Of a stretch of DNA of 64,000 bases, positions 1 to 64,000 are shown one piece after another. The stretch covers positions 1 to 64,000 of the IMG/VR virus record IMGVR_UViG_2974626280_000001; one strand, given 5' to 3'. The stretch is from a virus (Duplodnaviria > Caudoviricetes). The position numbers were made by a program, and so were the translations under genes. Positions within the stretch are counted from its first letter, which is position 1. Each line of letters opens with the position of its first letter. The notes beneath the pieces were generated by a model. The model was given only the letters and a program-made list of their open reading frames with translations. It made no database searches and had not been told where the DNA came from.

Positions 1-180
1 ACTTAAAAAAAATACAGTGAATTTATTTTTAGACTACCTTCTACATAATCGAAATTTGTAGTTATTTAGGTTACTACGGTTATTTAAATACAGAACAGGT
101 ACTTAGAGAATATCCGAAAAATAACCAGCGGCTAAATTCCGGTTATTATCCTTTGCGGCAATCACCTCTAGGTTATTTTC
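1..180. repeat. AT-rich non-coding element with GGTTAT/ATAACC boxes; diverged copy of 17785-17935
   Basis: GGTTA(T/C) or ATAACC boxes at 69, 78, 121, 141 and 171. ACTTAGAGAATATCCGAAAAATAAC (101-125) matches ACTTACAGAATATCCGAAAAAATAAC (17906-17931). Confidence 0.75.
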
Positions 181-286
181 GAAGTACACTAGCGATGCGC
201 ATCCAGTACACGCTTCACCTCGTTCACCACCCATCTACCCGCTCTGAGCAGTGTCCACCAGCTTGCATTTATACACCACAACGGTG

Positions 287-316
287 TTGACGCATCCACC
301 AGCAGCGGCGTATAAT
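287..316 (+). promoter_or_regulatory. Sigma70-like promoter upstream of putative terS
   Basis: TTGACG-N18-TATAAT. Confidence 0.75.
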
Positions 317-356
317 TACACCAGGCATCTTTAACCATTCACACAGGCGATTTCTC

Positions 357-839
357 ATGAGTGCATCAGGAATTCTTTTACCAGAAGATTTTGAAGACTA
401 TAACTTTGCGCTCAATAACAAAGAGCACTTTGACAAATACATTGATATGATCATTAAGGGCTACGACGAGACAACCGCACTACGTGTAGTCTTCGGCGAA
501 GAGGCTTGTTCAGACGGAGGCTTCTGGGCGCGCATTTATGCTATTCGCCGGAATCGGTACTACAATCAGCAGTACCAACTTGCACTACAGAATATCAAAC
601 TGGAAGAGCTTTGGAATCCTCGCTTAGCCATTACGATGCTGCTCTTAATCGCACGCTCCAGTGAGAAACATTCTGCGCGTATTAACGCAATCAAAGAATT
701 GAATATCATGACAGGTATTACAGTGATGGACGAGGCTGGTAACACAAAACAGGGCCGGAGCATGGAAGATTTCTACGCGAAAATCCAGGAATCAGCCGAT
801 TCGCACTACCCACCAGCAAACGGCACTACCAAGCACTAA
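357..839 (+). CDS. terS: Putative terminase small subunit
   Basis: 160 aa. The helical SARINAIKELNIMTG segment resembles TerS oligomerisation motifs, and no other TerS candidate is present in the window. Motif recognition only. Confidence 0.55.
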   Translation: MSASGILLPEDFEDYNFALNNKEHFDKYIDMIIKGYDETTALRVVFGEEACSDGGFWARIYAIRRNRYYNQQYQLALQNIKLEELWNPRLAITMLLLIARSSEKHSARINAIKELNIMTGITVMDEAGNTKQGRSMEDFYAKIQESADSHYPPANGTTKH

Positions 840-856
840 AATTACACAAGCTTTCA

Positions 857-896
857 GGGGTAGGCGCGGCGAATCCATACTAAGCTGCCCTACCCC
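857..896. terminator. Hairpin between convergent genes
   Basis: GGGGTAGG...CCTACCCC inverted repeat just after the terS stop. Confidence 0.45.
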
Positions 897-937
897 ACCA
901 GTTTCGCACTACAACCCACGAGAATGCCACCTATTGG

Positions 938-1225
938 TTATAGTACATAACGACGAATCCACACTATACCTTTCGCACTAAGGTTAAACTCTTCCACACT
1001 AGCGTCATGCCCATTATCGAAGACAACCTGACCAGTGTCCCTGCGTAACCGCCAGCAGAAGTCCATAGTGACCAGATTCGCACTATTAAGCGCAGAGCCT
1101 TTCAGCCAGCCATAGTCGCAACCCGTACTATCCGCATAAAGCTCTAACCGTCCACCAGCGTTATCGGGTTGCACTAGGACTGGCTCATTAGCCACCAGCG
1201 CGGCCACCAGCAATAGACTCTTCAT
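938..1225 (-). CDS. Hypothetical exported protein
   Basis: 95 aa, hydrophobic N-terminus MKSLLLVAALVA, one Cys pair. Confidence 0.65.
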   Translation of the reverse strand: MKSLLLVAALVANEPVLVQPDNAGGRLELYADSTGCDYGWLKGSALNSANLVTMDFCWRLRRDTGQVVFDNGHDASVEEFNLSAKGIVWIRRYVL

Positions 1226-1431
1226 CCGACAATCCGCACTATACCGCCTCGACGGGCAATCCGGTCAAAGAACGAATCGCGGAAGCTGAAGTCATCTTGC
1301 ACTACGACGACAGAGCGCTTAATCTGCTCCGCTACAACGTCCAGCTTTTGCACTACAGGCTTATTCAGGTTCAGGCCACCAGCGGCCTCAACCATCATGC
1401 GCTCATAATCTGCACTATTAAGCTCTTTCAT
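1222..1431 (-). CDS. Hypothetical protein
   Basis: 69 aa; 4-bp ATGA overlap with the downstream gene. Confidence 0.65.
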   Translation of the reverse strand: MKELNSADYERMMVEAAGGLNLNKPVVQKLDVVAEQIKRSVVVVQDDFSFRDSFFDRIARRGGIVRIVG

Positions 1432-1480
1432 AATGTTCTCCAGATGTGAGAAAAGGCCGGATAACCCGGCCCGATTTGCA

Positions 1481-2017
1481 CTACACGATTTCGAAGCGGT
1501 ACGCGACGCCTACCCAATCGAACACCGCCACTTTCGCTTCCTTAAGCTTCATGCGGAACCGGATGTGCTTGCTGTCCGGCAGGTTAAGCGCGGTAAACGC
1601 AGCTCTAACCGATTTAAACTCTTCTTCCTTATCGCCCCATTTAACGATAACGCCGTTGCGGGTCATGCGGGCTTCAAACACCTTCTCATTGCCCCAGCTC
1701 GCCTTAATCCCTTCGGAGTTCGATTTCCGCTCGCTGGTCTTCTCTTCCACCAGCTCGCTTTTAACCTTCGCTTCAAATTCTTCGTCGGTCATCGCGTCGT
1801 AATCCGGCGCTGGCTCTTCGGCCTTAACCGGGCGCGGAGAGTGGACTACTACCGGGCGGACATTATCATCTTCCCAGGCCAGCGCGTTAACCAGCGCCGT
1901 TACGCGTTTTTCGGCGGTAGCGCGGTCAGCGAACTTCTTAACCGGTTTTTCGCTATGGAGGTTGTAAAACTCCACCAGCTCCTTCGTAGAAGCGGTTGCG
2001 ACGTCGATGGTGTTCAT
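1481..2017 (-). CDS. Early hypothetical protein (178 aa)
   Basis: ATG at 2017 follows GAGG and a consensus promoter, so the ORF-track start at 2050 is probably too long. Confidence 0.8.
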   Translation of the reverse strand: MNTIDVATASTKELVEFYNLHSEKPVKKFADRATAEKRVTALVNALAWEDDNVRPVVVHSPRPVKAEEPAPDYDAMTDEEFEAKVKSELVEEKTSERKSNSEGIKASWGNEKVFEARMTRNGVIVKWGDKEEEFKSVRAAFTALNLPDSKHIRFRMKLKEAKVAVFDWVGVAYRFEIV

Positions 2018-2048
2018 AGCTAAATCCTCATTTCGTTTCGATAAATAC

Positions 2049-2077
2049 ATTATAGGTGAACCGTGTATTAAAGTAAA
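2049..2077 (-). promoter_or_regulatory. Early promoter PE1
   Basis: GCTTTACT-N17-TATAATGT. Confidence 0.85.
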
Positions 2078-2151
2078 GCACTTTCTTAAAATATTTTCGA
2101 AAAGATGGAAAGTATTTTAAGAAGCCCGGTTATCGTTACCGGGCGGAACGG

Positions 2152-2352
2152 TTAGCCGAAGAGGATAGCCTCTAAGACTTCGGCGGCGTCTTCCTTCGAT
2201 GCATGTTTAGAATCGAGGTGCCATACATATTCGCCGTAATGGCGGGTATAGATATAGACCTTTCCTTCGTCTTCGGTTTTACGAACCATCTTACCCTGTA
2301 GGCTGGAGATAGGACGCTGGTACACTTCGTTAAGGTTAAGTTTTCGAGCCAT
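2152..2352 (-). CDS. Early hypothetical protein
   Basis: 66 aa with its own promoter, GAGG RBS and a downstream hairpin (2124-2144). Confidence 0.75.
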   Translation of the reverse strand: MARKLNLNEVYQRPISSLQGKMVRKTEDEGKVYIYTRHYGEYVWHLDSKHASKEDAAEVLEAILFG

Positions 2353-2385
2353 CTTTCTATACCTCGTTTTCGTTTCGATAAGTAC

Positions 2386-2413
2386 ATTATAGATGAGCGA
2401 CGAAAAAAGTAAA
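2386..2413 (-). promoter_or_regulatory. Early promoter PE2
   Basis: GCTTTACT-N16-TATAATGT. Confidence 0.8.
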
Positions 2414-2467
2414 GCATTTTTTCGACATTTTTATTTAAATTATTTTCGAAAAAATGAGAGATTTTTC

Positions 2468-2496
2468 TTTACTTCCATCTTAGCCTATCTTATAAT
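2468..2496 (+). promoter_or_regulatory. Early promoter PE3
   Basis: TTTACT-N17-TATAATGT. Confidence 0.85.
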
Positions 2497-2550
2497 GTAT
2501 CTCATAGGGCGACGGAATAGACCGAAGCCGAAACGAACGAGGATTTAAAG

Positions 2551-2835
2551 ATGGCTAAACTAACCGCTACCGAACTCGCTAACGCGTCCGCTTTCTTCGC
2601 TGGCGAGTACGTTCCTTACGCTTCCCTACTCGCCGCTAACGTGGGCGTTAAAATCGGCGAAGAAATCCCCGCCGAAGTAGTAGGAGATTTCGGTTTCGAC
2701 GACGAAGAAGGTGCGTATCTCGATACCGTCGACGGGCGCGAAATCCGGGTTATCGAAACCGAACTTTACGTAGCCGCCGAAGACGTAGCGACCGGAGAAG
2801 TTGCCTTCTTCGCCCTCGAAGAAATCGAAGAATAA
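2551..2835 (+). CDS. Very acidic early protein (candidate DNA mimic or anti-defence protein)
   Basis: 94 aa, 22 D/E versus 4 K/R; GAGG RBS and own promoter. Confidence 0.8.
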   Translation: MAKLTATELANASAFFAGEYVPYASLLAANVGVKIGEEIPAEVVGDFGFDDEEGAYLDTVDGREIRVIETELYVAAEDVATGEVAFFALEEIEE

Positions 2836-2873
2836 AAAGATGTAAATATTTCGGATAAAGTGAGAAATAAAGC

Positions 2874-2902
2874 TTTACTAGTCGGACACTTTATCCTATA
2901 AT
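2874..2902 (+). promoter_or_regulatory. Early promoter PE4
   Basis: GCTTTACT-N17-TATAATGT. Confidence 0.85.
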
Positions 2903-2960
2903 GTTTATATCGGAAGGGGAAATGAACCTCTTCTACCTAACCTAAAACGAGGACTTAAAA

Positions 2961-3227
2961 ATGACTAACATGACTAAAGAAATTATCGCTATCCTGATGG
3001 CTTCTAAAACTAACGAAGGTGTTGCGTTCTCCGAAATTACCGGCCATGTCCGCCTCGTCGTCGATAACACCGAAACGTCCGAAGTTGCGAGCCTCATCGT
3101 TACCGGCTTCGTTCCTAACCTCGACGACGATATGGACGACGAATTAGCTCCGGTATGGTTACATAAATATTCTTTCGGATGGATGCTCGGACTCGATAAC
3201 GGCGACCAGTACGCTATCCTTAACTAA
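2961..3227 (+). CDS. Acidic early hypothetical protein
   Basis: 88 aa with DDDMDDE tract; GAGG RBS. Confidence 0.8.
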   Translation: MTNMTKEIIAILMASKTNEGVAFSEITGHVRLVVDNTETSEVASLIVTGFVPNLDDDMDDELAPVWLHKYSFGWMLGLDNGDQYAILN

Positions 3228-3246
3228 AAATACACAGCCTTACATT

Positions 3247-3270
3247 AGCCTCGCTTATAGCGGGGCTTTC
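3247..3270 (+). terminator. Intrinsic terminator
   Basis: AGCCTCGC-TTATA-GCGGGGCT followed by TT. Confidence 0.6.
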
Positions 3271-3386
3271 GTCGTTCTATCCCCTTCCTCCGCTATACCC
3301 TCTCTTAGAAAGTGTTCCCTTGGTTAATGTTGTTATGTCGAATAATAACGCTCGTTAATTATATCTTCGCCGCGCTGTCGCGTCCG

Positions 3387-3592
3387 GTATAGTTAGGACG
3401 GAGATAGTTTGAGGGTTAATGGTATGGGAGCTAATTGTTACGGTCGGTGATGGTTAGCTGACGAATGATTATGCTGCGTATTGTATGTTGCGTAATTGTT
3501 AGGGCGCGAATGATTACGGTGCGTGATGGTTTGCTGACTAATCATTAGCCTTCTAATTACAAGCGAAATAATGGTTAGTGCGCTAATCATTG
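3387..3592. repeat. Non-coding tandem array, 14 units of 15-16 bp
   Basis: 9-bp cores (consensus TAATNRTTA) start at 3387, 3402, 3417, 3432, 3448, 3463, 3478, 3493, 3508, 3524, 3539, 3554, 3569 and 3584, separated by 6-7 bp mostly GC-rich linkers. Confidence 0.9.
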
Positions 3593-3683
3593 AGTGTGCC
3601 CTTGACCGCGATTTAGTACCTGGTCCAATTTCACAGTACACTAATCAGAATTCCATCACGTAGGCGCGGCCAAGAACAATCAA

Positions 3684-3890
3684 TCAAATACCCAGGAGCT
3701 GGCACACAGAATCAACGACGAAGCTGATGCCAATGAGGAACAAGAAGAAGGCGACGACGAGCGCAACAATCAGGAACAGGACATATATAACCCAGAACAG
3801 GAAATAGAGCACCGGGATAGCGATAATACAGGTGACGATAAGTATCACCACTAACCAAGCAATCTGCCGCAATGTTAAAGAACGTTTCAT
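3684..3890 (-). CDS. Small membrane protein
   Basis: 68 aa, almost entirely hydrophobic (2 TM). Confidence 0.7.
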   Translation of the reverse strand: MKRSLTLRQIAWLVVILIVTCIIAIPVLYFLFWVIYVLFLIVALVVAFFLFLIGISFVVDSVCQLLGI

Positions 3891-3983
3891 TTTATCTCCA
3901 AAGGGCGCTCGACTACCCGCACCCCATCATGGTTAAGTACCTAAGCGAAATTTAGCCCAGGATGAAATTCACGCGTACACTGG

Positions 3984-4238
3984 TCAACTACCAGGGAAGC
4001 CGCTGTCATTGCTGAACTGAGCGTAGTATATAATAAAAGCAACAATAAAAAGTAATCCAACAGAGAATAGGGACAATGCAAAAACGTTTGCCCAAAAGAG
4101 GCCATGGGCGACTTCTATGGAAAAATAGACCACCTTGATGCCAGTCCATATAGCCAAAAGTAGTGCTGCTGCGATTAAGATGATGACTGCCCAAGAGAAA
4201 ACTTTAAGAAGTACTGAGCCAAAAGATTTATTCTTCAT
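3984..4238 (-). CDS. Small membrane protein
   Basis: 84 aa, 2 predicted TM segments. Confidence 0.7.
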   Translation of the reverse strand: MKNKSFGSVLLKVFSWAVIILIAAALLLAIWTGIKVVYFSIEVAHGLFWANVFALSLFSVGLLFIVAFIIYYAQFSNDSGFPGS

Positions 4239-4433
4239 TTAATCCCCCATCGGTACGCATGCGGTGTTGACGATGATATCGTTGCCCCTGGTCGCAGACT
4301 TTTCCATAACTTTCGCGGCGGCTTCGCAGGTCGCTTTATCAACCATCTCAACCTTTTCCACCGCGATATGGGCGACGATAGTGTTGCTGAAACCAGTCGA
4401 CTGGTACAGCCAGAAAATCAAAAGGAATTTCAT
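4239..4433 (-). CDS. Small exported Cys-pair protein
   Basis: Start MKFLLIF after GGAG; CEAAA...C motif. Confidence 0.7.
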   Translation of the reverse strand: MKFLLIFWLYQSTGFSNTIVAHIAVEKVEMVDKATCEAAAKVMEKSATRGNDIIVNTACVPMGD

Positions 4434-4473
4434 TTTAACTCCAAAAAAGGGTGGTCGCCCACCCATACGTTAA

Positions 4474-4635
4474 TTATTTTTCAAAGCAAGAGGCTTTAAC
4501 CAGATAACCTGCCGCGTCCACCAGCGTTTCCTGTACGATAGGAATCGCAGCTTCACACTTCTCCTGAGACGTGAACTCAATCATTGGAGTTTCCATCTGA
4601 GGGTAGCTCATGTACACGAAAAGCATAATCCACAT
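4474..4635 (-). CDS. Small exported Cys-pair protein (53 aa, absent from ORF track), likely paralog of the previous gene
   Basis: Manual translation MWIMLFVYMSYPQMETPMIEFTSQEKCEAAIPIVQETLVDAAGYLVKASCFEK. Confidence 0.7.
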   Translation of the reverse strand: MWIMLFVYMSYPQMETPMIEFTSQEKCEAAIPIVQETLVDAAGYLVKASCFEK

Positions 4636-4644
4636 AATATCGCC

Positions 4645-4842
4645 TTAGCGGTATGAACCGCAGTTGCACTTCTTACGTTTAAGACCGCTGCCGCAAAGGC
4701 AGGGCTTGTTACGGTCGCCGCCACTAAGCGACGGCTTACGCTCTTTCGGCTCCGCGACCGGGACCATTTTACCCCGGCGACGTAGCGCGGCGGTCGCCAG
4801 CGCGATGGTCATCGCCAGCTCTGCTTCAAACTTATTGATCAT
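4645..4842 (-). CDS. SEC-C motif protein
   Basis: RNKPCLCGSGLKRKKCNCG matches the SecA C-terminal Zn-binding motif. Confidence 0.75.
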   Translation of the reverse strand: MINKFEAELAMTIALATAALRRRGKMVPVAEPKERKPSLSGGDRNKPCLCGSGLKRKKCNCGSYR

Positions 4843-5603
4843 GGGTGCACCGTTTTCATGGGGCCGCGCGACAATGCTTCTTCAGCAGCTTCGGCAAACG
4901 TGACCTTGCGACTGCCTGGAGACAAATCATTGATTCCCTGCGTATGACTTCCGGCAGACGGCAGCGTTTCTTCAGGCACGCTAAGCTCGTTTTCGATGTC
5001 GGTGATGATGCTTTCCAGTCGCTCGATATTGCAAGAGATATAGCCTGCGGTCGCGTCCAGGTCGGCAATCAGGCCTGATGCGCAATGCACGGCTGAGCCA
5101 TTCGTACCCATCTCCATGCCTTTTGCTGACGCGCCGCTGAGGAATGAAAGGTTGCTCTCCAGCGCGTTTTCGATTTGGTTTAACTGGGTCAAAACGCGAG
5201 TGTATTGCGACAGCACGCCGTCCAGGTTGAAAGCAACATCGTCGAATGAAAAATCAACGCCTGGACCTTCAAAAGACGGCTTATTTGACTTGGCCAACTC
5301 CGTCGCGCTTGACAGCTTGTTTCGTTGCCCGGTTAACGTCGAAAGCCGCTCGATGGCCTTGTTGATTTCGTCGAGATGCGTGAAGTGCAAGCGCAGGTCG
5401 CTGATGAGGCCCGACATCAGACCGCTGTAAGCGAGTTGCGCACGTTTCGGCGGCTGTTGCTCTTGCGGGCCAGCTTGGCTGAAAGGCTCATCTGCAATCA
5501 CGCCGCCCAGGTGCGCGTTGATCATATCGAGACGGTACAGAACCTGGGAGATTCGACCGACGTTATTTGAAAAACCGTTCTTTGCTAAAATCAGACTTGA
5601 CAT
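4839..5603 (-). CDS. Hypothetical helical/coiled-coil protein with internal duplication
   Basis: 254 aa; two similar halves (SGLISDL vs SGLIADL). Confidence 0.75.
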   Translation of the reverse strand: MSSLILAKNGFSNNVGRISQVLYRLDMINAHLGGVIADEPFSQAGPQEQQPPKRAQLAYSGLMSGLISDLRLHFTHLDEINKAIERLSTLTGQRNKLSSATELAKSNKPSFEGPGVDFSFDDVAFNLDGVLSQYTRVLTQLNQIENALESNLSFLSGASAKGMEMGTNGSAVHCASGLIADLDATAGYISCNIERLESIITDIENELSVPEETLPSAGSHTQGINDLSPGSRKVTFAEAAEEALSRGPMKTVHP

Positions 5604-5640
5604 TTCATCACCTGTTGGTTGGATTACCGTTTAAGATGAT

Positions 5641-5682
5641 ATAAAAATACCCGATTTGGCTTTTTAGTTCAAATCGGGTATT
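5641..5682 (-). terminator. Intrinsic terminator after depolymerase
   Basis: 13-bp perfect inverted repeat AATACCCGATTTG/CAAATCGGGTATT plus U-tract. Confidence 0.7.
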
Positions 5683-5700
5683 CGATGCTAACGATTAAAT

Positions 5701-7515
5701 TTATCGATAGAGCGGTATGTATGCAACCTTACCATTTCTGTCCAGAATTTGCATGTATTCCGCTGGCGCTGCCGTACTGGATGGCGTACCCGGAGGAGAG
5801 GATAGCTGGAGTACCCCGCCTGCGGCCCCTACGCCAGCGCCGTTGGCGTGCTTGGCAAAGCGATACTCTGGCAGCCTGATAGGGTTTTCGCCAGCCGCTG
5901 CCACAGGCTCGTTGGCAGATTTGGTGCCGTCTTTCAGGAACATGGACGGCGTTCCGGCGTCCTGACGGTTTACGCCGTTGCTGTACACGTTGACGTCGAA
6001 CCGTCCACACCACTGCGGCAGCTTGATCCACAATTTGACGTAGGTGTTGTAAGGTGCCTGATAGCGGATGTCGGTGACTCCTGCCATGCCTTCGTGACTG
6101 GCCGTGACGATAGGTTCATTGCCAGAGCCGCGCTGGATTTTGATCGTTGTCTTGCCCGGTTCGCCGTTGCGCTCGATAGTTGGACTTGCGCCAGCGGAGC
6201 TATAGCCGTTTTTGGCGTGGATATCGACTTCCCATTGCTGGCCTACGGACGGTGAGAAGAATTGACCGATGCAGACCCAGGTGGACGCGCTGGTGTTGTT
6301 ATCACCGTGCAGCGTGCCGCCCTGAAACAGTACGCGGATAGGCTGTTCAAAGCTGGTGGCCTGAGCCGATTCGGTGATGTAACCGTCTTCGTAGTTGCTG
6401 AGCCAGCGCTGCTCTGGCGTACCACGAACGACCGCGCCGCCCGTTTGCAGCTCAATGTTGTGCTTGCCGCGCGTACCCTTCAAGTTGAGAGGGAACTTGC
6501 TGGACTCGATGGACAGTTTGTGGATATCCCAGCCGCCGTTGCTCAGGTCGCCAGGTCCGTTGGAGTGCTCAATCCAGAGGTTACGAATCAGCGACTGCGT
6601 GCAGCGCGGCATGTTCAGACCGTTATCCGACAGCATGTACTGCAGGTTGCCGTTGGTGATTTCGACCGCCGTTGAGTGGTCCCACTTGCCTTGCGGGTCA
6701 TTAGACCAGAGGATGCGAATGAAATCGTCGTAAATACGGTTGCAATAAATCTGGTCGAAGTGAGTGTCCAGAGTATCGAGTAAATCGAAAACGATGCCGC
6801 CGGAGTTGATTGCGCGGAAGCAGCTCACGTTGACGAACTGACCAGCCGTTTCGACGTTGGCGAAGAAAGGTTGCTTGTTACTTGGCGTGGTGAAATTCCA
6901 GCGCATACCGCCATCGGTGATGGTGGAAGTCGCCTGACCATCCCACTCGATGCCCTGAATGGCGAAGCGACGCGCGGAGCACTTGATCACTGGGGTATCT
7001 GACTTATCCGACACAATTCGCGTCTCCGGCATCAGGCCGAAGTCGACGCGCGGCCCGGTGAACTGAAGGTAGTCGATTTCGGCGGTGCCGTAGTCGTAAG
7101 GCGACACGAAACTGACGCCTGAAGGGAACTTAACGCCGATACGACGCGCCATGCGGTGGTTGCCGTCGATGTTCCGACCGTAGTTGAACATGCGTAAAAC
7201 GGCTGGCAGGTCGTCGTTGATGCCGTCCATGTACGCGCCGAAGTGGGTGATGTTGATTTCGTCGCTGAAGCTGGAGCAAATGCGCTCCCAGTGGAACTTG
7301 TCGCCAGCAGCGTGCATACCGCCGTCGTCCGCGCCGCTGGTCAGGTGGCCCAGGAAGTAACCGCCGCCAGCCGGGTTGCCTGCCAACAGGTGATAGCTGG
7401 AGAGGTAAAGGATTTGCCCTTCAAACTCTGGCTTTCGGGTGCGGAGAGATTCGAAAGATGAAGCAGTGATTGCCTTTTGCAAATCGGACGTTTCAAGAAT
7501 CGTTTTGAGTTCCAT
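5701..7515 (-). CDS. Tailspike-fold polysaccharide (EPS/capsule) depolymerase
   Basis: ~604 aa from the ATG with GAGGG RBS. Tailspike N-domain motif LRTRKPEFEGQILYL...GGGYF, DGINDDLPA beta-helix start, and WDHSTAVEITNGNLQ/PRCTQSLIRNLWIEH segments recalled from Erwinia-phage/AmsF-WceF-type enzymes. Confidence 0.7.
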   Translation of the reverse strand: MELKTILETSDLQKAITASSFESLRTRKPEFEGQILYLSSYHLLAGNPAGGGYFLGHLTSGADDGGMHAAGDKFHWERICSSFSDEINITHFGAYMDGINDDLPAVLRMFNYGRNIDGNHRMARRIGVKFPSGVSFVSPYDYGTAEIDYLQFTGPRVDFGLMPETRIVSDKSDTPVIKCSARRFAIQGIEWDGQATSTITDGGMRWNFTTPSNKQPFFANVETAGQFVNVSCFRAINSGGIVFDLLDTLDTHFDQIYCNRIYDDFIRILWSNDPQGKWDHSTAVEITNGNLQYMLSDNGLNMPRCTQSLIRNLWIEHSNGPGDLSNGGWDIHKLSIESSKFPLNLKGTRGKHNIELQTGGAVVRGTPEQRWLSNYEDGYITESAQATSFEQPIRVLFQGGTLHGDNNTSASTWVCIGQFFSPSVGQQWEVDIHAKNGYSSAGASPTIERNGEPGKTTIKIQRGSGNEPIVTASHEGMAGVTDIRYQAPYNTYVKLWIKLPQWCGRFDVNVYSNGVNRQDAGTPSMFLKDGTKSANEPVAAAGENPIRLPEYRFAKHANGAGVGAAGGVLQLSSPPGTPSSTAAPAEYMQILDRNGKVAYIPLYR

Positions 7516-7600
7516 AACTACCCTCTGAAGTGACAAGGCCGGACTATTCCGGCCATAGTATTTTACTAAACTTTACGTTCAAAATCAACAATTTCTGCGG

Positions 7601-7714
7601 CTAACTGTGCAGCGCCGCGATAGCCAGCTTATAAACGCCCCACCAGAACGGTATGCAGATGAAAGCGCAAAACAACACGCCAACCATAATCCAGAGGCTC
7701 TTTCTGAAGTTCAT
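7601..7714 (-). CDS. Small membrane protein (37 aa, absent from ORF track)
   Basis: Manual translation MNFRKSLWIMVGVLFCAFICIPFWWGVYKLAIAALHS; overlaps the upstream stop codon. Confidence 0.55.
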   Translation of the reverse strand: MNFRKSLWIMVGVLFCAFICIPFWWGVYKLAIAALHS

Positions 7715-7914
7715 TGCTCGATGCTCCAGGTTATCACCGACCCGTCGAACTGGCGGAACGGCTTGTTAAGGTCGCAGGCATTAATCCAAAAGCCCTGCGG
7801 TGAGTAAAAGTATTGAGTGAAGCCGTGGTCCGTACGAACTGATACAGGCAATGACATGTCCTGTGAGCTTCCATCCTTCTTCACCGTAGTTCTTTTCAGA
7901 ATAATGCCTTTCAT
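7711..7914 (-). CDS. Hypothetical protein (67 aa)
   Basis: Start MKGIILK chosen to avoid a long overlap with the upstream gene. Confidence 0.65.
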   Translation of the reverse strand: MKGIILKRTTVKKDGSSQDMSLPVSVRTDHGFTQYFYSPQGFWINACDLNKPFRQFDGSVITWSIEQ

Positions 7915-7924
7915 ACGTACCGCC

Positions 7925-8446
7925 TTACTTGAGGGTGAGCTTCGACATCGCACGGCTGAAAAGGTCGCTTTCCAGCTGGTTGACGACCTGAGCCAGCTTA
8001 TCTTCAGCAGCCAGCTTGACCAGCGTGCCAACGAATTGCGAGTTGTCTGCTTTCGGCGCAACGGGCGTCGCCTTCAGAACGTTACCGACCACTTCGACTT
8101 CGGTTGGAGTGTGCCAGTGGTGGTGAACGACAGACTCGGATTTGTTTTCCGCCGCGATGATGGCGCAGAGCTGATCAATGGCTTCGCTGTAATCAGTGCA
8201 CTTCGCCACGTCAACGCCTTTATCGGCCAACTTTTTGTACAGCTCTGAAAGAATGGCGTTGCTCTGTTTCAGATTGCCTGCCAGGTGGTCAACGCTGTCC
8301 ATCAGACCGACGACGTGGCGCGAAAGTCCTACAACGATAGCATTGGATGCGTCTTTGACTGAAAGAGGCTGCTCAACAGCAAAAACTTCTTTGACAACGC
8401 CTTCAATAAGCTCAACCGCTTCTTGACCGTTAGTTTTCTGGCTCAT
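7925..8446 (-). CDS. Hypothetical coiled-coil protein
   Basis: 173 aa in an operon-like arrangement. Confidence 0.75.
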   Translation of the reverse strand: MSQKTNGQEAVELIEGVVKEVFAVEQPLSVKDASNAIVVGLSRHVVGLMDSVDHLAGNLKQSNAILSELYKKLADKGVDVAKCTDYSEAIDQLCAIIAAENKSESVVHHHWHTPTEVEVVGNVLKATPVAPKADNSQFVGTLVKLAAEDKLAQVVNQLESDLFSRAMSKLTLK

Positions 8447-8670
8447 TTTGATTTACCTATGGATGATAGTAGTTTAAGTATCCAGACTATTGCTGGAATA
8501 ATAGGGCATGCTATTATGATGAACATCCAGGCGAAAGCAAGGACGATGAACAAACCGCTTCTGCCTGCCAGGGCATCCTGCATGTTATAGATTAGGATGA
8601 ATGTCAATGCTGCTGCGATAAGCAGTTCATTCTCTTCGATTACATTGGCCACCTTCCTTAAAACATTCAT
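8443..8670 (-). CDS. Small membrane protein
   Basis: 75 aa, 2 TM; upstream promoter TTGCCT-N17-AATAAT. Confidence 0.7.
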   Translation of the reverse strand: MNVLRKVANVIEENELLIAAALTFILIYNMQDALAGRSGLFIVLAFAWMFIIIACPIIPAIVWILKLLSSIGKSK

Positions 8671-8774
8671 AATTTAACCTCTCATATTCAGAGATTTGAT
8701 TATTACTCAGTTTGGAAGATAAGGCAAGCAGAAAGTGAAAATAAATTAGGCGGCCATGATAGCCGCCAGAGGTG

Positions 8775-9032
8775 TTAAACGTCGATTGTCATAACAGTCA
8801 GCGTACCGCTACCACGCGCCCACACTTCTGCCTTCTCGGAGAAGGTTGGGAGCTGGTTTTGCGCGGTCAGCGTGATAGCTGGCGTTTCACGGTCTTCGGA
8901 CGGCGCTGACTGGCCTGCGTAGAACGATACGGAGCCGATGGAAGTTTGCAGCTGGGTCGTTACGATGCCTGCCTTGTTGGCAATTTTGACCCACTTTTTA
9001 CGGTCCAATTCAACATTAATTGTGCTTGACAT
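8775..9032 (-). CDS. Small beta-rich protein, possible virion accessory
   Basis: 85 aa, directly downstream of the fibre-like gene. Confidence 0.65.
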   Translation of the reverse strand: MSSTINVELDRKKWVKIANKAGIVTTQLQTSIGSVSFYAGQSAPSEDRETPAITLTAQNQLPTFSEKAEVWARGSGTLTVMTIDV

Positions 9033-9034
9033 GA

Positions 9035-9940
9035 TTACCTCGTGTACTCGATGGTTGTGATGTATTTAACGCCCCAGTCAGCATCAGCCAGAGGCACCGT
9101 GACGGAGTTGGAAGAGCCGAAAGAAGCTGTTTTGCTGCTTCCATCGCTGAAGTTGAATTTAACGCCAGTAGCGTCCGCTACTTTCGTAACGGTTGCTGAA
9201 GAAGCAGCGCGAACCTTAGTCAGTGACGCATCTTCGATGATGAACGGAGATGTTGCGAGCTTGCCCGGTTCGATTTGCAGCATACCCAGCTTCAGGCGGT
9301 TGTTTATCGTCTGATAGAACCAGCTCGACGTCCAATCGCCTGCCGCTAACCAGCCGCTGGGATAGGAGCTGTTTTGCGTCAGGTAGAGGTAGAAATTGGC
9401 TTCGTTAGGGTTGGATAAACGGTGGCGAATACGGCTAAGGTTCTGAGAAGTATATTTAGCAACCTTTCGCTGCCATGCAGGGTTCGCGTCATAAGCGGTG
9501 TAAGGTGCCATGACAATGCCGTTAACGTCCTGAGAGATTAAATAGTTCGCGCCGTCCGTATTTACGGTGCCGATAGCGCCACCGTCTGGCCCACCTGTGG
9601 CGTCTGCGGCGAAGCCTGCACCAGTGCCCACGACGACGTAAGCGCTGGCAACGTTGCCGCGCCCGCTGGGCTGGTAGTTGGTTGACGCTGGCTCAGGCTG
9701 GTGACGACCGACCGCGACGCCGTTGCGATACTCTACGGGCCATTGGTTGGTCGCGCTTGTCTTCAACTTACCATCGCTGCCCCAATACATGTGAGCAGGA
9801 CCGTTATAAGTGACGCGCGAATCAAGTACTGACGCTGTCATATCGATTGGAGGGATTGGTGCAGGACCGGTGCGTATTTTGCCGAACCACAAAGGCTGGT
9901 TGATGCCGAACAAAGGTTTATTTCCCGGATGGATGATCAT
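9035..9940 (-). CDS. Putative head-spike/fibre-like protein
   Basis: 301 aa; HMYWGSDGKLKT...EPASTNY and LGMLQIEPGKLATS segments resemble phage spike/fibre beta-sandwich domains. Confidence 0.55.
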   Translation of the reverse strand: MIIHPGNKPLFGINQPLWFGKIRTGPAPIPPIDMTASVLDSRVTYNGPAHMYWGSDGKLKTSATNQWPVEYRNGVAVGRHQPEPASTNYQPSGRGNVASAYVVVGTGAGFAADATGGPDGGAIGTVNTDGANYLISQDVNGIVMAPYTAYDANPAWQRKVAKYTSQNLSRIRHRLSNPNEANFYLYLTQNSSYPSGWLAAGDWTSSWFYQTINNRLKLGMLQIEPGKLATSPFIIEDASLTKVRAASSATVTKVADATGVKFNFSDGSSKTASFGSSNSVTVPLADADWGVKYITTIEYTR

Positions 9941-9951
9941 ACAGACCTCTC

Positions 9952-9987
9952 AAAAAAATGGTGGAGCAGTCGCTAAACTGTCCACCA
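9952..9987 (-). terminator. Leader terminator immediately upstream of the 9940 RBS
   Basis: Minus strand reads TGGTGGACAGT-TTAGCG-ACTGCTCCACCA-TTTTTTT-GAGAGG. Confidence 0.65.
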
Positions 9988-10033
9988 AACCGCTGGCTGC
10001 CGATAACTGGTTGTGTTTTGAATCTTATCAATA

Positions 10034-10070
10034 ATTTTACTTGAAAAGAGTGATTTAATCAATATATAAT
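10034..10070. promoter_or_regulatory. Overlapping divergent sigma70-like promoters
   Basis: Minus strand: TTGATT-N17-TAAAAT (10062-10034). Plus strand: TTGAAA-N18-TATAAT (10041-10070). Confidence 0.65.
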
Positions 10071-10100
10071 GTGGTAAAATTTCGTAAACGGACCTCATTA

Positions 10101-11501
10101 ATGTATCAACTGAATCCTGCGCTAAGAGATGTTTGGAACACTAAAGCACGCTACAAGGTTGTGTATGGTGGCCGTGCATCTTCCAAGTCGCATGATGCAG
10201 CAGGTTTCGCCGTATTCCTTGCAGCCAACTTCCGGCTGAAGTTCCTTTGCGTACGTCAATTCCAGAATAAAATTTCGGAATCGGTTTACACGCTCCTCAA
10301 AGACAAGATTGAAAACTCTGAGTTCAAGGACGAGTTCAACTTGTTAAAGAACAGTATTGAGCACAAAGTTACCAAATCTGAATTCCTTTTCTACGGTATC
10401 GCACGCAACGTTGACGAAATCAAGTCAACGGAAGGTGTCGACGTTCTCTGGCTCGAAGAAGCGCACGCACTTACTGAAGAGCAGTGGGACATCATTGAAC
10501 CAACAATCCGTAAAGAAGGCAGTGAGATTTGGATAATCTTTAACCCGGATGAAGAAGCTGATTTTGTGTATCAGAATTTCATCGTGCGCCCTAAAAAGAA
10601 TTCTATCGTCAGAAAGATTAATTGGCAAGAGAATCCTTTCTTATCGCAAACGATGATTGACGTTATCAAGGACATGTACGACCGCGACCCGAAAAAGGCA
10701 GAGCACGTGTATGGCGGAGAGCCGAAGACTGGCGGCGACAAGTCTGTTATCAACCGCGCATTCGTCAAGGCCGCGCTCAACTTGCACAAGCACCCAACCA
10801 AAGGTTGGGAAGCAACCGGAATGCGCCGAATCGGCTATGACGTAGCGGACGACGGCGGAGACGTCAACGCAATGGCGAAAGGCGTTGGGAACGTGCTGCA
10901 AGTCATCGAGACTTGGGAAGGGCTTGAGGATGAGATGCTCAAGTCAGCCGCGCGTGTCTACAAGTCAGCAAAAGAGCTGAATGCTACAGTGACATATGAC
11001 TCCGTCGGTATCGGCGCGGCCATCGGCTCGAAGTTTTCTGAGTTCAACGAAGACAACCCAGGCGGGTGGCAGATTGAATACGACGCATTCAACGCTGGTG
11101 GGCGCGTTCACAATCCTGATGACGTTTACCTTGAGCTGCCGCACGTTAAGATTCTTAACAAAGACCACTTTTCTAACGTTAAGGCTCAAAAGTGGGTAGA
11201 GGTTGCAGAGCGCATGCGCGCATCTTTCGAATACCTCAACGACCCTAACGCCAACCCGGATAACACCGACGTGTCTGAGCTTTGCTCAATCGATACTGAA
11301 GGATGGACTGAAGAAGAGATTGAGCAATTTCTCTTTGAGATTTCTGCGCCGAGAAAAGATATCGACCGAACCGGGAAATTCAAGGTGGAATCCAAGCCTG
11401 ATATGTTAAAGCGCGGCATCAAATCCCCAAACAAGGCTGATGCCGCTATCATGTTTTGGATGAAGCCTATGCGCGCAGCAGCAGGATTCTTCGACTTTTA
11501 A
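10101..11501 (+). CDS. terL: Terminase large subunit (PBSX-like)
   Basis: Walker A GGRASSKSH, Walker B LEEAH, nuclease motifs GYDVADDGGD and NKADA. Start taken as MYQLNP. Confidence 0.92.
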   Translation: MYQLNPALRDVWNTKARYKVVYGGRASSKSHDAAGFAVFLAANFRLKFLCVRQFQNKISESVYTLLKDKIENSEFKDEFNLLKNSIEHKVTKSEFLFYGIARNVDEIKSTEGVDVLWLEEAHALTEEQWDIIEPTIRKEGSEIWIIFNPDEEADFVYQNFIVRPKKNSIVRKINWQENPFLSQTMIDVIKDMYDRDPKKAEHVYGGEPKTGGDKSVINRAFVKAALNLHKHPTKGWEATGMRRIGYDVADDGGDVNAMAKGVGNVLQVIETWEGLEDEMLKSAARVYKSAKELNATVTYDSVGIGAAIGSKFSEFNEDNPGGWQIEYDAFNAGGRVHNPDDVYLELPHVKILNKDHFSNVKAQKWVEVAERMRASFEYLNDPNANPDNTDVSELCSIDTEGWTEEEIEQFLFEISAPRKDIDRTGKFKVESKPDMLKRGIKSPNKADAAIMFWMKPMRAAAGFFDF

Positions 11502-12247
11502 TCGTCGGAAATCTTGCGCTGGATTTCAACGTCTTTCGCGCGCCTTTTGCCTTCAGTAAACGCAATTATGCTTTCCGGGTCTTCTGCTGAGAATTTTGGC
11601 TGCTTCGCTTTTGAGTAATTAGCTTCACCAAAATACTCTGCGACCGCCGCGCCTTTCACGACAACCAATGACGTTCCAGTAGAAGTCGTAAGCTTCTGGC
11701 GCTCTACGCGCAAATCGTTGAGCCTTTTACACAGCGTCTCACACGCTCCCAGCTTAAACTTGGAGCCTAACCCTACCGGATAGCGACCCTCGTGCCCTAT
11801 CTCAACGAGCCATTCAGCGCACAGCTTGTTTACCAGGACGAGCAAGCTTTCATACATTTCAACTGCCATGTCAACGTCGTGCTTGAATCCGCGAAAAACG
11901 ATGCGATTACCCCAAACTTTCTTGTAAGCCTTGAAGTGCTTTTCCGCGCCTTCAAGAACCGCTTGGCAGTCATTAAATTCGGCTACCGCGACGGACAAAA
12001 TGTTCATGTGATGCGGTATGTTGGCGAATGTGCGCGTCGCAGGCTGCTTGGAGAATTCACGGTCTTCTCCGTTAACGTTGAGGATGTCAACCTTTGTCAG
12101 TTGATACTCATCCATCAGCTTACGCGCTTTCGCCATCGCGTTGGCGGCTTCGTGCTCATTGGCACTGCCTTCAGCCAGACGGAACAACTTTTCAATTTTC
12201 AACTTGATGCGGTCAACGCCGCTGGATTTAGCGTATTCATTGCTCAT
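11498..12247 (-). CDS. DUF2786-family protein
   Basis: KIEKLFRLAEGSANEHEAANAMAKARKLMDEY N-terminal motif. Confidence 0.75.
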   Translation of the reverse strand: MSNEYAKSSGVDRIKLKIEKLFRLAEGSANEHEAANAMAKARKLMDEYQLTKVDILNVNGEDREFSKQPATRTFANIPHHMNILSVAVAEFNDCQAVLEGAEKHFKAYKKVWGNRIVFRGFKHDVDMAVEMYESLLVLVNKLCAEWLVEIGHEGRYPVGLGSKFKLGACETLCKRLNDLRVERQKLTTSTGTSLVVVKGAAVAEYFGEANYSKAKQPKFSAEDPESIIAFTEGKRRAKDVEIQRKISDD

Positions 12248-12549
12248 TTGCCGAACCCCGATGCGATTGCAGTGCTTAACATGAGACGGATTGTTTCAAC
12301 CAGCTTGTGAGCGGAAACTTCAACCGTGCTGCGCCCTTCAGACTCAGGAGAAACGTTATAGTGGCAGTCTACTGATACACGGTTGCCTTCTGCAGGGTGG
12401 ACGATGATCAGAACGAAGTTTCCAGGCTTCTGATCATGGAAGTAAAAGCGGTTGAAACCGTGCTCACAAAGTACGGATACCATAATAGTATCTGGTACGT
12501 GATCAGCTTCGAAAAAGTAGCATTTCTTGACGGACATATACTGTGACAT
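12244..12549 (-). CDS. Hypothetical protein
   Basis: ATG at 12549 with GAGG RBS and an upstream promoter. Confidence 0.7.
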   Translation of the reverse strand: MSQYMSVKKCYFFEADHVPDTIMVSVLCEHGFNRFYFHDQKPGNFVLIIVHPAEGNRVSVDCHYNVSPESEGRSTVEVSAHKLVETIRLMLSTAIASGFGK

Positions 12550-12580
12550 TTTCAATTCCTCGTTTTGTTTCGATGAAATG

Positions 12581-12609
12581 ATTATCGCTCACTTTTAATC
12601 AAAAAGCAA
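12581..12609 (-). promoter_or_regulatory. Promoter of TGAGC-GATAATCA class
   Basis: TTGCTT-N17-GATAAT; shares TGAGCGATAATCA with the promoters at 53563 and 54013. Confidence 0.7.
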
Positions 12610-12633
12610 GCGATAAAATGATATTTTGCATAA

Positions 12634-12870
12634 TTAAATTGCTGCGTTAGGGACTCTGGTATCGTAACGCTGCGCCTTAACGCGCCACTGACAGGCTTTG
12701 CGGGCTGTCTTTTTGTTCTGTTTCTGTCGACACTGGGCCGTAGAATCCAGGTAATCGATGCCCGCAAGGATTTTTAACTTCAGCGAATCAATGTCGTCTT
12801 TTTCGGTAACTTCAACGTCCAGCACGGCGGCGACGTCTAACAGGGCATTCAGAGCTTTGTTCATGGTCAA
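12634..12870 (-). CDS. Hypothetical protein
   Basis: 78 aa, follows the protease gene in the same orientation. Confidence 0.6.
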   Translation of the reverse strand: MTMNKALNALLDVAAVLDVEVTEKDDIDSLKLKILAGIDYLDSTAQCRQKQNKKTARKACQWRVKAQRYDTRVPNAAI

Positions 12871-12874
12871 ATCC

Positions 12875-13420
12875 TCACATAATCGATTTAAGAACCTGAT
12901 ATGGCACGAAGTAGCTCAAACCCTGCTCCGGGTTCAAGCCGTAAAAGATACCGACTAACTCGCCGCGCTCGTTCATGACGGGTCCACCGCTCATTCCCTG
13001 CACGCTTCCGGCGTCGGTGTATCCAACATAGCACTTTCCAACCTTCCTGAATCCTAAGATGGTGCCCTTAGAAGATACTGGAAGGTTGCTGCGTGAGCTA
13101 AAGCCGTAGATTGAAACCTTGTCGCCAGTCTGGGCATTGGCGAACTCTGGCAGCACGCGACCGTTGTTGCGTTCACGAATCAGCGCGACGTCGCAATGCT
13201 TGTGCTTGGCGATTACCTTTTTGAAAGGCAAGTCAGCGACGTGCGCGGCAGTCAAGCTGGTTGAATTGGTGACTGGCGTAGTCGTGCCAACGATAGACGC
13301 AACGTAAGGCACGCCGACAACGGTCAAACGTGAATGGGTCATCGCGTTACGGTCGAATTCGTAGTGGCCTGTTGAGCAACCAGCAAGAGCAAGTGAGAGT
13401 AACGCGATGGCCTTTTTCAT
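12875..13420 (-). CDS. Trypsin-like serine protease lipoprotein
   Basis: Lipobox MKKAIALLSLALAG-C; catalytic triad TAAHV, CDVAL, GMSGGP. Confidence 0.85.
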   Translation of the reverse strand: MKKAIALLSLALAGCSTGHYEFDRNAMTHSRLTVVGVPYVASIVGTTTPVTNSTSLTAAHVADLPFKKVIAKHKHCDVALIRERNNGRVLPEFANAQTGDKVSIYGFSSRSNLPVSSKGTILGFRKVGKCYVGYTDAGSVQGMSGGPVMNERGELVGIFYGLNPEQGLSYFVPYQVLKSIM

Positions 13421-13848
13421 TTTGCAACTCCTGTGATTTCGTCGTGATACATGGCTACGGTAGCCCATTTGTCAGATACCCAGCCGGTGTCGGTGTGAGT
13501 TAATGAGCCAGCCTCGCAAACGATGCTGTAAATTGGGTTGCCGTTGTTTGGATTAACGTGCTCAACTTCTCCATAGCCACGTGAGAGGCGGTCACTGAAT
13601 GCAAGCATGTCGCCAACCTTGTACGCGTCTTGCTTAACCAGGCGCTTGCCCATCACCGCTTCAACAATGTTTTGCGCAGCGTCGGAGTAGTCCAGGACCC
13701 ACGGCTCAACGGTGCAGGAGACCCAAAGTTCAGCGTTGGCGTTGCGAACCGCATTGGCGGTGTTTTCATCAACGAAGGTGCCTAAAATCTGGAAAACGCT
13801 ATGACCTCTGGCGACAACTACGAATACGATTGAAACTTGCTCTTTCAT
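13417..13848 (-). CDS. Hypothetical protein
   Basis: 143 aa; GAGG RBS and upstream promoter TTGCTT-N17-TATATT. Confidence 0.7.
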   Translation of the reverse strand: MKEQVSIVFVVVARGHSVFQILGTFVDENTANAVRNANAELWVSCTVEPWVLDYSDAAQNIVEAVMGKRLVKQDAYKVGDMLAFSDRLSRGYGEVEHVNPNNGNPIYSIVCEAGSLTHTDTGWVSDKWATVAMYHDEITGVAK

Positions 13849-13946
13849 CTCACTTTCCTCTCTTGTTTGCGTTAAAATAAATATACGTCAGAAATGGAAA
13901 GAAAGCAAATATATTTCACAACTATTTTGCTGATTACACATATTGA

Positions 13947-13976
13947 TTGATTTTAAACACTTTCGGCACTTATAAT
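13947..13976 (+). promoter_or_regulatory. Promoter for portal operon
   Basis: TTGATT-N18-TATAAT. Confidence 0.6.
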
Positions 13977-14001
13977 AGAGGATGACTGTGAATCCACTCG
14001 A

Positions 14002-16410
14002 ATGGCGATAAACATGAAAAGACTCATCGGTTGGCCGTGGAATAAAGCCAAAGCAGAAGCAGCCAAAGATGCTGCGAAACCCATAAAAGACCCGCTTGAA
14101 GCAGACACCAGGCTAGACATCGTCAAGCGCGGCGCTGATCAAGGCTGGGAATACACTGAGAAGCCTGTTCCAATCTTCAAAAGCATTGACGACTTTCCTA
14201 CTCTTAAATCCCTTATCAACACCGAAGACGAATTAACGTTCAAAGGTAAAGCGCTGGACGCCGCGACAATATCGCGTTCGGTAGTCGATAATGGCTTTAA
14301 GTCAATGTCATCTGACGGCGCGTTCAACAACTACACCGTGCCGGACCAGCTCCAGAACTGGTACATGAGCCAATCTTTCATTGGCTATCAGGCCTGCTCA
14401 ATCATCGCGCAGCACTGGCTGGTAATGAAAGCTTGTTCCATGGTCGGAAAAGATGCCGTGCGTAAGGGCTGGGAAGTGAAATCCTCATCAGACGTCGAAC
14501 TAACCGCAGAAGAAGCGGAGCGAATTAAATCACGTGATGAAGAGATGAAGATTCCTGAGAACCTGACAGAAAGCGTCACCTTCAAAAACATCTTCGGTAT
14601 TCGCGTGCTGCTTTTTGTGGTAGAAAGCGCTGACCCTGAGTATTATGAAAAGCCGTTCAACATTGACGGGGTAACTAAAGGCTCTTATAAGGGTATGTCT
14701 CAGATTGACCCTTACTGGTGCATGCCGCTGGCTTCTAATAATATGACGGCCAACCCTGCATCGATGCATTTTTATGAGCCTGAATTCTGGGTGATCAGCG
14801 GCAAGAAATACCACCGCAGCCACCTGATTGTGCTGCGCAACGATTTCACGTCGGATATTCTGAAGCCAACTTACCTCTTCGGCGGCATCCCCTTAACCCA
14901 ACAGATTTATGAGCGCGTGTATGCCGCAGAGCGCACCGCGAACGAAGCGCCGTTGCTGGCTATGTCCAAGCGAACCACTACGCTGCGAACCGACGTGGAA
15001 AAGGCTATTGTGAATGAAGCCAACTTCGCCAAGCGCCTGATGATGTGGATAAAGTACCGCGACAACCACGGCGTGAAAGTGGTCGGCAAGGAAGAGGCTG
15101 TTGAGCAATTCGACACCAACCTGTCAGACTTTGACAGCGTGATCATGAACCAGTATCAGCTGGTTGCCGCAATTGCTAAGGTGCCGTCGACAAAGCTGTT
15201 GGGGACATCGCCTAAAGGCTTCAACGCCACGGGCGAATTCGAGATGGTATCGTATCACGAAGAGCTGGAGACGTGCCAGAAACACGACCTGACACCAATC
15301 CTGCGCCGTCACTACCTGCTGCTGACGAAGTCTGAAGGTATCTCCGTTAAAATCAAGGTCATCTGGGAGCCAGTAGGAAGTCTGACGGCGAAGCAGCAAG
15401 CGGAGATTAACCAGAACAAGGCAAATACTGGTAAGGCTCTTATCGACGGCGGCGTAATCTCTCCTGATGAAGAGCGTCAACGCCTGAAAGACGACCGCAA
15501 CAGCGGGTACAACCGTCTGGGCGAAGAAGAAGCCGAAACGCAACCAGGCCTCAGCCCTGAAAATATCGCTCTCATGGGTAAATCTGCTGGTGAGATGATT
15601 CAAGGTAAGGCGGATATCGAGCAAGCGAAAGCTGACATTCTTAAACAGTCTGGCGCATTCTACAAGAACACTGGTGAACTGCCAGAGGGCGGTGAGCGCG
15701 GCGAACTTGCTGAGAACCAGGCAGGAAACAACGCCATTGAGCCAAACCCTGAATATCTGGGCGACACGCCGCAGGGCGCGACCACGAAGGCAAGCGCGTT
15801 TGAAACGAAGAGTAGCAACAACGAAGTTGAAGAATTAGTGCGTGAGCTTGACCGCTTACACGACTACTATATCCCTGAAGGGAAAGACGTCAAAGAATTT
15901 GACCCTTACCAGAAGAAGCGCGGCACGCAGCCAAGCGTAACCCCTTCAACTAAAGCTTCAACTTTCGGAATGCACCACACCGTTGCGAGGATGGACGCAG
16001 CAGATATGCCGAAGATGAAAATTAACGGTCACATCTGCCTGATTGAAAATCCACGAACCTCTATCAGGAAAGGCAACAGCCTTGACGGAGCGTGGGAGCG
16101 CACAATGCCGCACCATTACGGATTCATTCGCGGCACCAAAGGCGCTGACGGTGACGATGTTGACTGCTTCATCGGTCCGAATCCTAAGTCAGGGAAGGTG
16201 TTTATCATTAACCAGAACGACAACCACTCTGGCGAATTTGATGAACACAAGGTCATGCTCGGATTCGACTCCGCAGAAGAGGCTGAGAAGGGTTATCGCG
16301 CATCCTTTGATGCTAAATGGCAGGGCTTTGACTCAATCCATGAAGTGACACTGGATGAGTTCAACACCTGGGTCAAAGGCGATTGCAACACCCCTTACGG
16401 TAAGGTGTGA
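14002..16410 (+). CDS. Portal protein (DUF1073-type) with C-terminal inorganic-pyrophosphatase-like domain
   Basis: 802 aa. Portal motifs (IDPYW, HRSHLI, AAIAKVPSTKLLGTSPKGFNATGE); C-terminal YGFIRGTKGADGDDVDCFIG...FDEHKVMLGF. Confidence 0.85.
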   Translation: MAINMKRLIGWPWNKAKAEAAKDAAKPIKDPLEADTRLDIVKRGADQGWEYTEKPVPIFKSIDDFPTLKSLINTEDELTFKGKALDAATISRSVVDNGFKSMSSDGAFNNYTVPDQLQNWYMSQSFIGYQACSIIAQHWLVMKACSMVGKDAVRKGWEVKSSSDVELTAEEAERIKSRDEEMKIPENLTESVTFKNIFGIRVLLFVVESADPEYYEKPFNIDGVTKGSYKGMSQIDPYWCMPLASNNMTANPASMHFYEPEFWVISGKKYHRSHLIVLRNDFTSDILKPTYLFGGIPLTQQIYERVYAAERTANEAPLLAMSKRTTTLRTDVEKAIVNEANFAKRLMMWIKYRDNHGVKVVGKEEAVEQFDTNLSDFDSVIMNQYQLVAAIAKVPSTKLLGTSPKGFNATGEFEMVSYHEELETCQKHDLTPILRRHYLLLTKSEGISVKIKVIWEPVGSLTAKQQAEINQNKANTGKALIDGGVISPDEERQRLKDDRNSGYNRLGEEEAETQPGLSPENIALMGKSAGEMIQGKADIEQAKADILKQSGAFYKNTGELPEGGERGELAENQAGNNAIEPNPEYLGDTPQGATTKASAFETKSSNNEVEELVRELDRLHDYYIPEGKDVKEFDPYQKKRGTQPSVTPSTKASTFGMHHTVARMDAADMPKMKINGHICLIENPRTSIRKGNSLDGAWERTMPHHYGFIRGTKGADGDDVDCFIGPNPKSGKVFIINQNDNHSGEFDEHKVMLGFDSAEEAEKGYRASFDAKWQGFDSIHEVTLDEFNTWVKGDCNTPYGKV

Positions 16411-16411
16411 T

Positions 16412-17263
16412 ATGGCGTTTAAGGCATCCAAGAAGAGGGAGCGCAGGGAACCTGAAAAGGTGGGCTTAGGCTCACCTATAACACCATCCTACGCGCTGTC
16501 CCTCTGGTATCGAAAAGAGCTAAATGCTGTCATAGCCGAAATGGTTAATGATTATCAGTTTAACATTGATCAAGCATTCGTTCACCCTGAAGTCAGAAAG
16601 TATTTTGCCATGGACAGCGCGGCATCTTTCCTGACGGGCCTGCTTAATCGACTCAAAAAGAAGTGGGCCAACCAATTCAACCGCGTTGCCGCTGACTTGT
16701 CGAAGCGCTTCGTTGAGCGCATCGATGAGCAAGCGACGATTGCGACCTTCTCAAGCCTTAAGGTTGCCGGAATGGAAGCGCCAAAGGCTAAGTATACTGA
16801 AGCAGTAAAAAACACGATTCAAGGATTCGAAGAGTGGAATAAGACATTGATAACCAACGTGGGCGCGCAGGTACACGAAAAGGTTTTCAACGCAGTGATG
16901 CTGTCTCTTACCTCGGCAGACCCTGAAGAGCAAGGCATGCCGGGAATCCAAAAGGCTCTCAGAGAGGTTGGAATAAAAGAAAAAAGGCGCGTCAAATTCA
17001 TCGCTCAAGACCAGGTTTCAAAAATATACGGTGCTCTTGCTGACCAGCGTATGGAGGACAACGGGGTCGAAGAGTTTGACTGGATTCATTCAGGGGCAGG
17101 AAAACACCCGCGCCAATGCCACGCCCATATGAATGGAATGCGCTTCAAGATTAATGATCCAAGGCTCTGGGAGATTGGAGGCGAATTGGGCCTCACTAAG
17201 CGCGACTTAGGGCCGCCCGGTTGGGCCATAGGTTGCAGGTGCAAGAGACGTCCAGTAATTTAA
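16412..17263 (+). CDS. Head morphogenesis protein (MuF/SPP1 gp7-like)
   Basis: W..SG...PRQCH and PGWAIGCRC motifs; lies directly after the portal gene. Confidence 0.85.
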   Translation: MAFKASKKRERREPEKVGLGSPITPSYALSLWYRKELNAVIAEMVNDYQFNIDQAFVHPEVRKYFAMDSAASFLTGLLNRLKKKWANQFNRVAADLSKRFVERIDEQATIATFSSLKVAGMEAPKAKYTEAVKNTIQGFEEWNKTLITNVGAQVHEKVFNAVMLSLTSADPEEQGMPGIQKALREVGIKEKRRVKFIAQDQVSKIYGALADQRMEDNGVEEFDWIHSGAGKHPRQCHAHMNGMRFKINDPRLWEIGGELGLTKRDLGPPGWAIGCRCKRRPVI

Positions 17264-17272
17264 GGCAGCCTT

Positions 17273-17413
17273 ATGAAAGAATACATCAAATGTGGTCTTC
17301 TGATTACACTCGCCGCCGTAACATTTGCTTCTTACGGTGTTAGCGGGCATAATAAGGATTCCAATGCAACTGACGGAACATTCATAGTTAAGAATATTCC
17401 TAGCAAAGGGTGA
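17273..17413 (+). CDS. Small exported/membrane protein (46 aa, absent from ORF track)
   Basis: Manual translation MKEYIKCGLLITLAAVTFASYGVSGHNKDSNATDGTFIVKNIPSKG. Confidence 0.5.
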   Translation: MKEYIKCGLLITLAAVTFASYGVSGHNKDSNATDGTFIVKNIPSKG

Positions 17414-17417
17414 CATT

Positions 17418-17570
17418 ATGCAGAAATTCACGACCGCAATTAAGCCTTTGAATGAGGGTTGGGTGTCAGAGGAATTTAAGACTAACCCTCTTCTCACTTG
17501 GCGATGGGCAATATTTGACATCACAATGGTTACTCTGATAGTAATCGGCGTGATACTCAAAGCCCTATAA
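17418..17570 (+). CDS. Small C-tail membrane protein (50 aa, absent from ORF track)
   Basis: Manual translation ends WAIFDITMVTLIVIGVILKAL. Confidence 0.5.
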   Translation: MQKFTTAIKPLNEGWVSEEFKTNPLLTWRWAIFDITMVTLIVIGVILKAL

Positions 17571-17670
17571 ATTTGCAAGTCTGGCGGCAATGGACTGCCG
17601 CGAAATGTTAATTAAATGTAGCTATTTGTGTAATTACACGATACAATCACCTAAAATATCCTGCCGCGCG

Positions 17671-17965
17671 ACACAGGTTATTTTTTGGTTATTCGAATAA
17701 TCCTTTCAAATCATAGGAATAACCGGAATAACCAAAATAACCAAGTTTTTCCGAAACTCTTAAGGTAAGCCGAAAAAAATAATAAATTGACTACAAAAAA
17801 ATAGAGTTATTTTATTATTTTTTTAGACTATCCCCGTATATCTCAAATTTTATGGTTACGGAAGTTATTTGGATATTTTACACTAATAGTTGCGGCAACT
17901 CAGCCACTTACAGAATATCCGAAAAAATAACTTAGGATATTTTTTCTAGTACACAGGTTATTCTC
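17671..17965. repeat. AT-rich non-coding locus with iteron-like boxes
   Basis: GGTTATT at 17676 and 17687; AATAACC x3 at 17718, 17727 and 17736 (9-bp period); ACACAGGTTATT direct repeat at 17671 and 17951. Confidence 0.8.
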
Positions 17966-18023
17966 AGAATTAACACCAGCCAATAAATTTTTCGCGGCGG
18001 ATAAATTATCCTTAAACATTTTG

Positions 18024-18052
18024 TTGCTTACTGATTTAGCTGAATATATAAT
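18024..18052 (+). promoter_or_regulatory. Promoter for capsid operon
   Basis: TTGCTT-N17-TATAAT. Confidence 0.75.
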
Positions 18053-18085
18053 ACCACCTAACACGAAAACACACGGTGACTGAAT

Positions 18086-19489
18086 ATGCAGGGCACAAGC
18101 CGCGAAATCGACAAAAACGGTTTCATGACAATCAAGGGTTGTCCGCTCTCATCATTTGGGATTTTTGAATATTCAGCAGGTCAGGTCGGATTACCCGGCG
18201 ACCCACACCGCATCGTTAACGTTTACCGCCCAGAATCAGAAGTGAACAATGTTGATGCTATCAACTCGTTCCGCAACGTTCCTTTCATTGATGACCATGA
18301 GATGCTTTCCGGCTTCGAAGGTGATGAAGAGAACTCAGCGCCAGAAGATTACGGTGTCGATGGCGTACTCACTTCTGAAGTCTATTACGCAAAACCGTGG
18401 ATGCGCGGCGACCTGAAGGTATTTGCCCGCAAGCTGCGTCGCGCGATAGATTCTGGCAAGGTCGATTTGTCTCTGGGTTATGATTGCGAGTTTGTTGTTC
18501 AGTCAGGAACCTTCGACGGCAAGCCGTATGAGGTGATTCAACAGCGACTTCGCGGCAATCACATTGCACTGGTTGACATAGGTCGTGTCCCCGGTGCACG
18601 TGTTCTGGATGGTCGGTGCTTTGACCATCTTAGTCTTTCTGTACTACCATCCAACGAGGATAACCCCATGCCACAAAAAGGTATCACCAAGCCTATTCTG
18701 GGCAAAGGGATGGATAAAGCCGCTAAAGATAATGCGATTGAGCAGCTGAAGGCTCTGATTCCCGCATTAGAGCAGGCGCTTTCAGAAGAAGGTGGTGAAC
18801 CTGCTTCTGAGCAACCGTCTGAGCAGCCATCCGTCTCAGTTGAGCAGACGCCAGAAGGTTCTGGCGAAGGCGAAACTAAGGTTGAAGTTGAGCCGGGTTC
18901 TGAAGTTTCAGAACATAACGACGAGCCGCCAACTAATGAAGGCGAACAGCCTTCAGGTGAAGGCGAACTCTCAGGCCTGATCAGCCGTGTCAAAGCTGTC
19001 CTTGAGAAACTTGAATCAGGAGCCGCGACCGATGAATCAGAAGTTAAACCTGGTGAAGCTGAAGACCGCACTGAAGGTCTGGTGGACATCTCAGCACCAG
19101 CCGGTTCAGACCTCAAGGTTGACGACAAACCGACGGAAGTCGAAAAGGCGTCGCCAGGCCCATCAGCAGGAACTCACAAAATGGCAAACGATTCGGCGGT
19201 TCGCGCTATCCGCGCTGATATTGCTCGTGCGGATAACCTCTACAAGCGCGTGTCTAAAGTTACTGGTGCCTTTGATCATGCAGCTATGTCAGCATCTGAT
19301 GTAGCCCGCTATGGTGTTCAGAAGCTGAAAATTAAGTGCCAAGATGGCGCTGAGTTTGATGCTTTGGATGCATATCTGAACGGTCTGGATGCTGCTGCCC
19401 GTCAGCAGACCGTGACCACGTCTAAACGCGCAGCGGACTCAGCGGCAGAATCAGCTGAATTCGACGCATGGTTGAAGGGTACTAAATAA
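18086..19489 (+). CDS. Prohead protease/scaffold (DUF2213-type)
   Basis: LSLGYDC and RGNHIALVDIGR motifs; acidic low-complexity C-terminal half. Confidence 0.85.
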   Translation: MQGTSREIDKNGFMTIKGCPLSSFGIFEYSAGQVGLPGDPHRIVNVYRPESEVNNVDAINSFRNVPFIDDHEMLSGFEGDEENSAPEDYGVDGVLTSEVYYAKPWMRGDLKVFARKLRRAIDSGKVDLSLGYDCEFVVQSGTFDGKPYEVIQQRLRGNHIALVDIGRVPGARVLDGRCFDHLSLSVLPSNEDNPMPQKGITKPILGKGMDKAAKDNAIEQLKALIPALEQALSEEGGEPASEQPSEQPSVSVEQTPEGSGEGETKVEVEPGSEVSEHNDEPPTNEGEQPSGEGELSGLISRVKAVLEKLESGAATDESEVKPGEAEDRTEGLVDISAPAGSDLKVDDKPTEVEKASPGPSAGTHKMANDSAVRAIRADIARADNLYKRVSKVTGAFDHAAMSASDVARYGVQKLKIKCQDGAEFDALDAYLNGLDAAARQQTVTTSKRAADSAAESAEFDAWLKGTK

Positions 19490-20112
19490 TGTTCCAGCAA
19501 AAGGTCAATCGCAATTACCCTACTGGCTTCCCCGGTGACATCGTCCGCGATGGCCCGAAGCGTGCGAAGCCAGGTCGAATCGGCAGCGCCAATGACGTTG
19601 CGAACGGTAACACTAACCGCATCAGCCGTGTGTTCGGTTATGCGTCTGATCAGTCTTACTCCGGCCAGAACGGTCAGGTTAAAACCCTGGGCGCGTTCAA
19701 CACCGAAGTGACGCTGGGTGGCGCTAACTTCTACGGCGTGCTGGGTCATCCTAAGCACTATGTACTGTACGGTGGTCAGGACGGCGCTCTGTCCGCGACC
19801 TACGACCTGCCGCAGTACTTTGAAGGCGAATTCTTCGACATGGTTACTGGCCTTGTTGCAGAAATCTTCAACTTTGGCACAACTGCTCAGTCAATCCAAT
19901 ACGGTGCGCAGCTGTACTACGTACCAGTTGGTCTGGCGGCAAACCCTAACAAAATTCCGTTAGGTGCGCTGGTTGCAGTCAATCCGGGCGATACTGCGCC
20001 GGAAGGTCTGTTGCCAATTCCGAACTCCATGGTGACCAACCCTGTTGACCTCGCTGCTTCAAGCGCGACCGCAGCGGTGAACACCTGGACCATCATTCAG
20101 CTGACTCAGTAA
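19489..20112 (+). CDS. Capsid decoration/cement protein
   Basis: 207 aa; YPTGFPGDI N-terminus; lies between protease and MCP. Confidence 0.7.
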   Translation: MFQQKVNRNYPTGFPGDIVRDGPKRAKPGRIGSANDVANGNTNRISRVFGYASDQSYSGQNGQVKTLGAFNTEVTLGGANFYGVLGHPKHYVLYGGQDGALSATYDLPQYFEGEFFDMVTGLVAEIFNFGTTAQSIQYGAQLYYVPVGLAANPNKIPLGALVAVNPGDTAPEGLLPIPNSMVTNPVDLAASSATAAVNTWTIIQLTQ

Positions 20113-20122
20113 GAGGTGAGCA

Positions 20123-21280
20123 ATGGTAATGCAATCTAAGGTACATTCTCACCTCTCTGGTAAGAACGTGCGCCCGTTCGAAATGACCGCCGTCACCGAC
20201 GCTGCTGTAAGCCGCCTGCGTGACATTGGTCTGGTATTCGACCGCGCGACGGTTCAGCACCAGATTGGCGAGTTGAACCGTGCTGGCGCATTCGACAGCA
20301 TCAGCGGTCGTGGTATGGACGCGTCTTTCACCGCGCCTGTTACCAACCCGTCGCTGCCGACGCCAATTCAGTTCCTGCAACAGTGGCTTCCGGGCTTCGT
20401 TAAGGTCATGACTGCCGCGCGCAAGATTGACGAGCTGGTCGGTATCACCACCGTGGGCAGCTGGGAAGACCAGGAAATCGTTCAGGGTATGGTTGAGCCT
20501 GCTGGCACTGCAGCGGAGTACGGTGATTTCACCAATATCCCTCTGACCAGCTGGAACACCAACTTTGACCGCCGTACCATCGTGCGCGGCGAGCTGGGTA
20601 TTCTGGTCGGTATGCTGGAAGAAGCTCGCAGCTCTGCGATGCGTCTGAACAGCGCCGAAACTAAACGCCAGCAGTCTGCTGTCGGTCTGGAAGTGATGCG
20701 TAACGCCATTGGCTTCTTCGGCTGGTACAACGGCAAAAACCGCACCTTTGGTTTCCTGAATGACCCGAACCTGCCTGCGGCGTTGACTTCAACGACCACC
20801 AACGGCTGGCGCAACGGTACATTCCAGCAGATCATCAATGATGTCCGTATCATGGTGCAGGAGCTGCGCGTCAATTCGCAGGACCAAATCAACCCGCAAG
20901 ACCTCGACCTGGTGCTGGCTCTGCCGACCAACGTTGTGGACTTCCTTTCCATTACCACTGACTTTGGTATCAGCGTCCGTGGCTGGATTGAGCAGACTTA
21001 CCCGAACCTGCGTATCGTTTCAGCTCCAGAGCTGATGGGCGCAATCGAAGGTGAAGACGGCGAGTATGAAAACGTTGCTTACCTGTACGCAGAAAGCATT
21101 GATAACTCCATCGACGGTTCTTCTGACGGTGGCGAAGTCTTCATGCAGATGGTGCAGACTAAGTTCATGACGCTGGGCGTTGAAAAACGCGCCAAATCCT
21201 ACGTCGAAGACTACGCAAACGCCACAGCAGGTGTCCTGCTTAAGCGTCCGTGGGCCGTCGTTCGTATGATTGGTATCTAA
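20123..21280 (+). CDS. Major capsid protein (DUF2184-type)
   Basis: 385 aa; GFLNDPNL and [10 protein letters not shown] motifs; followed by a terminator. Confidence 0.88.
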
Positions 21281-21298
21281 CAGCCAATTGAACACAAG

Positions 21299-21325
21299 GA
21301 ATGGGCCATAAGGCCCATTCTTATT
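21299..21325 (+). terminator. Intrinsic terminator after MCP
   Basis: GAATGGGCC-ATAA-GGCCCATTC-TTATT. Confidence 0.75.
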
Positions 21326-21387
21326 ACCAACCGATGGTATTGGGCTTCAGGGGCTGAAATACCACGTAAATTACTAGGACTGAACAT

Positions 21388-21885
21388 ATGTCAAGCGTAT
21401 ACGTATTATCCAAAATGTCAATGCCCGTTGCTTATTGCGTTTATGAGCAGCGCGACCGTAATTCTGGCGCGGTGCCGACAGCCCGTAATCCGGTTGTAGG
21501 TGACGTGCCTCTCCTGCGCAGAAAAATCTTTATCCACGGCGGCGCTGGTATCCCATCAACCCGCTCTGGATTTGGTGAGCGCATTCATGATCAGAACGGC
21601 CAGCCTCTTTGGGTTGCAGACGGCGTTGTGACTGCCATCTCAGAATCCGATTGGGAAATTTTGAAAGAGCACGAACTCTTCAAAAAGCACATGGAGCGCG
21701 GCCAGGTTAAAGTGATCAATCAGGACATTCGCGACAACCATCGCAAGGTGGCTAAAGAGGCCGCAGGCCTGACCAATGACCCGTTTGCTATGATGACGCC
21801 GGAACGTATGACGAAGCGTTACGCGCAGACCAAAAACATCACCGCATCAACTGGGTCAGTTGAAGAAAGCGAAAAACGAAACTAA
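21388..21885 (+). CDS. Virion/assembly hypothetical protein
   Basis: 165 aa in the structural operon. Confidence 0.7.
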   Translation: MSSVYVLSKMSMPVAYCVYEQRDRNSGAVPTARNPVVGDVPLLRRKIFIHGGAGIPSTRSGFGERIHDQNGQPLWVADGVVTAISESDWEILKEHELFKKHMERGQVKVINQDIRDNHRKVAKEAAGLTNDPFAMMTPERMTKRYAQTKNITASTGSVEESEKRN

Positions 21886-21896
21886 TGGAGTGAGCC

Positions 21897-22373
21897 ATGT
21901 CCCAGAACTATCCAGAATTCGACATACCGCAGTTTCGTTTGAGATTCCCGGAATTCTCTGATACTACGGTATACAGCGACATAAAGCTGGAAGCCTTCTG
22001 GGACATGTCCAGCGTATTTATCAGCTTGGATGGTAGTCCATGTAGGGTTTTGACTGGTAAACAGTTAGCGCTGGCATTACAATTGATGACAGCGCATCTT
22101 TTATCTCTGGCTGTTCAGGCTGCATCCGACTCCGCTACTGGTTCAGCGGGCACCGGAGAGTCTGGCGGCTTTGTTGTATCGGCCTCAGTAGGCGACATTA
22201 GCGTTACAAAGTTAGCGCCGCCTGCGACCGATGGGTGGCAGTTCTGGCTCAACGGCTCACCGTATGGCACGGAGCTGTGGGCATTACTGGGCCTGTTAGC
22301 GGTAGGCGGCTTGTCTTACGGCGGCCTGCCTGAGCGTGAGGGCTTCCGTAAAATTGGCGGGGTGTTCTGGTGA
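21897..22373 (+). CDS. Head-tail adaptor (DUF4054-type)
   Basis: FRLRFPEFSD...LQLMTAHLL...SASVGDIS...SPYG motifs. Confidence 0.8.
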   Translation: MSQNYPEFDIPQFRLRFPEFSDTTVYSDIKLEAFWDMSSVFISLDGSPCRVLTGKQLALALQLMTAHLLSLAVQAASDSATGSAGTGESGGFVVSASVGDISVTKLAPPATDGWQFWLNGSPYGTELWALLGLLAVGGLSYGGLPEREGFRKIGGVFW

Positions 22374-22783
22374 TTGTTCCCGGTGCTAATCTTTTCCGTC
22401 TTGCTACCCGGCTGATTAAACCTCAGCCGATTGAGTATTATCGTTTTGCTGGACGTGATACCGACCGCCAGCGAAATCTCGTTGATACTTATTTTCCTGT
22501 CCAAACCATCATGGCGTCAGTTCAGGCCGTTCCTCGTGATTCGTATGCTGAACTTGGTCTGGACTTCCAGAAGAATTACCTCAAGATATATGTCGCCATG
22601 GATGTTATGGACTTGGAGCGTGATGCCTCAGGTGATATGTTTGCTTTTGGAGCACGTAAGCGCTTCTATAAGCTTACCAGTGAAACGCCATGGTTTGATA
22701 TGGATGGTTGGTGCTCCGCTATCGCTGTTCAGGTGCTCCAGTCGTTTCCAATCACCTTTGTTTCAGAGGTTAATGGCTCATGA
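22370..22783 (+). CDS. Head closure/neck protein
   Basis: 137 aa; position plus VQAVP and DMDGW motifs. Confidence 0.65.
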   Translation: MIVPGANLFRLATRLIKPQPIEYYRFAGRDTDRQRNLVDTYFPVQTIMASVQAVPRDSYAELGLDFQKNYLKIYVAMDVMDLERDASGDMFAFGARKRFYKLTSETPWFDMDGWCSAIAVQVLQSFPITFVSEVNGS

Positions 22784-23325
22784 AAGACGTTGACCTGATT
22801 GATGCGATAGCAACCCGCTGCGAGGAAGGTCTTGCGGCTTTAGGCTATAACACCAGAAACTTTCCCCTTTTACAGTCTTATCAGCCGCGCCAGCAAGGTG
22901 TTCCGACTGGTAATTCAGTATATGTTGAAAAGTTGTATTCTCATGTTTACGGCTCACCTTCTCTTGGACTAAAATATGATTCCAATAAAGACGTCTTCAT
23001 TGAGAAAGAAGGTCAGATATATAATACGACTTTTCAAATCAGCGTTTTATTGCCTCAAATACCCGGCAATACTGATATTCCAACTGCTGCCGACGTTGCT
23101 GAACATTTACAGCGCTGGATATCATCACGTGCATCATTAAGAATCTTCCGGTCAAAGGGTCTGTCTATATACAGAATCCTGGACGTAAAAAACCGAAAGT
23201 TTCAGGATGATCAGGAACAGCACGAAGCCTTTCCAAGTTTCGACGTCACCTTCAACCACATCAATAGCCTTGAGAGTGAGATTGGAGCAGTTAAGCGCGT
23301 TGTCGGTCGCATAATCGGGGTGTGA
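22780..23325 (+). CDS. Neck/tail terminator protein
   Basis: 181 aa; position in the neck module. Confidence 0.6.
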   Translation: MKDVDLIDAIATRCEEGLAALGYNTRNFPLLQSYQPRQQGVPTGNSVYVEKLYSHVYGSPSLGLKYDSNKDVFIEKEGQIYNTTFQISVLLPQIPGNTDIPTAADVAEHLQRWISSRASLRIFRSKGLSIYRILDVKNRKFQDDQEQHEAFPSFDVTFNHINSLESEIGAVKRVVGRIIGV

Positions 23326-23326
23326 T

Positions 23327-23809
23327 ATGGCCCGCTCTAAAGAAATCCAAAAGCAAATTGACATGCTCAAGAACCTTCAAAATGCAAAGGTTCAAGCGGG
23401 CTGGTTCGAAACTGATAGATACTCAGATGAAGAGGGCGGCGAATTAGTCGCCGAACGCGCCCGCAAGTTAGAGTATGGATTCACTAGCAAATTCACACTT
23501 CCAAACGGCCAAGAGGTTGACGCTTATACGCCTCCTCGACCATTCATGCGATTCGCTGGCTTACTATTTTCGGCTGACCGCAGGCGGATTGAGAATAACA
23601 TTGCTAAAAAGTTGTTTTCAGGTAAAATAGACGCTGACCAAGCGCTTGCCCAAATCGGGTTAGCGATGGAAGCCAAGATTGTAGATTCAATCAAAGAAGG
23701 TGAATGGATTGGCAACTCATATTTCACCATAAAACAAAAAGGATTTGACAAACCTTTGATTGAAACGGGTCATATGTGGCAGACCGTCAGCAGCAAGGTT
23801 GTTAAATAG
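23327..23809 (+). CDS. Neck/tail completion protein
   Basis: EYG...PPRPFMR and KPLIETGHM motifs. Confidence 0.7.
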   Translation: MARSKEIQKQIDMLKNLQNAKVQAGWFETDRYSDEEGGELVAERARKLEYGFTSKFTLPNGQEVDAYTPPRPFMRFAGLLFSADRRRIENNIAKKLFSGKIDADQALAQIGLAMEAKIVDSIKEGEWIGNSYFTIKQKGFDKPLIETGHMWQTVSSKVVK

Positions 23810-23819
23810 GAGAGAACCA

Positions 23820-25343
23820 GTGATCAGTCAATCTCGTTATATTCGCATTATCTCCGGCGTTGGTGCTGGCGCAGGCGTCGCAGAGCGTGAATTAATGCTC
23901 CGTGTACTCACTGCCAATAGCCTTATTCCGGCAGGCGTTGTCATGGAGTTTGATACTCCTGATGCAGTCCAAAGCTTCTTTGGCGCGGCGTCAGAAGAGT
24001 ATAAACGTGCTCAGCGCTATTTTGCTTTCATTAGCAAGAACACCTTTTCACCGCAAACGATCAGTTTCAGCCGTTGGGTGAATTCGGTCATTTCCGCTCA
24101 GATTGTCGGCGATAGCGAAGACAAATCTCTGGGCACCCTCAAGTCATTCTCTGGCGCGACACTCTCGCTGGCGTTCAATGATGAGCAGTTCGATGTACCA
24201 CCAATCGACCTGACCACTGCGACCACGCTGACGGACGTTGCTCAGAAGATTCAGGACGCTCTCGCGGCGGCTGAAGGTGCACCGGAAGCTATTTCTGGCG
24301 CGACCGTGACTTACAACACAAACACCCAGCAGTTTGTTATGACCGCCGCTTCTGCTGCGTCTGGTAGCGGTACGCTGACTACTGTTCCGACCAGCCTGAA
24401 CACCGATATTTCCGGCTATCTGGGTTGGGGTGTGACCGGGACCGTTTACGTCGCCGGACAGGGTCAGGACACCCCTGTAGAAGCTATCACCAAGTCCAGC
24501 GCCCTTTCCAACAACTTCTTTAGCTGGGTTGTTGCTGGCGCTGATTTGACGCTGGAGCAGATTGTTGAGAATGCTGCATGGAACGATTCGCGTAACAACG
24601 AATTCATGTATTGCTTCTCGACTACCCTGCGAAACGCTTCGGCGTATTATGCAGCGCTGAAAGGCTTCTCCGGCGTAGCAATGAGCCTGCGTTCACCTAT
24701 TCTGGCCAATGATTTCATTGATCAGTTCCCTGGTGAAATCGCTGCGGCGACAAACTATCGTCGTCCGAATGCGTCACAAAACTTTATGTACTACCAGAGC
24801 GCAGCCCGCAATGTGGTAGTGACCGAAGACCGTGATGCAGACCTCGCTGACGCCGCGCGCGCCAACTATATCGGCGTAACCCAGCAGGCAGGCCAGCCGC
24901 TGTCGTTCTATCAGCGCGGCGTGCTGATGGGCGGCTCTCAGGCTGCTGTCGACATGAACACCTACACCAACGAAGCGTGGATGAAGGGTTCAATCACCAG
25001 CCAGCTGTTTGCGCTCTTCCTGAACGTGGGTCGCGTGCCTGCTAACGAAGCGGGCAAAAGCTCCATTATTGGCGTGATTCAGACTGTAATCGATAACGCG
25101 ACCGTCAACGGCACCATCTCCGTTGGTAAAGCGCTTACCGAAATCCAGAAGCAGTATATCAACCAGCAGACTGGCGACGATACCGCATGGCGCCAGGTTC
25201 AGACTATCGGCTACTGGCTCGACGTCGATTTTGAGACTGAGACCACGCCTGATGGCCGAATCGAGTATTATGCGACGTATCAGCTGGTCTATTCGAAAGA
25301 CGACATGGTTCGCCGTGTCGTTGGCCGCGACCAAATGATCTAA
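23820..25343 (+). CDS. Tail sheath protein (DUF3383-type)
   Basis: GTG start after GGAG RBS; ~507 aa; ANYIGVTQ and YSKDDMVRRV motifs. Confidence 0.85.
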   Translation: MISQSRYIRIISGVGAGAGVAERELMLRVLTANSLIPAGVVMEFDTPDAVQSFFGAASEEYKRAQRYFAFISKNTFSPQTISFSRWVNSVISAQIVGDSEDKSLGTLKSFSGATLSLAFNDEQFDVPPIDLTTATTLTDVAQKIQDALAAAEGAPEAISGATVTYNTNTQQFVMTAASAASGSGTLTTVPTSLNTDISGYLGWGVTGTVYVAGQGQDTPVEAITKSSALSNNFFSWVVAGADLTLEQIVENAAWNDSRNNEFMYCFSTTLRNASAYYAALKGFSGVAMSLRSPILANDFIDQFPGEIAAATNYRRPNASQNFMYYQSAARNVVVTEDRDADLADAARANYIGVTQQAGQPLSFYQRGVLMGGSQAAVDMNTYTNEAWMKGSITSQLFALFLNVGRVPANEAGKSSIIGVIQTVIDNATVNGTISVGKALTEIQKQYINQQTGDDTAWRQVQTIGYWLDVDFETETTPDGRIEYYATYQLVYSKDDMVRRVVGRDQMI

Positions 25344-25390
25344 TCCGATAGCCGTCAGATGCCGGCGGCTAATCTTAACAGGAGAGTAAA

Positions 25391-25858
25391 ATGATTAATG
25401 TTTCCGGTTACGGGTTGGTTGGTCGTTTGATTGCCAACCGTACCTACCCACAAGGCGTTAATATTGCCGATTTTGCTGACGATGCGGACCCGGCTGACGC
25501 GCCGGACGTTACCATCAGCGACACTGGCGTTGGCCTTAACGGCGACCTGGTCGTTTGGAACCGTGCATCAGCCCTTGAGGTTGGTGTAAACGTAATTCCG
25601 ACCAGCCAGTCTGACGTTGACCTGCATGTTCTGGCGCAAGCCAACCGTGTGGGCAAGCGTAAGACCTCTGCGAAAGATGTGATCACGCTGGTACTCAATT
25701 ATCCATCTGGTATGGTTGTAACCCTTACTAAGGGCACAATCATTTCTGGCTCGATGATTCCAGCGGTAGCGCAGCAGGGTCGTATCAAAACGCGCCAGTA
25801 CCGTTTCCGCTTCGAGAATGTTGTTGTAACAGGCATCTCTAATCAGGAAATTCTGTAA
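25391..25858 (+). CDS. Tail tube protein
   Basis: 155 aa directly after the sheath; FADDADP motif. Confidence 0.8.
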   Translation: MINVSGYGLVGRLIANRTYPQGVNIADFADDADPADAPDVTISDTGVGLNGDLVVWNRASALEVGVNVIPTSQSDVDLHVLAQANRVGKRKTSAKDVITLVLNYPSGMVVTLTKGTIISGSMIPAVAQQGRIKTRQYRFRFENVVVTGISNQEIL

Positions 25859-26193
25859 TGTATAGAATCCCACTGAGCAAGACCCCGAATCAGATTGTCA
25901 GCTTTAACCTTGATGGTGCGTATTGGACGCTGTATGTCTACTCAGCGATAACCCATATGTGCTGCGATATCGAGCGTAATGGTGAGACACTTATTCGCGG
26001 CGTCCGCTGCTTCGGTGGGATTCCCCTTATTCCATATAAGCACTTAGTTGGCGATTTTGGAAACTTCTATTTTAATGATGAAGCCGATTGGGAATTATTC
26101 GACGGCTCTGTTCAGCTTAATTATTTAAATAAAAGTGAAGTTTCCCAATACAACTCATTAATCGAATCCGGGCTATATACATGGCAAGTGTAA
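25858..26193 (+). CDS. Baseplate/tail assembly protein
   Basis: 111 aa; YRIPLSKTPNQ motif. Confidence 0.6.
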   Translation: MYRIPLSKTPNQIVSFNLDGAYWTLYVYSAITHMCCDIERNGETLIRGVRCFGGIPLIPYKHLVGDFGNFYFNDEADWELFDGSVQLNYLNKSEVSQYNSLIESGLYTWQV

Positions 26194-26534
26194 CGATTTT
26201 AACGAATGAGAATAATGACATTTTCTTGCCTGATGGCAGGAATTTGTCTATTATTAAAGGGCTTCCTGCGCTGACTCAAAATATACGTCATGCGCACCTT
26301 ATGCGTAAGGGTGAAGACCTTTATGATCAGGAAAATGGGGTTGACTACTTAGGTACAGTATTCAGCTCACCCAGAGACGAGGATGGCGCAAGGCAGTCAA
26401 TTGCCAACGCAATCCTGAAGAAGGAAGATGTGAAATCTATCGAGACTTTGCAGATTTCCTTCAACGGTGATGTGATGGATTTCGCGGCTGAAATCGTCAC
26501 TGTTTACGGCGACACAATTAAATTGGGAAGTTAA
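26181..26534 (+). CDS. Baseplate wedge/sheath initiator (gp25-like)
   Basis: 117 aa; GEDLYDQENGVDY motif. Confidence 0.6.
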   Translation: MASVTILTNENNDIFLPDGRNLSIIKGLPALTQNIRHAHLMRKGEDLYDQENGVDYLGTVFSSPRDEDGARQSIANAILKKEDVKSIETLQISFNGDVMDFAAEIVTVYGDTIKLGS

Positions 26535-26536
26535 TC

Positions 26537-26950
26537 ATGACAAAGCAAATCGTTACCAGCTTTGCGCACGGCGTGATGAAAGTCACCAGCGGCGATAATG
26601 CACGTTTCGAAGACCTGACTGACGCCAAAAAGCGTGAGCTTGGTCTGATCAAAGACCCTACCGTAACCGATAGCAACGCCGCGCCTGTTGATCAGCGCAC
26701 TGGCGCTCCTGTCGATGGCGCTGATGCTGAAGCGAAAGCCAAGCAGGCAGAGAAGATTGCCGCATCTGAAGAAGCTGATAAAAAGGCTGAAGGCGACGAT
26801 GCGAGCGAAAAAGCTAAGCGTGAAGCAGAGCAGAAAGCAGAGGCTGAGAAGAAAGCCGAAGCTGACCGCCTCGCTGCTGAGCAGAAAGCCAAAGACGATG
26901 CTGCTGCAGCTCAGGCTAAAGCAGACGCTAAAACCACAACCAAGAAGTAA
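26537..26950 (+). CDS. Ala/Lys/Glu-rich virion-associated protein
   Basis: 137 aa with a low-complexity charged C-terminus. Confidence 0.7.
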   Translation: MTKQIVTSFAHGVMKVTSGDNARFEDLTDAKKRELGLIKDPTVTDSNAAPVDQRTGAPVDGADAEAKAKQAEKIAASEEADKKAEGDDASEKAKREAEQKAEAEKKAEADRLAAEQKAKDDAAAAQAKADAKTTTKK

Positions 26951-26960
26951 GGTGTAATAA

Positions 26961-27458
26961 ATGGTCAACATCAGCGGATATGGGATGAGCGTTAACATCG
27001 TGGCACTTCAAACGTTCCCGATGGGCTTTTCACTTGAGTCTTTTTCTGACGACGCTGACCCGCTGGCCATTGACGACACTGAGGTTGCTGGATATGAGAT
27101 GACGTTTGACGGTGGCCTTGTTGCCTTTGATAAAGCAGCAGCGCACATCGTCAACGTCTCTGTTATTCCTAACTCAGAAGATGACATCAATTTAAAGCTG
27201 CTTTTACAGGCGCGTAAAAGCTCTGTTAAATGGTTGCCAATTCAAGACGTCACCACGATGGTGATAAACTATCCAGAGCGCGGCAGGGTTGTATTCTCAA
27301 ACGGAACCATCCTTAAAGGCCCGTTCGCTGATTCGATTCTTTCGACGGGTCGACGCCGGTCTAATACGTACACATTCGCCTTTGGAGCATTCGCAGGCGC
27401 TCAAACCACCAAGCAGGCGGTCATAGGTACAATTCAGAGTCTCATCGGGTTGATATAA
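26961..27458 (+). CDS. Second tail-tube-like protein
   Basis: Paralog of 25391 (MVNISGYG/MINVSGYG; FSDDADP/FADDADP; VIPNS/VIPTS). Confidence 0.75.
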   Translation: MVNISGYGMSVNIVALQTFPMGFSLESFSDDADPLAIDDTEVAGYEMTFDGGLVAFDKAAAHIVNVSVIPNSEDDINLKLLLQARKSSVKWLPIQDVTTMVINYPERGRVVFSNGTILKGPFADSILSTGRRRSNTYTFAFGAFAGAQTTKQAVIGTIQSLIGLI

Positions 27459-28003
27459 TGGCGAATGATTTAATAAGCTATATCTTTGGCCCCGGCCAAT
27501 TTAAATTAACCGATTTCAAAGCAGGGCCAGTTTCTTTAGCTGGCCTTAGCATTATCGATGTCACGATAATAATGAATGGCAAGTTATTTAAAAATCCAAA
27601 AGAGGATGGCGGCTTCATCGTCGATGGAAAGATAAGGACTCCTGTTGAAGTCAATGTGACGGTCATCGTTCAAACGGTCGACGGTGCTGAGAGAATAAAC
27701 TCAATTTTAAAGAACCGTGACACTATTTATTCATTGACGTCACGCGGCGTTATAATTGACAACCTGCTTTGTACTAACCAGCAGATAACAATGTCTTCAG
27801 ATGTCCTGTCTGCCGCGCCTTATAGGCTCACGTTCCGTGAATTGCCTTTACAAAGGACCGTCCAACCGACAACGCTCCAGCCTGCTGACTCAAGCATTAT
27901 TGACAAGGGTATTGCATACGTCAAAGAGACTACGGACAGCGTAACCTCTATGGCTAATTCTGCAATTAATAAGGTTAAAACTTCAATAACAGGATTATTC
28001 TGA
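27458..28003 (+). CDS. Baseplate/tube-initiator (Dit-like) protein
   Basis: 181 aa; PKEDGGFIVDGKIRTP motif. Confidence 0.55.
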   Translation: MANDLISYIFGPGQFKLTDFKAGPVSLAGLSIIDVTIIMNGKLFKNPKEDGGFIVDGKIRTPVEVNVTVIVQTVDGAERINSILKNRDTIYSLTSRGVIIDNLLCTNQQITMSSDVLSAAPYRLTFRELPLQRTVQPTTLQPADSSIIDKGIAYVKETTDSVTSMANSAINKVKTSITGLF

Positions 28004-28569
28004 TGAACCTTATTAAGTTAATATTCGGCTCTTCAGAGGTGTCTATAAAAGACGAGCAAACAGGGCTTGCTAAGTTCACCCGGTTGACCGTCCTTTCAGC
28101 TGACATATTGACCAATGCCACAACGACCGACAACCCGATGAATGCGACGCCTACAGAGGCTTTGGAGTCGGTCGAAAATTCGCTGTTGACCAATATCAAG
28201 TCCGTCAAGGTTCTGATGCCGTCTTCATTGACCCTTAATTGCCTTGTCACGGACCAATCCACTTCTGATAGTATTATGCACGCTTGGTCTGACCAAGAAG
28301 CGACTTTCACCATTACGTCACGCGCGATAATATCGCAGGCAATGGCTTTGGTAAACGTCGAATTTAAACAGACGAACCAGAATACTTCGGCTATAATAGC
28401 GACACTTACATTTGAGCAAACGGCGGAAGCCCAGCTATCGAACTTCGACCCTAAACAGGCGGCTGACAGGGACACTCTTGGGATCACTACTAAAGTGCCA
28501 ACCTCCTTGACTAGCACTGTGGGTAACTTTTATAATAACGTGAAATCTAAAATTGGAGCGTTATTATGA
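28003..28569 (+). CDS. Baseplate/tube-initiator paralog
   Basis: 188 aa with architecture similar to the preceding gene. Confidence 0.5.
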   Translation: MNLIKLIFGSSEVSIKDEQTGLAKFTRLTVLSADILTNATTTDNPMNATPTEALESVENSLLTNIKSVKVLMPSSLTLNCLVTDQSTSDSIMHAWSDQEATFTITSRAIISQAMALVNVEFKQTNQNTSAIIATLTFEQTAEAQLSNFDPKQAADRDTLGITTKVPTSLTSTVGNFYNNVKSKIGALL

Positions 28570-28997
28570 ACATTATCGAAGTTGATGTGCACGGCCCAGA
28601 CGGAACCGAAAAGCGCCGGATTAAAATCCATCGCATGGGCGCTCAAGAGGGTTGGGAAGCACAGCGCAGATTCATCGAATTTGCTATGTCGAAAGACCCT
28701 GCATTTAGAAAAGAATACACGTTTGAGATTCTGGCTTTTGCATCAGTGGTCCGTGACGGAAGCGATGATTTGCCGCTGAATACGCCAACGCTGATTGAAA
28801 ACCATTTGCAAAACTGGCGCAACCTTGAGAAGGTTTTCAACGCCATTCTTATGGACAACGGCATCGACCCGTCAACGCACGCTGAGAAAGACCATTATTG
28901 GATGAACGCTGGCGGCGAAATTGCAGCAGCATTTATTCAGCAGACCATCGACATGCTTGGCCCGCTCCTCAAAGACGCTGGCAAAGTGACAAAATAA
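28566..28997 (+). CDS. Putative tail assembly chaperone
   Basis: 143 aa immediately before the tape measure gene. Confidence 0.55.
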   Translation: MNIIEVDVHGPDGTEKRRIKIHRMGAQEGWEAQRRFIEFAMSKDPAFRKEYTFEILAFASVVRDGSDDLPLNTPTLIENHLQNWRNLEKVFNAILMDNGIDPSTHAEKDHYWMNAGGEIAAAFIQQTIDMLGPLLKDAGKVTK

Positions 28998-29006
28998 GGG
29001 TGCGCC

Positions 29007-31280
29007 ATGAGCGATTCATTAGAGAGATTTGTAATTGAATATTCTGTTGACCTAAAGGAATCGCTCAAGCGCCTTGAAGAACTACAAAACCGCATAGATT
29101 CTACCAACAAGAAAGCTAAAAGCTCAACTGACGTAAGCAATGCATTTAAGGACATGGCCGCAGAGATTAAACCTCTCTTCGGCGAGATGTCGCTTTTAGA
29201 CACCGTAATAACCCGCGTCGGATATCGCCTGATGTGGATGGCTCCTATTATCGCCACACTTGGTGTCGCCGTCAAATCGGTGATGGATACGCGAAAAGAG
29301 TATGAAGCCCAGCGTAAGCTCGCATTTGAGTCAGGCATGGGGCCGATGGCTATTGAGCAATTCCAGCGCCAAGCTAACACGGCGTCCGGCGGCATTATCG
29401 GCGCTGAAGGTGCGCGAGGTATTATCCAGAAAACATCAAACCTGTCCATGCAGGCGTTCACCAACCCGGACGTGATGAGCCGTGAATCTCTCATCCTCAA
29501 TCGTCTGGGCACGTCAGCATTTGACAAGGGCGGTAACATAAAATCTACCAGTAAAATCCTTGACGAAATCGGCCAGAAGCTTGCCAGCGTAACCCAATCT
29601 CAGGCTGTAGCACTTGGCGCTCTGGCTAATTTTAGCGCGGACGAGGTTAAAGCTCTACGCAACCGTGGCGCGGCAGTCAGGGAAGCGTCCAAAATGTCTG
29701 AGCAGGAGTCTCAAAAGCTGCTTCAACAGCAAGCCGATATGGAAAAGGTTCGTAACAGCTTAGGCCGGACTGCTGAGCAATGGCGCAGAATCGAGCTGGT
29801 AATCTCTTCCAATGTTATGCCGCTTGTTGAAGACCTGATCACCAACACCGCTAATGAAATCGAGATGGTGCAGCAAATATTCCAGACCATGAGTGATGGC
29901 TGGGAGACGTTCGTTGAGGATTTCAAGTGGGGGCTTCAACACCCATTCGCTACCTACGCAGAAACGCAGGAAGCGAAGTTGAGCCGATTCTTTGATAAGG
30001 TTCAAAAGGACCAAGAGAATCAGTCTCAGCGAGAATTACGTGAGCAGGACAAGAACTTCAATGAGTCACGGCAGGCGCAGGCGTTATTCAGCCGTGACAT
30101 CAACCTGTTTTCTTCCGCCGTCTCGACCTTTGCAGGCGTTATCGATGAGCGCCAGGCGTGGGCTGCATGGGCCGGAGAGGTAGGAAGGGCTGCAGGGATT
30201 GGTCCTGTACAGGGTCAAGCCGCGCTGCCAACCGGGGCCACCTCCTCCACAGCTGTACCCGGTAAACCCGTAACCAATCAGGCGTATGACGAGATATTCC
30301 AGCGTGAAGCGGATAAGTACAAGCATTTGGGTATGACTCCTGACTTGCTTAAGGCGATTACGCGCGTAGAATCCAACTTCAACCCGAATGCTATAAGTGG
30401 CTCGGACGCTCATGGGCTGATGCAGATTATCGGCAAGAACTTTAAAGGGACCGGAATCACCAACCCTTACGACCCGAACCAGAATATCGCAGCAGGCGCG
30501 CAACTCATGGCCGAATACCTGAAAGCGTCTGGCGGCGATTTACGTACCGCTCTAACAATGTATCATGGTGGCTATAAGCGTGAGAATTGGGGTCCGCTGA
30601 CTCGTGCTTATCCAGACAAGGTCCTTGGTGCGCTTGACAATATCCAACGGGTTAAAGCGCAAGGCGGAGCCGCAGACCTTCAAAACCCTGACGGTGGTCG
30701 TCGCGTTGGTATGTACGAAAATATCAATGATAGCCGTCCAGCTGGCGCAGCTCCTTACCCGGTTGGGACTCCAGGCGTTGATATGTCAACCAACAAGATG
30801 CCTAAAGGTCATACAGCGCCTGTTGCGGGTCAAGGTCGTGAAAATATTCAGTTGCGCGGTATTCAGGAAGCAATCGCGGGTTACTTAGGTGTGCCAGTTG
30901 AGCAAGTGATGCAGGGCTTCGTCAATAAAGGCGACGTTAAATTTGCACGCGAATACTTACAGATGGGTACAGAACGTGAATACATCAAAAATGTCCAAAT
31001 GTCAAAAATGCCCGGAATCAGGCCGAACATTGCAGCCGAAGCCGCCAAAAATGCACGCGCGGCTGCATTCCAGCTCAATGCTTTCAACAAGTACGGTCAA
31101 GATGTGGAAAATAGAGCAAGACCGGGTGAGCGCGATATTACGATTGGACAGAAACAGATTGATATCCATATTGATGGCGCTCGTGATCCACGCGGTACTG
31201 CTGAAGAAGTTCGCAGAAACCTGCTTCAGGACGACGTGAACGACATCAACAACCTTCTCTCAACTCCAGTACAGTGGTGA
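29007..31280 (+). CDS. Tape measure protein with lytic transglycosylase (SLT) domain
   Basis: 757 aa, helical; AITRVESNFNPNAISGSDAHGLMQI...YHGG SLT motifs. Confidence 0.85.
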   Translation: MSDSLERFVIEYSVDLKESLKRLEELQNRIDSTNKKAKSSTDVSNAFKDMAAEIKPLFGEMSLLDTVITRVGYRLMWMAPIIATLGVAVKSVMDTRKEYEAQRKLAFESGMGPMAIEQFQRQANTASGGIIGAEGARGIIQKTSNLSMQAFTNPDVMSRESLILNRLGTSAFDKGGNIKSTSKILDEIGQKLASVTQSQAVALGALANFSADEVKALRNRGAAVREASKMSEQESQKLLQQQADMEKVRNSLGRTAEQWRRIELVISSNVMPLVEDLITNTANEIEMVQQIFQTMSDGWETFVEDFKWGLQHPFATYAETQEAKLSRFFDKVQKDQENQSQRELREQDKNFNESRQAQALFSRDINLFSSAVSTFAGVIDERQAWAAWAGEVGRAAGIGPVQGQAALPTGATSSTAVPGKPVTNQAYDEIFQREADKYKHLGMTPDLLKAITRVESNFNPNAISGSDAHGLMQIIGKNFKGTGITNPYDPNQNIAAGAQLMAEYLKASGGDLRTALTMYHGGYKRENWGPLTRAYPDKVLGALDNIQRVKAQGGAADLQNPDGGRRVGMYENINDSRPAGAAPYPVGTPGVDMSTNKMPKGHTAPVAGQGRENIQLRGIQEAIAGYLGVPVEQVMQGFVNKGDVKFAREYLQMGTEREYIKNVQMSKMPGIRPNIAAEAAKNARAAAFQLNAFNKYGQDVENRARPGERDITIGQKQIDIHIDGARDPRGTAEEVRRNLLQDDVNDINNLLSTPVQW

Positions 31281-31284
31281 TTAG

Positions 31285-32169
31285 ATGAAAAAGAGACTTC
31301 TTAAAGTCACCTTCACGATGCCAGACGGAAAAGAGCAGGTGCTGGACCAGGAGATTATGTTGCGCTGCCGGATTAAAAAGGCCGCGCTTTCAATCCAAAA
31401 TAAAGCTACAATAGAAGCAGGCTCCTTGACCGGGAACCTGCGAGAATTCTTACTTAGTAACTTTACTGCTTTTAACAAGCGCCTGCGTGAACAAGGAGCA
31501 ATTGATGCATTCTACGTCGATGTTAAGATTGAAGCCGGATATCGTGAAAATGGCAGTGATAATCTTTATCTTGTTTTTAAAGGCCAGACTGTGTTGGCCG
31601 AAATATCATCACCGCCGCCCAATCTGGCTGTGCGAATTACTTGCTACACGCAGCAAATTGATAGAACGAAATTCCGTACCCGTCCGGCCCCAAGCCCCAG
31701 TACATTTGAAGCGTTTTGTCGTTATGCGTCAGAGCAGATGGGTTTAAGCGCTCCGCCTATTATCGACACGTCAATCAACCAAATGGAAGTGATAAATCCT
31801 GGCCGTACCGCCTTTGTAGTCGCGGCCTTGCTGCCTGAAATACAGAACTATGCGCGCAACACTATTGCTGCGTATATTGATGACGACCAGTTGATTGTCA
31901 GAGATAAAAACCGTATACTTGACCCTCAAAATGTGAAGCTTTTGACGGAGTTTGTAGAGCCGCCGATGTGGACCGAGTGGGGTGCAGATTTCTCGACTAT
32001 GTACACGCCAGAGGTTCGGTTGGCTCAGGGCGTGAAATTCCGTTCCGTTCTTAACCCAAGCCTGAACGATACGACCTTTGTTGTGCTCCAGATTGAGTAT
32101 GACTTGGAATCGCGCGGCGATAACTTCCGTATGACTGGTGCCGTATCGCCAGCAGCGGTATCGAGCTGA
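31285..32169 (+). CDS. Baseplate hub protein
   Basis: 294 aa after TMP; VKIEAGY motif. Confidence 0.7.
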   Translation: MKKRLLKVTFTMPDGKEQVLDQEIMLRCRIKKAALSIQNKATIEAGSLTGNLREFLLSNFTAFNKRLREQGAIDAFYVDVKIEAGYRENGSDNLYLVFKGQTVLAEISSPPPNLAVRITCYTQQIDRTKFRTRPAPSPSTFEAFCRYASEQMGLSAPPIIDTSINQMEVINPGRTAFVVAALLPEIQNYARNTIAAYIDDDQLIVRDKNRILDPQNVKLLTEFVEPPMWTEWGADFSTMYTPEVRLAQGVKFRSVLNPSLNDTTFVVLQIEYDLESRGDNFRMTGAVSPAAVSS

Positions 32170-32170
32170 A

Positions 32171-32686
32171 ATGAGAAAGGTTAAGCAATTCGAAGTGTTT
32201 GGCGTGGTGTATGAGAATCTCCAGATGCCTGCCGTAGAGGCATTTGGCTTGATTGATTACATAACGCTTGCAGAGCCTGAAGAGATGTTGCGCTACTGCT
32301 CCGTTGTCAAATATGACGGTTCTAAGGTCGCGCTAAACAAGAAGACGATTGATAAAGAGGTGAAGGATGTTCTTGGCTATGTCCCGGCCAAAGCGGTCCT
32401 GTCAGCGATAATGCAAGTCGTCATTGATCACAACTTTGGATTTCTTCAGGAGTGGAAAGGGGCTAAAATCCCATCCAGATTTGTATCGTCCGGCCACACT
32501 GAAAAGTCCACTTACATGGAACCTATTATTGCGCAAATAGTAACTGCCAATTTGGTTCAGTACAAAGACCTTGAGACGTATTACTCATTATTCGATGCAT
32601 TCTCTATGTTCGATGCACTATTAATCAAATCCCTCAACGAAGCTTACGCAAGCGAAGCTGCGGCAAAAGAAGCCAAGAACAGATAA
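32171..32686 (+). CDS. Tail-chaperone-like protein
   Basis: 171 aa from the ATG at 32171; YSLFDAFSMFDAL C-terminal motif. Confidence 0.5.
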   Translation: MRKVKQFEVFGVVYENLQMPAVEAFGLIDYITLAEPEEMLRYCSVVKYDGSKVALNKKTIDKEVKDVLGYVPAKAVLSAIMQVVIDHNFGFLQEWKGAKIPSRFVSSGHTEKSTYMEPIIAQIVTANLVQYKDLETYYSLFDAFSMFDALLIKSLNEAYASEAAAKEAKNR

Positions 32687-32695
32687 CCCTGCTTA

Positions 32696-32745
32696 TTTAC
32701 TATCCAGACCTCTTACAGTATAATCGCTTGATTACTGTAAGAGGT
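32696..32745 (+). promoter_or_regulatory. Internal promoter overlapped by an RBS-sequestering hairpin
   Basis: TTTACT-N17-TATAAT (32696-32724); inverted repeat ACCTCTTACAGTATAATC-GCTT-GATTACTGTAAGAGGT (32708-32745). Confidence 0.75.
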
Positions 32746-32749
32746 TGAC

Positions 32750-33478
32750 ATGGCCGAAAAAATCACACAGTTAACCAACAACAACTCCACGGATAAAGCC
32801 AGCCTATTCGCCGCGCTTAGCTTCATGACAAATCAGATGAAGCTGAATACTGACGGCATGATTCCTGCTAAGGTCGTATCATACGACAGAGACGCGAATG
32901 TGGCGACCGTGAAACCCGTTATTCACTTTCTTGCTCTGGATGGGAAAGAAATCCATCGAGACGAACTCACCCAAATAAATGTCTTATCAATCGGTGGCGG
33001 CGGATTTCACATATCATTCCCTCTAAAGGCTGGTGACTTAGGCTGGATATTCGCATCAGACAGGGACTTGACGAAGTTTAAAAAGGATTTGGCTGAGGGC
33101 GCTCCGAGCAACGGCCAGGCCAAAACGTTTGCCAGCGGCCTGTTCATCCCTGATGTGTTCCGCCAGTATACCATAAACGGAGAAGACTCCGGTGCCATGG
33201 TAATTCAGGCCACAGACGGAGCCACCCGCGTGGCCATAGATGGCAACGAGATTCGGATGACGGCTAAAACGCTTGTGAAGATTGACGCTCCTACGACGCA
33301 AGTGATGAAAGAGTTAATCGTTGAGGGTCTTGCGACAATGAATGGCGGCGTCACGGCTAAAGACGGAACCGCTGTCACATTACCTTCCACAACTACTGTT
33401 GCTGGTAAAAACGTAAACGACCACGGCCATGAGCAAAATGGCGATTCGGGCCGCACATCTGGAGGCATGCTGCCATGA
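32750..33478 (+). CDS. Baseplate central spike (Gp138/gpV-like)
   Basis: PAKVVSYD...FPLKAGDLG OB-fold; C-terminal HGHE metal site. Confidence 0.8.
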   Translation: MAEKITQLTNNNSTDKASLFAALSFMTNQMKLNTDGMIPAKVVSYDRDANVATVKPVIHFLALDGKEIHRDELTQINVLSIGGGGFHISFPLKAGDLGWIFASDRDLTKFKKDLAEGAPSNGQAKTFASGLFIPDVFRQYTINGEDSGAMVIQATDGATRVAIDGNEIRMTAKTLVKIDAPTTQVMKELIVEGLATMNGGVTAKDGTAVTLPSTTTVAGKNVNDHGHEQNGDSGRTSGGMLP

Positions 33479-34740
33479 CAGCAGAATACGTATTCACTAA
33501 CGAAACTGGAATCATATCGGTTGACACATCAACCCTTCTCGACGATGTCAAGAAAGAGTATACTGACGCGCTTGGCGACGGTCTTGACACTGATGCATCA
33601 ACTCCTCAAGGAACTATGATTCAGGGCGAAACTCTGGCGCGAACCTCTGTTATGAAGAATAACGCAGAGCTTGCCAATGTTATTAATCCTTCATATTCTT
33701 ATGGAACGTTCCTTGATGCCATCGCTTCGCTGACTGGTGTGGAGCGCGGCCTGAAACAACCAACCCTCGTCCGTGAACTTGCCTTTGAAGGGAACACTGG
33801 CGTGGTCGTCGATGCAGGGTCACGTATTCGGAGCGCCAACGGCGACGTCTTTACAGTGTTGAGTCCTGTAACCCTTGAGTCCAACACAATTGTTCGCGGC
33901 CTTGCCACCTCTGTAGCTATGGGGAACATCCCTCTTTCCGCAGGCGAGTTGACCATTGTTGATGGAAAAATTGGTTGGGGCGCAGTGCGCGCTGATGATT
34001 TGACAACCGTAGTTCCCGGACAGCTTGAGCTCAGCGACTCTGCACTTAAGGTTGCGCGTAAACGCCGCCTGTATCAGCAAGGCTCTGCAAGCCTGCAAGC
34101 TATTGCTGCTCGTGTGATGGCGATTGACGGTACTCGTTCAGTAAAAGCGATTGAGAACGACTCTGGCGCGATTGGACAGGTCCACGGAATAGACTTCCAG
34201 ACCCCTAATGGCGTTTGGGTTTGCGTTGATAGTACGGCATCTGATCAAGTTATCGCAGAAGCGCTATTCAGAGCCAAGCAGGGCGGCCAGCCTTTTGACT
34301 TTGCAAGCAAAGGCGGAATAACCCAAGGCAGACCGGTTATGGGGCCGAACGGCGTGCCAGTTGTAGACCCTGTAAGTAAGGTAACTTATTACGTAAAATT
34401 CATGCGCCCTGTTATGATGGATTTATATGTTCAAATTACTGTTGCGCGCGGTACTTCTATTGCCAATGCCGACGACATAAAACGCGCCTTGATTTATTAC
34501 TCAGAAGGACTTATTCAGGGCGAAGAAGGTTTTGTGGTAGGGGCTTCCGCTTCGGCATTCGAGCTTTCTGGTGCAGTCTCTAACCAGTACCCCGGCCTTT
34601 ATGTCAAAGACGTTAAGGTAGCGGCGGTAGCAGCAGGCTCAGCCGCGCCAACCGCTGGCTTCAGTACCGAAGTTGTTGCGCTTGCTTGGCAGAGATTCCA
34701 AATAAATGTAGGCTTTGTTCAGGTTACGGTGGTGCCATAA
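33475..34740 (+). CDS. Baseplate J-like wedge protein
   Basis: 421 aa; GTFLDAIASLTGVER and ELSDSALKVAR motifs. Confidence 0.82.
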   Translation: MTAEYVFTNETGIISVDTSTLLDDVKKEYTDALGDGLDTDASTPQGTMIQGETLARTSVMKNNAELANVINPSYSYGTFLDAIASLTGVERGLKQPTLVRELAFEGNTGVVVDAGSRIRSANGDVFTVLSPVTLESNTIVRGLATSVAMGNIPLSAGELTIVDGKIGWGAVRADDLTTVVPGQLELSDSALKVARKRRLYQQGSASLQAIAARVMAIDGTRSVKAIENDSGAIGQVHGIDFQTPNGVWVCVDSTASDQVIAEALFRAKQGGQPFDFASKGGITQGRPVMGPNGVPVVDPVSKVTYYVKFMRPVMMDLYVQITVARGTSIANADDIKRALIYYSEGLIQGEEGFVVGASASAFELSGAVSNQYPGLYVKDVKVAAVAAGSAAPTAGFSTEVVALAWQRFQINVGFVQVTVVP

Positions 34741-36464
34741 TGGAAAAGTTTAATACTGATTTAACTCAGGTAATTAAATGGCTGCAGAATAAGGCTCCTA
34801 GCATTCAATCAATCATTAACTCAAAAAGTGAGTGGTATGAAAGGTATAACACTGTTTTTTGGGAGCAATGGGAGAAGGATGTTTTCAATCTGGACACCGC
34901 TAATGAATTCGGAATTTATGTTTGGTGCGAAATATTAGGCGTTCCGAAAGACAATTTTGTTTTTGATCCAATGGATAATGCTTGGGCTTTCGGTAAAGAG
35001 CGGAAAAACTTTGTTTACTCCGGCATGAACACCACGATACCTGCCGCGAACCGTGAACTTGTCGGCGGCAACTTTTTTGGCGCAGGCAACCAGGTTGTAA
35101 GAAGTTTGGAAGAGGCAAGAATTATTCTCAAGCTGCGCTACGTCACATTAATATCCGATGGAAAGATTGCTAGCATAAACCAGGCAATTCAATTTGCAAT
35201 CAACAAAGGTCAACCATGGGATTTTCAAAATTTAAAATTCCTTTATGCTGTTGACTCAGCAAGCACGCCTTTGAATAATACAGGATTCAAGTTCCCTGAT
35301 ATATACGTGCAGGATGTTCTTGGAGTAGATAAACTTGAGCTTGGTACACGCAGAAACTGGATTGGATATTCTTCTGACCTTAGAATGATTCAAGAATTAG
35401 CTGGCGCACGCTGGAATTCTTCTTTGCCTTATAAGACTTCTCAGAGTATTGAAAGCCCTCATATTAAAGTGATCCAGAATTACAGTGCTATTAAGATAAC
35501 TGCGCTTGACTTCGACAATACCGGGTTTGACTTTGGGCCAAGGGTGTCAACTGATGTGCAAACTAGCTATCTTGGCAGCTCACCTTCTGATGTGATAATA
35601 TTATCAACCTACGTCAAGTTGAATGGCTCTGGTGACATGGATATGGTCACTCTTTCAGGAATGGATTATAAAGCGCCAAATATGAATGACGATACGGTCA
35701 GAAACTGGTTTGTTAATCAGACTGCCACTTTCGACTTCAGCTCAAGGGGTAATCCGAAGATTACTGTCAGCGGCGTTACTTTAGCCGATGGCCGATGCCC
35801 TTCTGACATAAAGTGCGCAGGGTTCCAAATGCTTTCAAACGGATGGTGCCGCATCTGGAATACTTGCATACGCAGCAGCGCGGCACAAGTGGTCGGCACT
35901 GTCCCAAGAGTAGGAAAAGCAAGATTCACATTCTATTCTAAAAACGGCGACAACAAAGGCAAGACAGTAAGCATTTTTGGCCCTATGGCAGAGAAACTCA
36001 CCTATTCTGCTACTGTTCGAAAATACCCAGGAAGGGTTATATATGGAAACAATAATTTCAGCTCATCATCTTCAACGAGTTTCGGAGATTATGCGCAGTT
36101 TTACAATGCTGATTCGACTGTAAGAGTAACATTTGGCAATTACGTTTTCAGCGTAAACGGAACGACTTACAACGTTTCTTCTTTGGTAAACAACGCCAAA
36201 GCGTTTTACGGCGGCGAATGGAACAATTACGCCCTAACTGGTTTAACTCAATTCGCAACTGGCGACGGCTATGCTAACGTGTTTAATATTACACAGCCGC
36301 CAGGATATCCTGGTCCATATGGCGCTTACCAATCAATGGGTATGGCTTACCGACTGGGCAGCGGCTTAGGCTTTAGTCAGCAGATGATTAATATTTTAAG
36401 TAACAGAGAATTGGGCATACTCCCAGCAAATGCTGGCGTGCCTTATACTTTAATAGTTATGTAA
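34740..36464 (+). CDS. Baseplate wedge protein (DUF2612-type) with a large inserted beta domain
   Basis: FNLDTANEFGIYVWCEILG N-terminal and ILPANAGV C-terminal motifs flank an insert of roughly 300 aa. Confidence 0.75.
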   Translation: MEKFNTDLTQVIKWLQNKAPSIQSIINSKSEWYERYNTVFWEQWEKDVFNLDTANEFGIYVWCEILGVPKDNFVFDPMDNAWAFGKERKNFVYSGMNTTIPAANRELVGGNFFGAGNQVVRSLEEARIILKLRYVTLISDGKIASINQAIQFAINKGQPWDFQNLKFLYAVDSASTPLNNTGFKFPDIYVQDVLGVDKLELGTRRNWIGYSSDLRMIQELAGARWNSSLPYKTSQSIESPHIKVIQNYSAIKITALDFDNTGFDFGPRVSTDVQTSYLGSSPSDVIILSTYVKLNGSGDMDMVTLSGMDYKAPNMNDDTVRNWFVNQTATFDFSSRGNPKITVSGVTLADGRCPSDIKCAGFQMLSNGWCRIWNTCIRSSAAQVVGTVPRVGKARFTFYSKNGDNKGKTVSIFGPMAEKLTYSATVRKYPGRVIYGNNNFSSSSSTSFGDYAQFYNADSTVRVTFGNYVFSVNGTTYNVSSLVNNAKAFYGGEWNNYALTGLTQFATGDGYANVFNITQPPGYPGPYGAYQSMGMAYRLGSGLGFSQQMINILSNRELGILPANAGVPYTLIVM

Positions 36465-36480
36465 AACTCAGAGGTGTGTA

Positions 36481-38367
36481 ATGCCTAAATTATTCACAAG
36501 ACCTTTCGCTGAAACAGGTGACAAGTCTCTACCGCCTGATAACGATAATAGCGGATTCGTCAGCTTTACGCAAGGTTATACGCCGGATTATGAGCGAAGC
36601 CTTGCAAAGGGCGACCCGCTTGCAAAGGCCGTAGAGCGACCAATTCAGAACGGTCTTTTCAACCAAATCACTGATCACCTGCTTTGGTATCAAACTCACG
36701 GTTTTATGCAGTGGGATGCGACACGCGCGGCGAACGCGGGTTATTCGTTTAATGACATTGTTGTAGACACCGTTCAAACGGTTGAGCCGTTTACTTGGCG
36801 AGTATTCCGCGCGGCCAAGGACAATGTAATGTCTAAACCGACATCGGCGTCAGCTTCGTCTGCAAGTCCTGATTGGGAAGAGATTCCGCTTCCAAGCGTG
36901 GTGCGCTCTCTGATACCTTTCCAGTCTGGCAAGGACTTTGCGAACCTGCGCAATGCCGCCACTTCGTTCATCACTGGTGGAACGATTGAGAGCCTGTCTA
37001 AAGGCTTTTATATCTGCCCTAACGTGACATCCGTAACCACGATAACCGACCTTCCGCCGAAGATTGGTGAATCCACCATTATCAAGCCTTTCACCGTTGA
37101 AGTTGCTGAGTGGGAAACGACGGAAGGCACCACGCCAACGGTGTATCGCATTGAGCGCATGGTCACGGTTGACGGCTTCGTATTCGTTCGCAGCAAAGTC
37201 AATGGTAATAAAGGTAACTGGGTTCCACAGGTTACGCCGCAGATGCAAGCGCGTGGGTATCTGAATATGGCCGATGCTACCGTATCGGGCAACGGCGCTG
37301 CTCTGGTTCCTAAAGTTCCATTTGTTGCGACTGTCGGCAGTCACCTTAATTTTGTGGCTCCGGGCGCATCCAGCGGCGCTGCTGATTACCAGGTCAATAT
37401 AGGCGGCAACAACTACAACGTCGTTGGCCGGAACATGGCTCGTTTGGCTAATAACGCCATCCAGGCTGATACCTGGGTTGAGATGGTATTGATCAATCCA
37501 ACAACGTTCATGCTGTTGAGCGCAAACAGCGGTCAATTTCAGGTTCCGACTGCCGTTGCAGACGACGCCGCGCCAACCTGGAAGCAGGTGAAAGACCTTT
37601 TTGCCACCGCTCTTAACTTTGACAAGATTTTCCCTGTTGGATTCGCTTTCGGATTCATGAACGGAACCGACCCGAATACTGCCTATCCGGGAACGAAGTG
37701 GAGAAAGCTGCCGCAAGGCACAAGCTGGCGTAACGCAGCAGCGGGTCAAAATCCAGGCGACTTGATTGGTAGCGATACATTCAAGCTTGCTCTGGCTAAC
37801 ATTCCAGCTCATGATCACAAGTTCTCGACAACGACCGGGCAGTCTGGTGCGGCAACGCTGACGACTTCTCCTTACGATTACGGCTCGAAGCCTACCAACT
37901 CGACTGGCAATCATTCTCACCGTTTCAGCGGTTCAACGAGTTCAAACGGCCAGCACAGCCACGGCGCTTCAACCAATACGACTGGCTCACACGCCCATGC
38001 TTATGCAGGCGATGATGAGTTGCCGCCAGTATGGGGGTATCAGGCCAGAGAGACTGACCGATACGATGCTGACTCTGACAAGAACCGCTGGAGTAACCGT
38101 TATTGGACCTCAACGTCTGGCGCTCACTCGCACACCGTTACCATCGTCGCTAACGGCGCTCACCAGCACACTTTCAGTGGAACAACCAGCTCAGACGGTG
38201 AACACGCTCACAGTGTGGAAATAGGCTCTCACGGTCACAGCGTTCAAACGCCTAACCACACTCACTCAGTTAACGGCACTACTGATAAAACTGGTAATGC
38301 CGATGCAACTCCGATTGATACGGTTCCTAAAAGTATCATTCTGATTGGCTGGTATCGTTACGAATAA
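36481..38367 (+). CDS. Tail fibre with His-x-His needle
   Basis: 628 aa; PFAETGD baseplate-attachment N-terminus, FPVG...P...YPGTKW collar, nine HxH repeats. Confidence 0.88.
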   Translation: MPKLFTRPFAETGDKSLPPDNDNSGFVSFTQGYTPDYERSLAKGDPLAKAVERPIQNGLFNQITDHLLWYQTHGFMQWDATRAANAGYSFNDIVVDTVQTVEPFTWRVFRAAKDNVMSKPTSASASSASPDWEEIPLPSVVRSLIPFQSGKDFANLRNAATSFITGGTIESLSKGFYICPNVTSVTTITDLPPKIGESTIIKPFTVEVAEWETTEGTTPTVYRIERMVTVDGFVFVRSKVNGNKGNWVPQVTPQMQARGYLNMADATVSGNGAALVPKVPFVATVGSHLNFVAPGASSGAADYQVNIGGNNYNVVGRNMARLANNAIQADTWVEMVLINPTTFMLLSANSGQFQVPTAVADDAAPTWKQVKDLFATALNFDKIFPVGFAFGFMNGTDPNTAYPGTKWRKLPQGTSWRNAAAGQNPGDLIGSDTFKLALANIPAHDHKFSTTTGQSGAATLTTSPYDYGSKPTNSTGNHSHRFSGSTSSNGQHSHGASTNTTGSHAHAYAGDDELPPVWGYQARETDRYDADSDKNRWSNRYWTSTSGAHSHTVTIVANGAHQHTFSGTTSSDGEHAHSVEIGSHGHSVQTPNHTHSVNGTTDKTGNADATPIDTVPKSIILIGWYRYE

Positions 38368-38373
38368 GGGTAT

Positions 38374-39030
38374 ATGATGATTACTGAAAAAGCAATAGCA
38401 ATTGGGACTGGTTGTTCAGCAGAAGACGCTAAAAAGTGGCTTAATCCCGTCATCGCAGCATGTGCGCATTACGGTATTACCAGCAACCGCGCCATTGCTG
38501 CTTTCCTCGCCAACATCGGCGTTGAAACTGGCGGCCTGACTAAGCTGGTCGAGAACCTGAATTATTCGGCCCAGGGGCTGGCTAATACATGGCCTAACCG
38601 CTACCGGGAAACCCTCAAGGACGGAACCAAGCGCCCTAACGCGTTGGCTGAGAAGCTGGCTCGCAACCCAGAAGCGATTGCCAATAACGTTTACGCCAAC
38701 CGTATGGGCAACGGCGACGAAGCGAGCGGTGACGGCTGGAAATATCGCGGCCATGGGCCAATGCAGCTAACCGGAAAAGACAATTATCTGGCTTATGAAA
38801 AGGCGTCAGGCTATATGGTGATGAACCAGCCTGAGATTCTGGCCATTGATCCTCTTCTGGCTATCGATAGCGCTGCTTGGTTTTTCGCAGAGCGCGGCAA
38901 GTGTATTCCGGCCGCAAATGCTGGCAACTTCGATGAGGTTGTGCGCCGTATAAACGGAAGCCTGCCGAACGATGCCAATAAGGGTCCGTTGCGCCGCAAG
39001 CGTTACCAGGATTGTTTAGCGCAGTTGTAA
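38374..39030 (+). CDS. Endolysin, glycoside hydrolase family 19
   Basis: AAFLANIGVETGG, ENLNYS and GDGWKYRGHGPMQLTGKDNY motifs. Confidence 0.9.
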   Translation: MMITEKAIAIGTGCSAEDAKKWLNPVIAACAHYGITSNRAIAAFLANIGVETGGLTKLVENLNYSAQGLANTWPNRYRETLKDGTKRPNALAEKLARNPEAIANNVYANRMGNGDEASGDGWKYRGHGPMQLTGKDNYLAYEKASGYMVMNQPEILAIDPLLAIDSAAWFFAERGKCIPAANAGNFDEVVRRINGSLPNDANKGPLRRKRYQDCLAQL

Positions 39031-39064
39031 AAGAAAAGGCCCGGATATCCGGGCCTGTTTTTAT
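39031..39064. terminator. Bidirectional terminator
   Basis: Perfect palindrome AGGCCCGGATATCCGGGCCT flanked by A and T runs. Confidence 0.85.
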
Positions 39065-39291
39065 TTGATGACTTGCTGTTGAGGTGGAGTCATTAACTGG
39101 TCTGTATCAACAGGGGCAACGTCGAAGTAATATCCGAACGCTCCAACAGCACCAATAAGTAACGTCCTGAGTAACCTGTCCTTGATAGTCTCTCCAAGAA
39201 GTCTCACCAGAAGAGCCAAGATTGCGCCATAAAGTTCCTTTTTAAGCCTTGCATCTTCCGGGTGTTCACGTTTCCTGCGTCGCACCGCCAT
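39061..39291 (-). CDS. Small membrane protein
   Basis: 76 aa; basic N-terminus and two hydrophobic segments. Confidence 0.65.
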   Translation of the reverse strand: MAVRRRKREHPEDARLKKELYGAILALLVRLLGETIKDRLLRTLLIGAVGAFGYYFDVAPVDTDQLMTPPQQQVIK

Positions 39292-39306
39292 GCTAACCGC
39301 CTAATA

Positions 39307-39858
39307 TCATTTCGCCTCCACCAGCGGCATTTTGCCATCCTTCATTCGACTTGGCATGGGATAATACATCATTTCGTATTGACCAGAATCATCGGTTTTA
39401 TAGAACATGATTACGTCTTTACTGGCTAACAGCAAGTGGACGATATCTTGTCTGTCTTCAGGGTTTACGATAAACACGGACTTGTCCCCGTTATCCCCTG
39501 GCGCGGCACTATATGTGCGGTCGATGATTCCCTGATCAAATGTATTATACCGTATCAGTACAGTTAAGTCTTTAGAATCTTTAATCTGTTTGTCGGTATC
39601 GAAATAAACGAAGTCTTTTCCACCGTTTTTCCTGATGCAAAATAGTTCGTCCTTGAACCGTTTGGCGGTAACGTTATACGCCTGAAAGCAATACATGAAG
39701 CTATTGCCTGAGTCGAAATATTTATAAAGTACAGCAGTTTCATCGTTTGGTGGATTGAACATAGCAGGCTGGTCATCCTGCGCGACGGCGACCGTGGCGG
39801 CGGTCGTAACTAACAGAGCGGTCAATGCCGCTGCTTTCATAATATCAATCGGACGCAT
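39307..39858 (-). CDS. Hypothetical exported protein
   Basis: 183 aa; signal peptide MKAAALTALLVTTAATVAVA. Confidence 0.75.
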   Translation of the reverse strand: MRPIDIMKAAALTALLVTTAATVAVAQDDQPAMFNPPNDETAVLYKYFDSGNSFMYCFQAYNVTAKRFKDELFCIRKNGGKDFVYFDTDKQIKDSKDLTVLIRYNTFDQGIIDRTYSAAPGDNGDKSVFIVNPEDRQDIVHLLLASKDVIMFYKTDDSGQYEMMYYPMPSRMKDGKMPLVEAK

Positions 39859-40022
39859 GGAAATTCACCTTTTTGCTAGTCAATAATATTATTATACGCT
39901 ATTTTGAGTGGGTGAAAAGTAAAGAAACGAAAACCCGGATTAGTCCTAGATAGCGTACACATATATTTGGATAATAGAAAAGGCGTGAAGGAGATTACCC
40001 GCACGCCTTGCCGAATTAGTGT

Positions 40023-40973
40023 TTAGTAATCGGTGGTGTCTTCCGGGAACCGGAGCGACTTATAAAGGGCGCTGCGCGGCACGTCGACGACGCCAAAATC
40101 AAAGAACTTGTACGTGACGAGCTTGCCGGGATAAGTGTCTTTCAACTCCCAAACGTGTTTACGCTCTGCCATCGTCATAGTTCCCAGGCTCACCCGGAAA
40201 GGAATTTGCTTTCCGTCTTCATCGACATACTTAGGGTTGGTCACGACGAACGCGCCAGCGTAACCCTTGCCAACTAACCCTTCAGAAGAGGTTGAGCGCT
40301 TGGTGTTTCCAAACTCATCTTCAAACGCTTCGTTGGTGTTTTCCATCATTTCGATTACTTCATGGATAACACCTTCTTCATCGGTCCAAGGCTTATCCTT
40401 CCAGCAACTTTTATCTTTTGGGGTGCCGCGACCGTGCTTATACGGCTTAAGCCAGTCTTTTCCGTATAAGCCTTCATATCCGAGCGCGGCGGCTTCCTGC
40501 TGCATCGCTTCATAATCTGCCATTGAGTTGATTTCTCGGTACTCTACGGCACGCAGGAATGGACGATAACCGGCCTTTTCCAGCGCTTCATTGATCACGG
40601 CGACACGACTTTGATACTGTGCATAGCGCTCACTGAAAGGGCGGCCTCCAATGGAGAAATCATCGAAAACCCAAAAAGTGAAATCTGTTACTGCATCGGT
40701 ATTCATCGCCGCCGTAGTCGCGGCCTGCATCACGTTTTTATCGTTCGGGTTGCCGTCGATGATTTCGCCGTCCAGCCCGGTCATCAGGTGAGCCACATGT
40801 CCATAGGCAACTTGAATCTGTTTGTTGCGCAGCGCCTTGCCGCTGGTACTGTTGAATCGGTCATCGTAGCAGAGACCACGGATGCCGTCGATTTTGAATG
40901 ACAGGGCGCAAGGAAGTGGAACGCTGTCCATCTCTTCGCGTTTACAGCCTTTGAATGGTTTGATAGCGGTCAT
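40023..40973 (-). CDS. ATP-dependent DNA ligase
   Basis: KIDG, DGEI, FWVFD and EGLYGK motifs. Start MTAIKP at 40973; the ORF-track extension overlaps the upstream gene. Confidence 0.88.
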   Translation of the reverse strand: MTAIKPFKGCKREEMDSVPLPCALSFKIDGIRGLCYDDRFNSTSGKALRNKQIQVAYGHVAHLMTGLDGEIIDGNPNDKNVMQAATTAAMNTDAVTDFTFWVFDDFSIGGRPFSERYAQYQSRVAVINEALEKAGYRPFLRAVEYREINSMADYEAMQQEAAALGYEGLYGKDWLKPYKHGRGTPKDKSCWKDKPWTDEEGVIHEVIEMMENTNEAFEDEFGNTKRSTSSEGLVGKGYAGAFVVTNPKYVDEDGKQIPFRVSLGTMTMAERKHVWELKDTYPGKLVTYKFFDFGVVDVPRSALYKSLRFPEDTTDY

Positions 40974-41028
40974 AATATGTTTCTCTGAGGTTATTAGAAT
41001 AAACCCGGCCTTTCGACCGGGTAATTGA

Positions 41029-41652
41029 TCAGGCGTGGTCGTGCAGACCGTGCGCGGCGGTTGAGCTATTAAGGCCCAGCTCTTCAACAATCCGCTCATA
41101 GTTCGCGTCATCGGACTTGACAAAGATGCCGTTATACATGACGCCTTTGCGGTCTTTGATTTCCAAATAAGCATGCTCGACGCAATCTTCAACGCGCAGG
41201 CCGTACTCATTACAAATCAGCTGTAGACCGTAAATCATAAGCCCGATAGCAGCGTAAGCATCATCAGGGTTATTCTTCTTAATCGCGTCAGCCAACCGAC
41301 CCTGGCCCATGCCCGCAATCAATAACCCGTGGTGCGGCACCTGAGTGAAAACCGCGAAGCTTTGCGAGCCGTAGATGGTCTTAATATCCAGCCCCATTTG
41401 CGCTGAAACATTGACCAGGACCACAAAGGAGTCGCCGATGGCGTCTTTAAGAGACGTCACAATCAGCTTTTTACGCTGATGAGTGTCGCTGCCGTGATAC
41501 GTCCAGATTTCGTAAATGGCGGTTGAAATCTCGTTAGAGAACTCACTCACCAGCTTGACGAATTGGTCTGCGGCCTTGCCGCCGCCGATAATGTTGCGGG
41601 CTTTAGACCATTCCAGAATCAGATTGAACAGCACGAAAATTTGTGGAGTCAT
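41029..41652 (-). CDS. MazG-like NTP pyrophosphohydrolase
   Basis: WSKARNI...QFVKLVSE...KDAIGD...AYLEIKDRKG pattern. Confidence 0.75.
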   Translation of the reverse strand: MTPQIFVLFNLILEWSKARNIIGGGKAADQFVKLVSEFSNEISTAIYEIWTYHGSDTHQRKKLIVTSLKDAIGDSFVVLVNVSAQMGLDIKTIYGSQSFAVFTQVPHHGLLIAGMGQGRLADAIKKNNPDDAYAAIGLMIYGLQLICNEYGLRVEDCVEHAYLEIKDRKGVMYNGIFVKSDDANYERIVEELGLNSSTAAHGLHDHA

Positions 41653-42254
41653 TTATTGTTACCTTTATCGGTTTTTTCGATTACCATGTCAGGCGACGTG
41701 GCGAATTTAGTGATAGCTTCAGCAGTACGGTTAGAGTCCTTAGTGGCACCAAACCAGAACGCTAACACCTGTTTCACTTCACCAAACCACAGGCCAATCA
41801 GAGTACCTACCGTGATTGACGCAGTTGGGTCCGTTAACAGGTCTTTAGCATAACCGCTAAAAACTAATAAGACAATACCTATTCCACCTAAAAGCATTAA
41901 AACGGTCACTGCTGGACGAATAAAATCACGCTGCTGTTGCGCGGCCAATAAACGAGCACTTGCACGGTCGCTTGCTTCGGCCTTGTACGTCTCCAGGTCG
42001 GATTGGAGGCGGTTTTGTTCAGCCTGCACGGCAAGCTTTTGCAGCTCCACTTTGGAATTCTCTTGCAACTCCTTTAGGCGCAGGAGAGCTTCAGGATTGT
42101 TACGTAGGGCCGAATCTACACTGTCAGGCGTGTTCTCAACGCCTAACGTTGCAGAGACTACCGAACCTATGGCAGCGCCCGCTGGCCCACCTAAAAGGCC
42201 ACCGAGGATTGGAGCCGCGCCACCTATTGCCTTGCCTATGTCCGACCAATTCAT
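41649..42254 (-). CDS. Putative holin
   Basis: Gly-rich N-terminal TM, coiled coil, two C-terminal TMs, FWFG motif. Confidence 0.55.
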   Translation of the reverse strand: MNWSDIGKAIGGAAPILGGLLGGPAGAAIGSVVSATLGVENTPDSVDSALRNNPEALLRLKELQENSKVELQKLAVQAEQNRLQSDLETYKAEASDRASARLLAAQQQRDFIRPAVTVLMLLGGIGIVLLVFSGYAKDLLTDPTASITVGTLIGLWFGEVKQVLAFWFGATKDSNRTAEAITKFATSPDMVIEKTDKGNNK

Positions 42255-42275
42255 AATGTAATCTCCAGAACGATA

Positions 42276-42301
42276 AAAAGGCCGCCAGATTGGCAGCCTT
42301 T
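42276..42301 (-). terminator. Intrinsic terminator
   Basis: AAAAAGGCCGCCA-GAT-TGGCAGCCTTT hairpin. Confidence 0.6.
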
Positions 42302-42318
42302 GAGGGGTGATGCTTTAA

Positions 42319-43176
42319 TTAGAAGCCTTCAGCGTCCTGCGGCGTGTCTTCTACAGGTTGATCAGAAGCGGACCCGGCTTCTTTGCTGCGGTCGACGACT
42401 ACAGTACCGCCAGCGACGGCGTCGTGCAGCTCTTTCGCAGCACTGTAGATGTCAGCGTTATCCACCAGACCTTCCAGCTTGAACGACGGCACCGACCAGT
42501 TACCCTTGTCGTTTGACTGACCCTGAGTAGTCAGACGGACCATGTTCAGGAACGTTGGCGGAGTACGCAGGCCTTTGCTGGTTTGAACCTTTTTCTGCGA
42601 CAGAGCTGTCATCAGAGCGCGTGACGCTTTGGTAGCGGTCGCGGCCAGAGAAAGCAGCGCCTGACCGAATTCGCCCGTTTCAGGGTCAATGGCGATAACA
42701 AAGTGAGAACGGGTGTCGGCGTAGTAATCGGCTTTTTTCGGGTCAACTTTACCGTTTTCATCAACAGCGTAATGCTTGCCATCGATTTCGAGCACAGCGC
42801 CGGAATCAACCAGAGCTTTGAACTCTTCAACAGTAACTTCACCTTTGAAGCCGCCGTCAGCGTCGCGTGAACCCCAGCGAACGAAGCTGCGTTTGTACGC
42901 CGCAGGAACGATAACGATACCAGCTTTGCCGTCATACAGCTGCTGAGTAACGGTGTTGATCAGCATGCCTGACTTAGCGCCAGCAACGTATTTCGGGCTG
43001 TCTTCGTCAACCATCGGAGACATTTTCTGCAGCACAGCGATAAAGGGAAGGGCATATGATTCTTGATCAGCACCTTCAAAACCCTGACCAAAATCGTCCA
43101 TATTGACGAATGAGCCCAGAGCGATTTCATTTTTTGCTACTTCTGCAACTTCGGTGTTTTCTTTCTTAGCGGTCAT
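42319..43176 (-). CDS. Putative single-stranded DNA-binding protein
   Basis: 285 aa; LPFIAVLQKMSP...NDKGNW motifs; acidic tail ending in Phe; replication-module context. Confidence 0.55.
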   Translation of the reverse strand: MTAKKENTEVAEVAKNEIALGSFVNMDDFGQGFEGADQESYALPFIAVLQKMSPMVDEDSPKYVAGAKSGMLINTVTQQLYDGKAGIVIVPAAYKRSFVRWGSRDADGGFKGEVTVEEFKALVDSGAVLEIDGKHYAVDENGKVDPKKADYYADTRSHFVIAIDPETGEFGQALLSLAATATKASRALMTALSQKKVQTSKGLRTPPTFLNMVRLTTQGQSNDKGNWSVPSFKLEGLVDNADIYSAAKELHDAVAGGTVVVDRSKEAGSASDQPVEDTPQDAEGF

Positions 43177-43241
43177 GTTATAGTACCCTTTAACATAGGA
43201 TTATAGGCCAATTCAACTTACTGTTGAGATTAGATAGTAAC

Positions 43242-43805
43242 TTACTTTTTGCGCTTAGGCAATACTATTTTTGCTTCACGGAACTCAAAAACGGTCACTG
43301 AATCTGGCAGTGTTTCGCCTGCTTCAAGACGCTCTTTCACAAACGCCTTCAATGTTGCCGGATGAACACCCTGTTTCAGCGCGGCGGTGATGTCTTCATT
43401 ACGCAGCTGACCAACAACGGCATTCGCCTTGTCGATTTCGTCGCGCTCGAATTCAGCCGTCACTGTCGACTTGATCAGGCCGCCGAAACTGTTGGCTTGG
43501 AGCCAATCGAAAAAGCGGTGCTCTTCAGACTTTTTGACACTTGCCTGAACAGCCTTGCCGATGGTGATTTTGGTCTTGTCTTCCAGCTTAATTTCAGACA
43601 AGCCCATTTCGTCAAGAAGCTCAGGCAGCAGCATGCGGTTGATTGTAGTCAAACGCTCTTTTTTCAGCTCCAGCTCGTCTTCATGGGTTCTGATGGCTTC
43701 GTTGCACTCTTCAACTTCAGCCAGCAAAGCCAAAAGACGCTCTTTTGCTGTCCCAACGGGCTTGGCATTATCCAAGTCGCTTTCCCAGTCAATCGTTTGA
43801 CTCAT
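43242..43805 (-). CDS. Conserved phage replication-module hypothetical protein
   Basis: Start MSQTID after GGAG; LPELLDEMG and VHPATLKAFVKE motifs. Confidence 0.7.
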   Translation of the reverse strand: MSQTIDWESDLDNAKPVGTAKERLLALLAEVEECNEAIRTHEDELELKKERLTTINRMLLPELLDEMGLSEIKLEDKTKITIGKAVQASVKKSEEHRFFDWLQANSFGGLIKSTVTAEFERDEIDKANAVVGQLRNEDITAALKQGVHPATLKAFVKERLEAGETLPDSVTVFEFREAKIVLPKRKK

Positions 43806-43941
43806 CACAGTCTCCTTCGCAGTAAACAGGGTTGGCGTCAGGCTCGTTACAATCCCAGCTTGACTCTTTAGCGTTAGGGCAATGGAGAGGGAATGAATAT
43901 CCATCACCTTCCATCGTCTCACCACATTTCTTGCAGATCAT
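43789..43941 (-). CDS. Small Cys-rich protein (50 aa, absent from ORF track)
   Basis: Manual translation MICKKCGETMEGDGYSFPLHCPNAKESSWDCNEPDANPVYCEGDCDESND; GGAG RBS; promoter TTGCCT-N17-CATACT. Confidence 0.7.
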   Translation of the reverse strand: MICKKCGETMEGDGYSFPLHCPNAKESSWDCNEPDANPVYCEGDCDESND

Positions 43942-44008
43942 GTTGATCTCCTTAGTTGGTAAAGTAAGTATGCCTCACAATCCTTCGTAAGGCAAGCTAT
44001 TTAGTGAA

Positions 44009-45535
44009 TTAAAGTTTCTTACCGTCAAGCAAGTGCGCGGCAACCTGAGACTTCATCGAAAGGTTACGGTGAATCTCTTCGTCAATCGAGTCTTCCGCAA
44101 CAAAGTCGACGTAGAGGACACTGTTCTTTGTGCCGATTCGGTGGTTGCGGTCTTCTGATTGCATGCGCAACTCGTTATCGTAGCCGATACTGAAGAAAAT
44201 GGCCAAATCAGCGGCTGTAAGCGTAAGGCCGATACCCATTGCCGCAGGTTGTCCGACGATACATTGGATGCCACCTTTTTCAACGGTGTTTCCCTGGAAG
44301 TCATCAATGATGAAATCGCGCTGCGTCTGCTTGGTGTCGCCGTTATAGACGGCAGTTGGTACGCCTTCAGATTCCAGCCATTCTTGCAGCTGGCGCATCT
44401 CTTCCTTGTACATAGCCCAAACGATGAACTTGCGCTCAGGCTCTTCTTCCAGCATGCCGCGCACGTAATCTTTAAATGCTTTCATTCGCGGGTTATCTTC
44501 CGGCGCTAATAGCTGGACTTCGCCATCAACGATAATATATCCAGAAGTAATCTGTTTCATTTTAGTACGCGCGGCAATAAGCTCAAACTGAACGTTTTCT
44601 TTCTCACCCTGATATTCCAACAGGTAAGTTAATTCCCGGTCAAGTTCGTCATAAATATCGCGCTGCTTCGGCGTCATTTCAAAGTTAATAAACTTGTAAA
44701 CCTTATCCGGCAAATTAGGAAGATATTCCGCCTTTGTCGCACGGAATGAATGAGGCTCAAGCATGCGTTTAAGTTTGTCCAAGTTCTTATACATTGGACG
44801 TCCGTGCTCATCCTTTTTAGGCACCTGTGGAATGCCATAAGTTTTCCCACCAAGCTTATGGAGAATAGCCTGCATTTCAGGGTCGCCAGCTTCCAGCAAT
44901 ACGGTATATTCAGCATTAAAAGCGCGGAATGACTTGGTGCCCAGAATACCTTCTTTCAGGAAGTGGAATTGCATGTACAGGTCGGATGGAGAGCGCGGCA
45001 GAGGCGTACCCGAAAGGATTCGCCGCGCCTTTGCTTTCCGCCCCAGCTCAACGACCTTTATAGAGCGTTTCGCTGTGTTATTCTTGATGCGGGTCGACTC
45101 GTCGATGGCCATCAGGCAGTCGTACGTCGTTAGCACCTTTTCGATATGGGCATAGCCAGCGGGCGTGTTTACCGTATCGATGTTGAAGGTGAAGATTCGC
45201 AATGGCACCTGGCCTTCAGGGTAATGGTCGGCAAACATCTTTTCCCACTCAGCCTTTCCCTTTTTGGTCTTGATGCGGTCGTTTCCTTTCCAATAATAGC
45301 CGATATAAGGCACTTCCAGGTGCGCAGGGCATTCGCGGCGAATCCAGTTACTATGGACGCCGTTCGGAGCTATTACCACGATGCACTCAATCAACTTGCC
45401 CTGATATAAGCGCTCACCATCGGCTAATAATTCCCATGTCTTTCCAAGACCCTGCTCAAATAAAAAAGCGAAGTTTCTTTTTCCATAACTTTTTTCAAGA
45501 GCCAGCGATTGGTGCAGCATCGGTTTTGTTTTCAT
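44009..45535 (-). CDS. SNF2-family (SF2) helicase
   Basis: FEQGLGKT, DEST, LSGTP and QSEDRNHRIG motifs; start MKTKP. Confidence 0.9.
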   Translation of the reverse strand: MKTKPMLHQSLALEKSYGKRNFAFLFEQGLGKTWELLADGERLYQGKLIECIVVIAPNGVHSNWIRRECPAHLEVPYIGYYWKGNDRIKTKKGKAEWEKMFADHYPEGQVPLRIFTFNIDTVNTPAGYAHIEKVLTTYDCLMAIDESTRIKNNTAKRSIKVVELGRKAKARRILSGTPLPRSPSDLYMQFHFLKEGILGTKSFRAFNAEYTVLLEAGDPEMQAILHKLGGKTYGIPQVPKKDEHGRPMYKNLDKLKRMLEPHSFRATKAEYLPNLPDKVYKFINFEMTPKQRDIYDELDRELTYLLEYQGEKENVQFELIAARTKMKQITSGYIIVDGEVQLLAPEDNPRMKAFKDYVRGMLEEEPERKFIVWAMYKEEMRQLQEWLESEGVPTAVYNGDTKQTQRDFIIDDFQGNTVEKGGIQCIVGQPAAMGIGLTLTAADLAIFFSIGYDNELRMQSEDRNHRIGTKNSVLYVDFVAEDSIDEEIHRNLSMKSQVAAHLLDGKKL

Positions 45536-45939
45536 AACTTCTCCAAATAGCTTACTATCGGCTCTTTGCCGATAATTAATGTGGCCATAGACAATAACTC
45601 GTCTTTGGTCATTGAGTCCAGAGGGTGCGACGGATTTAATAATATAAAGTCGTTTGCGACCCGAATCAATACGAATGCGTGACCTTTCCAGTCGCGGCAT
45701 TGTCTGGCGAATCCGAGTTGGCCGCGCTCGAATTTACCGCGCAAAGGAAGAGTAGAGGCCCGTTTGGGCCAATCCTCCAGGTACTTGTTTTCGAGCCAGA
45801 ACATAGTGCCGTTGCGGTTTTGCCCGATGGTGTCGGGCATCGCTTCAGCTATGCTGTTCTCAATCCTCTTCAGGATCAGTTTCCGGCCCGCTGCTTTCTT
45901 CATCGGTTCGTACGTCTTCTTTTGTTCTGTCGTCGGCAT
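45532..45939 (-). CDS. PD-(D/E)xK nuclease (RecU/VRR-NUC-like)
   Basis: RIEN...MPD...FWLENK motif. Confidence 0.7.
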   Translation of the reverse strand: MPTTEQKKTYEPMKKAAGRKLILKRIENSIAEAMPDTIGQNRNGTMFWLENKYLEDWPKRASTLPLRGKFERGQLGFARQCRDWKGHAFVLIRVANDFILLNPSHPLDSMTKDELLSMATLIIGKEPIVSYLEKL

Positions 45940-48871
45940 GGCTTAGCACCCTTATGTTGTTGATAAAGAACATATCCAGACCGGAGAGTTTGAGCGCATT
46001 CATCATCACCCAAGAGCCTTTTGGCACGTTCTCTGCAATGTTACGACCCAGCCTTTCATAGTCCTGCTCTTTGATACGGAAGCGCATCGGCGAATCGCTC
46101 GAATCGTCAACGCACATAATATCGATGAACGCGGTTGGCCCTTCAATCCGTCCATCAGGTAAGTGATTCTTTTTAAGCACTTCTATGCCGCGCCTGTTAT
46201 CCCAGCGGGTGATACCCTTTTCCAGACGCTTTTTGATGCGAATCGGTTCGTTTTGGTCTGCAACGATTTTCTTAGTTATCTTGCCGATTACCAAGCCAAC
46301 TTCGCCGTCTTTAACGTCGCGCATATTCTCAGGCAGCACTTCTTTGGTACGCATCAGCGGCTTGCCATAATCCCACATCGGCTTACCATTACTGTCTTTA
46401 CGCTGCACCTTGATTAAAGTAGGCTTCTCATAGAGATGGCCGAACCGGGTGTGGGCCTCGTTAAGGTCGTTATACAGAACCTCTGCTTTCATCAGGCGGT
46501 CTTTATCGGCCTGAGTCAATACGCCGCGATTACGCTTATCGACGTACATGGCAGCCTTAGCAGGGCCATAACCTTTGGCGTTCATGATACCGCCTACCAG
46601 ACGACCGTCAGACGAAATGGTCCAGTTCATTTCGCTGTGATCAGGGTCAAGCGCGGTATAGTTAATTCCCTCTTTAGCCAGTTCACGAAGAATCGCAATG
46701 GTTTGCGTCTCATCTTTCGCTGCACGTAAACAGGCTGCGGCAAACTGTAGAGGGAAATAGCGCTTCAGGTAACAGGTCCAGTAGGTGATGATAGCGTATG
46801 ATACGGAGTGAGACTTGTTAAAGCCCCATGAACCGAATGTAACCATCTCACGCCAAATCTTTTCAGCCTGGTCCTTTGGTACGCCAGACTCAACCGCGCC
46901 GCGCACGAAGTCTTCACCCTGTTGGTTGAAGTATTCCTCACCTTTACGACCAGACATCGCCTTACGAACCGCAGAAGTCTTAACCCAGTCAAAGAGGCCA
47001 ATCTCTTTAACCACGGCCATGATCTGTTCCTGGTACAGGAATACACCGAATGTTTCGTCAAGATACGCCTTCAGCTGCGGCACGTCATAGACAACCTCTT
47101 CATCGCCTTTAGAGCGTGCGATATACTTCTGAGCCATACCGGATGCGAGCGGGCCGGGCCGCGCAAGTGCTGTCAGGTTATCGATTTTACTGAAGCGGTC
47201 GATATTAACGAAGCGGGCAACAGAGCGGACGGCGTCGCCCTCAAACTGGAAAATCCCTGACATCTTGTCCTCGTTCAGGACATCTAAAACGCTTTGATCA
47301 TCAAGGGTTAGCGAGTAGAGTTGTTCGATAGTTACCGCTCCAGTGTCGCCAATTATTCCAAGCGTACGCAGCCCAAGGGCATCGATTTTCAACAGGTCGA
47401 GATACTCGGAATCAGGCTTATCTATCTGAGCAATACCTTCCGCCGTAACGGTGCAATAATCTGATATCGGGTCATTACAGACGAGAATACCAGCAGCGTG
47501 AACGCCAGTGTGAGAAGGGTGAATCTCAAGGTCGCCCATGCAACGCGCGGCTTCAGGATATTGCTCAGAGAAGAGCTTGCCCGGTGTGGTCGTCGTCATT
47601 GTATCGTGCAGTCCTTTACCGTAACGCGCATCACCGGATGAATATTCAATCAGGGCGTTTTTGACGCTGTCTACAGCACCATAAGGAAGGCGAAAGCGCT
47701 TACTGACTACCGCCATCACGGAGTTAGCCTTGAGCGTGTTGATGTTACCCAGCTTTACGACGTTCTCTTTACCATACTTTTCTTGCAGGTAGTCGAACAC
47801 CATATAGCGTTTGGTATCCTCAAAGTCAATATCGATATCGGGTAAATCGGCGCGGCTGATATCGATAAAGCGCTGGAAAAGCAGCTTATGGGGCAGCGGG
47901 TCTACTTCGGTAATCTCCATGCAGTAGCACACCAGAGAGCCAGCAGACGAGCCGCGAGCGGGTCCAACGAGCATATGCTTTTTAGCGAACTTAACAAGGT
48001 CGGCAACCACCAGGAAGTAAGAATCAAATTTCTTGTTTTGAATCTGCTTGATTTCTTCCTGGAAACGGGCTTCATACTCCGGCGTCCACTCTTTGATGTG
48101 ACCCGCCTTTAAGCGGTACTCCATCCCCTCACGCGCCAGCGCTACCATATCACCATCGAGGTGAATAATTGGAGCCTTATTAAGAGCGCGGCCAGCAAGT
48201 GTTTCTGCCAGTCGAGTGGTTACGCCAATGGCGTCACAAAGCTCTTCATCGGTTGCAATACCTACCAAAGCAGATGTGTAGTCCTGCGCATCTTCAATAG
48301 TGCGCATACCTACAGATTCACGCGTTTCGAAAGCATAAGCAAAGTCTTTCTGCTCTTCTTTTGGAAGGTCGTTATATCCGGTGATGACCATTGGTTGCCC
48401 GGTTTCCCGGTGGGCCAATACGCCACGACGAGCGTGGAGCAACGACGACGGGTTGACGTCGATATAGTCGTACTGGTCAGGAGCCAGGAGAGCCAGCGCC
48501 CCGCCAGAGAATCGCACAACCCCTTCCAGCGCTCCGAACTCTTCAGGAGTCAGGCCGCCGTTCTGCACCGCTTTGGTGGTCGCGTTATAGAACTTGCGCA
48601 GGTCGTCTGCGAGAATCCAGGCCTTTGGACGGAAGCCAAGTCCCTGTAGACGCTCGTCGTCTACCTTGATTTGAATTTCCATCCCGAAGATGGGTTTTAT
48701 ATCGGCAGCCTTGCAGGCCTTTTCCCAGCGAACGTGACCCCAAGTATTGTTATCGACCATCGCGGCAATGGGGCAATTCAACTCTTTCAGCCGCGCAATG
48801 ATTTCGCCAGTACGGCCATAAACCTCTTTAAAGGTGTACGCGCTTCTTACGCGCAACTGAGGAAATGTCAT
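45860..48871 (-). CDS. dnaE: DNA polymerase III alpha-like (family C)
   Basis: GPARGSSAGSLVCY, LPDIDIDF, LLKIDALGL, VFLYQEQ and GFNKSH motifs. Confidence 0.95.
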   Translation of the reverse strand: MTFPQLRVRSAYTFKEVYGRTGEIIARLKELNCPIAAMVDNNTWGHVRWEKACKAADIKPIFGMEIQIKVDDERLQGLGFRPKAWILADDLRKFYNATTKAVQNGGLTPEEFGALEGVVRFSGGALALLAPDQYDYIDVNPSSLLHARRGVLAHRETGQPMVITGYNDLPKEEQKDFAYAFETRESVGMRTIEDAQDYTSALVGIATDEELCDAIGVTTRLAETLAGRALNKAPIIHLDGDMVALAREGMEYRLKAGHIKEWTPEYEARFQEEIKQIQNKKFDSYFLVVADLVKFAKKHMLVGPARGSSAGSLVCYCMEITEVDPLPHKLLFQRFIDISRADLPDIDIDFEDTKRYMVFDYLQEKYGKENVVKLGNINTLKANSVMAVVSKRFRLPYGAVDSVKNALIEYSSGDARYGKGLHDTMTTTTPGKLFSEQYPEAARCMGDLEIHPSHTGVHAAGILVCNDPISDYCTVTAEGIAQIDKPDSEYLDLLKIDALGLRTLGIIGDTGAVTIEQLYSLTLDDQSVLDVLNEDKMSGIFQFEGDAVRSVARFVNIDRFSKIDNLTALARPGPLASGMAQKYIARSKGDEEVVYDVPQLKAYLDETFGVFLYQEQIMAVVKEIGLFDWVKTSAVRKAMSGRKGEEYFNQQGEDFVRGAVESGVPKDQAEKIWREMVTFGSWGFNKSHSVSYAIITYWTCYLKRYFPLQFAAACLRAAKDETQTIAILRELAKEGINYTALDPDHSEMNWTISSDGRLVGGIMNAKGYGPAKAAMYVDKRNRGVLTQADKDRLMKAEVLYNDLNEAHTRFGHLYEKPTLIKVQRKDSNGKPMWDYGKPLMRTKEVLPENMRDVKDGEVGLVIGKITKKIVADQNEPIRIKKRLEKGITRWDNRRGIEVLKKNHLPDGRIEGPTAFIDIMCVDDSSDSPMRFRIKEQDYERLGRNIAENVPKGSWVMMNALKLSGLDMFFINNIRVLSHADDRTKEDVRTDEESSGPETDPEED

Positions 48872-48872
48872 G

Positions 48873-49415
48873 TTAATCTCCGAATATGTCGTAAACGCCT
48901 TGTGTCTGGCAAATTTTATGAAGCATCATGATATCGTCCAATGCCCTGTGCTTCTGAGTATACTTGCCTATAAACAATTCGTAAAGCTCTTGCAGCTTCA
49001 TCCTTCGACCGAATTGGGGATAGAATTGCTCAACGGTACATATTTGGATTTTAGGGAACTTCATGTCATCCAGCGTCAGGCCGATTCGACGCGCGGCATA
49101 GTCGATAATGTTTTTATCGAACGACATGTTGTGAGCAATAATGGCTTGGCCGCGACTGATGAAATCGGCTATCTGCTCATGCTGCTCTGCAAAGGTCTTG
49201 TTGACCTCAAGGTCTTCATTCGTCAACCCGGTGAGCTTTGTGATGATTTCTTCGATGATGATTTCAGGGTTGATAATCAATTCGAGGGTGTCGATGATTT
49301 CCTTTCCATCGGTAATGATTCCCGCGAATTCAATAGGGCGCGGCTGCAGGCCAAGCGGTGCCTGATGGTGAACGGTCAGGCCAGTGGTTTCGGTATCGAA
49401 TACGGTAAACAGCAT
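48873..49415 (-). CDS. dnaQ: DEDDh 3'-5' exonuclease (epsilon-like)
   Basis: DTETTG, AHNMSFD and HRALDD motifs. Confidence 0.88.
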   Translation of the reverse strand: MLFTVFDTETTGLTVHHQAPLGLQPRPIEFAGIITDGKEIIDTLELIINPEIIIEEIITKLTGLTNEDLEVNKTFAEQHEQIADFISRGQAIIAHNMSFDKNIIDYAARRIGLTLDDMKFPKIQICTVEQFYPQFGRRMKLQELYELFIGKYTQKHRALDDIMMLHKICQTQGVYDIFGD

Positions 49416-49429
49416 AATCTGCTCCTATG

Positions 49430-49453
49430 AAAAAGCGCCCAATCAAGGGCGCT
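49430..49453 (-). terminator. Intrinsic terminator after the VOC gene
   Basis: AGCGCCC-N6-GGGCGCT plus U-tract on the minus strand. Confidence 0.65.
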
Positions 49454-49470
49454 CTGTTAGCATCAACCAA

Positions 49471-50016
49471 TCAACCCTTTGCTGCTGTCACGGTTGGCTC
49501 AACATACGGCGTGTAATTGGTATTCAGGCGGACGATGAACTTGAGGTCAACGCCAAGCAGGTCGTAAGTGTCAAAGATTACGTAGTTGTAACGGCGCTCG
49601 TCTTTGATGGCTTCGTTGGTGTGGGTCTGCGTCATAACTTCTTGCGCAATCGCCACGCCTTTAGACGCGAAGTAAGCCCGGTAAGACAGCAACTCGTCAT
49701 TGGTGACGTGCATACCAAGGTGGCTTACACAATGCGGACGGTTCTCCAGCCAGTTGTTGCCTTTGGTGTAGTTAAGCACCTCCAGCTCCAGCGGCTTACC
49801 AGCTTCGACATCAGAGCCGCTGCCAGCCTGATAGTTGAAGTTCAGCTCTGCAATGTTAGTGCCGTTGGAGCCGTTAATCGCGCCAGTGGCGGTGACGACG
49901 TCCGTCACCCAACTGGTCAGGCCCAGGTCGCGTAGGATTTCAATGGCGACGTCGCTGTCAGGAGCGTTGAGAGCAATCTGCTGGATTTCGAATTTTTTCA
50001 CTTTAATCTTTTCCAT
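49471..50016 (-). CDS. VOC/glyoxalase-fold protein
   Basis: IQQIALNA, LELEVLNY, VSHLGMHV and DLKFI strands; start MEKIK after AAGGTG. Confidence 0.65.
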   Translation of the reverse strand: MEKIKVKKFEIQQIALNAPDSDVAIEILRDLGLTSWVTDVVTATGAINGSNGTNIAELNFNYQAGSGSDVEAGKPLELEVLNYTKGNNWLENRPHCVSHLGMHVTNDELLSYRAYFASKGVAIAQEVMTQTHTNEAIKDERRYNYVIFDTYDLLGVDLKFIVRLNTNYTPYVEPTVTAAKG

Positions 50017-50026
50017 TTTATTCACC

Positions 50027-50152
50027 TTAAATCTTGCAAGCGTCGCCGCAATCGTTATCGTCAGCGGACTCTTCAAATTCAACTTCTTTACGATTGTTGA
50101 CGCGCTCTACAGCTTCGTCAACGCCAGGGATTTCAAAATCGTCTTCGCCCAT
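50027..50152 (-). CDS. 41-aa acidic dithiol peptide resembling the ribonucleotide reductase R1 C-terminal tail (absent from ORF track)
   Basis: Manual translation MGEDDFEIPGVDEAVERVNNRKEVEFEESADDNDCGDACKI; AAGGT RBS; fills the SDR-VOC gap. Confidence 0.8.
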   Translation of the reverse strand: MGEDDFEIPGVDEAVERVNNRKEVEFEESADDNDCGDACKI

Positions 50153-50160
50153 AGTTTACC

Positions 50161-50838
50161 TTATTTACCGAAGGGGATGTCAGTACCAGACATGTACTTA
50201 TAGCTGCCTGATTCGATGAGGTGGCCGATGAATTCCGCGATGGACTCCGGCGGCGTTTCCAGACCGTGCATCAGAGCCTTGCGTTGGTACTCCGCAGCAA
50301 ACTCTGGCGTCCAGCCGCGAACCTTGCAGACGTTCTCTTCAATCTGCTTGGACATGCCAGTACCAGCCAGCTTGTTAGGGCTGATAGAGAACACCGTGAT
50401 GCCGTGCTTAGGCGTCAGTTCATGCGCCATCTGCTTAGTGATCATCAGACCCGCTGCTTTAGACGCGTTGTAAGCCAGGCTGGACGTCATAGGGATGTGC
50501 GCAGCGTTTGAAACGATGTTGATAACGAAGCCTTTCGACGCAATGAGTTGCGGCAGAACCGCCTGAGTCATAGCGACGAAAGAAAATGCGTTAACGTGCA
50601 TCACATGGTCGAACTGCTCAACACTTACTTCTTCAAACCACTCGTTGCGGTTGATACCGGCACAGTTGATCAGACCGTCGACTTTGTCGAGTTCACTTAC
50701 CCACTTTGGCGGGTCTTGAACAGTCTGGTTAGGAGCAACGTTGCGGTCAAATTCGATAACCTGAATTCCGTTGAACTCCAGGACAGAAGCGATTTCACGA
50801 CCTAAACCAGAAGAAGAGCCTGTTACGATAACTTTCAT
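50161..50838 (-). CDS. Classical short-chain dehydrogenase/reductase
   Basis: TGSSSGLG, NCAG and YNASK motifs. Confidence 0.9.
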   Translation of the reverse strand: MKVIVTGSSSGLGREIASVLEFNGIQVIEFDRNVAPNQTVQDPPKWVSELDKVDGLINCAGINRNEWFEEVSVEQFDHVMHVNAFSFVAMTQAVLPQLIASKGFVINIVSNAAHIPMTSSLAYNASKAAGLMITKQMAHELTPKHGITVFSISPNKLAGTGMSKQIEENVCKVRGWTPEFAAEYQRKALMHGLETPPESIAEFIGHLIESGSYKYMSGTDIPFGK

Positions 50839-50900
50839 TATTATTTCCCGTTCGTTTAAGATGAGATAAGAATACGCCCCTTTGGAAGAGGCGTCAACCT

Positions 50901-52001
50901 TTATTTGATTTTGATAGTGTGCGTATTAATCAGCGGCTCCAGCATCGCTGCATACACGGTTAAATCCAGAATCGAGTCCTGATGAGTCAGACCGCTGTTG
51001 GTGAAGCGCGTCAACTTAACAATAAGCAGCTCGAAGAGGTGCCACATGTTATAGTCTTCCTGCGTCTTCAACTCAACGCCATTCGGAAACAGCGCGGCCA
51101 TCACCTTACCGACGACCAGCGCGTTGTCTTTATAGACGGCGTTACGCTCACGGAACGTTGCGGCGGCTTCTTCCAGCACGTCAGCCGCGATACGGCCTGA
51201 CTTGTATTGGGCGCGAAGAGCATCGAGCGTGTCAACAGGTTGAGTTCGCTCCAGCTTCTCCGGGACTTCCACCGGGCGCACCGCCGCGCGGGTGTAGTAG
51301 TCGCCCAACTCGACGGCGCTGCAAGGGTATGCCAGAGTTGAGTCATCTGTTTCCTTCAACAGCGCCGCAATTAGAGGGTTAGTGGCGCAGCGCATTGTGG
51401 TGTGCGGCTTGAAGACGAAGTCGTGGCGTCCTTTGAATCTGACAGGGAACGCACTATCAACCTCTTGAGATTCGCCTTTGCGAATTTTCGCAATAATGTG
51501 CTCGTTGCCGCCAGCAATGACCATCTTTTTGGTCACCAGCCAAGGCTCAATAATAGCAGCATCAAATTCACGGTACATCTTAATAACGTCAGGGTGATCA
51601 TCGAATGCGATGATGTGCTCATACTCATGGCCAGGCATCAAAAGGAACTTTTCCAGCATCTGGCGCTTCAGCGTCGCACTTGGCACGCCGTCTTCGTGAT
51701 CAGCTCGCATAGCCAGAACTTTGTACTGGTCATCGGAAATACCGATAACATGATTCAACTGGTATTTGGTCACGCCAAAAATCCTCTGCGGCCTTGCGGT
51801 AAAAAAGGCGATATCCATGCCAGCCGCTAAGGCGTAGGCGACGAGGTGAGAGCCGATTGGCAGCGCCGTATCTTTAGCCATCTGCTCTTCAGAATGATAC
51901 GCGTCAAAGTTCCGATTAGCCCAGTCGATGAGCGGTACACGGTGGGAATCGTCGATAGTGCAGCCGTCAAGGTCAAAGATAGCCAGTGTTCTGTTAGTCA
52001 T
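50901..52001 (-). CDS. HAD phosphatase fused to a DUF6378-like all-alpha domain
   Basis: FDLDGCT, FTAR and FDDHPD motifs; C-terminal LEEAAATFRERNAVY...KLTRF...DSILDLTVYAAML. Confidence 0.75.
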   Translation of the reverse strand: MTNRTLAIFDLDGCTIDDSHRVPLIDWANRNFDAYHSEEQMAKDTALPIGSHLVAYALAAGMDIAFFTARPQRIFGVTKYQLNHVIGISDDQYKVLAMRADHEDGVPSATLKRQMLEKFLLMPGHEYEHIIAFDDHPDVIKMYREFDAAIIEPWLVTKKMVIAGGNEHIIAKIRKGESQEVDSAFPVRFKGRHDFVFKPHTTMRCATNPLIAALLKETDDSTLAYPCSAVELGDYYTRAAVRPVEVPEKLERTQPVDTLDALRAQYKSGRIAADVLEEAAATFRERNAVYKDNALVVGKVMAALFPNGVELKTQEDYNMWHLFELLIVKLTRFTNSGLTHQDSILDLTVYAAMLEPLINTHTIKIK

Positions 52002-52288
52002 TCTACACGCCCTATTGATTTAGAATATTGATAGTAAAAGTCAATCTTATTTAACTTTGCCATAATCTTATCTTCATTAGGCTCAAAGTTAAAGCCGAAT
52101 TTATCAGTCAGCAACGAAAGTACAGCAAACAAGTCTTGCACTTCATTTTGCAGACGTTCACGATTCGGCGGCGTGCTGTCGTTCATACGCTCATCAAGGC
52201 CGAAGCGGTCGCACTTGGAGCATTCCTGGGCTATCTCAGCACACTCTTCAGCAAGTAGCCCAAGAAGGAATTGATCACGTGTTTTCAT
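51998..52288 (-). CDS. MazG-like nucleotide pyrophosphohydrolase
   Basis: LAEECAEIAQ...NEVQDL (EExxE...ExxD). Confidence 0.75.
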   Translation of the reverse strand: MKTRDQFLLGLLAEECAEIAQECSKCDRFGLDERMNDSTPPNRERLQNEVQDLFAVLSLLTDKFGFNFEPNEDKIMAKLNKIDFYYQYSKSIGRVE

Positions 52289-53121
52289 CAGCCGCTCGAC
52301 TTGCCATTGTTGGCTACCGGGTTATTGGTCTGAACTTCAATATTCCAGAAGTCCTGTTTAAGTTTTGCTTTCTCCGCTTCCAGGTCCATCCACGGACGCC
52401 AGAAGGGGCAATGAGCCTTACCGTGGCGAGGGAAAGCGCACTGGCCAGTGGCTACGCAAGCGACTTGAAGCAGCGGCTCAGCCCACCAATGGACTTCGAG
52501 AATCAAGCGGCGCATCTCACGGAAAACCTCTTGGTACTCTCCTTGTGTACGCGTACAGAGGCGAGTCTTGGCGGTCTCAGAGAGCGTGCGCAGGTTGAAC
52601 TTCGCCTGAATACGTGTCGACATGTTAGACGGCATGATACCACGAGCGTCTTGCAGTTCGGCCCCTGCCGCGATAAGCTCGGCATACAGCGCGTCAATGG
52701 TCGCCATGCCATCGTCCCATAGTTCGGCACGATTTTGCTTGGCGCGAAGATTGTTGATTCGCTCCTCATCATTGGAGCTAAAAACATCCACTGTTTGATC
52801 AGGATTAAGGTGCTCAAACGCTTTCGGACGAACCGCATCAAACGCTGAAATTTCAAGTGCGCGGCTGGTTTCCTGCTGATAAGCTCCGGTGCGCGTTCTC
52901 ACCAATTGGTGAGTAAAGTTCTTGCTCACTCCAGAGATATCAAAAACGTAATCGACGAATTCAAACGGCGACTTGATGGTGTCCAGCATATACTTAAAGT
53001 GGTCTGCCTTCTCCTGCTCAGTCATAGTCTTTGGGTCAGCGCCGCGCATACGTGCGGACTTAGTACCCAGCAAAAGCTCCAGCGCGTTAGGAGTAACGCT
53101 AATAAGTTCAACTTTCATCAT
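52288..53121 (-). CDS. thyX: Divergent flavin-dependent thymidylate synthase (ThyX) homolog
   Basis: SPFEF, GVSKNFTHQLVRTR, QDARGIMP, NLRTL and RLCTRTQGE motifs, with non-canonical active-site residues. Confidence 0.8.
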   Translation of the reverse strand: MMKVELISVTPNALELLLGTKSARMRGADPKTMTEQEKADHFKYMLDTIKSPFEFVDYVFDISGVSKNFTHQLVRTRTGAYQQETSRALEISAFDAVRPKAFEHLNPDQTVDVFSSNDEERINNLRAKQNRAELWDDGMATIDALYAELIAAGAELQDARGIMPSNMSTRIQAKFNLRTLSETAKTRLCTRTQGEYQEVFREMRRLILEVHWWAEPLLQVACVATGQCAFPRHGKAHCPFWRPWMDLEAEKAKLKQDFWNIEVQTNNPVANNGKSSG

Positions 53122-53534
53122 TTGAAGTCCACAATGTCGTATTCAGAAGTCAGGCCGCAAGTATAGATTTTCGACCCATATTTAGTCACTACCTGGGAAC
53201 CGTCGCCAAGAACGATTACCAATAATTCTGCGCTCTTGCGCGTCTCAGGATGGAAGAAGGCATCACGATTCCCTTCCAACTTAATTGGCGCGGCGTCTTC
53301 GATTACAATTTGCTGGCCGGACGGTAAGATGACCCGGAAATCAGCGCCACCGTAGCCAGCAGGCGTGGCCGCAAGCGTCATCTGGTGGTTAAGGTCGGCA
53401 CTGGCACAGGCGTAGTCCCAGCTCTTGTTTACGGCGCGTACCTGGGCGTCAGCGCCCGGTGCGAAGAAGCCGAAGAGGAAAGCGGCCAGAAGCAGCAGTC
53501 CATACCAACGTTCGCCTTTAAGTAAGTTTTTCAT
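53118..53534 (-). CDS. Hypothetical exported protein
   Basis: 138 aa; signal peptide and Cys pair; own promoter. Confidence 0.75.
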   Translation of the reverse strand: MKNLLKGERWYGLLLLAAFLFGFFAPGADAQVRAVNKSWDYACASADLNHQMTLAATPAGYGGADFRVILPSGQQIVIEDAAPIKLEGNRDAFFHPETRKSAELLVIVLGDGSQVVTKYGSKIYTCGLTSEYDIVDFK

Positions 53535-53562
53535 CTTACACCTCCGATTAGTTGTTAAAGTG

Positions 53563-53591
53563 ATTATCGCTCATCCTTGAGCAGAAAGCAA
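53563..53591 (-). promoter_or_regulatory. Promoter with palindromic spacer
   Basis: TTGCTT-N17-GATAAT; GCTCA-AGGA-TGAGC inverted repeat in the spacer. Confidence 0.75.
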
Positions 53592-53598
53592 GTTTATT

Positions 53599-53976
53599 TT
53601 ACCACTCTTCACGACCGGTGACGATGCACGGAATAAGCTTGCTACCATCGACGACGATAGACGCAGTATTGTTGCGCATATCCTTCTTGGTGATTCCGAT
53701 GCTTACTACATGGTTGCCGTTGAAAGCGCTCTGCATGACGTAAACTTCACCGTCAGCATTAATGCCACGGCGCGTTCCGCCATTGGTTGGGTAGTTAACG
53801 CCGTTGTAATCGATAGCGTTTAAGATACCCTGCGGAGTGCGCGATTGCGAGTACAGGAGAGGTTTGCCGCCGCAAATCATACGGAAGTAAACAGCGCTTG
53901 ACTCAGCATGAACGGCTACGGGGCAAAGGGTTGAGGCGGCGACGATAGCGGCTGCTGCAATAATAAAACGTTTCAT
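53599..53976 (-). CDS. Hypothetical exported protein
   Basis: Start MKRFIIAAAA; signal peptide; Cys pair. Confidence 0.75.
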   Translation of the reverse strand: MKRFIIAAAAIVAASTLCPVAVHAESSAVYFRMICGGKPLLYSQSRTPQGILNAIDYNGVNYPTNGGTRRGINADGEVYVMQSAFNGNHVVSIGITKKDMRNNTASIVVDGSKLIPCIVTGREEW

Positions 53977-54012
53977 TTTTAATTCCTTCAATTGTTTTGT
54001 TTCGATAGAATG

Positions 54013-54041
54013 ATTATCGCTCATCCTTGAGCGTACGTCAA
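54013..54041 (-). promoter_or_regulatory. Promoter with palindromic spacer
   Basis: TTGACG-N17-GATAAT; 22 bp identical to 53561-53582. Confidence 0.8.
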
Positions 54042-54047
54042 GCACTT

Positions 54048-55010
54048 TTATTTAAAATTTTTGAGACGTTGATAATTAGTCGCGTGGATAAGGTTATCGA
54101 CCTTTAAAACGTCGTCGGCTACGTCGTCCAGTAACAGGTTTCGCCATGTAGCGAAGCGACCGATAGAGAAGACGCGGAATTGAGACGTCAACTCATAGAG
54201 TACCGCCTGTCGCAAGTCCTGCGGCATGTCGACAATCTTACCATAGCGCTGATCAACGACTTCGGCAGACGCGATGTCGACCTGAGTTGGGTGCAGACCG
54301 AACTTGCCAGCTATGTACGCCAGCTCGATATCCGTATCCATATAACTGCCGCCGTTCTCTATCATTTCGACAATCATAGTGTCGCCAGTGATAGAGGCGC
54401 GATAGGTCTTAAGGTCTTCGGCAGGGAAATAGATTGTTTGGTAAATGTCGCATGGAACATTCACCTTGAAGCGGTGAACGCTGATGCTCTGACGGGCGAA
54501 CGCGAAAGGGATTTGCTCATCGTGTTCGAGGTTGGTAATCTTCATCATCACCTGCATAGGGATAGTGCTGATGATTGAAGGGCGGTTATCGAGGTTGAAA
54601 TTGAAAGCCTCATCAATCGGAGTCTCAAATAAGATTCGGTCCTCACCAACCTCTTCAATGAGTCGGTCATAGAAGTCGTCAGGCGCAATGTAGCGCGTCG
54701 CCGTCTCCAGCTTCATGATGCTGCGGCCAGAGAGCTGCCCTGTTACCTTCAGCGAGTACATGTTGGCAAGGTTGAGCGGGCAAGTGCCCTGATGCATCTG
54801 GTTGCCGTAAACAACGGCCTTATCCACGCGTACGGCGCGGAAAGGAATTCCGGTCAGCTTTGATACCTCTTCGCCGCGAAAACGCAGGAGAGCGCGGTGC
54901 TGTGGCATTCTTGGGCCTGCTTCATACACGGGCGCTTTCTTGAAGTGGCAAGCGGTGATAAGGCCAGCAAGTCCTGCCCCGGCGATTACGATTGATTTGG
55001 TCAGGTTCAT
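54048..55010 (-). CDS. FAD-dependent oxidoreductase, UDP-galactopyranose-mutase/amine-oxidase-like
   Basis: N-terminal GAGLAG...VYE dinucleotide fold; C-terminal SIGRFATWR motif. Confidence 0.7.
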   Translation of the reverse strand: MNLTKSIVIAGAGLAGLITACHFKKAPVYEAGPRMPQHRALLRFRGEEVSKLTGIPFRAVRVDKAVVYGNQMHQGTCPLNLANMYSLKVTGQLSGRSIMKLETATRYIAPDDFYDRLIEEVGEDRILFETPIDEAFNFNLDNRPSIISTIPMQVMMKITNLEHDEQIPFAFARQSISVHRFKVNVPCDIYQTIYFPAEDLKTYRASITGDTMIVEMIENGGSYMDTDIELAYIAGKFGLHPTQVDIASAEVVDQRYGKIVDMPQDLRQAVLYELTSQFRVFSIGRFATWRNLLLDDVADDVLKVDNLIHATNYQRLKNFK

Positions 55011-55098
55011 TAGTATTTCCTAAATAATGAGGGTAGTCACAGCCATTATAATCCATTGCCGCAACTTTGGGAATAGGATGGTGAACTTTATGTGGACG

Positions 55099-55123
55099 AA
55101 AAAAGGCCCGGATTTACCGGGCC
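55099..55123 (-). terminator. Intrinsic terminator
   Basis: GGCCCGG-N5-CCGGGCC plus U6. Confidence 0.75.
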
Positions 55124-55152
55124 AATACTTACCTCAGTGAAACTTTGACTGA

Positions 55153-56040
55153 TCAGTCGTTATCGAAGCGCTGAACGGATTCGTCATCTTCAAAAGTGTC
55201 GGCGTCACCGTCTTCAACTTCTGGCTGCCCGGTCTGATCAACGGTGTGGAACACCAGGTGACCCATCTCTTCCAGCTTGCTCAGGTAAGAGCGGACGCTT
55301 GCGCCGTACAGCAGGCCTTTCACTTCTTCGCCGAACTCGTCGATGTTGATCAGTGTGCCATCGCTGTATTTTTCACGAATCACCGCCAGCACTTTGCCGC
55401 GCGTTGAGTGCTCCTGCGGGTTCGACAGACCTTCGCCGGTATACTGGAAGTGGGTCGATTTGGTACGGCGGCCACCTTCAGCTTTCTTAGCAGCTTTACG
55501 CTCTTCCAGGATGGCACGGCGCTCTTCGGCTTCCTGCTTACGCGCAGCCTTATCGGCTTCGGCCTGCTGACGTTTCGCTTCACGCTCAGCATCACGCTCA
55601 GCTTTGCGGTCCGCTTTAGCCTGATCACGTTCAGCCTTTTTAGCAGCTTTCGCTTCTTCACGCGCCTTAGCACGCTCTTCAGCCTGCTCAGCTTTAGCAG
55701 CTTCGCGCTCAGCTTTCTTGGCTTCTTTCTCTTCTTCACGCTGCTTAGCGCGTTCAGCTTTAGCGGCTTCACGCTCTTCAGCTTTAGCAGCTGCTTTAGC
55801 TTCGCGCTCTTTGGCTTTCTCTTCAGCCTGAGCTGCGCGCTTCTCTTCCTTCTCCTGCGCCTTAGCAGCGCGGGCATCGGCCTGTTCCTGACGCTTGGCT
55901 TCGCGCTTGGCTTCAGCTTCTTTACGCGCTGCTTCACGCGCTTCAGCCTTTTCCTGGCGCTCTGCTTCACGCTTAGCGCGGCGCTCCGCTGCTTCAGCGG
56001 CTTTCTGTTCTTTCGATTTAACCTGGATTGGTTCGCTCAT
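55153..56040 (-). CDS. Charged single-alpha-helix protein with a C-terminal winged-helix-like domain
   Basis: About 175 aa of A/E/K/R repeats, then STRGKVLAVIREK...SVRSYLSKLEEMGHL. Confidence 0.75.
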   Translation of the reverse strand: MSEPIQVKSKEQKAAEAAERRAKREAERQEKAEAREAARKEAEAKREAKRQEQADARAAKAQEKEEKRAAQAEEKAKEREAKAAAKAEEREAAKAERAKQREEEKEAKKAEREAAKAEQAEERAKAREEAKAAKKAERDQAKADRKAERDAEREAKRQQAEADKAARKQEAEERRAILEERKAAKKAEGGRRTKSTHFQYTGEGLSNPQEHSTRGKVLAVIREKYSDGTLINIDEFGEEVKGLLYGASVRSYLSKLEEMGHLVFHTVDQTGQPEVEDGDADTFEDDESVQRFDND

Positions 56041-56198
56041 GGTAGTGTCCTTAGTAGGTAGATTATATTTTAATTTACTGCTTTCGTTTAAAGTAAATTG
56101 ATTATCTATTGCCTGCGTGATTAAAGCAACGGAATAATCCTATTAATACTGCACTTTAATTCGCCACAATTTTAAAGTGAATTATTCCGTAAATTATT

Positions 56199-57347
56199 CT
56201 ATGAGCGGAACACCCAAAGACGCTTAGCGGCACGTGTAACTGCCGTGTACATCATCTTAGCGTATGGGACGCCGCGCAACATCTCCTCAATGACGATTAC
56301 ATTATCCCACTCAGAGCCTTGTGACTTGTGTATGGTAATGCAATAGCCGTAATCAAATCCACCGACATTACGTTGGGCCGCGCGTTGATCCAGCTCGTCT
56401 TCGTATATAAAGCAGTCAGGATTGAGCTTGCACTTAATCTCTTTGCCCGTCGTCAACGATGTTCCGATTACGTACAGCATCCCTGGCATTTCGTACTCGT
56501 CCAGCTCCATGTCAGGCACGTCTTCATACGACTTGACGATAAGCTGTTCACCGTTCATGAAGCCCGCGCCGTGCTGGTTAAAGGTGCAGACTATCTTTTC
56601 ACCTGGAGAGGGGATAGGGTTGCAATGGCCAGCAACGTCGCGCATCAGCTTGTTATAGAATACGCGCGTCGTATTAAAGGAGCAGATAACCTGAGAGTCA
56701 GGACCCATGTGCGCCTTTAGGAAAGTAGAGCGCGGCTTGGCGTCGCTTACCACGACGTCGTCGTATTCACGGACGGGCAGCCGATTACCCTGACGGACAA
56801 AGAAACTGGCGCGAATAATGTTAGATTCTTTACTTTGTCGCATTATCTGCTGAAGCTCTGTATCAGGGTGAATGAAGTAAGGCGCGGCCTTGACTGGAGG
56901 AATCTGCCCGGTGTCGAGGAGAACCAGCACAGGGATGCGGTGAGAAAGAAGCCTTTCTGCGTCCCACTCTCCGACCATCGACCCCTCATCCAGAACGACC
57001 ATCTGCGGCTTTTCTAGCAGAGTGTCCTTTCGGAAAAACATCGGGTTTCCTTCTTCATCTTCGCCGCGCACGTTGTAGATGAATTGGTGCAGGGTCTTCG
57101 CGCCGGGGAATCCTTTTTGCTTAAGACGCGCGGCTGCTTTCCCGGTTGGCGCGATTGCCAGCGCTCCGTACTCGCCAACGCATTGGGTGGCTATCTCCTT
57201 AGCGACCGACGTCTTGCCAGTTCCCGCGAAGCCTGCCAGCGCGAAATAGGGCTTGCGGGTCTTACCATCCTGATAGCGCCGATACCAGTCTACGGCCATA
57301 CGGATGGCTTCTTTTTGTTCCGGGTTAAACTCGAAGTTGTTCGACAT
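56199..57347 (-). CDS. RecD/Dda-like SF1B helicase
   Basis: GFAGTGKT, DEGSMV, TIHKSQGSEW and YTAVTRA motifs. Confidence 0.9.
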   Translation of the reverse strand: MSNNFEFNPEQKEAIRMAVDWYRRYQDGKTRKPYFALAGFAGTGKTSVAKEIATQCVGEYGALAIAPTGKAAARLKQKGFPGAKTLHQFIYNVRGEDEEGNPMFFRKDTLLEKPQMVVLDEGSMVGEWDAERLLSHRIPVLVLLDTGQIPPVKAAPYFIHPDTELQQIMRQSKESNIIRASFFVRQGNRLPVREYDDVVVSDAKPRSTFLKAHMGPDSQVICSFNTTRVFYNKLMRDVAGHCNPIPSPGEKIVCTFNQHGAGFMNGEQLIVKSYEDVPDMELDEYEMPGMLYVIGTSLTTGKEIKCKLNPDCFIYEDELDQRAAQRNVGGFDYGYCITIHKSQGSEWDNVIVIEEMLRGVPYAKMMYTAVTRAAKRLWVFRS

Positions 57348-57676
57348 TATAATTCAGCGACCTCGTTAAGTTGTAAGAAGGCATAGTGCATTAGGCCGCA
57401 ACCACAGTTATCAACAAACTGTTCTCCTGTTAGTTTATCGAACTTTATTGACGTACCTGGTATGTGCCAATAGTTCTCAGACTCCACCAGCCAAGTCTGA
57501 TGAGCGCTGACCTGGTTACTTGGATTAAGCGGAGAAGTGAAGATAAACAGCAAGCGACCTGTCACCCTCATTTGGACGGGCTTTCGTACAAGTTCCGTAT
57601 GGTTATAGTTGTGCACAATTCCGATGTGCGTTGCTTCGTTCATAGACATCTTCTTTATATCATGTTCTTTATTCAT
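57347..57676 (-). CDS. Hypothetical protein
   Basis: 109 aa; stop codon overlaps the helicase start. Confidence 0.6.
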   Translation of the reverse strand: MNKEHDIKKMSMNEATHIGIVHNYNHTELVRKPVQMRVTGRLLFIFTSPLNPSNQVSAHQTWLVESENYWHIPGTSIKFDKLTGEQFVDNCGCGLMHYAFLQLNEVAEL

Positions 57677-57757
57677 TTTCAGGCGACCATAGTTAGTGCG
57701 GAAAAGGTAGCGATAGTATATATTCGAATCTCACAATAAAGCAAAGGAAGTTTAATC

Positions 57758-57964
57758 ATGGGCAAGAAGAAAGTTAAAGTTATGTTTGATGGTAAGCTGT
57801 TAAAGGGTCACGCAGGCCACGATCAAGTTGAGAAGGCAAAGAACATGCGCACCTCAACGCTCGCTCAATATATCCGCTTCGGCATCGTGCAGTCAGCCGA
57901 TAACGCGCTAGTGCAGCGTAAAATCGAAGAATTCAAAATCCGTCAAAATAATTCTAAAAAGTGA
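57758..57964 (+). CDS. Hypothetical basic protein
   Basis: 68 aa; AAGGA RBS. Confidence 0.7.
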   Translation: MGKKKVKVMFDGKLLKGHAGHDQVEKAKNMRTSTLAQYIRFGIVQSADNALVQRKIEEFKIRQNNSKK

Positions 57965-58029
57965 CTTTACTTTGACGCATGGACGCGTTATAGTGAATCT
58001 ATCAACTACTGACTCACAAGGAGAGTCAA

Positions 58030-58353
58030 ATGAGCGATCAATCAAGAGCAGGACTAGTTCGTCATGAGGGCGGCTGGAATGGTGGACGCTTCGTGCCGGA
58101 GCTAAAAGATGGCGACCAGGTTTTCATCTACGTCTTCGGAGAGCACTGTGACACCGAGATTAAAGCGAAGTTGCGCAGGGTAGAGATACACGGCAAAGAC
58201 TTTGATCATGGTCACGAATACGCCTGGACCAACGAAGATTTCATGGTCGAGGTTGAAGGCGACTTATTCAACCGCCAAACCTCACTCATTGGCCTATTGC
58301 GTAATCCAGTACAATCCAACGTCAAATTTGTTATTCTGGACAATAATCCATGA
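58030..58353 (+). CDS. Hypothetical protein
   Basis: 107 aa; AGGAG RBS; promoter TTTACT-N17-TATAGT. Confidence 0.75.
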   Translation: MSDQSRAGLVRHEGGWNGGRFVPELKDGDQVFIYVFGEHCDTEIKAKLRRVEIHGKDFDHGHEYAWTNEDFMVEVEGDLFNRQTSLIGLLRNPVQSNVKFVILDNNP

Positions 58354-59426
58354 GCCTACGCGAAGAAGCCGAAAAGGCAGAGAAATTCCTAAGCGAACTC
58401 ACCAAGTTCATCCCTGAAGACCAGCGCGCCATGGTCGTGTACGCTGATGAAGCGACCGTGCAGTTTGACGCGAACGGTAAGAAGATTAACAGCGTCTTCT
58501 GGCCTAAGCCGTGGAAGTTGGGCAAGCCGATTATGCAACAGCAAAACTGCTACGTCTGTATCTCTTCCATGGAGAAGACGCCTAACCCAAAAACGGGTGA
58601 GATGCGTTTCTGGCGTACTGAGTCAGCATTCGGTTGCGGCATGGCAATGATGGTCGATGACATCGGAACGGGTAAAGGCTCCAAAGGTGAACTACCGCTG
58701 GAATCCTTTTACAACCGACTGCCGCCGACTGTCACCGTTGAAACGTCGCCGGACAACTACCAATTATGGTATTTCTTTACTGAGCCTTGCTACAACCTGC
58801 TTGAATTCAAAGCGTACCTGGCATCATTCGTTGCGCAGATACTCCAGAAGGGCGGCGATAACACCATCAAGGACGTCACGCGCGTTGGCCGTATGCCATG
58901 CGGAGTCAACAACAAGCGTAACTCCGATAATACCTACAAGTACGTGGGCGACGATGGCAAGCTGTGGCGCGTACGCATCCACGATGCGGATTATAGCCGT
59001 CGCTACTCTATGGAGGAGATTCGGCAGGCGTTCGGCTTTACCATGGTGCTGCCGCAAAAGCGCGAAATCGAGATTGACGAGGAGCAATATAAGCTTGATG
59101 CGGTATGGCTTAAGATTGCTCAGCGCGTAATGACGCAGGCTAAGATGGGAGAGGGCGCTGGCGGTGAAGCGGTCGAGAATATGTCTGGTAAGATTCGTTG
59201 TAAGTGCCCATGGGGTCATGAGCATTCGAACGGCGACCCTTACGGCGCATACTTCCGTGGGCCTATCGCAGGCGCTGAACATGAATTCGTTTTCGGTTGC
59301 GCGCACGACTGCCACCGTAAAGGCGAAGGCAAGAAGGGCTGGACGGCATTTGTTGAAGAAGTCGTGATGCCGTATATCGAAAATAATCTGGATGCGATTA
59401 ATCGCAAAGCGAGCGGATTCAAATGA
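58350..59426 (+). CDS. RepB-like (AEP superfamily) DNA primase
   Basis: VDDIG and VETSPDNYQLWY motifs, RVGRMPCGVN, C-terminal CPW.HEH...CAHDCH. Confidence 0.8.
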   Translation: MSLREEAEKAEKFLSELTKFIPEDQRAMVVYADEATVQFDANGKKINSVFWPKPWKLGKPIMQQQNCYVCISSMEKTPNPKTGEMRFWRTESAFGCGMAMMVDDIGTGKGSKGELPLESFYNRLPPTVTVETSPDNYQLWYFFTEPCYNLLEFKAYLASFVAQILQKGGDNTIKDVTRVGRMPCGVNNKRNSDNTYKYVGDDGKLWRVRIHDADYSRRYSMEEIRQAFGFTMVLPQKREIEIDEEQYKLDAVWLKIAQRVMTQAKMGEGAGGEAVENMSGKIRCKCPWGHEHSNGDPYGAYFRGPIAGAEHEFVFGCAHDCHRKGEGKKGWTAFVEEVVMPYIENNLDAINRKASGFK

Positions 59427-59956
59427 GCAAAGATATCAGCGTTTTCAGAGACAGAATCGTATCAGCGCTTTTCGACTGGCGCAAGGGCTACGACAAGGCA
59501 ACTGAAGAGCACATCCTTCAGGCCAGCAACCAGTTTGGCCACTTCATGATTCTTTGGCGCGATGGCCTCGAAGAATACACCGTCGTCTTTAATAACGACA
59601 TCACTGGCGGCGACACTCTCGACTCTCTGGAAGAGGCAAAAGAATTCGCGCTGGCGACCGTGCGCGGAGTCCTTGTGCGTGACCTTATGATGCTTTCCAT
59701 CCTGGGCGTTCATGAGGGTGAAGAGGCCGCGAAAGGTAAGTGGAATACAAAGCAGCTTAAATCATTCGTCGCTGACCAGCACCTGAATGCGTACAACCCT
59801 TTCAAGGAAGAGCAGCTGGAAGACTTCGTATCATATATTGAAGACGGCGAGTCATACAACGGTCACTGCGACTGCGAAAGCTGCCAGGATTTATTCAGCA
59901 GCGGCGAAGAAGAAAGCGCCGTTGAAGAAGACACTGCACCTCGCGTGCTCCACTAA
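59423..59956 (+). CDS. Hypothetical protein with HCDCESC motif
   Basis: 177 aa; 4-bp overlap with the primase. Confidence 0.7.
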   Translation: MSKDISVFRDRIVSALFDWRKGYDKATEEHILQASNQFGHFMILWRDGLEEYTVVFNNDITGGDTLDSLEEAKEFALATVRGVLVRDLMMLSILGVHEGEEAAKGKWNTKQLKSFVADQHLNAYNPFKEEQLEDFVSYIEDGESYNGHCDCESCQDLFSSGEEESAVEEDTAPRVLH

Positions 59957-59967
59957 TAGGTATCGCC

Positions 59968-60384
59968 ATGAAACAAAATAAAGTTTTAATCAGTGTTACG
60001 TTATACGAAACGCCTGAGCGCCACACGCACGACTCCGGTGCCGTCACCGTCCAACAGGATTTCGAGTTGCCTGTTGCCGCGCCCGGTGATGCAGGCTTCG
60101 GTCAGATTTCGACTGCCCTGCGTGGCTTTGAGCGCCACCTCTTTAAGCAGCTGGAGCAGCTTGGGGTCATCGCTGTTGAGTCCGATAAGGTCGCGCAGGA
60201 AGTGACTAAGGAAGTCGCCAGCGCTATCGACCCTGACCCACAGAGTGTGATCACTTGCCCTAAGTGCCGTGGACAGGGATGGGTTCATTCCGAACCGCCT
60301 TTGTCGACCGATTCATTCGGCAACATTGAATGGAGCAAGGTTGAGTGCGACAATTGCGGCGGCTTCGGCAAGGTCGGCGTATGA
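59968..60384 (+). CDS. Hypothetical protein with DnaJ-type zinc finger
   Basis: CPKCRGQG...CDNCGGFG. Confidence 0.7.
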   Translation: MKQNKVLISVTLYETPERHTHDSGAVTVQQDFELPVAAPGDAGFGQISTALRGFERHLFKQLEQLGVIAVESDKVAQEVTKEVASAIDPDPQSVITCPKCRGQGWVHSEPPLSTDSFGNIEWSKVECDNCGGFGKVGV

Positions 60385-60605
60385 AAAAGAAAAAGACGTA
60401 CATGAGCGCTGACGAGCTTGTCCGTGATTTAGGCGACGGCAAGCGCTTTGAACTCGCAAGCGTGCTGCACGAATTTCGATCAGAATCGTACAGCGCATTT
60501 GAATTAAAAGAGTCGATTTCACGTGCGATTGGCGTTAAACTAACTACCAGTTGCGCAAACGACTTGCGCCACAAATACAACAAGATTTATAAGGGGAAGC
60601 AATGA
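60381..60605 (+). CDS. Hypothetical basic protein
   Basis: Start MKKKKT; ATGA overlap. Confidence 0.65.
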   Translation: MKKKKTYMSADELVRDLGDGKRFELASVLHEFRSESYSAFELKESISRAIGVKLTTSCANDLRHKYNKIYKGKQ

Positions 60606-60904
60606 AGAATTTAGAGCGTCAAATGCTGGAGCATAACCCGGCGCTGCAAGACCAGCTGGTAAACGAGCTTATGGAAACTATCATGCGCCATAAGTACAAC
60701 ATCAACGTGGCTGACGTCCACACGGCCCTGCTCCGCGTACAGACTACGGTCTGCGCTCAGAGCGGTACGAACCAGCACAGCGCTGAGTTCGGCTTTGGGA
60801 TGGTCGGTCAAGAGCCTATTCCAACCATCGCGGAGTTCATCTGCTATGATAAAACGCAGGACGTACAAAAACCTGGGGAAGTGCCCAGCGTGTCAGACGA
60901 ATAG
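60602..60904 (+). CDS. Hypothetical protein
   Basis: 100 aa; ATGA overlap. Confidence 0.65.
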   Translation: MKNLERQMLEHNPALQDQLVNELMETIMRHKYNINVADVHTALLRVQTTVCAQSGTNQHSAEFGFGMVGQEPIPTIAEFICYDKTQDVQKPGEVPSVSDE

Positions 60905-61049
60905 CGTATATGTCTATTCAAACGGGCCAACAGGTTACTTCAGCGAAGGTGACGAGTGCATCTGCGAGTACTGCGGGCATGACGGCGAAATGGTCGAAAA
61001 GTACGACCAGAAAGAGCCTTGCTGTGAAATTAAGTGGGAGCCTGTTTAA
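60846..61049 (+). CDS. Small zinc-ribbon protein
   Basis: CPAC...CEYC; start uncertain. Confidence 0.55.
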   Translation: MIKRRTYKNLGKCPACQTNSVYVYSNGPTGYFSEGDECICEYCGHDGEMVEKYDQKEPCCEIKWEPV

Positions 61050-61303
61050 TGGCTAAATTACGCTTTAAGTTGAGAAAAGCCGCGCTGGTAGAGGTTGGCG
61101 ACTTCATCCTGATCAAAGGTGATGATAACAAAGTTCGTCCGGTTAGCGTTTCGAGAAAGTACGCCCGAATCGACACTCTTCGCGGTGAATACCACGTTGT
61201 CGTTGTTCTGGGTTGTAGCGACCAAAGATTGTATGAATCTCTGCACGACTGCACTGTCTGGTCAAGCCAGCCAATATTGCGCGGCAGAGGCTTAGGCTCC
61301 TGA
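61049..61303 (+). CDS. Hypothetical protein
   Basis: Start MAKLRF; TAATG overlap. Confidence 0.65.
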   Translation: MAKLRFKLRKAALVEVGDFILIKGDDNKVRPVSVSRKYARIDTLRGEYHVVVVLGCSDQRLYESLHDCTVWSSQPILRGRGLGS

Positions 61304-61503
61304 TCAACAGTAAAGTTATACCAGGAGAAGGTAAAGAATTATTTATTGTTCGTTGCCTTCTCCTCACTTCAGGCGTTATCATATTCACTACAGACAGCGG
61401 CTTTTGATGTGGAGTACATCTAGCCCGGTTCTGGGTTTTGTTTAACGTCGTTAATCGGAATAATCCGACAAAGTGGCGGTATAACCAAAGTACAGAGGTG
61501 ATT

Positions 61504-61803
61504 ATGAATATTGGCATCTTATATGGTAGAGATATCAATGAAGAATCTGAAGACGCAGAAGTGGCGGCAAGTGTCTATGATGCTGATCAAGTGCTCTTTG
61601 TGGACGAGATTACGCTTGAGACTCTTGCGGGCGTCAAGTCCGAAACAGGTTGCAAGACAGAGACTGTTCTTGTGGTTACTAATGATGATCTGTCTGATAT
61701 GGGTCTGCTCCGCCGCCTGTATGCAGGATGTCTTCAACTTGCATTCGTTCAGTCTGTGAGCAATCTTCGCGCTAACTACCGCGATATGTATCAGATTAAT
61801 TAA
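61504..61803 (+). CDS. Hypothetical acidic protein
   Basis: 99 aa; GAGG RBS. Confidence 0.65.
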   Translation: MNIGILYGRDINEESEDAEVAASVYDADQVLFVDEITLETLAGVKSETGCKTETVLVVTNDDLSDMGLLRRLYAGCLQLAFVQSVSNLRANYRDMYQIN

Positions 61804-61975
61804 CACGCTTCGTATAAAAATTGATTTACTTTTTGTGGTGAATTAATTAATAATACTCAAATGCCAGTAATAACGCTGGCATTTTATTACCTCAGTGTAC
61901 AGGAATAAAAAATGGCTTCATCATTATTCCAAAAAGAATGGGGCGTGTCCAATGTCGATTGAGGAAGGCCACCCA

Positions 61976-63676
61976 ATGTCAGATAAAGACCCAAACAAAA
62001 ATCACTATCCTGACGATGATGATCAGGATATGTTTTCACCCGGAAACGTCCAAGACGCAGGTGAGAGCGAAGAAGCAAAGGAAGCTGAGTCACAAGCTAA
62101 GCAGACAACGTTAAACCTTCAACATCGTCGCGCCGATATCGATGCAGTACGCATGGAGTGCTACGGTGAACAAGACCTCGTTAAGAGAGCGCAAAAGCTC
62201 CAGTCTGTTGGCGGCATCAAATACGTTCACTTTAAGCCAGCACCAGGCGACTTAGGCAAGATGGGTATGACCGTGGCTAAAGCCGAATCGGAGTTGAACC
62301 GCCTCGCGGCGTTTGATGCCTTGTTCGATTTCGGGTCCGGTATCGTGCCATATCCTCACAGGGACACATTTAGAGGGCGTCTTGTCGACCACCATGGAGA
62401 AGTCCTTACCCAGAAGACGTCACAGCAGGTAGACGTTATTCAGGCCATCAACGCCGCAGGGTTAGAGAATCCGACAGCGCGTGGAGTAGGCGAGTCAATG
62501 ATGATTTGGGCTGGTCAACATAAGCGCGACGGGTTGTTGTTTAACTTTGAGCGTAACATGAAGGAATGGGACGGCGTCGAAAGGCTGGAAAATACTCTGA
62601 TAGAGTTATTCAAGCCGAAGCCAAGCGCCCTGACGCAGCTCGTTGGTAAATACTTCTGGTTGAGCCTCTACAACCGTATCACCAACCCAGGCTGTCCGGC
62701 TCCAACCTCTATTGCGTTAATCGGTACGCAGGGCGCGGGTAAGACACAATTCTCTCGCATCCTCTGTGAAACATTGATGGATGATTCTAACGTCGCGCCT
62801 ATCCCTCTGGATTGGTCGATGAAAGACTTCAACAAGTTCCTGCGAGCGATTACGGGCCAGTCAATCATCGCCAACGTCGCGGAAATGGGCGGCTTGAAGA
62901 AGGTTGACATCGAGCGTATGAAAGACTTCGCAACGCGCGACAAAGATGAACTGGACTTCAAGTTTGAAGACACGCTTATCAAGAAGCGCCAATGGATTAT
63001 CATTACAGATGGTAACTCATACGAAGGTCTTCAGCGTGATGAGACGGGCAACCGCCGTTTCTATCCGATATTTGTCGGTCAGAAAGATGATGAAAACGGA
63101 CAGCCCGCGTGGGAAGAAAACTTTGAAGTCGATTACACCGGGTTCCGCGAAAAGGTCTGGCAGATTATGGCTGAGTGCCGCGCGTGGATGGCGGAGCACG
63201 GCCAGAACGGCTATATCAAGTTAGTGGTTGACGTTCAGCGCGGCGTTCAGAACTTCTCACGCAGCGAGATGGAGAACGACCGTGGTACGATTAAGGACAT
63301 GGAGTTTGACGCTATCATGCGTGAGATTCTGTCGACCGCTCCTTATGAAAGGTCCGCGAAAAACGGTTGGATGGTATCTATCAAACATATCAACGGTCAA
63401 CTGAACAGCTACAAGCTGCCTAAGTATAACAGCGTGATCAAGTCATTCATGGCCCGCTTCAAGTACGAACCTGGGCAGATGGCGATTGGTAAAGGTTACT
63501 TCATGAAGCAGGAGCTTATGGATGGAACGCCTGAGACAGAGCTGTTACCGTTACTGGTAGACAGGTTCTGGTACAAAGGTGATGAACTTACCATTGAAGA
63601 GCGCTGCGAAGCTTTAAAAGAGCAACGTAGAAAAGTCGAACTTGAGAGAAGCCAATACGGCGGAGAAGCATTCTAA
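61976..63676 (+). CDS. VapE/virulence-associated-E-like P-loop ATPase (putative replicative helicase)
   Basis: GTQGAGKT Walker A; DETGNRRFYPI motif; start MSDKD after GAGGAAGG. Confidence 0.82.
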   Translation: MSDKDPNKNHYPDDDDQDMFSPGNVQDAGESEEAKEAESQAKQTTLNLQHRRADIDAVRMECYGEQDLVKRAQKLQSVGGIKYVHFKPAPGDLGKMGMTVAKAESELNRLAAFDALFDFGSGIVPYPHRDTFRGRLVDHHGEVLTQKTSQQVDVIQAINAAGLENPTARGVGESMMIWAGQHKRDGLLFNFERNMKEWDGVERLENTLIELFKPKPSALTQLVGKYFWLSLYNRITNPGCPAPTSIALIGTQGAGKTQFSRILCETLMDDSNVAPIPLDWSMKDFNKFLRAITGQSIIANVAEMGGLKKVDIERMKDFATRDKDELDFKFEDTLIKKRQWIIITDGNSYEGLQRDETGNRRFYPIFVGQKDDENGQPAWEENFEVDYTGFREKVWQIMAECRAWMAEHGQNGYIKLVVDVQRGVQNFSRSEMENDRGTIKDMEFDAIMREILSTAPYERSAKNGWMVSIKHINGQLNSYKLPKYNSVIKSFMARFKYEPGQMAIGKGYFMKQELMDGTPETELLPLLVDRFWYKGDELTIEERCEALKEQRRKVELERSQYGGEAF

Positions 63677-64000
63677 TGAACGAACAACGTAAAGAGTTTT
63701 TATCTGAGCTGGCCGCGCGTCTCTCTGACATCTATGCGGCGTCAAGCCCTAAGCCGTCAATGCAGACCGCTGCTAAGCTGGTGCGCTCCACCCTCGCTAA
63801 GTTCGACATCGTCGACGAAGTGAGTATCATCACGCGCAAGCTGAAAGACGGCGGCAACATCTCTATTGTCAAGGTCGGTAATCATATCATCGACATCACA
63901 TCAGAGCAGTCCTTCAGCGAAACGGAGCTTGATCACCCGCTCTTCAATTCATTCCGTGGGCGCGGTCGTGACCCTATCGACCGTGATAAGGAAGAGGGCG
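63676..64000 (+). CDS. Hypothetical protein, truncated by the window end
   Basis: ATG overlaps the previous TAA; open to the end of the window (MNEQRKEFLSELAARL...). Confidence 0.6.
   Translation, partial: MNEQRKEFLSELAARLSDIYAASSPKPSMQTAAKLVRSTLAKFDIVDEVSIITRKLKDGGNISIVKVGNHIIDITSEQSFSETELDHPLFNSFRGRGRDPIDRDKEEG

Follow-up and report, generated by a model that had tools for sequence, protein, structure and literature searches.

The principle that phage genomes are selected for Chi sites is already published, for phage P1 (2021) and for temperate lambdoid phages (2025). Lambdoid phages in which the Rec module is missing carry Chi sites in large number, co-oriented and clustered at an end, and their growth is better with RecBCD (PMC12315714). 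The LLS class of these phages (Zheng, Casjens, Davidson, Amundsen and Smith 2025, PMC12315714) has no recognisable recombinase or RecBCD inhibitor and carries the enteric Chi in near one-way orientation, clustered toward the end that is open to RecBCD; its members are temperate cos phages of 29–58 kb, with 8–25 Chi sites distributed over many kilobases near the right cohesive end. For P1, Chi sites near the terminal repeats were proposed to serve RecBCD/RecA-dependent circularization (Subramaniam and Smith, bioRxiv 10.1101/2021.07.08.451572). In P1 and its relatives, recombination of the terminal repeats by RecBCD, Chi and RecA would bring injected linear DNA into a replicable form, with no phage substitute for the host functions; P1 packages by headful from pac, has variable ends and carries 50 Chi sites on both strands over tens of kilobases. 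Phage T5 is virulent and has long exact repeats (10 kb) and, by simple count, two Chi sites per repeat copy and a strand bias of 7:1 over its whole genome, but it has only these two sites per repeat, which are oriented toward the right end and lie 1.5–2.1 kb from it.

The phage analysed here, a virulent myovirus of 70 kb, has fixed repeats of 3.6 kb and, inside the repeat, nine Chi sites in 1.7 kb. It displays the one-orientation excess and end clustering of the LLS class but not the lambdoid organization with cohesive ends; it would resemble that class in its working while being no member of the lambdoid group. In contrast to P1, its ends are fixed and its array is compact and faces one end only. 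What is new here is a compact, one-sided Chi array in the fixed direct terminal repeat (DTR) of a virulent myovirus; no mention of Lindbergviridae Chi arrays was found in the literature searched.

A compact Chi array in the left terminal repeat

The window, by which we mean the whole 64,000-nucleotide stretch that was analysed, is the first 64 kb of the 73,168-bp genome of a Kylevirus-like myophage (Lindbergviridae) that has direct terminal repeats of 3.6 kb and encodes a tail sheath and a Pol III-type polymerase. It contains the following repeat and Chi features.

1–3603, no strand: left copy of the DTR, 3,603 bp, found by self-BLAST at 100% identity over 3,603 bp
255–1979, minus strand: array of nine Chi sites (GCTGGTGG read on the minus strand), active for RecBCD coming from the left genome end
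299–306, minus strand: Chi-like word GCTGCTGG with one mismatch, oriented as the array; a variant motif proposed for Enterobacteriaceae (PMC8022716)
895–902, minus strand: Chi-like word ACTGGTGG with one mismatch, oriented as the array
1049–1056, minus strand: Chi-like word GCTGGCGG with one mismatch, oriented as the array (PMC8022716)
4518–4525, minus strand: isolated Chi in the array orientation; further such sites at 39318 and 57484
6352–6359, plus strand: Chi oriented for RecBCD coming from the right end; the sole other such site in the genome is at 11094

Exact copies of CCACCAGC start on the plus strand at 255, 296, 810, 1152, 1192, 1204, 1376, 1747 and 1972, the same nine positions that an initial annotation of this DNA had listed. 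That annotation had also put the chance expectation at about 0.03 per strand and the number of Chi sites elsewhere in 62 kb at about five, and both figures agree with our counts. With the unique part of the genome as training sequence, Markov models (orders 1 to 4) predict 0.02–0.06 copies per 1,725 bp per strand where nine are found (Poisson P < 1e-17), and the window outside the array holds five more (4518+, 39318+, 57484+, 6352− and 11094−). Dinucleotide shuffling predicts 1.67 sites for the window, which has 14 in total, a number that none of 100 shuffles attained. When all strand-specific octamers of the genome are ranked by their maximum count in any 1,725 bp, CCACCAGC comes first. Chi sites cluster at the left end (Kolmogorov–Smirnov P = 5e-7) and are biased by strand: the non-redundant genome has them at 13:2 (binomial P = 0.007), virion DNA at 22:2. 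Within the array they are irregularly spaced (12–514 bp) at ~24 times the E. coli density, and the one-mismatch Chi-like words in the DTR are likewise all on the array strand (3 of 3). Purines at 3′-flank positions 4–7 raise Chi activity in E. coli but are not site-defining (PMC5041463); across 25 sites from five phages, we found no enrichment of purines in the 3′ flank (49 of 100 positions).

Between the left DTR boundary and the array lie 254 bp, and the array does not extend past the first 55% of the repeat. The record is assigned to the DTR class in IMG/VR, CheckV giving it a completeness of 100, and the right copy occupies genome positions 69566–73168, beyond the window. Both DTR boundaries are homologous to the PhageTerm-predicted boundaries of the relative Mansfield (DTR 1–3673), and the physical end is accordingly placed at position 1 from the record together with the PhageTerm-predicted ends of relatives. 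Assembly wrap-around was rejected as the origin of the repeat, whose length and two boundaries match the PhageTerm-predicted DTRs of three relatives. A DNA end somewhere left of ~255 had been postulated in the initial annotation, and the left boundary of the exact 3,603-bp DTR at position 1 meets that expectation. The accompanying claim, that the sites are active for RecBCD coming from low coordinates, also stands: the strand that ends 3′ at position 1 carries GCTGGTGG, and the 3′ side of the octamer faces the left end. Because the array is inside the DTR, a second copy is present at the right end, in an orientation inactive for that end. From the right genome end, there is no correctly oriented Chi over 62 kb.

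Gene context and host Chi

The array is interleaved with genes and with a second repeated motif.

287–316, plus strand: predicted sigma-70-type promoter, near-consensus (TTGACG, 18 nt, TATAAT; 11 of 12 matches), upstream of terS
357–839, plus strand: terS, small terminase subunit gene, containing the Chi at 810
477–1483, plus strand: fourteen GCACTA boxes on one strand, interleaved with the Chi array; a separate phage-specific motif
938–1225, minus strand: gene with no assigned function, containing the Chi sites at 1152, 1192 and 1204; 65% amino-acid identity in PA1, weak in WFC
1222–1431, minus strand: gene with no assigned function, containing the Chi at 1376; 53% amino-acid identity in PA1
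1481–2050, minus strand: phrog_4730 gene, containing the Chi sites at 1747 and 1972; kept in PA1, WFC, MTx and MyoSmar

The assignment of terS draws on a profile of seven homologs that matches PDB 7UXE, the TerS of Pseudomonas phage E217 (E = 1.3e-70; PMC9611059), on a match to phrog_4783 and on a Mansfield ortholog annotated as terS. Two of the Chi sites are intergenic, and the one at 296 falls in the spacer of the predicted promoter. The site in terS is read on the plus strand as Pro-Pro-Ala; the three minus-strand genes hold the other six, which are read in two frames, as Ala-Gly-Gly and as Leu-Val. The earlier observation that the sites occupy differing reading frames therefore holds, with intergenic DNA, a plus-strand gene and minus-strand genes all carrying them.

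We infer the host's Chi specificity from a single Pantoea replicon, on which the octamer is enriched, and from published work on the wider family. Plasmid pPag3 of Pantoea vagans (530 kb) has 136 copies of the octamer and 27 of a reversed control word (~five-fold); the octamer's density there, about 1 per 4 kb, is ~20 times below that of the array. Chi has been reported to be conserved across nearly all Enterobacteriaceae (PMC8022716).

These data bear on the explanation that codon usage or base composition produced the cluster incidentally, or that it is captured host DNA. The codon pairs CTG-GTG and GCT-GGT are common in enteric bacteria and the plus strand is C-rich in the array region (GC skew −0.16), as such an origin would have it. 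GC content is not higher locally (0.506 in the array region, 0.498 in the genome), the sites are intergenic or sit in plus-strand and minus-strand genes in three frames, and fewer than 0.06 of them are predicted by Markov models of order up to 4. Host DNA as the source is opposed by the ~20-fold lower host Chi density and by the genes themselves, which are phage genes kept across the family. We rejected composition, codon bias and captured host DNA on the Markov expectation, these conserved phage genes and the in-place conservation in PA1 described below, and regard an origin of this kind as scarcely credible.

Conservation of the octamers in relatives

The phage belongs with the enteric-host Lindbergviridae (Kylevirus, Wifcevirus and Myosmarvirus), sharing their terminase and their ~3.6-kb DTR with terS inside. 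TerL is 79% identical in PA1, 75% in Wifcevirus and 67% in Myosmarvirus. The Myosmarvirus phages MTx and MyoSmar and the Wifcevirus phages WFC and Mansfield resemble it in having a DTR of ~3.6 kb whose left boundary is roughly 0.4 kb away from terS; DTR lengths are 3,603 bp here, 3,673 in Mansfield, 3,566 in MTx and 3,559 bp in MyoSmar.

Pantoea phage PA1, with ~61% identity to the array region, has seven Chi sites within 1.6 kb, and the remainder of that strand has none. It holds 6 of the 9 octamers in place, compared with 6.4% of background 8-mers (P ~5e-6), and the flanks vary. In the Serratia phages MTx and MyoSmar, the corresponding part of the DTR contains four co-oriented Chi sites per phage, whose orientation to terS and the end is also the same. 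In these two relatives, the ones with annotated boundaries, the array likewise stays within the first 55% of the DTR. Since the octamers are kept in place in diverged relatives, sequence comparison has shown selection to act on the octamers themselves.

Wifcevirus, whose hosts are E. coli, has a similar DTR and gene layout but a single Chi in the repeat, 647 nt after the terS start. A search for a Wifcevirus anti-RecBCD gene that might explain the single Chi recognised none: the genus has ~35 small specific genes without a homolog in the present phage, and 20 of these gave no informative PHROG match. That this sister genus manages with one Chi and no recognisable anti-RecBCD gene counts against the model presented below.

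Relatives with Pseudomonas-like or unknown hosts showed no comparable Chi cluster. The Pseudomonas Chi-like octamer GCTGGCGC occurs in phage JG024 with 2 of 3 copies just 3′ of terS in the matching orientation, its counts being equal to those of the control, and the same host-tracking test with GCTGGCGC in Xanthomonas phage XcP1 revealed nothing. A single-protein terS search of viral contigs returned no match; a terS profile search of viral contigs returned 38 loci, among which Chi arrays beyond Myosmarvirus were not found.

The comparison also addresses whether the octamer is instead bound by a protein of the phage or the host, such as a terminase, a replication initiator or a regulator, with its identity to Chi a coincidence. 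The array does sit amid other repeated motifs near terS and the terminus, and the alignment pairs a Chi of one phage with a GCACTA box of another phage at three positions. These boxes are kept in PA1 and Wifcevirus and absent from Myosmarvirus. An identical 8-mer with variable flanks and irregular spacing recurs in two genera whose TerS proteins are ~40% identical and whose other motifs differ. The cluster is absent from relatives on non-enteric hosts, and the chance that an arbitrary octamer would be Chi in the active orientation is ~1 in 65,000. A protein-binding role with coincidental Chi identity is thus very improbable.

A proposed role for host RecBCD and RecA

The initial annotation had recognised no recombinase or Gam-like gene in this DNA, and the dedicated searches gave the same result. 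Six-frame searches of the genome with eight Pfam families (RecA, RecT, ERF, Rad52, Sak4, lambda Gam, Mu Gam and YqaJ) yielded no match, and PHROG scans of ~50 phage proteins revealed no recombinase, exonuclease or RecBCD inhibitor. The phage does encode an endonuclease VII-like protein and UvsW-like and Dda-like helicases, and a novel RecBCD inhibitor or recombinase may be present among its many small ORFs of unassigned function. Because nine end-facing Chi sites lie within 2 kb of the genome end, the phage probably uses the RecBCD/RecA repair machinery of its host in place of recombination genes of its own.

On the sequence evidence, we consider it likely that the nine octamers work as Chi sites and are under positive selection, halting RecBCD before it leaves the DTR and causing RecA to be loaded on DNA with homology to the opposite end. 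What we infer in this model is the action of RecBCD, the loading of RecA and what recombination then yields. The substrate would be the linear, non-permuted DNA of a virulent Kylevirus-like myovirus with a 3.6-kb direct repeat at each end. Host RecBCD would load on the left double-strand end, either after injection or after terminase has cut replicating DNA, and would encounter nine correctly oriented Chi sites 254 to 1,979 bp from that end. A single Chi is recognised in only part of such encounters, roughly 20–40%. At that rate, nine successive sites would raise recognition to 87–99% while RecBCD is still within the repeat, making recognition nearly certain before the enzyme leaves it. After recognition, RecBCD would spare the 3′-ended strand and put RecA on it; as the array occupies the first 55% of the repeat, the RecA filament would always span at least 1.6 kb identical to the repeat at the other end. 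Strand invasion at the other repeat copy would regain the DNA lost from the end and could also give rise to a circle or a head-to-tail concatemer to serve as substrate in replication and packaging. The host pathway would thereby replace a recombinase and a RecBCD inhibitor of the phage's own. As there is no right-facing Chi for 62 kb, the model requires the right end to be closed to RecBCD.

Two other readings also take the sites to be real Chi. The array might act late, as in lambda, with terminase cutting the concatemer at the repeat boundary and holding the capsid-bound end, RecBCD entering at the free left end and the array protecting or recombining the remaining concatemer; the infecting genome would then not be the relevant substrate. 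The one-sided 22:2 orientation mirrors that of lambdoids, in which terminase holds one end and Chi faces the other (PMC12315714), and the array surrounds terS and adjoins candidate packaging signals. However, if terminase binds beside terS and packages rightwards, the left end would be occluded rather than exposed, and with one repeat per concatemer junction and a cut at the right repeat boundary, the resulting end would start beyond the array. We therefore hold late action to be possible but doubtful.

Alternatively, Chi recognition might serve protection only, turning off RecBCD degradation at the exposed end, with RecBCD-dependent CRISPR spacer capture confined to the terminal 0.3–2 kb as a side effect and RecA recombination dispensable. 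The orientation of the sites and their nearness to the end agree with this, and Chi-dependent protection of linear plasmid multimers is established, but that protection needs RecA (bioRxiv 10.1101/2021.07.08.451572). Protection as such would also favour sites nearest the end, whereas the array here and in MTx and MyoSmar extends within the first 55% of the DTR, a confinement that is the prediction of a homology-dependent outcome. Protection without recombination is, in our assessment, unlikely, and RecA loading within the repeat for recombination with its other copy is the reading that we prefer.

Discussion

A more far-reaching version of the preferred model would make host RecBCD and RecA obligatory replication or maturation factors of the phage instead of a danger to it, and the array the dedicated start of recombination-dependent concatemers; the polarity would mean that only the left end is ever exposed, and a protein would have taken the array's place in the E. 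coli sister genus. We offer this version tentatively and think it rather less probable than not. If it were true, the three genera would form a natural series for a phage trading a DNA signal against a gene.

The array extends Chi selection to a family of virulent myoviruses with fixed terminal repeats, and does so in the cleanest geometry so far: the end is 254 bp from a compact array that lies wholly in the repeat, with homology supplied by the other copy, and most octamers are kept in place at 61% background identity. The system opens to test the need of a lytic phage for RecBCD and RecA, which end is exposed and why one Chi suffices in the E. coli genus. For annotation, Chi polarity may indicate physical genome ends. 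The Chi signal could also help to predict phage host range among enteric bacteria, and in phage engineering, recoding of the terminal repeat could cripple the phage.

A Chi array at the left end of the genome

The window is bases 1 to 64,000 of one single 73,168-bp virus record, and near its left edge lies a dense run of exact matches to Chi, the RecBCD recognition octamer.

Chi array (pattern search)
255, 296, 810, 1152, 1192, 1204, 1376, 1747 and 1972, plus strand: exact CCACCAGC octamers (GCTGGTGG on the minus strand)

The search recovered all nine sites listed in the initial annotation and, where that annotation had noted about five others, counted exactly five further copies of CCACCAGC in the 64-kb window, both strands together. 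With models of order 1 to 4 trained on the remainder of the genome, the Markov expectation that had been proposed as a check came to 0.02–0.06 copies per strand in 1,725 bp; dinucleotide shuffles give 1.67 copies for the whole window. By maximal count in any 1,725-bp span, CCACCAGC tops all strand-specific octamers of the genome, and Chi is clustered at the left end (Kolmogorov–Smirnov P = 5e-7). At 5.2 sites per kb, Chi is ~24 times as dense in the array as in E. coli, and the region is not GC-rich (GC 0.506 versus 0.498). The intergenic and mixed-frame placement described earlier also held: two sites are intergenic, one of them within the spacer of a sigma-70-type promoter close to consensus (287–316). 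Of the other seven, a plus-strand gene has one, and three minus-strand genes share six, which use two reading frames. The Chi-bearing genes are kept as proteins in a diverged relative.

The array lies within a fixed terminal repeat

The first 3,603 bases of the record recur exactly at 69,566–73,168 as a direct terminal repeat (DTR); the record is listed as DTR-type in IMG/VR and rated complete by CheckV. The genome encodes a large terminase, portal, tail sheath, Pol III-type polymerase, helicases and primases. In its large terminase the phage shares 79% identity with Pantoea phage PA1 (Kylevirus, Lindbergviridae), 75% with E. coli Wifcevirus phages and 67% with Serratia Myosmarvirus phages. 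The initial annotation's putative terS, the open reading frame at 357–839, does encode a small terminase: a seven-homologue profile matches TerS of Pseudomonas phage E217 (E = 1.3e-70), whose structure has been solved (PDB 7UXE; PMC9611059).

PhageTerm, working from sequencing reads, predicted DTRs at 1–3673 in the Wifcevirus Mansfield and at 1–3566 and 1–3559 in the Myosmarvirus phages MTx and MyoSmar; in all three, terS starts ~0.4 kb from one DTR boundary. Both boundaries of the 3,603-bp repeat align with those of Mansfield: the two records open with similar bases, and the sequence adjoining the right DTR boundary (3603) on its outside is nearly identical to that at the PhageTerm-predicted boundary of Mansfield. 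Assembly wrap-around was considered as a source of the repeat and ruled out, as it would not give this length and these boundary positions. Because DTR length and boundaries match the PhageTerm-predicted ones of relatives, a fixed double-strand end is predicted to sit 254 bp left of the first Chi site, and boundary homology with Mansfield thus bears out the DNA end that the initial annotation had placed left of ~255. The array fills 255–1979 of the DTR, and 1,624 bp of repeat remain past the last site.

The array faces the left end only

The strand on which RecBCD reads 5′-GCTGGTGG-3′ is the one whose 3′ end lies where the enzyme enters, and the octamer is reached from its 3′ side (PMC12315714). 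Because the minus strand ends 3′ at the left end and carries GCTGGTGG at nine of nine array positions, the array is predicted to be active for RecBCD entering from that end. Its copy in the right-hand DTR has the wrong orientation for entry at the right end, for which the nearest correctly oriented Chi is at 11094, 62 kb off. The non-redundant genome has 13 Chi sites in the orientation of the array and 2 in the other, virion DNA 22 and 2, and the one-mismatch Chi-like words in the DTR (3/3) fall on the active strand. We looked around the Chi sites for the flank preference known from E. coli Chi and did not see it.

Retention and turnover of Chi sites in relatives

PA1, ~61% identical to this phage over the array region, carries seven Chi copies within 1.6 kb, none elsewhere on the same strand and one on the other. 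In pairwise alignment six of the nine octamers are kept base for base with differing flanks, whereas 6.4% of the other 8-mers in the region are kept (binomial P about 5e-6). Sites have turned over as well as been kept, since three are specific to this phage and one to PA1. In MTx and MyoSmar the corresponding part of the DTR holds four Chi sites per phage, in the same orientation relative to terS and the nearest end, and CCACCAGC ranks with the commonest octamers of that region. No Chi cluster was found in viral-metagenome relatives, nor in phages of Pseudomonas and Xanthomonas that share this terS.

E. coli Wifcevirus is the exception among enteric-host relatives: its DTR and gene order are as here, yet it has one conserved Chi site. 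None of ~35 small Wifcevirus-specific genes is recognizable as a RecBCD inhibitor, twenty of them having been scanned against PHROG with no informative match. These ~35 genes are without counterpart in this phage, and the early regions beside the right DTR (genome 64500–69500 versus Mansfield 61000–67640) have no detectable homologues in common.

Companion motifs and other repeats

Repeated elements near the array and elsewhere
Window 477–1483, all on the same strand: 14 GCACTA boxes, context TTTGCACTA, interleaved with the Chi array
Genome 69446–69743 (window 1–178 plus 120 bp before the right DTR): GGTTATT/GGATATT iteron element, mirror arrangement
Window 17676–17963, between head genes at 17.7 kb: 74%-identical paralogue of the iteron element
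Window 2049–2902, divergent, inside the DTR: four near-identical promoter-like blocks (TTTACT, 16–17 nt, TATAAT)

The equivalent region holds ~10 GCACTA copies in Wifcevirus, ~13 in PA1 and none in Myosmarvirus (MTx and MyoSmar). Because Myosmarvirus has the Chi cluster without these boxes, sequence comparison indicates that the two motifs are independent of each other. A Chi site in one phage aligns with a GCACTA box in another at three positions, as might be expected if the octamer were the binding site of a phage protein; its exact identity with Chi across genera that differ in TerS proteins and companion motifs makes that reading unlikely, and we retain Chi as the identity of the octamer. 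The GCACTA boxes may be TerS or end-processing sites. The iteron element spans the junction of unique DNA and DTR, from about −120 to +178 round the left terminus, so that the terminus falls inside it; both motifs adjoin the Chi array and are candidate terminase or replication signals.

A fifth promoter-like block precedes terS (287–316). The DTR resembles an early region read by host RNA polymerase. Elsewhere, the commonest octamer of the genome, AGCGCGGC, is evenly spread (for example 1197, 4784, 6603 ... 63237), with 22 plus-strand copies against 10 of its complement. TCAGCTTT, CTTCACGC, TTAGCAGC and GCTTTAGC each occur five to seven times at 55478–55965, inside the minus-strand gene 55153–56040 (phrog_4765), whose product appears to be an internally repetitive protein.

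Host Chi signal and phage recombination genes

Pantoea vagans plasmid pPag3 (530 kb) contains 136 copies of the Chi octamer, ~1 per 3.9 kb, against 27 of the reversed control word. A survey of Proteobacteria reports that Chi is kept in almost all Enterobacteriaceae, taken in the broad sense (PMC8022716). This enrichment and the family survey point to the same octamer as the putative Chi of the host RecBCD.

Six-frame searches of the whole phage genome returned no match to RecA, RecT, ERF, Rad52, lambda Gam, Mu Gam or YqaJ, and the Sak4-type family gave nothing beyond a P-loop match below threshold, located within a Dda-like helicase. Among ~50 proteins scanned against PHROG and Pfam there were a ligase, helicases resembling UvsW and Dda and a protein similar to endonuclease VII, and no recombinase or RecBCD inhibitor; many small open reading frames have no assigned function. 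Both approaches uphold the earlier impression that no recombinase or Gam-like gene is recognizable.

A model for RecBCD at the left end

We propose that RecBCD would load at the exposed left end and be converted at one of the nine Chi sites before leaving the DTR. On the assumption that a Chi site is recognized in 20–40% of encounters, the computed total recognition for nine sites is 87–99%. RecA would then be loaded onto a 3′-ended strand identical to the DTR at the opposite genome end. Invasion of that other copy, on the same or a sister molecule, would regain the bases lost from the end; it would also yield either a circle or a one-repeat head-to-tail junction, the usual precursor of replication and packaging in phages with terminal repeats. 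A rival reading takes the relevant left end to be one made by terminase on concatemers instead of the end of the infecting genome. A homology-dependent outcome as proposed here would predict an array limited to the first half of the DTR. This confinement holds here and in MTx and MyoSmar, the two relatives with annotated DTR boundaries; the PA1 record is circular, with boundaries unannotated.

In lambdoid phages that have no Rec module, Chi sites are numerous, share one orientation and cluster at the RecBCD-open end; RecBCD improves the growth of one of these phages (Zheng and colleagues 2025, PMC12315714). For P1, Chi near the variable terminal repeats has been proposed to serve RecBCD/RecA-dependent circularisation (Subramaniam and Smith, bioRxiv 10.1101/2021.07.08.451572). 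By analogy, the present array may work like these cases. However, this phage is not lambdoid but a virulent myovirus with fixed ends, it lacks the headful packaging of P1, and its array is compact, wholly inside the DTR and facing one end only.

Two more distant phages also carry Chi or Chi-like octamers. In phage T5 (NC_005859.1) the eight Chi sites are biased 7:1 to one strand; each 10-kb terminal repeat holds two of them, 1.5–2.1 kb from the right end and oriented for right-end entry. According to its record, T5 DNA goes into the cell left end first. JG024 (Pbunavirus) has two of its three copies of the Pseudomonas Chi-like octamer GCTGGCGC at 61613 and 62690, 1–2 kb downstream of terS, in an orientation matching this array, with counts too few to judge.

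Full-text searches on the genera, and on Chi with terminal repeats, returned no account of this array. What is new is a compact, one-sided Chi array in the fixed DTR of a virulent myovirus; the principle is already known from lambdoid phages and P1. The strict one-sidedness of the array predicts that right ends would be closed to RecBCD, held for example by terminase, capsid or a tail protein, in parallel with lambda, in which terminase occludes one end.

What the first reader, a model, noticed from the sequence alone, without database searches (positions are those of the whole stretch)
3387..3592. Hidden 14-unit, 15-bp-period non-coding array (quasi-palindromic AT core plus GC linker)
Seen units: GTATAGTTA-GGACGG, AGATAGTTT-GAGGGT, TAATGGTAT-GGGAGC, TAATTGTTA-CGGTCGG, TGATGGTTA-GCTGAC, GAATGATTA-TGCTGC, GTATTGTAT-GTTGCG, TAATTGTTA-GGGCGC, GAATGATTA-CGGTGCG, TGATGGTTT-GCTGAC, TAATCATTA-GCCTTC, TAATTACAA-GCGAAA, TAATGGTTA-GTGCGC, TAATCATTG. 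Spacing is strictly 15-16 bp despite sequence drift, and there is a 76-bp higher-order duplication (3438-3462 vs 3514-3538). The array lies between convergent transcription units. A 15-bp period is about 1.5 helical turns, which puts successive cores on alternating faces. Inference: a cooperative protein-polymerisation site. Candidates are origin iterons, a centromere-like or tethering site, an injection-stop signal, or a decoy for a host regulator (the cores resemble Fur-box half-sites).
Basis: partly seen in the sequence, partly recalled or inferred. Interest (0 to 1): 0.85.

Follow-up and report, generated by a model that had tools for sequence, protein, structure and literature searches.

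The report
Repeat array at phage genome end
The 15-base periodic array is real, but its key property is that it fills the last ~280 bases of a 3.6-kb terminal repeat and stops a few bases before the virus chromosome's right end. It is therefore most likely a docking platform for the DNA-packaging machinery, an expected kind of element that has not been described for this phage family.

Summary
Each unit has a conserved xAATnRTTa core and an uninformative GC-rich 6-bp linker, and five units form a 76-bp super-repeat.

The genome (73,168 bp) has an exact 3,603-bp direct terminal repeat (DTR), and the array occupies its last ~280 bp, ending 4-5 bp before the DTR end.

Arrays with the same period and core, in the same position downstream of the small-terminase gene, occur in Pantoea phage PA1, Wifcevirus coliphages and several metagenomic relatives. 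In the two DTR-bearing Wifcevirus records checked the array abuts the DTR end. Only the cores and the cut-site junction are conserved. A viable Wifcevirus isolate lacks exactly three units.

The same DTR encodes a homologue of the decameric E217 small terminase (PDB 7UXE), whose DNA target is unknown.

Best reading (about 0.5): a cis-acting genome-end element on which an oligomerising protein, probably TerS, assembles to set the right-end cut. Rivals are a T5-like injection-stop or tether, and end protection or recombination. An origin, a Fur decoy, a coding repeat and an RNA gene are not supported.

This scan already found the homologous Wifcevirus element on other DNA. The new results here are the Kylevirus-type array, the further lineages and the cross-lineage motif profile.

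The parts
1..3603 (.). Left copy of the direct terminal repeat (DTR). It is identical to genome positions 69566-73168.
   Evidence: The longest prefix equal to a suffix is 3,603 bp and exact. The record is flagged as having direct terminal repeats.
357..839 (+). Small terminase (TerS) gene, an E217-type decameric TerS homologue.
   Evidence: phmmer against PDB 7UXE 'Small terminase' (10 chains) gives E 1.9e-32 over residues 4-146. It matches phrog_4783. TerL lies at 10071-11501.
255..1979 (-). Cluster of nine Chi sites (CCACCAGC on the + strand), oriented to stop RecBCD entering from the left genome end.
   Evidence: Nine sites lie within 1.7 kb, against about 1 expected per strand for the whole genome. 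PA1, L060 and L062 each have 7-9 such sites.
3248..3277 (+). Terminator-like hairpin with a T-rich tail after the last DTR gene (2961-3227).
   Evidence: Read directly from the sequence: a 7-bp stem, a 5-nt loop and then TTTCGTCGTT. The homologous position is annotated as a terminator in WFH and WFC. The consensus scan did not pick it up.
3325..3386 (.).
   Evidence: Register-constrained segmentation and position-weight-matrix (PWM) hits at 3340 and 3356.
3387..3598 (.). Each has a 9-bp core xAATnRTTa and a 6-7-bp GC-rich linker. There are two 16-bp units (3432, 3508), which lie 76 bp apart.
3569..3603 (.). Terminus-proximal units and the cut-site flank. The right end of the virion DNA lies between 3603 and 3604.
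   Evidence: The DTR end is at 3603. It aligns in the same column as the WFH DTR end (3701) and close to the MyoSmar end. The PhageTerm DTR of Mansfield (3,673 bp) maps to the same WFH position.
3604..3650 (+). Conserved block just outside the DTR: GCGATTT, then TTAGTA (3613-3618), an 18-nt spacer, then TACACT (3637-3642) and AATCA. Its role is unknown. It could be a weak sigma-70-like promoter or part of the cleavage signal.
   Evidence: Conserved in six lineages (alignments A1 and A4). The only PA1-Wifcevirus similarity that blastn detects here is a 69-bp segment lying across the predicted junction. It matches the promoter consensus at only 7 of 12 positions and the promoter scan did not call it.
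3684..3890 (-). First gene of the unique region (68 aa), convergent with the DTR genes.
   Evidence: ORF list. There is no family match apart from a weak chance-level Pfam hit.

Best explanation
The array is a cis-acting genome-end element. On replicated concatemers, many copies of a sequence-specific, oligomerising DNA-binding protein load side by side on the xAATnRTTa cores, one per 15.2 bp. The most likely binder is the small terminase, an E217-type decameric ring encoded 2.5 kb away in the same terminal repeat. This nucleoprotein platform positions the large terminase nuclease on the conserved junction immediately to its right, so the chromosome is cut at 3603/3604 and the packaged DNA ends with the array. 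Because the platform stays on the DNA that carries it, the right end would be packaged first. The left end would then be packaged last and injected first. Shown: the array, its exact position at the DTR end, conservation of its period, core and position in several lineages, and the identity of the TerS gene. Inferred: that a protein binds the array, that the protein is TerS, the direction of packaging, and that the array helps to set the cut.
For: (1) The array ends 4-5 bp before the end of an exact 3,603-bp DTR. (2) Arrays with the same 15-bp period and AATnRTT core lie at the same place. In WFH the array ends 11-24 bp before the 3,701-bp DTR end, and the closely related WFC and SP13 also carry it. 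In PA1 and in the metagenomic relatives L060 and L062 it precedes the conserved junction. L056 and L074 have 15-bp arrays 2-2.3 kb downstream of their TerS homologues. (3) Only the core columns carry information (0.8-1.0 bit against 0.1-0.2 bit in the linker), and the per-column profile correlates at r 0.80-0.90 between lineages that have no blastn-detectable similarity across the array. This indicates selection on a binding motif. (4) Within Wifcevirus, the junction and the terminus-proximal units are nearly invariant. The junction is recognisable in six lineages, including a Serratia Myosmarvirus. (5) The DTR ends of our phage and WFH fall in the same alignment column, the MyoSmar end lies close by, and the independently determined PhageTerm end of Mansfield maps to the WFH position. 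(6) The DTR encodes TerS, homologous to 7UXE at E 1.9e-32. That protein is a ring of ten HTH-bearing subunits with no known DNA target (PMC9611059). (7) From general knowledge, arrays of TerS-binding repeats flank the cut sites of lambda (cosB R sites), P1 (pac hexamers) and SPP1 (pacL/pacR). T7 has a 13-bp-period CCTAAAG array abutting its terminal repeat. (8) Nine Chi sites are oriented against RecBCD entering from the left end, and the genome has only two Chi sites on the + strand, neither within 60 kb of the right end. This fits left-end-first entry and hence right-end-first packaging.
Against: No binding data exist, and E217 TerS showed no appreciable DNA binding in vitro (review PMC9611059). 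Serratia Myosmarvirus phages cut at the homologous junction but have no significant 15-bp periodicity, only two or three unit-like copies, so a long array is not needed to make the end. HansTraber_Bas100 is viable with three units fewer, so unit number is not critical. A 15.2-bp spacing is about 1.45 helical turns, which does not fit a simple wrap of DNA around a ring in which every subunit faces the same side of the helix. A second conserved DTR signal, 9-14 co-oriented GCACTA boxes over and beside terS in five lineages, is an alternative TerS target. The DTR coordinates come from the records and from PhageTerm annotations, not from reads examined here.
Confidence: 0.5

Rival explanations
1. 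T5-like entry control. The copy at the inner edge of the left DTR pauses or tethers the incoming DNA after the first 3.6 kb by binding a host or virion protein. The DTR genes are then expressed before the rest of the genome enters.
For: In T5 the injection stop signal is a cis-acting site in a large untranslated, repeat-dense region at the right end of the left terminal repeat, and nine DRD direct repeats lie in the same repeat region (bioRxiv 10.1101/866236; T5 record annotation). Here too the DTR ends in an untranslated repeat region. The Chi orientation indicates that the left end enters first.
Against: The array abuts the DTR end to within a few bases in both lineages with defined ends, ours and Wifcevirus, which an entry pause would not require. 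The proposed T5 features are absent: there are no DnaA boxes within 8 kb, and the inverted-repeat search of the region found only short, imperfect pairs. The DTR carries terS, a late function, and no homologues of the T5 A1/A2 genes were recognised. No two-step transfer was mentioned for this family in the papers read.
Confidence: 0.15
2. Right-end protection or recombination element. The G+T-rich strand ends 3' at the right terminus. With its Chi-like linkers and a bound protein, it would shield the last-entering end from exonuclease or favour strand invasion into another DTR copy, so promoting concatemer formation.
For: The top strand is G+T rich (GC skew +0.31 to +0.39, G+T 0.62-0.63), as it is at the DTR right ends of Myosmarvirus phages, T5 and T7. 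The 16-bp units carry nnnTGGTG-type linkers, and L062 has a true Chi on the + strand inside its array. The right end has no properly oriented Chi elsewhere.
Against: Strand composition alone does not explain a fixed 15-bp register, or a near-palindromic AT core that is conserved while the G-rich linkers drift. The L056 array has the opposite skew. Apart from L062, no array contains a true Chi.
Confidence: 0.12
3. Replication-origin iterons or a centromere-like partition site.
For: It is a tandem array of short binding-site-like units in non-coding DNA, with an AT-rich stretch at its left edge (3325-3371).
Against: There are no DnaA boxes nearby and no adjacent initiator or partition gene. The 15.2-bp spacing is out of helical phase, unlike typical iterons. 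The array is duplicated at both genome ends. This is a lytic phage, and its Pbunavirus relatives lack the array.
Confidence: 0.05
4. Neutral minisatellite produced by slippage, with no function.
For: Unit number varies (7-10 in Wifcevirus, 18-21 in Kylevirus-type lineages), and whole-unit indels occur.
Against: The period, the core and the position persist across lineages whose TerS proteins are only 38-60% identical, while the linkers are randomised. Four lineages share a 76/77-bp periodicity, and 16-bp units spaced 76-77 bp apart recur in each.
Confidence: 0.04
5. Decoy for a host regulator (Fur), a translated repeat ORF, or a structured RNA.
For: One unit (TAATCATTA) matches the centre of the Fur box. 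A 67-aa GTG ORF (3438-3641, - strand) overlaps the array. The + strand folds better than shuffles (z -3.8).
Against: The Fur match is at most 12 of 19 and is not exceptional in this genome. Stops occur in every frame in our array and in PA1, and the ORF crosses the DTR end. There is no Rfam match. The folding signal is expected from near-palindromic cores, and the array lies downstream of a terminator-like hairpin.
Confidence: 0.03

Closest known systems
Homologous array at the right end of the 3.7-kb terminal repeat of Wifcevirus coliphages (WFH, WFC, Mansfield, ECML-117, BASEL Bas98-101)
   Same: Same place (the last part of the DTR, between the same convergent genes), same 15-bp period and same AATnRTT core. 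The terminus-proximal units appear orthologous by inspection, and the junction motif is conserved. The terminal repeat itself is published (PMC6563267, PMC6753283).
   Different: There are 7-10 units instead of 18. The super-period is 45 bp rather than 76 bp, and the distal linkers are C/T-rich. The array is not mentioned in the papers I could read. Earlier sessions of this scan had already noted it.
T7/T3 short-repeat arrays (SRL and SRR; names recalled from Dunn and Studier 1983) flanking the 160-bp terminal repetition
   Same: A one-directional array of a short motif plus spacer (CCTAAAG, about 13-bp period, at least 12 copies) starts about 15 bp from the terminal-repeat boundary of a DTR phage (T7 bases 173-340). 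Its function is still unresolved.
   Different: The T7 arrays lie outside the repeat, on both flanks. The motif and period differ, the repeat is 160 bp rather than 3.6 kb, and the phage family is unrelated.
Terminase recognition sites built from repeated TerS-binding units: lambda cosB (R1-R3), P1 pac hexamers, SPP1 pacL/pacR (from general knowledge)
   Different: Those sites have 3-7 units, not 18-21, and no strict 15-bp register. They belong to cos or headful packaging systems. Binding is demonstrated there and not here.
Phage T5 Repeat Region 3, which contains the injection stop signal, at the inner end of the left terminal repeat
   Same: A large untranslated, repeat-dense region occupies the right end of a long terminal repeat, and the top strand is G-rich near the repeat end.
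   Different: The T5 region is about 1.2 kb long, built from large inverted repeats, palindromes and DnaA boxes, and it overruns the repeat end. Here there is a single regular 15-bp array with no DnaA boxes.

Membership tests
Terminase recognition / terminus-generation site (pac- or cosB-type) | Lies directly beside the terminase cleavage site | tested here: met
   The last unit ends 4-5 bp before the DTR end at 3603. The same arrangement is seen in WFH. The ends are taken from the records and from PhageTerm annotations.
Terminase recognition / terminus-generation site (pac- or cosB-type) | Repeated sequence-specific units conserved among relatives | tested here: met
   Core information is 0.8-1.0 bit against 0.1-0.2 bit in the linker. 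Profiles correlate at r 0.80-0.90 across three lineages, and L060 and L062 give the same profile.
Terminase recognition / terminus-generation site (pac- or cosB-type) | Bound by the small terminase and required in cis for cutting or packaging | not testable with these tools
   This needs EMSA, footprinting, cryo-EM or genetics. Myosmarvirus phages (no long array) and the three-unit deletion in HansTraber show that the full array is not indispensable.
T7-type SRL/SRR arrays | Short-period direct repeats abutting the terminal-repeat boundary | tested here: met
   for this phage; for T7.
T7-type SRL/SRR arrays | Arrays outside the repeat on both flanks, with the CCTAAAG motif | tested here: not met
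   The array lies inside the DTR, at the right edge only. The left edge has a different, non-periodic motif cluster. The motif is unrelated.
T5 injection stop signal region | Untranslated repeat region at the inner end of a long left terminal repeat | tested here: met
T5 injection stop signal region | Paired DnaA boxes within large inverted repeats | tested here: not met
   The nearest TTWTNCACA match is at 11725. The inverted-repeat search of 3250-3700 found only four short, imperfect pairs of 12-19 nt.
T5 injection stop signal region | Two-step DNA transfer | not testable with these tools
   This requires infection experiments.
Replication-origin iterons | Helically phased iterons with a DnaA box or AT-rich unwinding element and an adjacent initiator gene | tested here: not met
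   The period is 15.2 bp (about 1.45 turns), there are no DnaA boxes, and no initiator gene is adjacent.
Fur box | At least about 15 of 19 matches to the 19-bp consensus, or a 7-1-7 motif | tested here: not met
   The best match is 12 of 19 (10 of 15 for the 7-1-7 motif), and 79 genome positions score as well or better.
E217-type small terminase (the protein at 357-839) | Full-length sequence homology to the solved decamer 7UXE | tested here: met
   E 1.9e-32 over residues 4-146 without gaps. The oligomeric state of this protein itself was not tested.

The most novel reading that the evidence does not exclude
The array is the natural multi-site DNA substrate of a ring-shaped small terminase. 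One or two TerS decamers, or a TerS filament, would read 10-20 AATnRTT cores set 15.2 bp apart on alternating faces of the helix. The conserved five-unit (76-bp) super-repeat would reflect the geometry of that complex. That would give the first defined high-avidity DNA target for a structurally solved TerS family that shows no DNA binding in vitro. It would also offer a concrete answer to the open question of how ring TerS proteins achieve sequence specificity.
Probability: 0.3. Interest if true: 0.75.

Novelty: new variant of a known kind. Interest (0 to 1): 0.5.

Why it matters
How ring-shaped small terminases recognise viral DNA is unresolved. The review PMC9611059 states that neither the wrapping model nor the threading model explains specificity. 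The E217-type decamer, which is solved as 7UXE, has no known DNA target. This clade offers a natural, conserved, highly repetitive candidate site next to a mapped cut. Unit number varies naturally (7, 10, 18-21), and culturable phages are available (the BASEL Wifcevirus isolates and the Pantoea phages). Binding, footprinting and cryo-EM experiments can therefore be designed directly. The array also marks the DTR end precisely, which helps to annotate true genome ends of related phages in assemblies that collapse the repeat. Together with the oriented Chi cluster, it gives a testable polarity for packaging and injection.

Tried and rejected
- blastn of the array region against 50,697 phage records found no match. 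The relatives had to be reached through proteins instead.
- The search for related loci with the single TerS protein found nothing. It worked only with an alignment.
- An IMG/VR search with the post-terminus motif returned only Wifcevirus contigs plus chance hits.
- A 9-bp PWM scan of the genome found no second cluster of cores.
- GGTTATT and ATATCCGAA boxes flank the left DTR edge, but they also cluster in the 17.6-18.0-kb non-coding region. They are therefore not end-specific.
- The TerS alignment was inspected for N-terminal residues that track array presence. No clear pattern emerged.
- Pbunavirus was checked as a possible carrier. It has no large gap and no 15-bp array, and it is described as circularly permuted (PMC12345254).
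- Myosmarvirus showed no significant periodicity.
- The Rfam, ORF, Fur and DnaA-box tests were negative.
- The primary E217 terminase paper (PMC10026623) is not held. A literature search for the T7 repeats gave nothing useful.
It was redone from references.
- I considered matching 15 bp per subunit to the circumference of a decamer. I dropped this as numerology because no coordinates were available.

Full report
**Observation.** They are 15 bp long, except for two 16-bp units that start at 3432 and 3508. Within the region, base identity is 0.45 at lag 15 and 0.62 at lag 76, with further peaks at lags 30/31, 45/46, 61 and 91, against a background near 0.27. Across the 64-kb window, lag 76 at this site is the strongest periodicity found for any lag between 2 and 119 (z 9.2), and lag 15 has its window-wide maximum here (z 5.9). 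Against shuffles of the region itself the z-scores are 8.5 and 5.6. A register-constrained segmentation shows that the array starts earlier. Three AT-rich units (3325, 3340, 3356) and one broken GC-rich unit (3372) precede the 14 reported units, which gives 18 in all.

The window begins at base 1 of a 73,168-bp virus record whose first 3,603 bases are repeated exactly at its end. The array therefore fills the last ~280 bp of a direct terminal repeat (DTR). The last unit ends 4-5 bp before the repeat end, so the right end of the record is the array. By portal similarity (65-67% amino-acid identity) the phage is a myovirus of the Lindbergviridae, close to Pantoea phage PA1 (genus Kylevirus) and to the Wifcevirus coliphages. 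Terminal repeats of about 3.7 kb are published for WFC and WFH (PMC6563267) and for Mansfield (3,673 bp by PhageTerm; PMC6753283). The WFH record carries an exact 3,701-bp DTR, and the Mansfield end maps to the same nucleotide of WFH. Serratia phages MTx and MyoSmar have PhageTerm DTRs of 3,566 and 3,559 bp.

**Conservation.**
- WFH has about ten 15-bp units (cores GAATCATTA, TAATTGTAA and similar) in the last 160 bp of its DTR.
- PA1 has 19 units, with autocorrelation peaks at lags 15, 30, 45, 61 and 76.
- Searches with a TerS alignment found further lineages. L060 has a TerS 58% identical to ours and about 18-21 units. L062 (48%) has about 20 units. L056 and L074 (both 38%) have 15/30-bp arrays 2-2.3 kb downstream of their TerS homologues.
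- In ours, PA1, WFH, L060 and L062 the information per column is the same. Columns 2-4 (AAT) and 6-8 (RTT) are conserved, column 5 is free, and the six linker columns are GC-rich but uninformative: 0.8-1.0 bit in the core against 0.1-0.2 bit in the linker. Profile correlations among ours, PA1 and WFH are 0.80-0.90.
- The segmentation used a motif derived from this phage, which is a caveat. However, the periodicity in the relatives was found by autocorrelation and by TRF without any motif.
- The arrays have no blastn-detectable similarity to each other. The only PA1-Wifcevirus match in the region is a 69-bp segment lying across the predicted junction. The cores thus persist while the linkers have drifted.
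- Ours, PA1, L060 and L062 all show a 76/77-bp periodicity. In each, 16-bp units of the type GAATGATTA-CGnTnGG-TGATGGTTA recur 76-77 bp apart.
- Within Wifcevirus, the terminus-proximal ~110 bp and the ~55 bp beyond the end are almost invariant, the distal units vary, and HansTraber_Bas100 lacks exactly 45 bp, which is three units.
- The junction is recognisable in six lineages, including MTx (alignments A1 and A4). Myosmarvirus has only two or three unit-like copies and no significant periodicity.
- Pbunavirus, which is described as circularly permuted (PMC12345254), has no such gap or array.

**What else is in the repeat.**
- The ORF at 357-839 is a small terminase. It matches PDB 7UXE, the decameric TerS of Pseudomonas phage E217, at E 1.9e-32 over its whole length. 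TerL is 9.2 kb away.
- The review PMC9611059 records three things about E217 TerS: its gene is far from terL, it is a decamer with N-terminal HTH motifs, and it showed no appreciable DNA binding in vitro.
- Following a note from the first-stage reader, I verified nine Chi sites on the minus strand at 255-1972, against about one expected per strand in the whole genome. By the established polarity of Chi recognition, they act on RecBCD entering from the left end.
- PA1, L060 and L062 each have 7-9 such sites, and WFH has one.
- I also verified 14 co-oriented GCACTA boxes at 477-1478. GCACTA is the most enriched hexamer in the DTRs of ours, PA1 and WFH, and it is clustered in L060 and L062 as well.

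**Tests of other readings.**
- The array is not coding. Every frame has stops in ours and in PA1, and the 67-aa GTG ORF crosses the DTR end.
- No Rfam family matches.
- The + strand folds better than shuffles (z -3.8), and the - strand does not. Near-palindromic cores on a G/U-rich strand would produce this. The array also follows a terminator-like hairpin at a position annotated as a terminator in WFH and WFC.
- The Fur resemblance is weak: 12 of 19, matched or beaten at 79 other sites.
- No DnaA box lies within 8 kb.
- No second cluster of cores exists in the genome.

**Mechanism.** The most economical reading is a genome-end element: a platform of 10-20 binding sites on which a protein oligomerises beside the site where terminase makes the right end. 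TerS is the leading candidate for three reasons. It is the known reader of packaging signals. In this family it is a ten-subunit ring with external HTH motifs and no known target. And arrays of TerS sites flank the cuts of lambda, P1 and SPP1 (general knowledge). If the platform stays on the DNA it marks, the right end is packaged first and the left end is injected first. That agrees with the orientation of the Chi cluster and with the T7 paradigm.

Several facts weigh against this. No binding has been shown. Myosmarvirus cuts at the homologous junction without a long array. A three-unit loss is tolerated. The 15.2-bp spacing places successive sites on nearly opposite faces of the helix, which a simple wrap around one ring does not explain. 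The GCACTA boxes are a competing candidate for TerS.

I put the genome-end reading at about 0.5, of which TerS as the binder accounts for about 0.35. The main rivals are a T5-like entry pause or tether (0.15) and an end-protection or recombination role for the G+T-rich 3'-ending strand (0.12).

**Comparison and novelty.** The closest thing is the homologous Wifcevirus array. Earlier sessions of this scan had already found that element and read it in much the same way. I reached my reading before seeing those notes, and they are not independent evidence. Outside the family, the nearest analogues are the T7 CCTAAAG arrays next to the 160-bp terminal repeat, the repeated TerS sites of cos and pac systems, and Repeat Region 3 of the T5 terminal repeat. 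None of the papers I could search on Wifcevirus, PA1/Kyle or E217 TerS mentions the array. I file it as a new variant of a known kind. It is ordinary in category (a DNA signal at a phage genome end). It is unusual in its regularity, its length and its out-of-phase period, and in the fact that a solved but 'targetless' TerS is encoded beside it.

Noticed in passing
window 255-1979: Nine Chi sites lie on the minus strand (CCACCAGC as read on the + strand) within 1.7 kb of the DTR, against about 1 expected per strand genome-wide. They are oriented to act on RecBCD entering the left end. The cluster is conserved in PA1 (7), L060 (7) and L062 (8-9), but WFH has only one.
   Followed up: partly
window 477-1483: Fourteen co-oriented GCACTA boxes lie over terS and the next genes. 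GCACTA is the most enriched hexamer in the DTRs of ours, PA1 (13) and WFH (11), and it is also clustered in L060 (9) and L062 (10). It is absent from Myosmarvirus, Pbunavirus and L056. This is a second conserved DTR signal of unknown role and a rival target for TerS.
   Followed up: partly
window 60-200, genome 69440-69520, and window 17676-17960: GGTTATT/AATAACC boxes (7 copies) and ATATCCGAA boxes flank the left DTR edge. The same pair of motifs clusters again in the ~800-bp non-coding gap at 17.3-18.1 kb. PA1 has an analogous AACCGTT/ATAACCG set at its predicted left edge (L005 5480-5760).
   Followed up: partly
window 3604-3650: A conserved block lies just outside the DTR: TTAGTA, an 18-nt spacer, TACACT, then AATCA. 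It points into the convergent minus-strand genes and is conserved in six lineages. WFH carries a second copy about 100 bp further on. It could be a promoter for an antisense RNA or part of the cleavage signal.
   Followed up: partly
window 3364-3375 and 3664-3675: A 12-nt inverted repeat (92% complementary) brackets most of the array, the terminus and the post-terminus block. It may be chance.
   Followed up: no
L056 8222-8402 and 8400-8700: In the metagenomic relative, the 15-bp array is preceded by a 22-copy 8-bp array (AAATCTTC) and a ~300-bp GT/CA-rich tract, and it is followed by GGTAGTA-type G-rich repeats that resemble the Myosmarvirus DTR end.
   Followed up: no
L062 5151-5158: A true Chi (GCTGGTGG) on the + strand lies inside a 16-bp unit of the array, correctly oriented for RecBCD entering the right end. 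The corresponding 7-bp linkers in the other lineages are Chi-like (nnnTGGTG).
   Followed up: no
T5 L059 (record 9970-10219), T7 L017 61-160, MTx L006 3380-3580, MyoSmar L007 8900-9100: The top strand is G+T rich (G+T 0.58-0.69) over the last 100-250 bp of the terminal repeat in unrelated DTR phages as well as here. This may be a general property of the 3'-ending strand at right ends.
   Followed up: partly
window 5701-7536: A 611-aa minus-strand protein matches the EPS-depolymerase tail family phrog_4250 (E 1.6e-149), which is consistent with a Pantoea or Erwinia host.
   Followed up: no

Follow-up and report, generated by a model that had tools for sequence, protein, structure and literature searches.

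A block of co-directional genes beside dnaQ and dnaE in a PB1-like myovirus probably comprises the core genes for a hypermodification of thymidine in TG context that is common to PB1-like phages. The DNA analyzed here, referred to as the window, is a stretch of 64 kb from a complete 73-kb genome (73,168 bp), the nearest relatives of which are Pantoea phage PA1, Myosmarvirus, and Wifcevirus. At the core of the block are a flavoprotein with a UDP-galactopyranose mutase (UGM)-type fold and a ThyX-like protein with altered active-site residues, and this pair recurs in unrelated phages. Every GATC site of the genome carries a flanking T on at least one strand, a TG-dependent footprint that agrees with the motif modified in related Pseudomonas phages. 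The block as a whole is likely to represent a base-modification pathway.

Organization of the Gene Block

The first-pass annotation of this sequence listed a flavoprotein, a divergent ThyX, two MazG-like enzymes, a HAD fusion protein, an SDR, a small peptide, and a VOC protein, directly upstream of dnaQ-dnaE. All of these genes were found where it had placed them, including the second, separately located MazG-like gene (Table 1). The genes of the block share one strand, and most of them abut or overlap. The module lies within the replication gene block, as it does in the relatives viewed; DnaE is close to it in the PB1-like phages viewed and in all actinophage versions viewed, while the Rhizobium locus viewed has no DnaE near the module. 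Upstream of the flavoprotein gene, a terminator-like hairpin is followed by a promoter-like site, and phage WFC has an annotated terminator at the position equivalent to the hairpin.

Table 1. Features of the gene block and associated genes in the window.
Position	Strand	Feature	Evidence or remarks
41029..41652	-	Second MazG-like pyrophosphatase	phrog_1992 2.8e-45
45860..48871	-	DnaE-type replicative polymerase	
48873..49415	-	DnaQ-type 3'-5' exonuclease	Pfam RNase_T 5e-25
49471..50016	-	VOC (glyoxalase/dioxygenase-fold) protein, accessory	Pfam Glyoxalase_4 E 0.018
50027..50152	-	41-aa ORF, doubtful as a real gene	Acidic C-terminal CxxxC tail, ends DCGDACKI
50161..50838	-	Classical SDR oxidoreductase, lineage-specific accessory	Pfam adh_short 2.9e-37, 128 bits
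50901..52001	-	HAD (DxDxT) phosphatase, PNKP/nucleotidase type	Middle region and C-terminal MazG/DUF6378-like domain
51998..52288	-	96-aa MazG-like all-alpha NTP pyrophosphohydrolase	phrog_4856 1.3e-22
52288..53121	-	ThyX-like protein, core module member	Pfam Thy1 4.7e-27
53118..53534	-	Second small signal-peptide protein	Variable insert
53599..54045	-	Small signal-peptide protein	Likely start near 53976
54048..55010	-	320-aa FAD-binding flavoprotein, core module member	UGM/protoporphyrinogen-oxidase/amine-oxidase type fold
55073-55045	-	Promoter-like site	Directly upstream of flavoprotein gene; consensus match only
55123-55105	-	Terminator-like hairpin	7 G-C pairs and T run

Two signal-peptide proteins encoded between the flavoprotein and ThyX genes had been left out of the earlier annotation, and family searches (Pfam, PHROG) assigned neither to a family. 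In PB1 and WFC, the slot of the one adjoining the flavoprotein gene is occupied by small genes with no relation to it; this protein is a variable insert, probably outside the pathway.

The Flavoprotein and the ThyX-Like Protein

The flavoprotein contains an FAD-binding Rossmann domain and matches phrog_4828; no Pfam family was assigned to it by profile search. The best structural match of its AF2 model (pLDDT 87) is T. cruzi UDP-galactopyranose mutase (4dsg), with a VIA Z of 21.0 over 307 aligned residues and a Foldseek TMq of 0.69, and protoporphyrinogen oxidase (PPO) and amine oxidases match nearly as well (VIA Z 16-18, PPO about 18). Although it is FAD-binding like the mutase, the phage protein is shorter by about 45-150 residues and lacks a match to the GLF family of Pfam. 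Its 2784 homologs come mainly from phage contigs of ~70 kb, and the GxGxxG motif is invariant in 34/34 homologs compared. UDP-galactopyranose mutase chemistry runs through a flavin-N5 sugar iminium, which parallels the methylene relay of ThyX.

The description of the second core protein as a divergent ThyX was confirmed. It has a Thy1/ThyX domain scoring 95.5 bits against a cut-off of 24.8, yet reaches an E of just 3.5e-4 to T. maritima ThyX. Mapping onto solved ThyX structures indicated that it shares the Thy1 fold and the dUMP-binding arginines with the canonical enzymes of T. maritima and M. tuberculosis, whereas the RHR motif is RTR and Ile, Ala, and Arg stand in for His53, Tyr91, and His178. 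Three conserved histidines of the folate and flavin sites are thereby lost. The phage protein also carries a C-terminal extension and four cysteines that are invariant among the 24 homologs compared. In all ThyX-like proteins compared, the His of RHR is replaced by T, N, or Q, the equivalents of His53 and His178 are lost as well, and the dUMP arginines are kept; rhizobiophage and actinophage homologs exhibit the same variant.

Hydrolases and Accessory Genes

The Pfam MazG match of the 96-aa protein is sub-threshold (0.0045), and in MTx and Gekk3-15 its gene is fused with the next (HAD) gene, giving orthologs of 474 and 477 aa. The HAD protein matches phrog_4889 (4e-35), and its HAD_PNKP score of 26.3 bits is below the cut-off of 27.6. 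It had been described as a fusion of HAD and DUF6378-like domains; the HAD and C-terminal domains were borne out, while the likeness to DUF6378 is weak (E 0.025). Its actinophage counterparts are 5'-deoxynucleotidases of the NT5C type. The second MazG-like gene is kept in MTx, F8, and ManiWeber.

The SDR contains the TGxxxGxG and YxxxK motifs, and its matches among solved structures are generic. Pbunavirus lacks it; phages of the Wifce, Myosmar, and Carpasina types carry it, as do the actinophage modules. The VOC protein, found in 53 phage records, has an ESM-Atlas structure with a TM of 0.72-0.80 to Glyoxalase_4 clusters, and its gene adjoins that of the SDR in five viewed relatives (MTx, WFC, ManiWeber, Gekk3-15, and Microbacterium phage TinyMiny). 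The two enzymes had been proposed as core steps of the pathway, but the modification is made in PB1, F8, and 14-1, none of which carries either gene. The 41-aa ORF, previously read as a dithiol peptide, exists but is not conserved in relatives: small ORFs in its slot in MTx and ManiWeber are unrelated, and the sole other match in a homolog search was in phage TH32 (E=2).

Co-occurrence Across Phages

Co-occurrence of the genes, a check named in the first-pass annotation, was upheld for the core pair, which is found together in four unrelated phage lineages. Its usual companions are hydrolases of the HAD and MazG-like types, and the SDR and VOC genes accompany the pair in some lineages only. 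The flavoprotein is present in 360 phage records, and genus counts for flavoprotein and ThyX-like matches are near-identical (both Pseudomonas 292, Escherichia 27, Serratia 9, Xanthomonas 6). The pair also sits together in Rhizobium phages. In Mycobacterium, Gordonia, and Microbacterium phages, an FAD-Rossmann oxidoreductase takes the position of the flavoprotein beside the ThyX-like gene; homology between the proteobacterial-phage and actinophage proteins is limited to the Rossmann motif, with a shared fold suggested by an Atlas lead only. F8 and 14-1 have the flavoprotein, ThyX-like, and HAD genes of the window, with about 40% identity for the flavoprotein and about 55% for the ThyX-like protein.

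Thymidine Modification in Related Phages and the TGATC Footprint

In the Pbunavirus phages F8 and 14-1, about a quarter of T, located in TG motifs, is replaced by sugar-derived thymidines, the modified nucleosides being 362 and 390 Da by LC-MS; F8 DNA is uncut by enzymes with TG in their site, and no biosynthetic genes were named (Yee, Lee, Weigele, Bondy-Denomy et al., bioRxiv 10.1101/2025.03.31.646159). The pathway had been called undescribed in the first-pass annotation, whereas the modification itself was thus reported in 2025. Native Pbunavirus DNA fails nanopore sequencing, while PCR-amplified DNA succeeds. Wifcevirus phages resist all restriction systems tested except EcoP1_I, the site of which (AGACC) is without TG or CA. 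In ManiWeber, TG or CA is present within the EcoKI and EcoAI-type sites, TG flanks 17/19 EcoRI sites and 4/4 EcoRV sites, and CACAG occurs 92 times, equal to the published EcoCFT_II count. It is now very likely that phages of this group carry modified DNA bases, as the earlier annotation proposed, with thymidines of a sugar or polyol type measured in relatives.

While modification in relatives was previously known, the footprint is a new result of the present analysis. GATC lies inside TGATC on at least one strand at 79/79 sites of the window and 84/84 of the full genome (null 0.53, p=8e-24). Among relatives from Dam+ hosts, a flanking T is present at 104/104 GATC sites in ManiWeber, 63/65 in MTx, 26/27 in WFC, and 18/19 in Gekk3-15. 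Phages from hosts without Dam/MutH have no bias: a flanking T is present at 44-55% of GATC sites in PB1, F8, and 14-1, and likewise at about half in the actinophage and rhizobiophage loci. These patterns are signs, at the level of sequence, that T in 5'-TG-3' is protected in the window genome. F8 and 14-1 belong to the same supergroup as the window phage and share its replication-module synteny; the final structure may differ from theirs, because the window phage also has SDR and VOC genes.

Proposed Pathway and Alternative Explanations

We infer that the ThyX-like enzyme and the UGM-fold flavoprotein would act as a pair, making or capturing an electrophilic intermediate of the 5-methylene-uracil or flavin-N5-iminium type at pyrimidine C5, and that a sugar or polyol would complete the reaction in place of the folate methylene and hydride. 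The HAD phosphatase and MazG-like pyrophosphatases may trim intermediates and pools of nucleotides or sugar phosphates, and the SDR and VOC proteins, in the lineages that have them, may tailor the sugar part. With a product found only at TG, at least one step must read DNA sequence, which argues against a purely pre-replicative route. It speaks against a role of the block in the modification that the ThyX, HAD nucleotidase, and MazG families act on free nucleotides, yet TG specificity calls for a DNA-level enzyme; no recognizable DNA-binding domain was found in any of the block proteins. Flavin-dependent alkylation of RNA uracil C5 by TrmFO and MnmG, likewise two-domain FAD enzymes, offers a precedent for a flavoprotein acting on a polynucleotide (PMC8989533), although neither family gave a sequence match or a top structural match to the phage flavoprotein, and the proposed substrate here is DNA and the added group a sugar.

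Thymidine hypermodification based on 5-hmdU employs a ThyA-type dUMP hydroxymethylase, the kinase 5-HMUDK, and an aGPT-Pplase transferase (PMC5889632, PMC8989533). The proposed pathway resembles it in combining a thymidylate-synthase-family gene with pool-shaping hydrolases and in partial, context-dependent replacement of T, but the appended group is sugar-derived rather than derived from amino acids or polyamines. Searches of the full genome for ThyA, TET/JBP, and radical-SAM genes and for genes of Dam, N6/N4, and C5 methyltransferases found none. The earlier statement that glycosyltransferases and DNA-level kinases are lacking in the window extends to all 73,168 bp for GT1, GT2, and AAA_33 (P-loop) kinases. 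If the F8 base is C-linked, its five-carbon C5 side chain would be that of the 5-(4,5-dihydroxypentyl)uracil of Bacillus phage SP-15, with more hydroxyls.

An ordinary nucleotide-supply module is an unlikely alternative. A divergent, functional ThyX would produce dTMP, MazG and HAD enzymes would sanitize pools, and the flavoprotein (e.g., as a ThyX reductase partner), SDR, and VOC would be auxiliary metabolic genes, with TG modification arising from other, unrecognized genes. The Thy1 domain is well over its cut-off, annotators label the gene thymidylate synthase, the genes sit in the replication block, and every member comes from a family acting on small molecules; the ThyX-like protein may yet function as a thymidylate synthase. 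Relatives also have more than 40 small ORFs of unknown function, and the real modifying enzyme could be hidden among many small unannotated genes. Against this, three conserved ThyX histidines, that of the folate site included, are replaced in every member, the flavoprotein accompanies the variant across unrelated phages, and searches of the 73-kb genome turned up no other enzyme-sized candidate. Less probable again is the wholly pre-replicative route of the first-pass annotation, in which the flavoprotein, VOC, SDR, and HAD proteins turn a sugar into a deoxy-aldehyde that the ThyX variant adds reductively to dUMP C5, for incorporation of the modified dNTP by the phage DnaE. By our arithmetic, 362 equals dU + pentose - water + 2H, as expected of reductive ThyX-type alkylation, but the masses are equally consistent with O-linked derivatives of 5-hydroxymethyl-dU. 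The retained dUMP arginines, the presence of pyrophosphatases and a nucleotidase, and the proximity of DnaE outside the Rhizobium locus would also fit; the TG-only pattern in F8 and the all-or-none TGATC footprint, however, are impossible by random incorporation, and phages with measured modification lack SDR and VOC.

A footprint unrelated to covalent modification is very improbable; on that reading, TGATC might be bound or favored by some protein of phage or host, or a nuclease might restrict its cuts to GATC sites lacking a flanking T. The footprint itself reveals selection against GATC sites with no flanking T and nothing about its cause; nevertheless, the dependence on T before G agrees with the TG motif determined by chemical analysis of sister phages and with the Wifcevirus restriction profile, the surroundings of the 59 TGATCA sites are not conserved in sequence, and lambda, which shares the Dam+ host group and lacks the module, has no bias (52% of GATC with a flanking T). 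Under the preferred reading, in which the block directs TG-context hypermodification, the conserved flavin-enzyme pair and its helpers are the best candidates for the source of the sugar-decorated thymine of related therapeutic Pseudomonas phages.

Organization of the Gene Block

The virus record is complete at 73,168 bp, with direct terminal repeats of ~3 kb, and the window covers 64 kb of it. Nucleotide and protein searches identified Pantoea phage PA1 as the closest relative, followed by Serratia Myosmarvirus (MTx), Escherichia coli Wifcevirus (WFC, ManiWeber), and Aeromonas phage Gekk3-15, with Pseudomonas Pbunavirus more distant; together these form a group of PB1-like myoviruses of Gram-negative hosts. 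All the genes that the first-pass annotation had listed for the block were recovered on the minus strand, co-directional and mostly abutting or overlapping by 1–4 bases, with dnaQ and then dnaE downstream of the VOC gene, and the second MazG-like gene at 41029 proved real. Two genes missing from that list, whose products have signal peptides, separate the flavoprotein gene from the ThyX-like gene. In relatives this slot is occupied by unrelated small genes, and the two proteins may be moron or exclusion gene products. The gene described earlier as a HAD plus DUF6378-like fusion does encode a HAD phosphatase with a C-terminal domain, although the DUF6378 likeness of that domain is weak. Likewise, the proposed dithiol peptide exists as an ORF ending in an acidic CxxxC tail that resembles the E. 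coli NrdA C-terminus, but it has no conserved counterpart, the same-slot small ORFs of MTx and ManiWeber being unrelated.

Features of the block, with the basis of each assignment
Feature	Position	Strand	Basis
Flavoprotein, 320 aa, invariant GxGxxG	54048-55010	-	No Pfam family; structural match
Signal-peptide protein 1	53599-54045	-	Clear N-terminal signal peptide, no family
Signal-peptide protein 2	53118-53534	-	Clear N-terminal signal peptide, no family
ThyX-like protein	52288-53121	-	Pfam Thy1 (PF02511), 95.5 bits (cut-off 24.8)
MazG-like protein	51998-52288	-	phrog_4856, 1.3e-22
HAD phosphatase, PNKP/nucleotidase type, with C-terminal domain	50901-52001	-	DUF6378 likeness E 0.025
Classical SDR	50161-50838	-	adh_short, 128.5 bits; TGxxxGxG and YxxxK visible in translation
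41-aa ORF	50027-50152	-	Translation
VOC-like protein	49471-50016	-	Pfam Glyoxalase_4 E 0.018, below cut-off; Atlas structure, TM 0.72-0.80 to Glyoxalase_4 clusters

A terminator-like strong hairpin and a promoter-like site lie upstream of the flavoprotein gene. The gene at 55153-56040 (minus strand) encodes a 295-residue protein (phrog_4765; "TolA-like" in the annotation of relatives) that combines a long repeat region, rich in Lys, Glu, and Ala, with a small globular domain at its C-terminus. In the five PB1-like relatives viewed (MTx, PB1/F8/14-1, WFC/ManiWeber, Gekk3-15) this gene is the immediate upstream neighbour of the flavoprotein gene, and a terminator stands between the two genes in both the window and WFC.

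A Conserved Flavoprotein and ThyX-Like Pair

Co-occurrence analysis across phages, which the first-pass annotation had proposed, established that the flavoprotein and the ThyX-like protein recur together. In the phage collection both gave the same numbers of matches in Pseudomonas (292), Escherichia (27), Serratia (9), Xanthomonas (6), Pbunalikevirus (4), and Vibrio (2) phages, and their genus profiles were nearly identical overall. Orthologs of the flavoprotein, the ThyX-like protein, and the HAD fusion are present in F8 and 14-1 with the same synteny as in the window. In 206-kb Rhizobium phages a distance of 1.6 kb separates the flavoprotein and ThyX-like genes, and a HAD gene is close by. 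Actinophages carry an FAD-Rossmann oxidoreductase of 268–287 amino acids in the position equivalent to the flavoprotein, and profile comparison aligned it with the PB1-type flavoprotein over the Rossmann motif only. This oxidoreductase is immediately upstream of the ThyX-like protein and DnaE in Krampus; in Hawkeye and TinyMiny it shares its place beside DnaE with an NT5C nucleotidase and an SDR, the ThyX-like gene being a few kb away, and the TinyMiny module also includes a VOC homolog. Because of this pattern, the conserved core is taken to consist of the flavoprotein plus the ThyX-like protein; a HAD hydrolase usually accompanies them.

The SDR and VOC proteins are accessory members of the module. 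Their genes are absent in Pbunavirus and adjoin each other in 5/5 of the viewed relatives that have them. Matches of the SDR to solved structures were generic, and Hawkeye gp72 had no detectable relationship to the VOC protein.

Two further features of the actinophage modules were observed. In Microbacterium phages, the gene directly upstream of the FAD oxidoreductase (L011:6687-7232 in one phage and L004:3230-3778 in TinyMiny) weakly matches pyrimidine-dimer DNA glycosylase in its N-terminal part (E 0.003–0.015), and its product could serve the actinophage module as a partner that acts on DNA. In TinyMiny, DnaE is closely followed by a gene for a GT2 glycosyltransferase (L004:11032-12108), which lies between the oxidoreductase block and the ThyX-like gene; the window's genome has no gene of this family.

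Sequence and Predicted Structure of the Core Proteins

The ThyX-like protein has the Thy1 domain and the dUMP-binding arginines of canonical ThyX but differs from it at the RHR motif, His53, and His178. In place of the ThyX signature RHR...S, RTR is invariant in 24 homologs, and the same position reads RNR in the Rhizobium-phage homologs and RQR in those of Mycobacterium, Gordonia, and Microbacterium phages. Profile alignment with solved ThyX chains maps His53 to Ile49, His79 to Thr76, Tyr91 to Ala88, and His178 to Arg191, so that both the folate/NADPH-site His53 (Thermotoga maritima numbering) and the flavin-site His178 are replaced. The invariant residues R75, R77, R87, R160, and R187 align with the dUMP-binding R78, R80, R90, R147, and R174. 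The same replacement pattern is found in the Rhizobium, Mycobacterium, Gordonia, and Microbacterium phage proteins. On this sequence evidence, the window's homolog is a distinct variant of ThyX. Four cysteines invariant among the 24 PB1-type members (C189, C222, C228, and C238), three of which are in a C-terminal extension, suggest a putative metal site; they are missing from the actinophage and rhizobiophage versions.

The flavoprotein matched no Pfam family at E<=0.01 and therefore has no sequence match to GLF (PF03275). Its AlphaFold model (pLDDT 87) was most similar to the UDP-galactopyranose mutase (UGM) of Trypanosoma cruzi (4dsg_A; Z 21.0, rmsd 3.7, 307 residues aligned), followed by protoporphyrinogen oxidases at a Z near 18 and amine oxidases near 16. 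The protein is thus modeled as a UGM-type fold that includes an FAD Rossmann domain, and the earlier description "UGM-like" is fair for its fold and does not extend to its function. Viral Atlas neighbours of 248–284 amino acids give no more than a lead for relating the flavoprotein to the actinophage oxidoreductases.

Thymidine Hypermodification in Pbunavirus and the Search for Known Enzymes

Pbunavirus DNA was long believed to be unmodified but carries a hypermodification (Yee et al., bioRxiv 10.1101/2025.03.31.646159), so that the modification proposed as undescribed has already been reported in sister phages. About 1/4 of the thymidines are replaced by new nucleosides, of 362 Da in F8 and of 390 Da in 14-1, and F8 DNA was left uncut by five enzymes with TG in their sites and was cut by five enzymes without it (bioRxiv 10.1101/2025.03.31.646159). 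Native nanopore sequencing of Pbunavirus fails, while PCR-amplified DNA is sequenced successfully, according to a 2026 preprint. Neither the original report (bioRxiv 10.1101/2025.03.31.646159) nor later citing papers name biosynthetic genes for the modification. The known routes of thymidine hypermodification employ ThyA-type hydroxymethylases, a DNA kinase, and aGPT-Pplase transferases, and ThyX plays no part in them (PMC5889632, PMC8989533). The T-dioxygenase paper makes no mention of PB1-like phages.

By arithmetic, 362.13 corresponds to dT + C4H8O4, equal to dU + pentose − water + 2H and to 5-hmdU + tetritol − water, and 390.13 to dT + C5H8O5, equal to dU + hexose − water and to 5-hmdU + pentose − water. 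Both sets are isobaric; therefore, mass alone cannot decide between an O-linked 5-hydroxymethyl-dU derivative and a C-linked polyol, the latter being the original idea for this block and similar in kind to the SP-15 base. Protein comparison of F8 with 14-1 did not clearly point to what sets the mass at 362 in one and 390 in the other. Identity is 94–97% for the core enzymes and lowest for ORF70 (57%, no enzyme family), then for ORF58 and ORF60 (78%) and for the HAD fusion (81%). ORF70 (L006:4085-5281 and L007:3985-5289 in the two phages) has neighbours that are more than 90% identical (ORF71 91%, ORF69 99.6%); it contains a CxxCxGxG zinc-finger-like motif and its counterpart is absent in the window.

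A 5-hmdU-type system differs from the window's genome in having a ThyA-family dUMP hydroxymethylase or a TET/JBP source. ThyA (PF00303) had no match in the 73,168 bp, while its control matched in 10/14 genomes, and TET/JBP (PF12851) had none in the whole genome, a model that matched one control only, below its cut-off; all other elimination models had matches in control genomes. A kinase search of the whole genome with the AAA_33 model alone matched only the P-loop of a VapE-type primase-helicase. GT1, GT2, radical SAM, Dam, and N6/N4 and C5 methyltransferases had no match in the whole genome, which, for GT1 and GT2, extends the earlier observation that no glycosyltransferase was recognised in the window to the full 73,168 bp. 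The remaining replication and early genes scanned were those for primases, helicases, ligase, and small ORFs.

A TGATC Footprint and Restriction Profiles

The window has 79 GATC sites (e.g., at 448, 4836, 50439, 52272, and 54250) where 250 would be expected, a threefold depletion, and none of the 79 is without a flanking T: 59 are TGATCA and 20 are T-flanked on one side. AGATCT, CGATCG, and GGATCC are absent from the window. Over the full genome, a T precedes the G of 84/84 GATC sites on one strand or both (p=8e-24 against a context-aware null of 0.53). Of all T residues in the genome, 25.3% stand before a G. The footprint recurs in relatives from hosts with Dam and MutH, in which TG-flanked sites account for 104/104 GATCs in ManiWeber, 63/65 in MTx, 26/27 in WFC, and 18/19 in Gekk3-15. 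There is no T-flank bias at GATC in PB1, F8, and 14-1 (44–55%), the actinophages, or the rhizobiophage, nor in the lambda control (60/116, 52%, p=0.78). Among the window's remaining palindromic tetramers of the G...C form, GCGC and GGCC have TG flanking at the null level, and GTAC has a slight excess (48% versus 37%, p=0.001) that is far below the GATC effect. EcoRI sites in the window have no TG-flank enrichment.

GATC is counter-selected in enterobacterial phages, and MutH and enzymes of the MboI/DpnII/Sau3AI class cleave immediately 5' of the G in this sequence. If the T of TG bore a bulky group, that group would be positioned at the scissile junction of these cutters, and protection of one strand would suffice to stop a double-strand break. 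The footprint provides indirect evidence, drawn from the sequence, of TG-dependent protection, and the window's phage very probably has a protective feature on T in TG.

Published restriction data for Wifcevirus include site counts for EcoP1_I, EcoKI, EcoCFT, EcoRI, and EcoRV and resistance to EcoRI and EcoRV. The TG-protection model fits this profile. In the whole ManiWeber genome (L016 and L008), 17/19 EcoRI and 4/4 EcoRV sites are T-preceded on at least one strand; the EcoP1_I site AGACC contains no TG or CA, and sites of the EcoKI and EcoAI type include one or the other. Our site counts for EcoKI, EcoCFT_I, EcoRI, EcoRV, and EcoP1_I match the published numbers. CACAG, which we take to be the EcoCFT_II recognition site, occurs 92 times, equal to the number published for that enzyme, a count shared by 5/512 pentamers.

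Six-base palindromes were counted in the whole genome (the window plus L014, the part outside it). Eleven were absent and five occurred once; all 16 lack TG/CA (p=0.005), and most contain CC/GG. The test agrees in direction with the TG-protection model but is unspecific, because lambda too shows the trend, less strongly (p=0.03). CTAG is 12-fold depleted in the whole genome.

Proposed Mechanism

The block of flavoprotein and ThyX-like protein probably makes the protective feature on T in TG. ThyX transfers a methylene from flavin N5 to dUMP, after which the exocyclic methylene is reduced, and UGM forms a flavin-N5 sugar iminium. Both the C-linked and the O-linked readings of the nucleoside masses fit flavin chemistry at C5. 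A pair without the folate-site histidine but with uracil binding might join a sugar, rather than the methylene, to the base; alternatively, the exocyclic methylene could be trapped by a sugar hydroxyl.

Specificity for TG, the chief difficulty for this reading, requires a step on DNA, and the label "pre-replicative" in the first-pass annotation is not supported in its original form. Every recognisable domain of the block belongs to a family acting on small molecules. The flavoprotein or the extended ThyX-like protein may itself work on DNA, or another gene may provide the sequence reader. TrmFO and MnmG offer possible precedents for a flavoprotein acting on a polymer, by analogy, their substrate being RNA where here it would be DNA.

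The proposed system is rated as akin to pyrimidine hypermodification begun by a thymidylate-synthase homolog, and there is a realistic chance that its chemistry is categorically new. A broader and more doubtful proposal is that the ThyX-like protein and the UGM-fold flavoprotein constitute a new flavin-dependent DNA-modifying class, which would place a sugar or polyol on C5 of T/U in 5'-TG-3' via a flavin-iminium or exocyclic-methylene intermediate, without hydroxymethylase, kinase, dioxygenase, or glycosyltransferase, and that the pair would, in phages of Mycobacterium, Gordonia, Microbacterium, and Rhizobium, mark DNA hypermodifications not yet recognised. To the extent that the literature could be searched, novel elements are the assignment of genes, the broader occurrence of the pair, the TGATC footprint, and the account given of the Wifcevirus restriction profile.

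Implications for PB1-Like Phages

Among therapeutic Pseudomonas phages, the PB1-like group is one of the most widely used, and the hypermodification of its DNA was found only in 2025. The present analysis supplies a short list of candidate genes for the modification. Tolerance of GATC only as TGATC offers a simple signature that predicts the same modification in the E. coli, Serratia, Aeromonas, and Pantoea-type relatives, and the model explains a Wifcevirus restriction profile that its authors had left unexplained. If the genes are confirmed, they would constitute the first thymidine hypermodification route based on ThyX-type flavin chemistry, a possible tool for sequence-specific DNA derivatisation, and would be relevant to phage host range, to defence systems that sense modified DNA, and to native long-read sequencing of phages.
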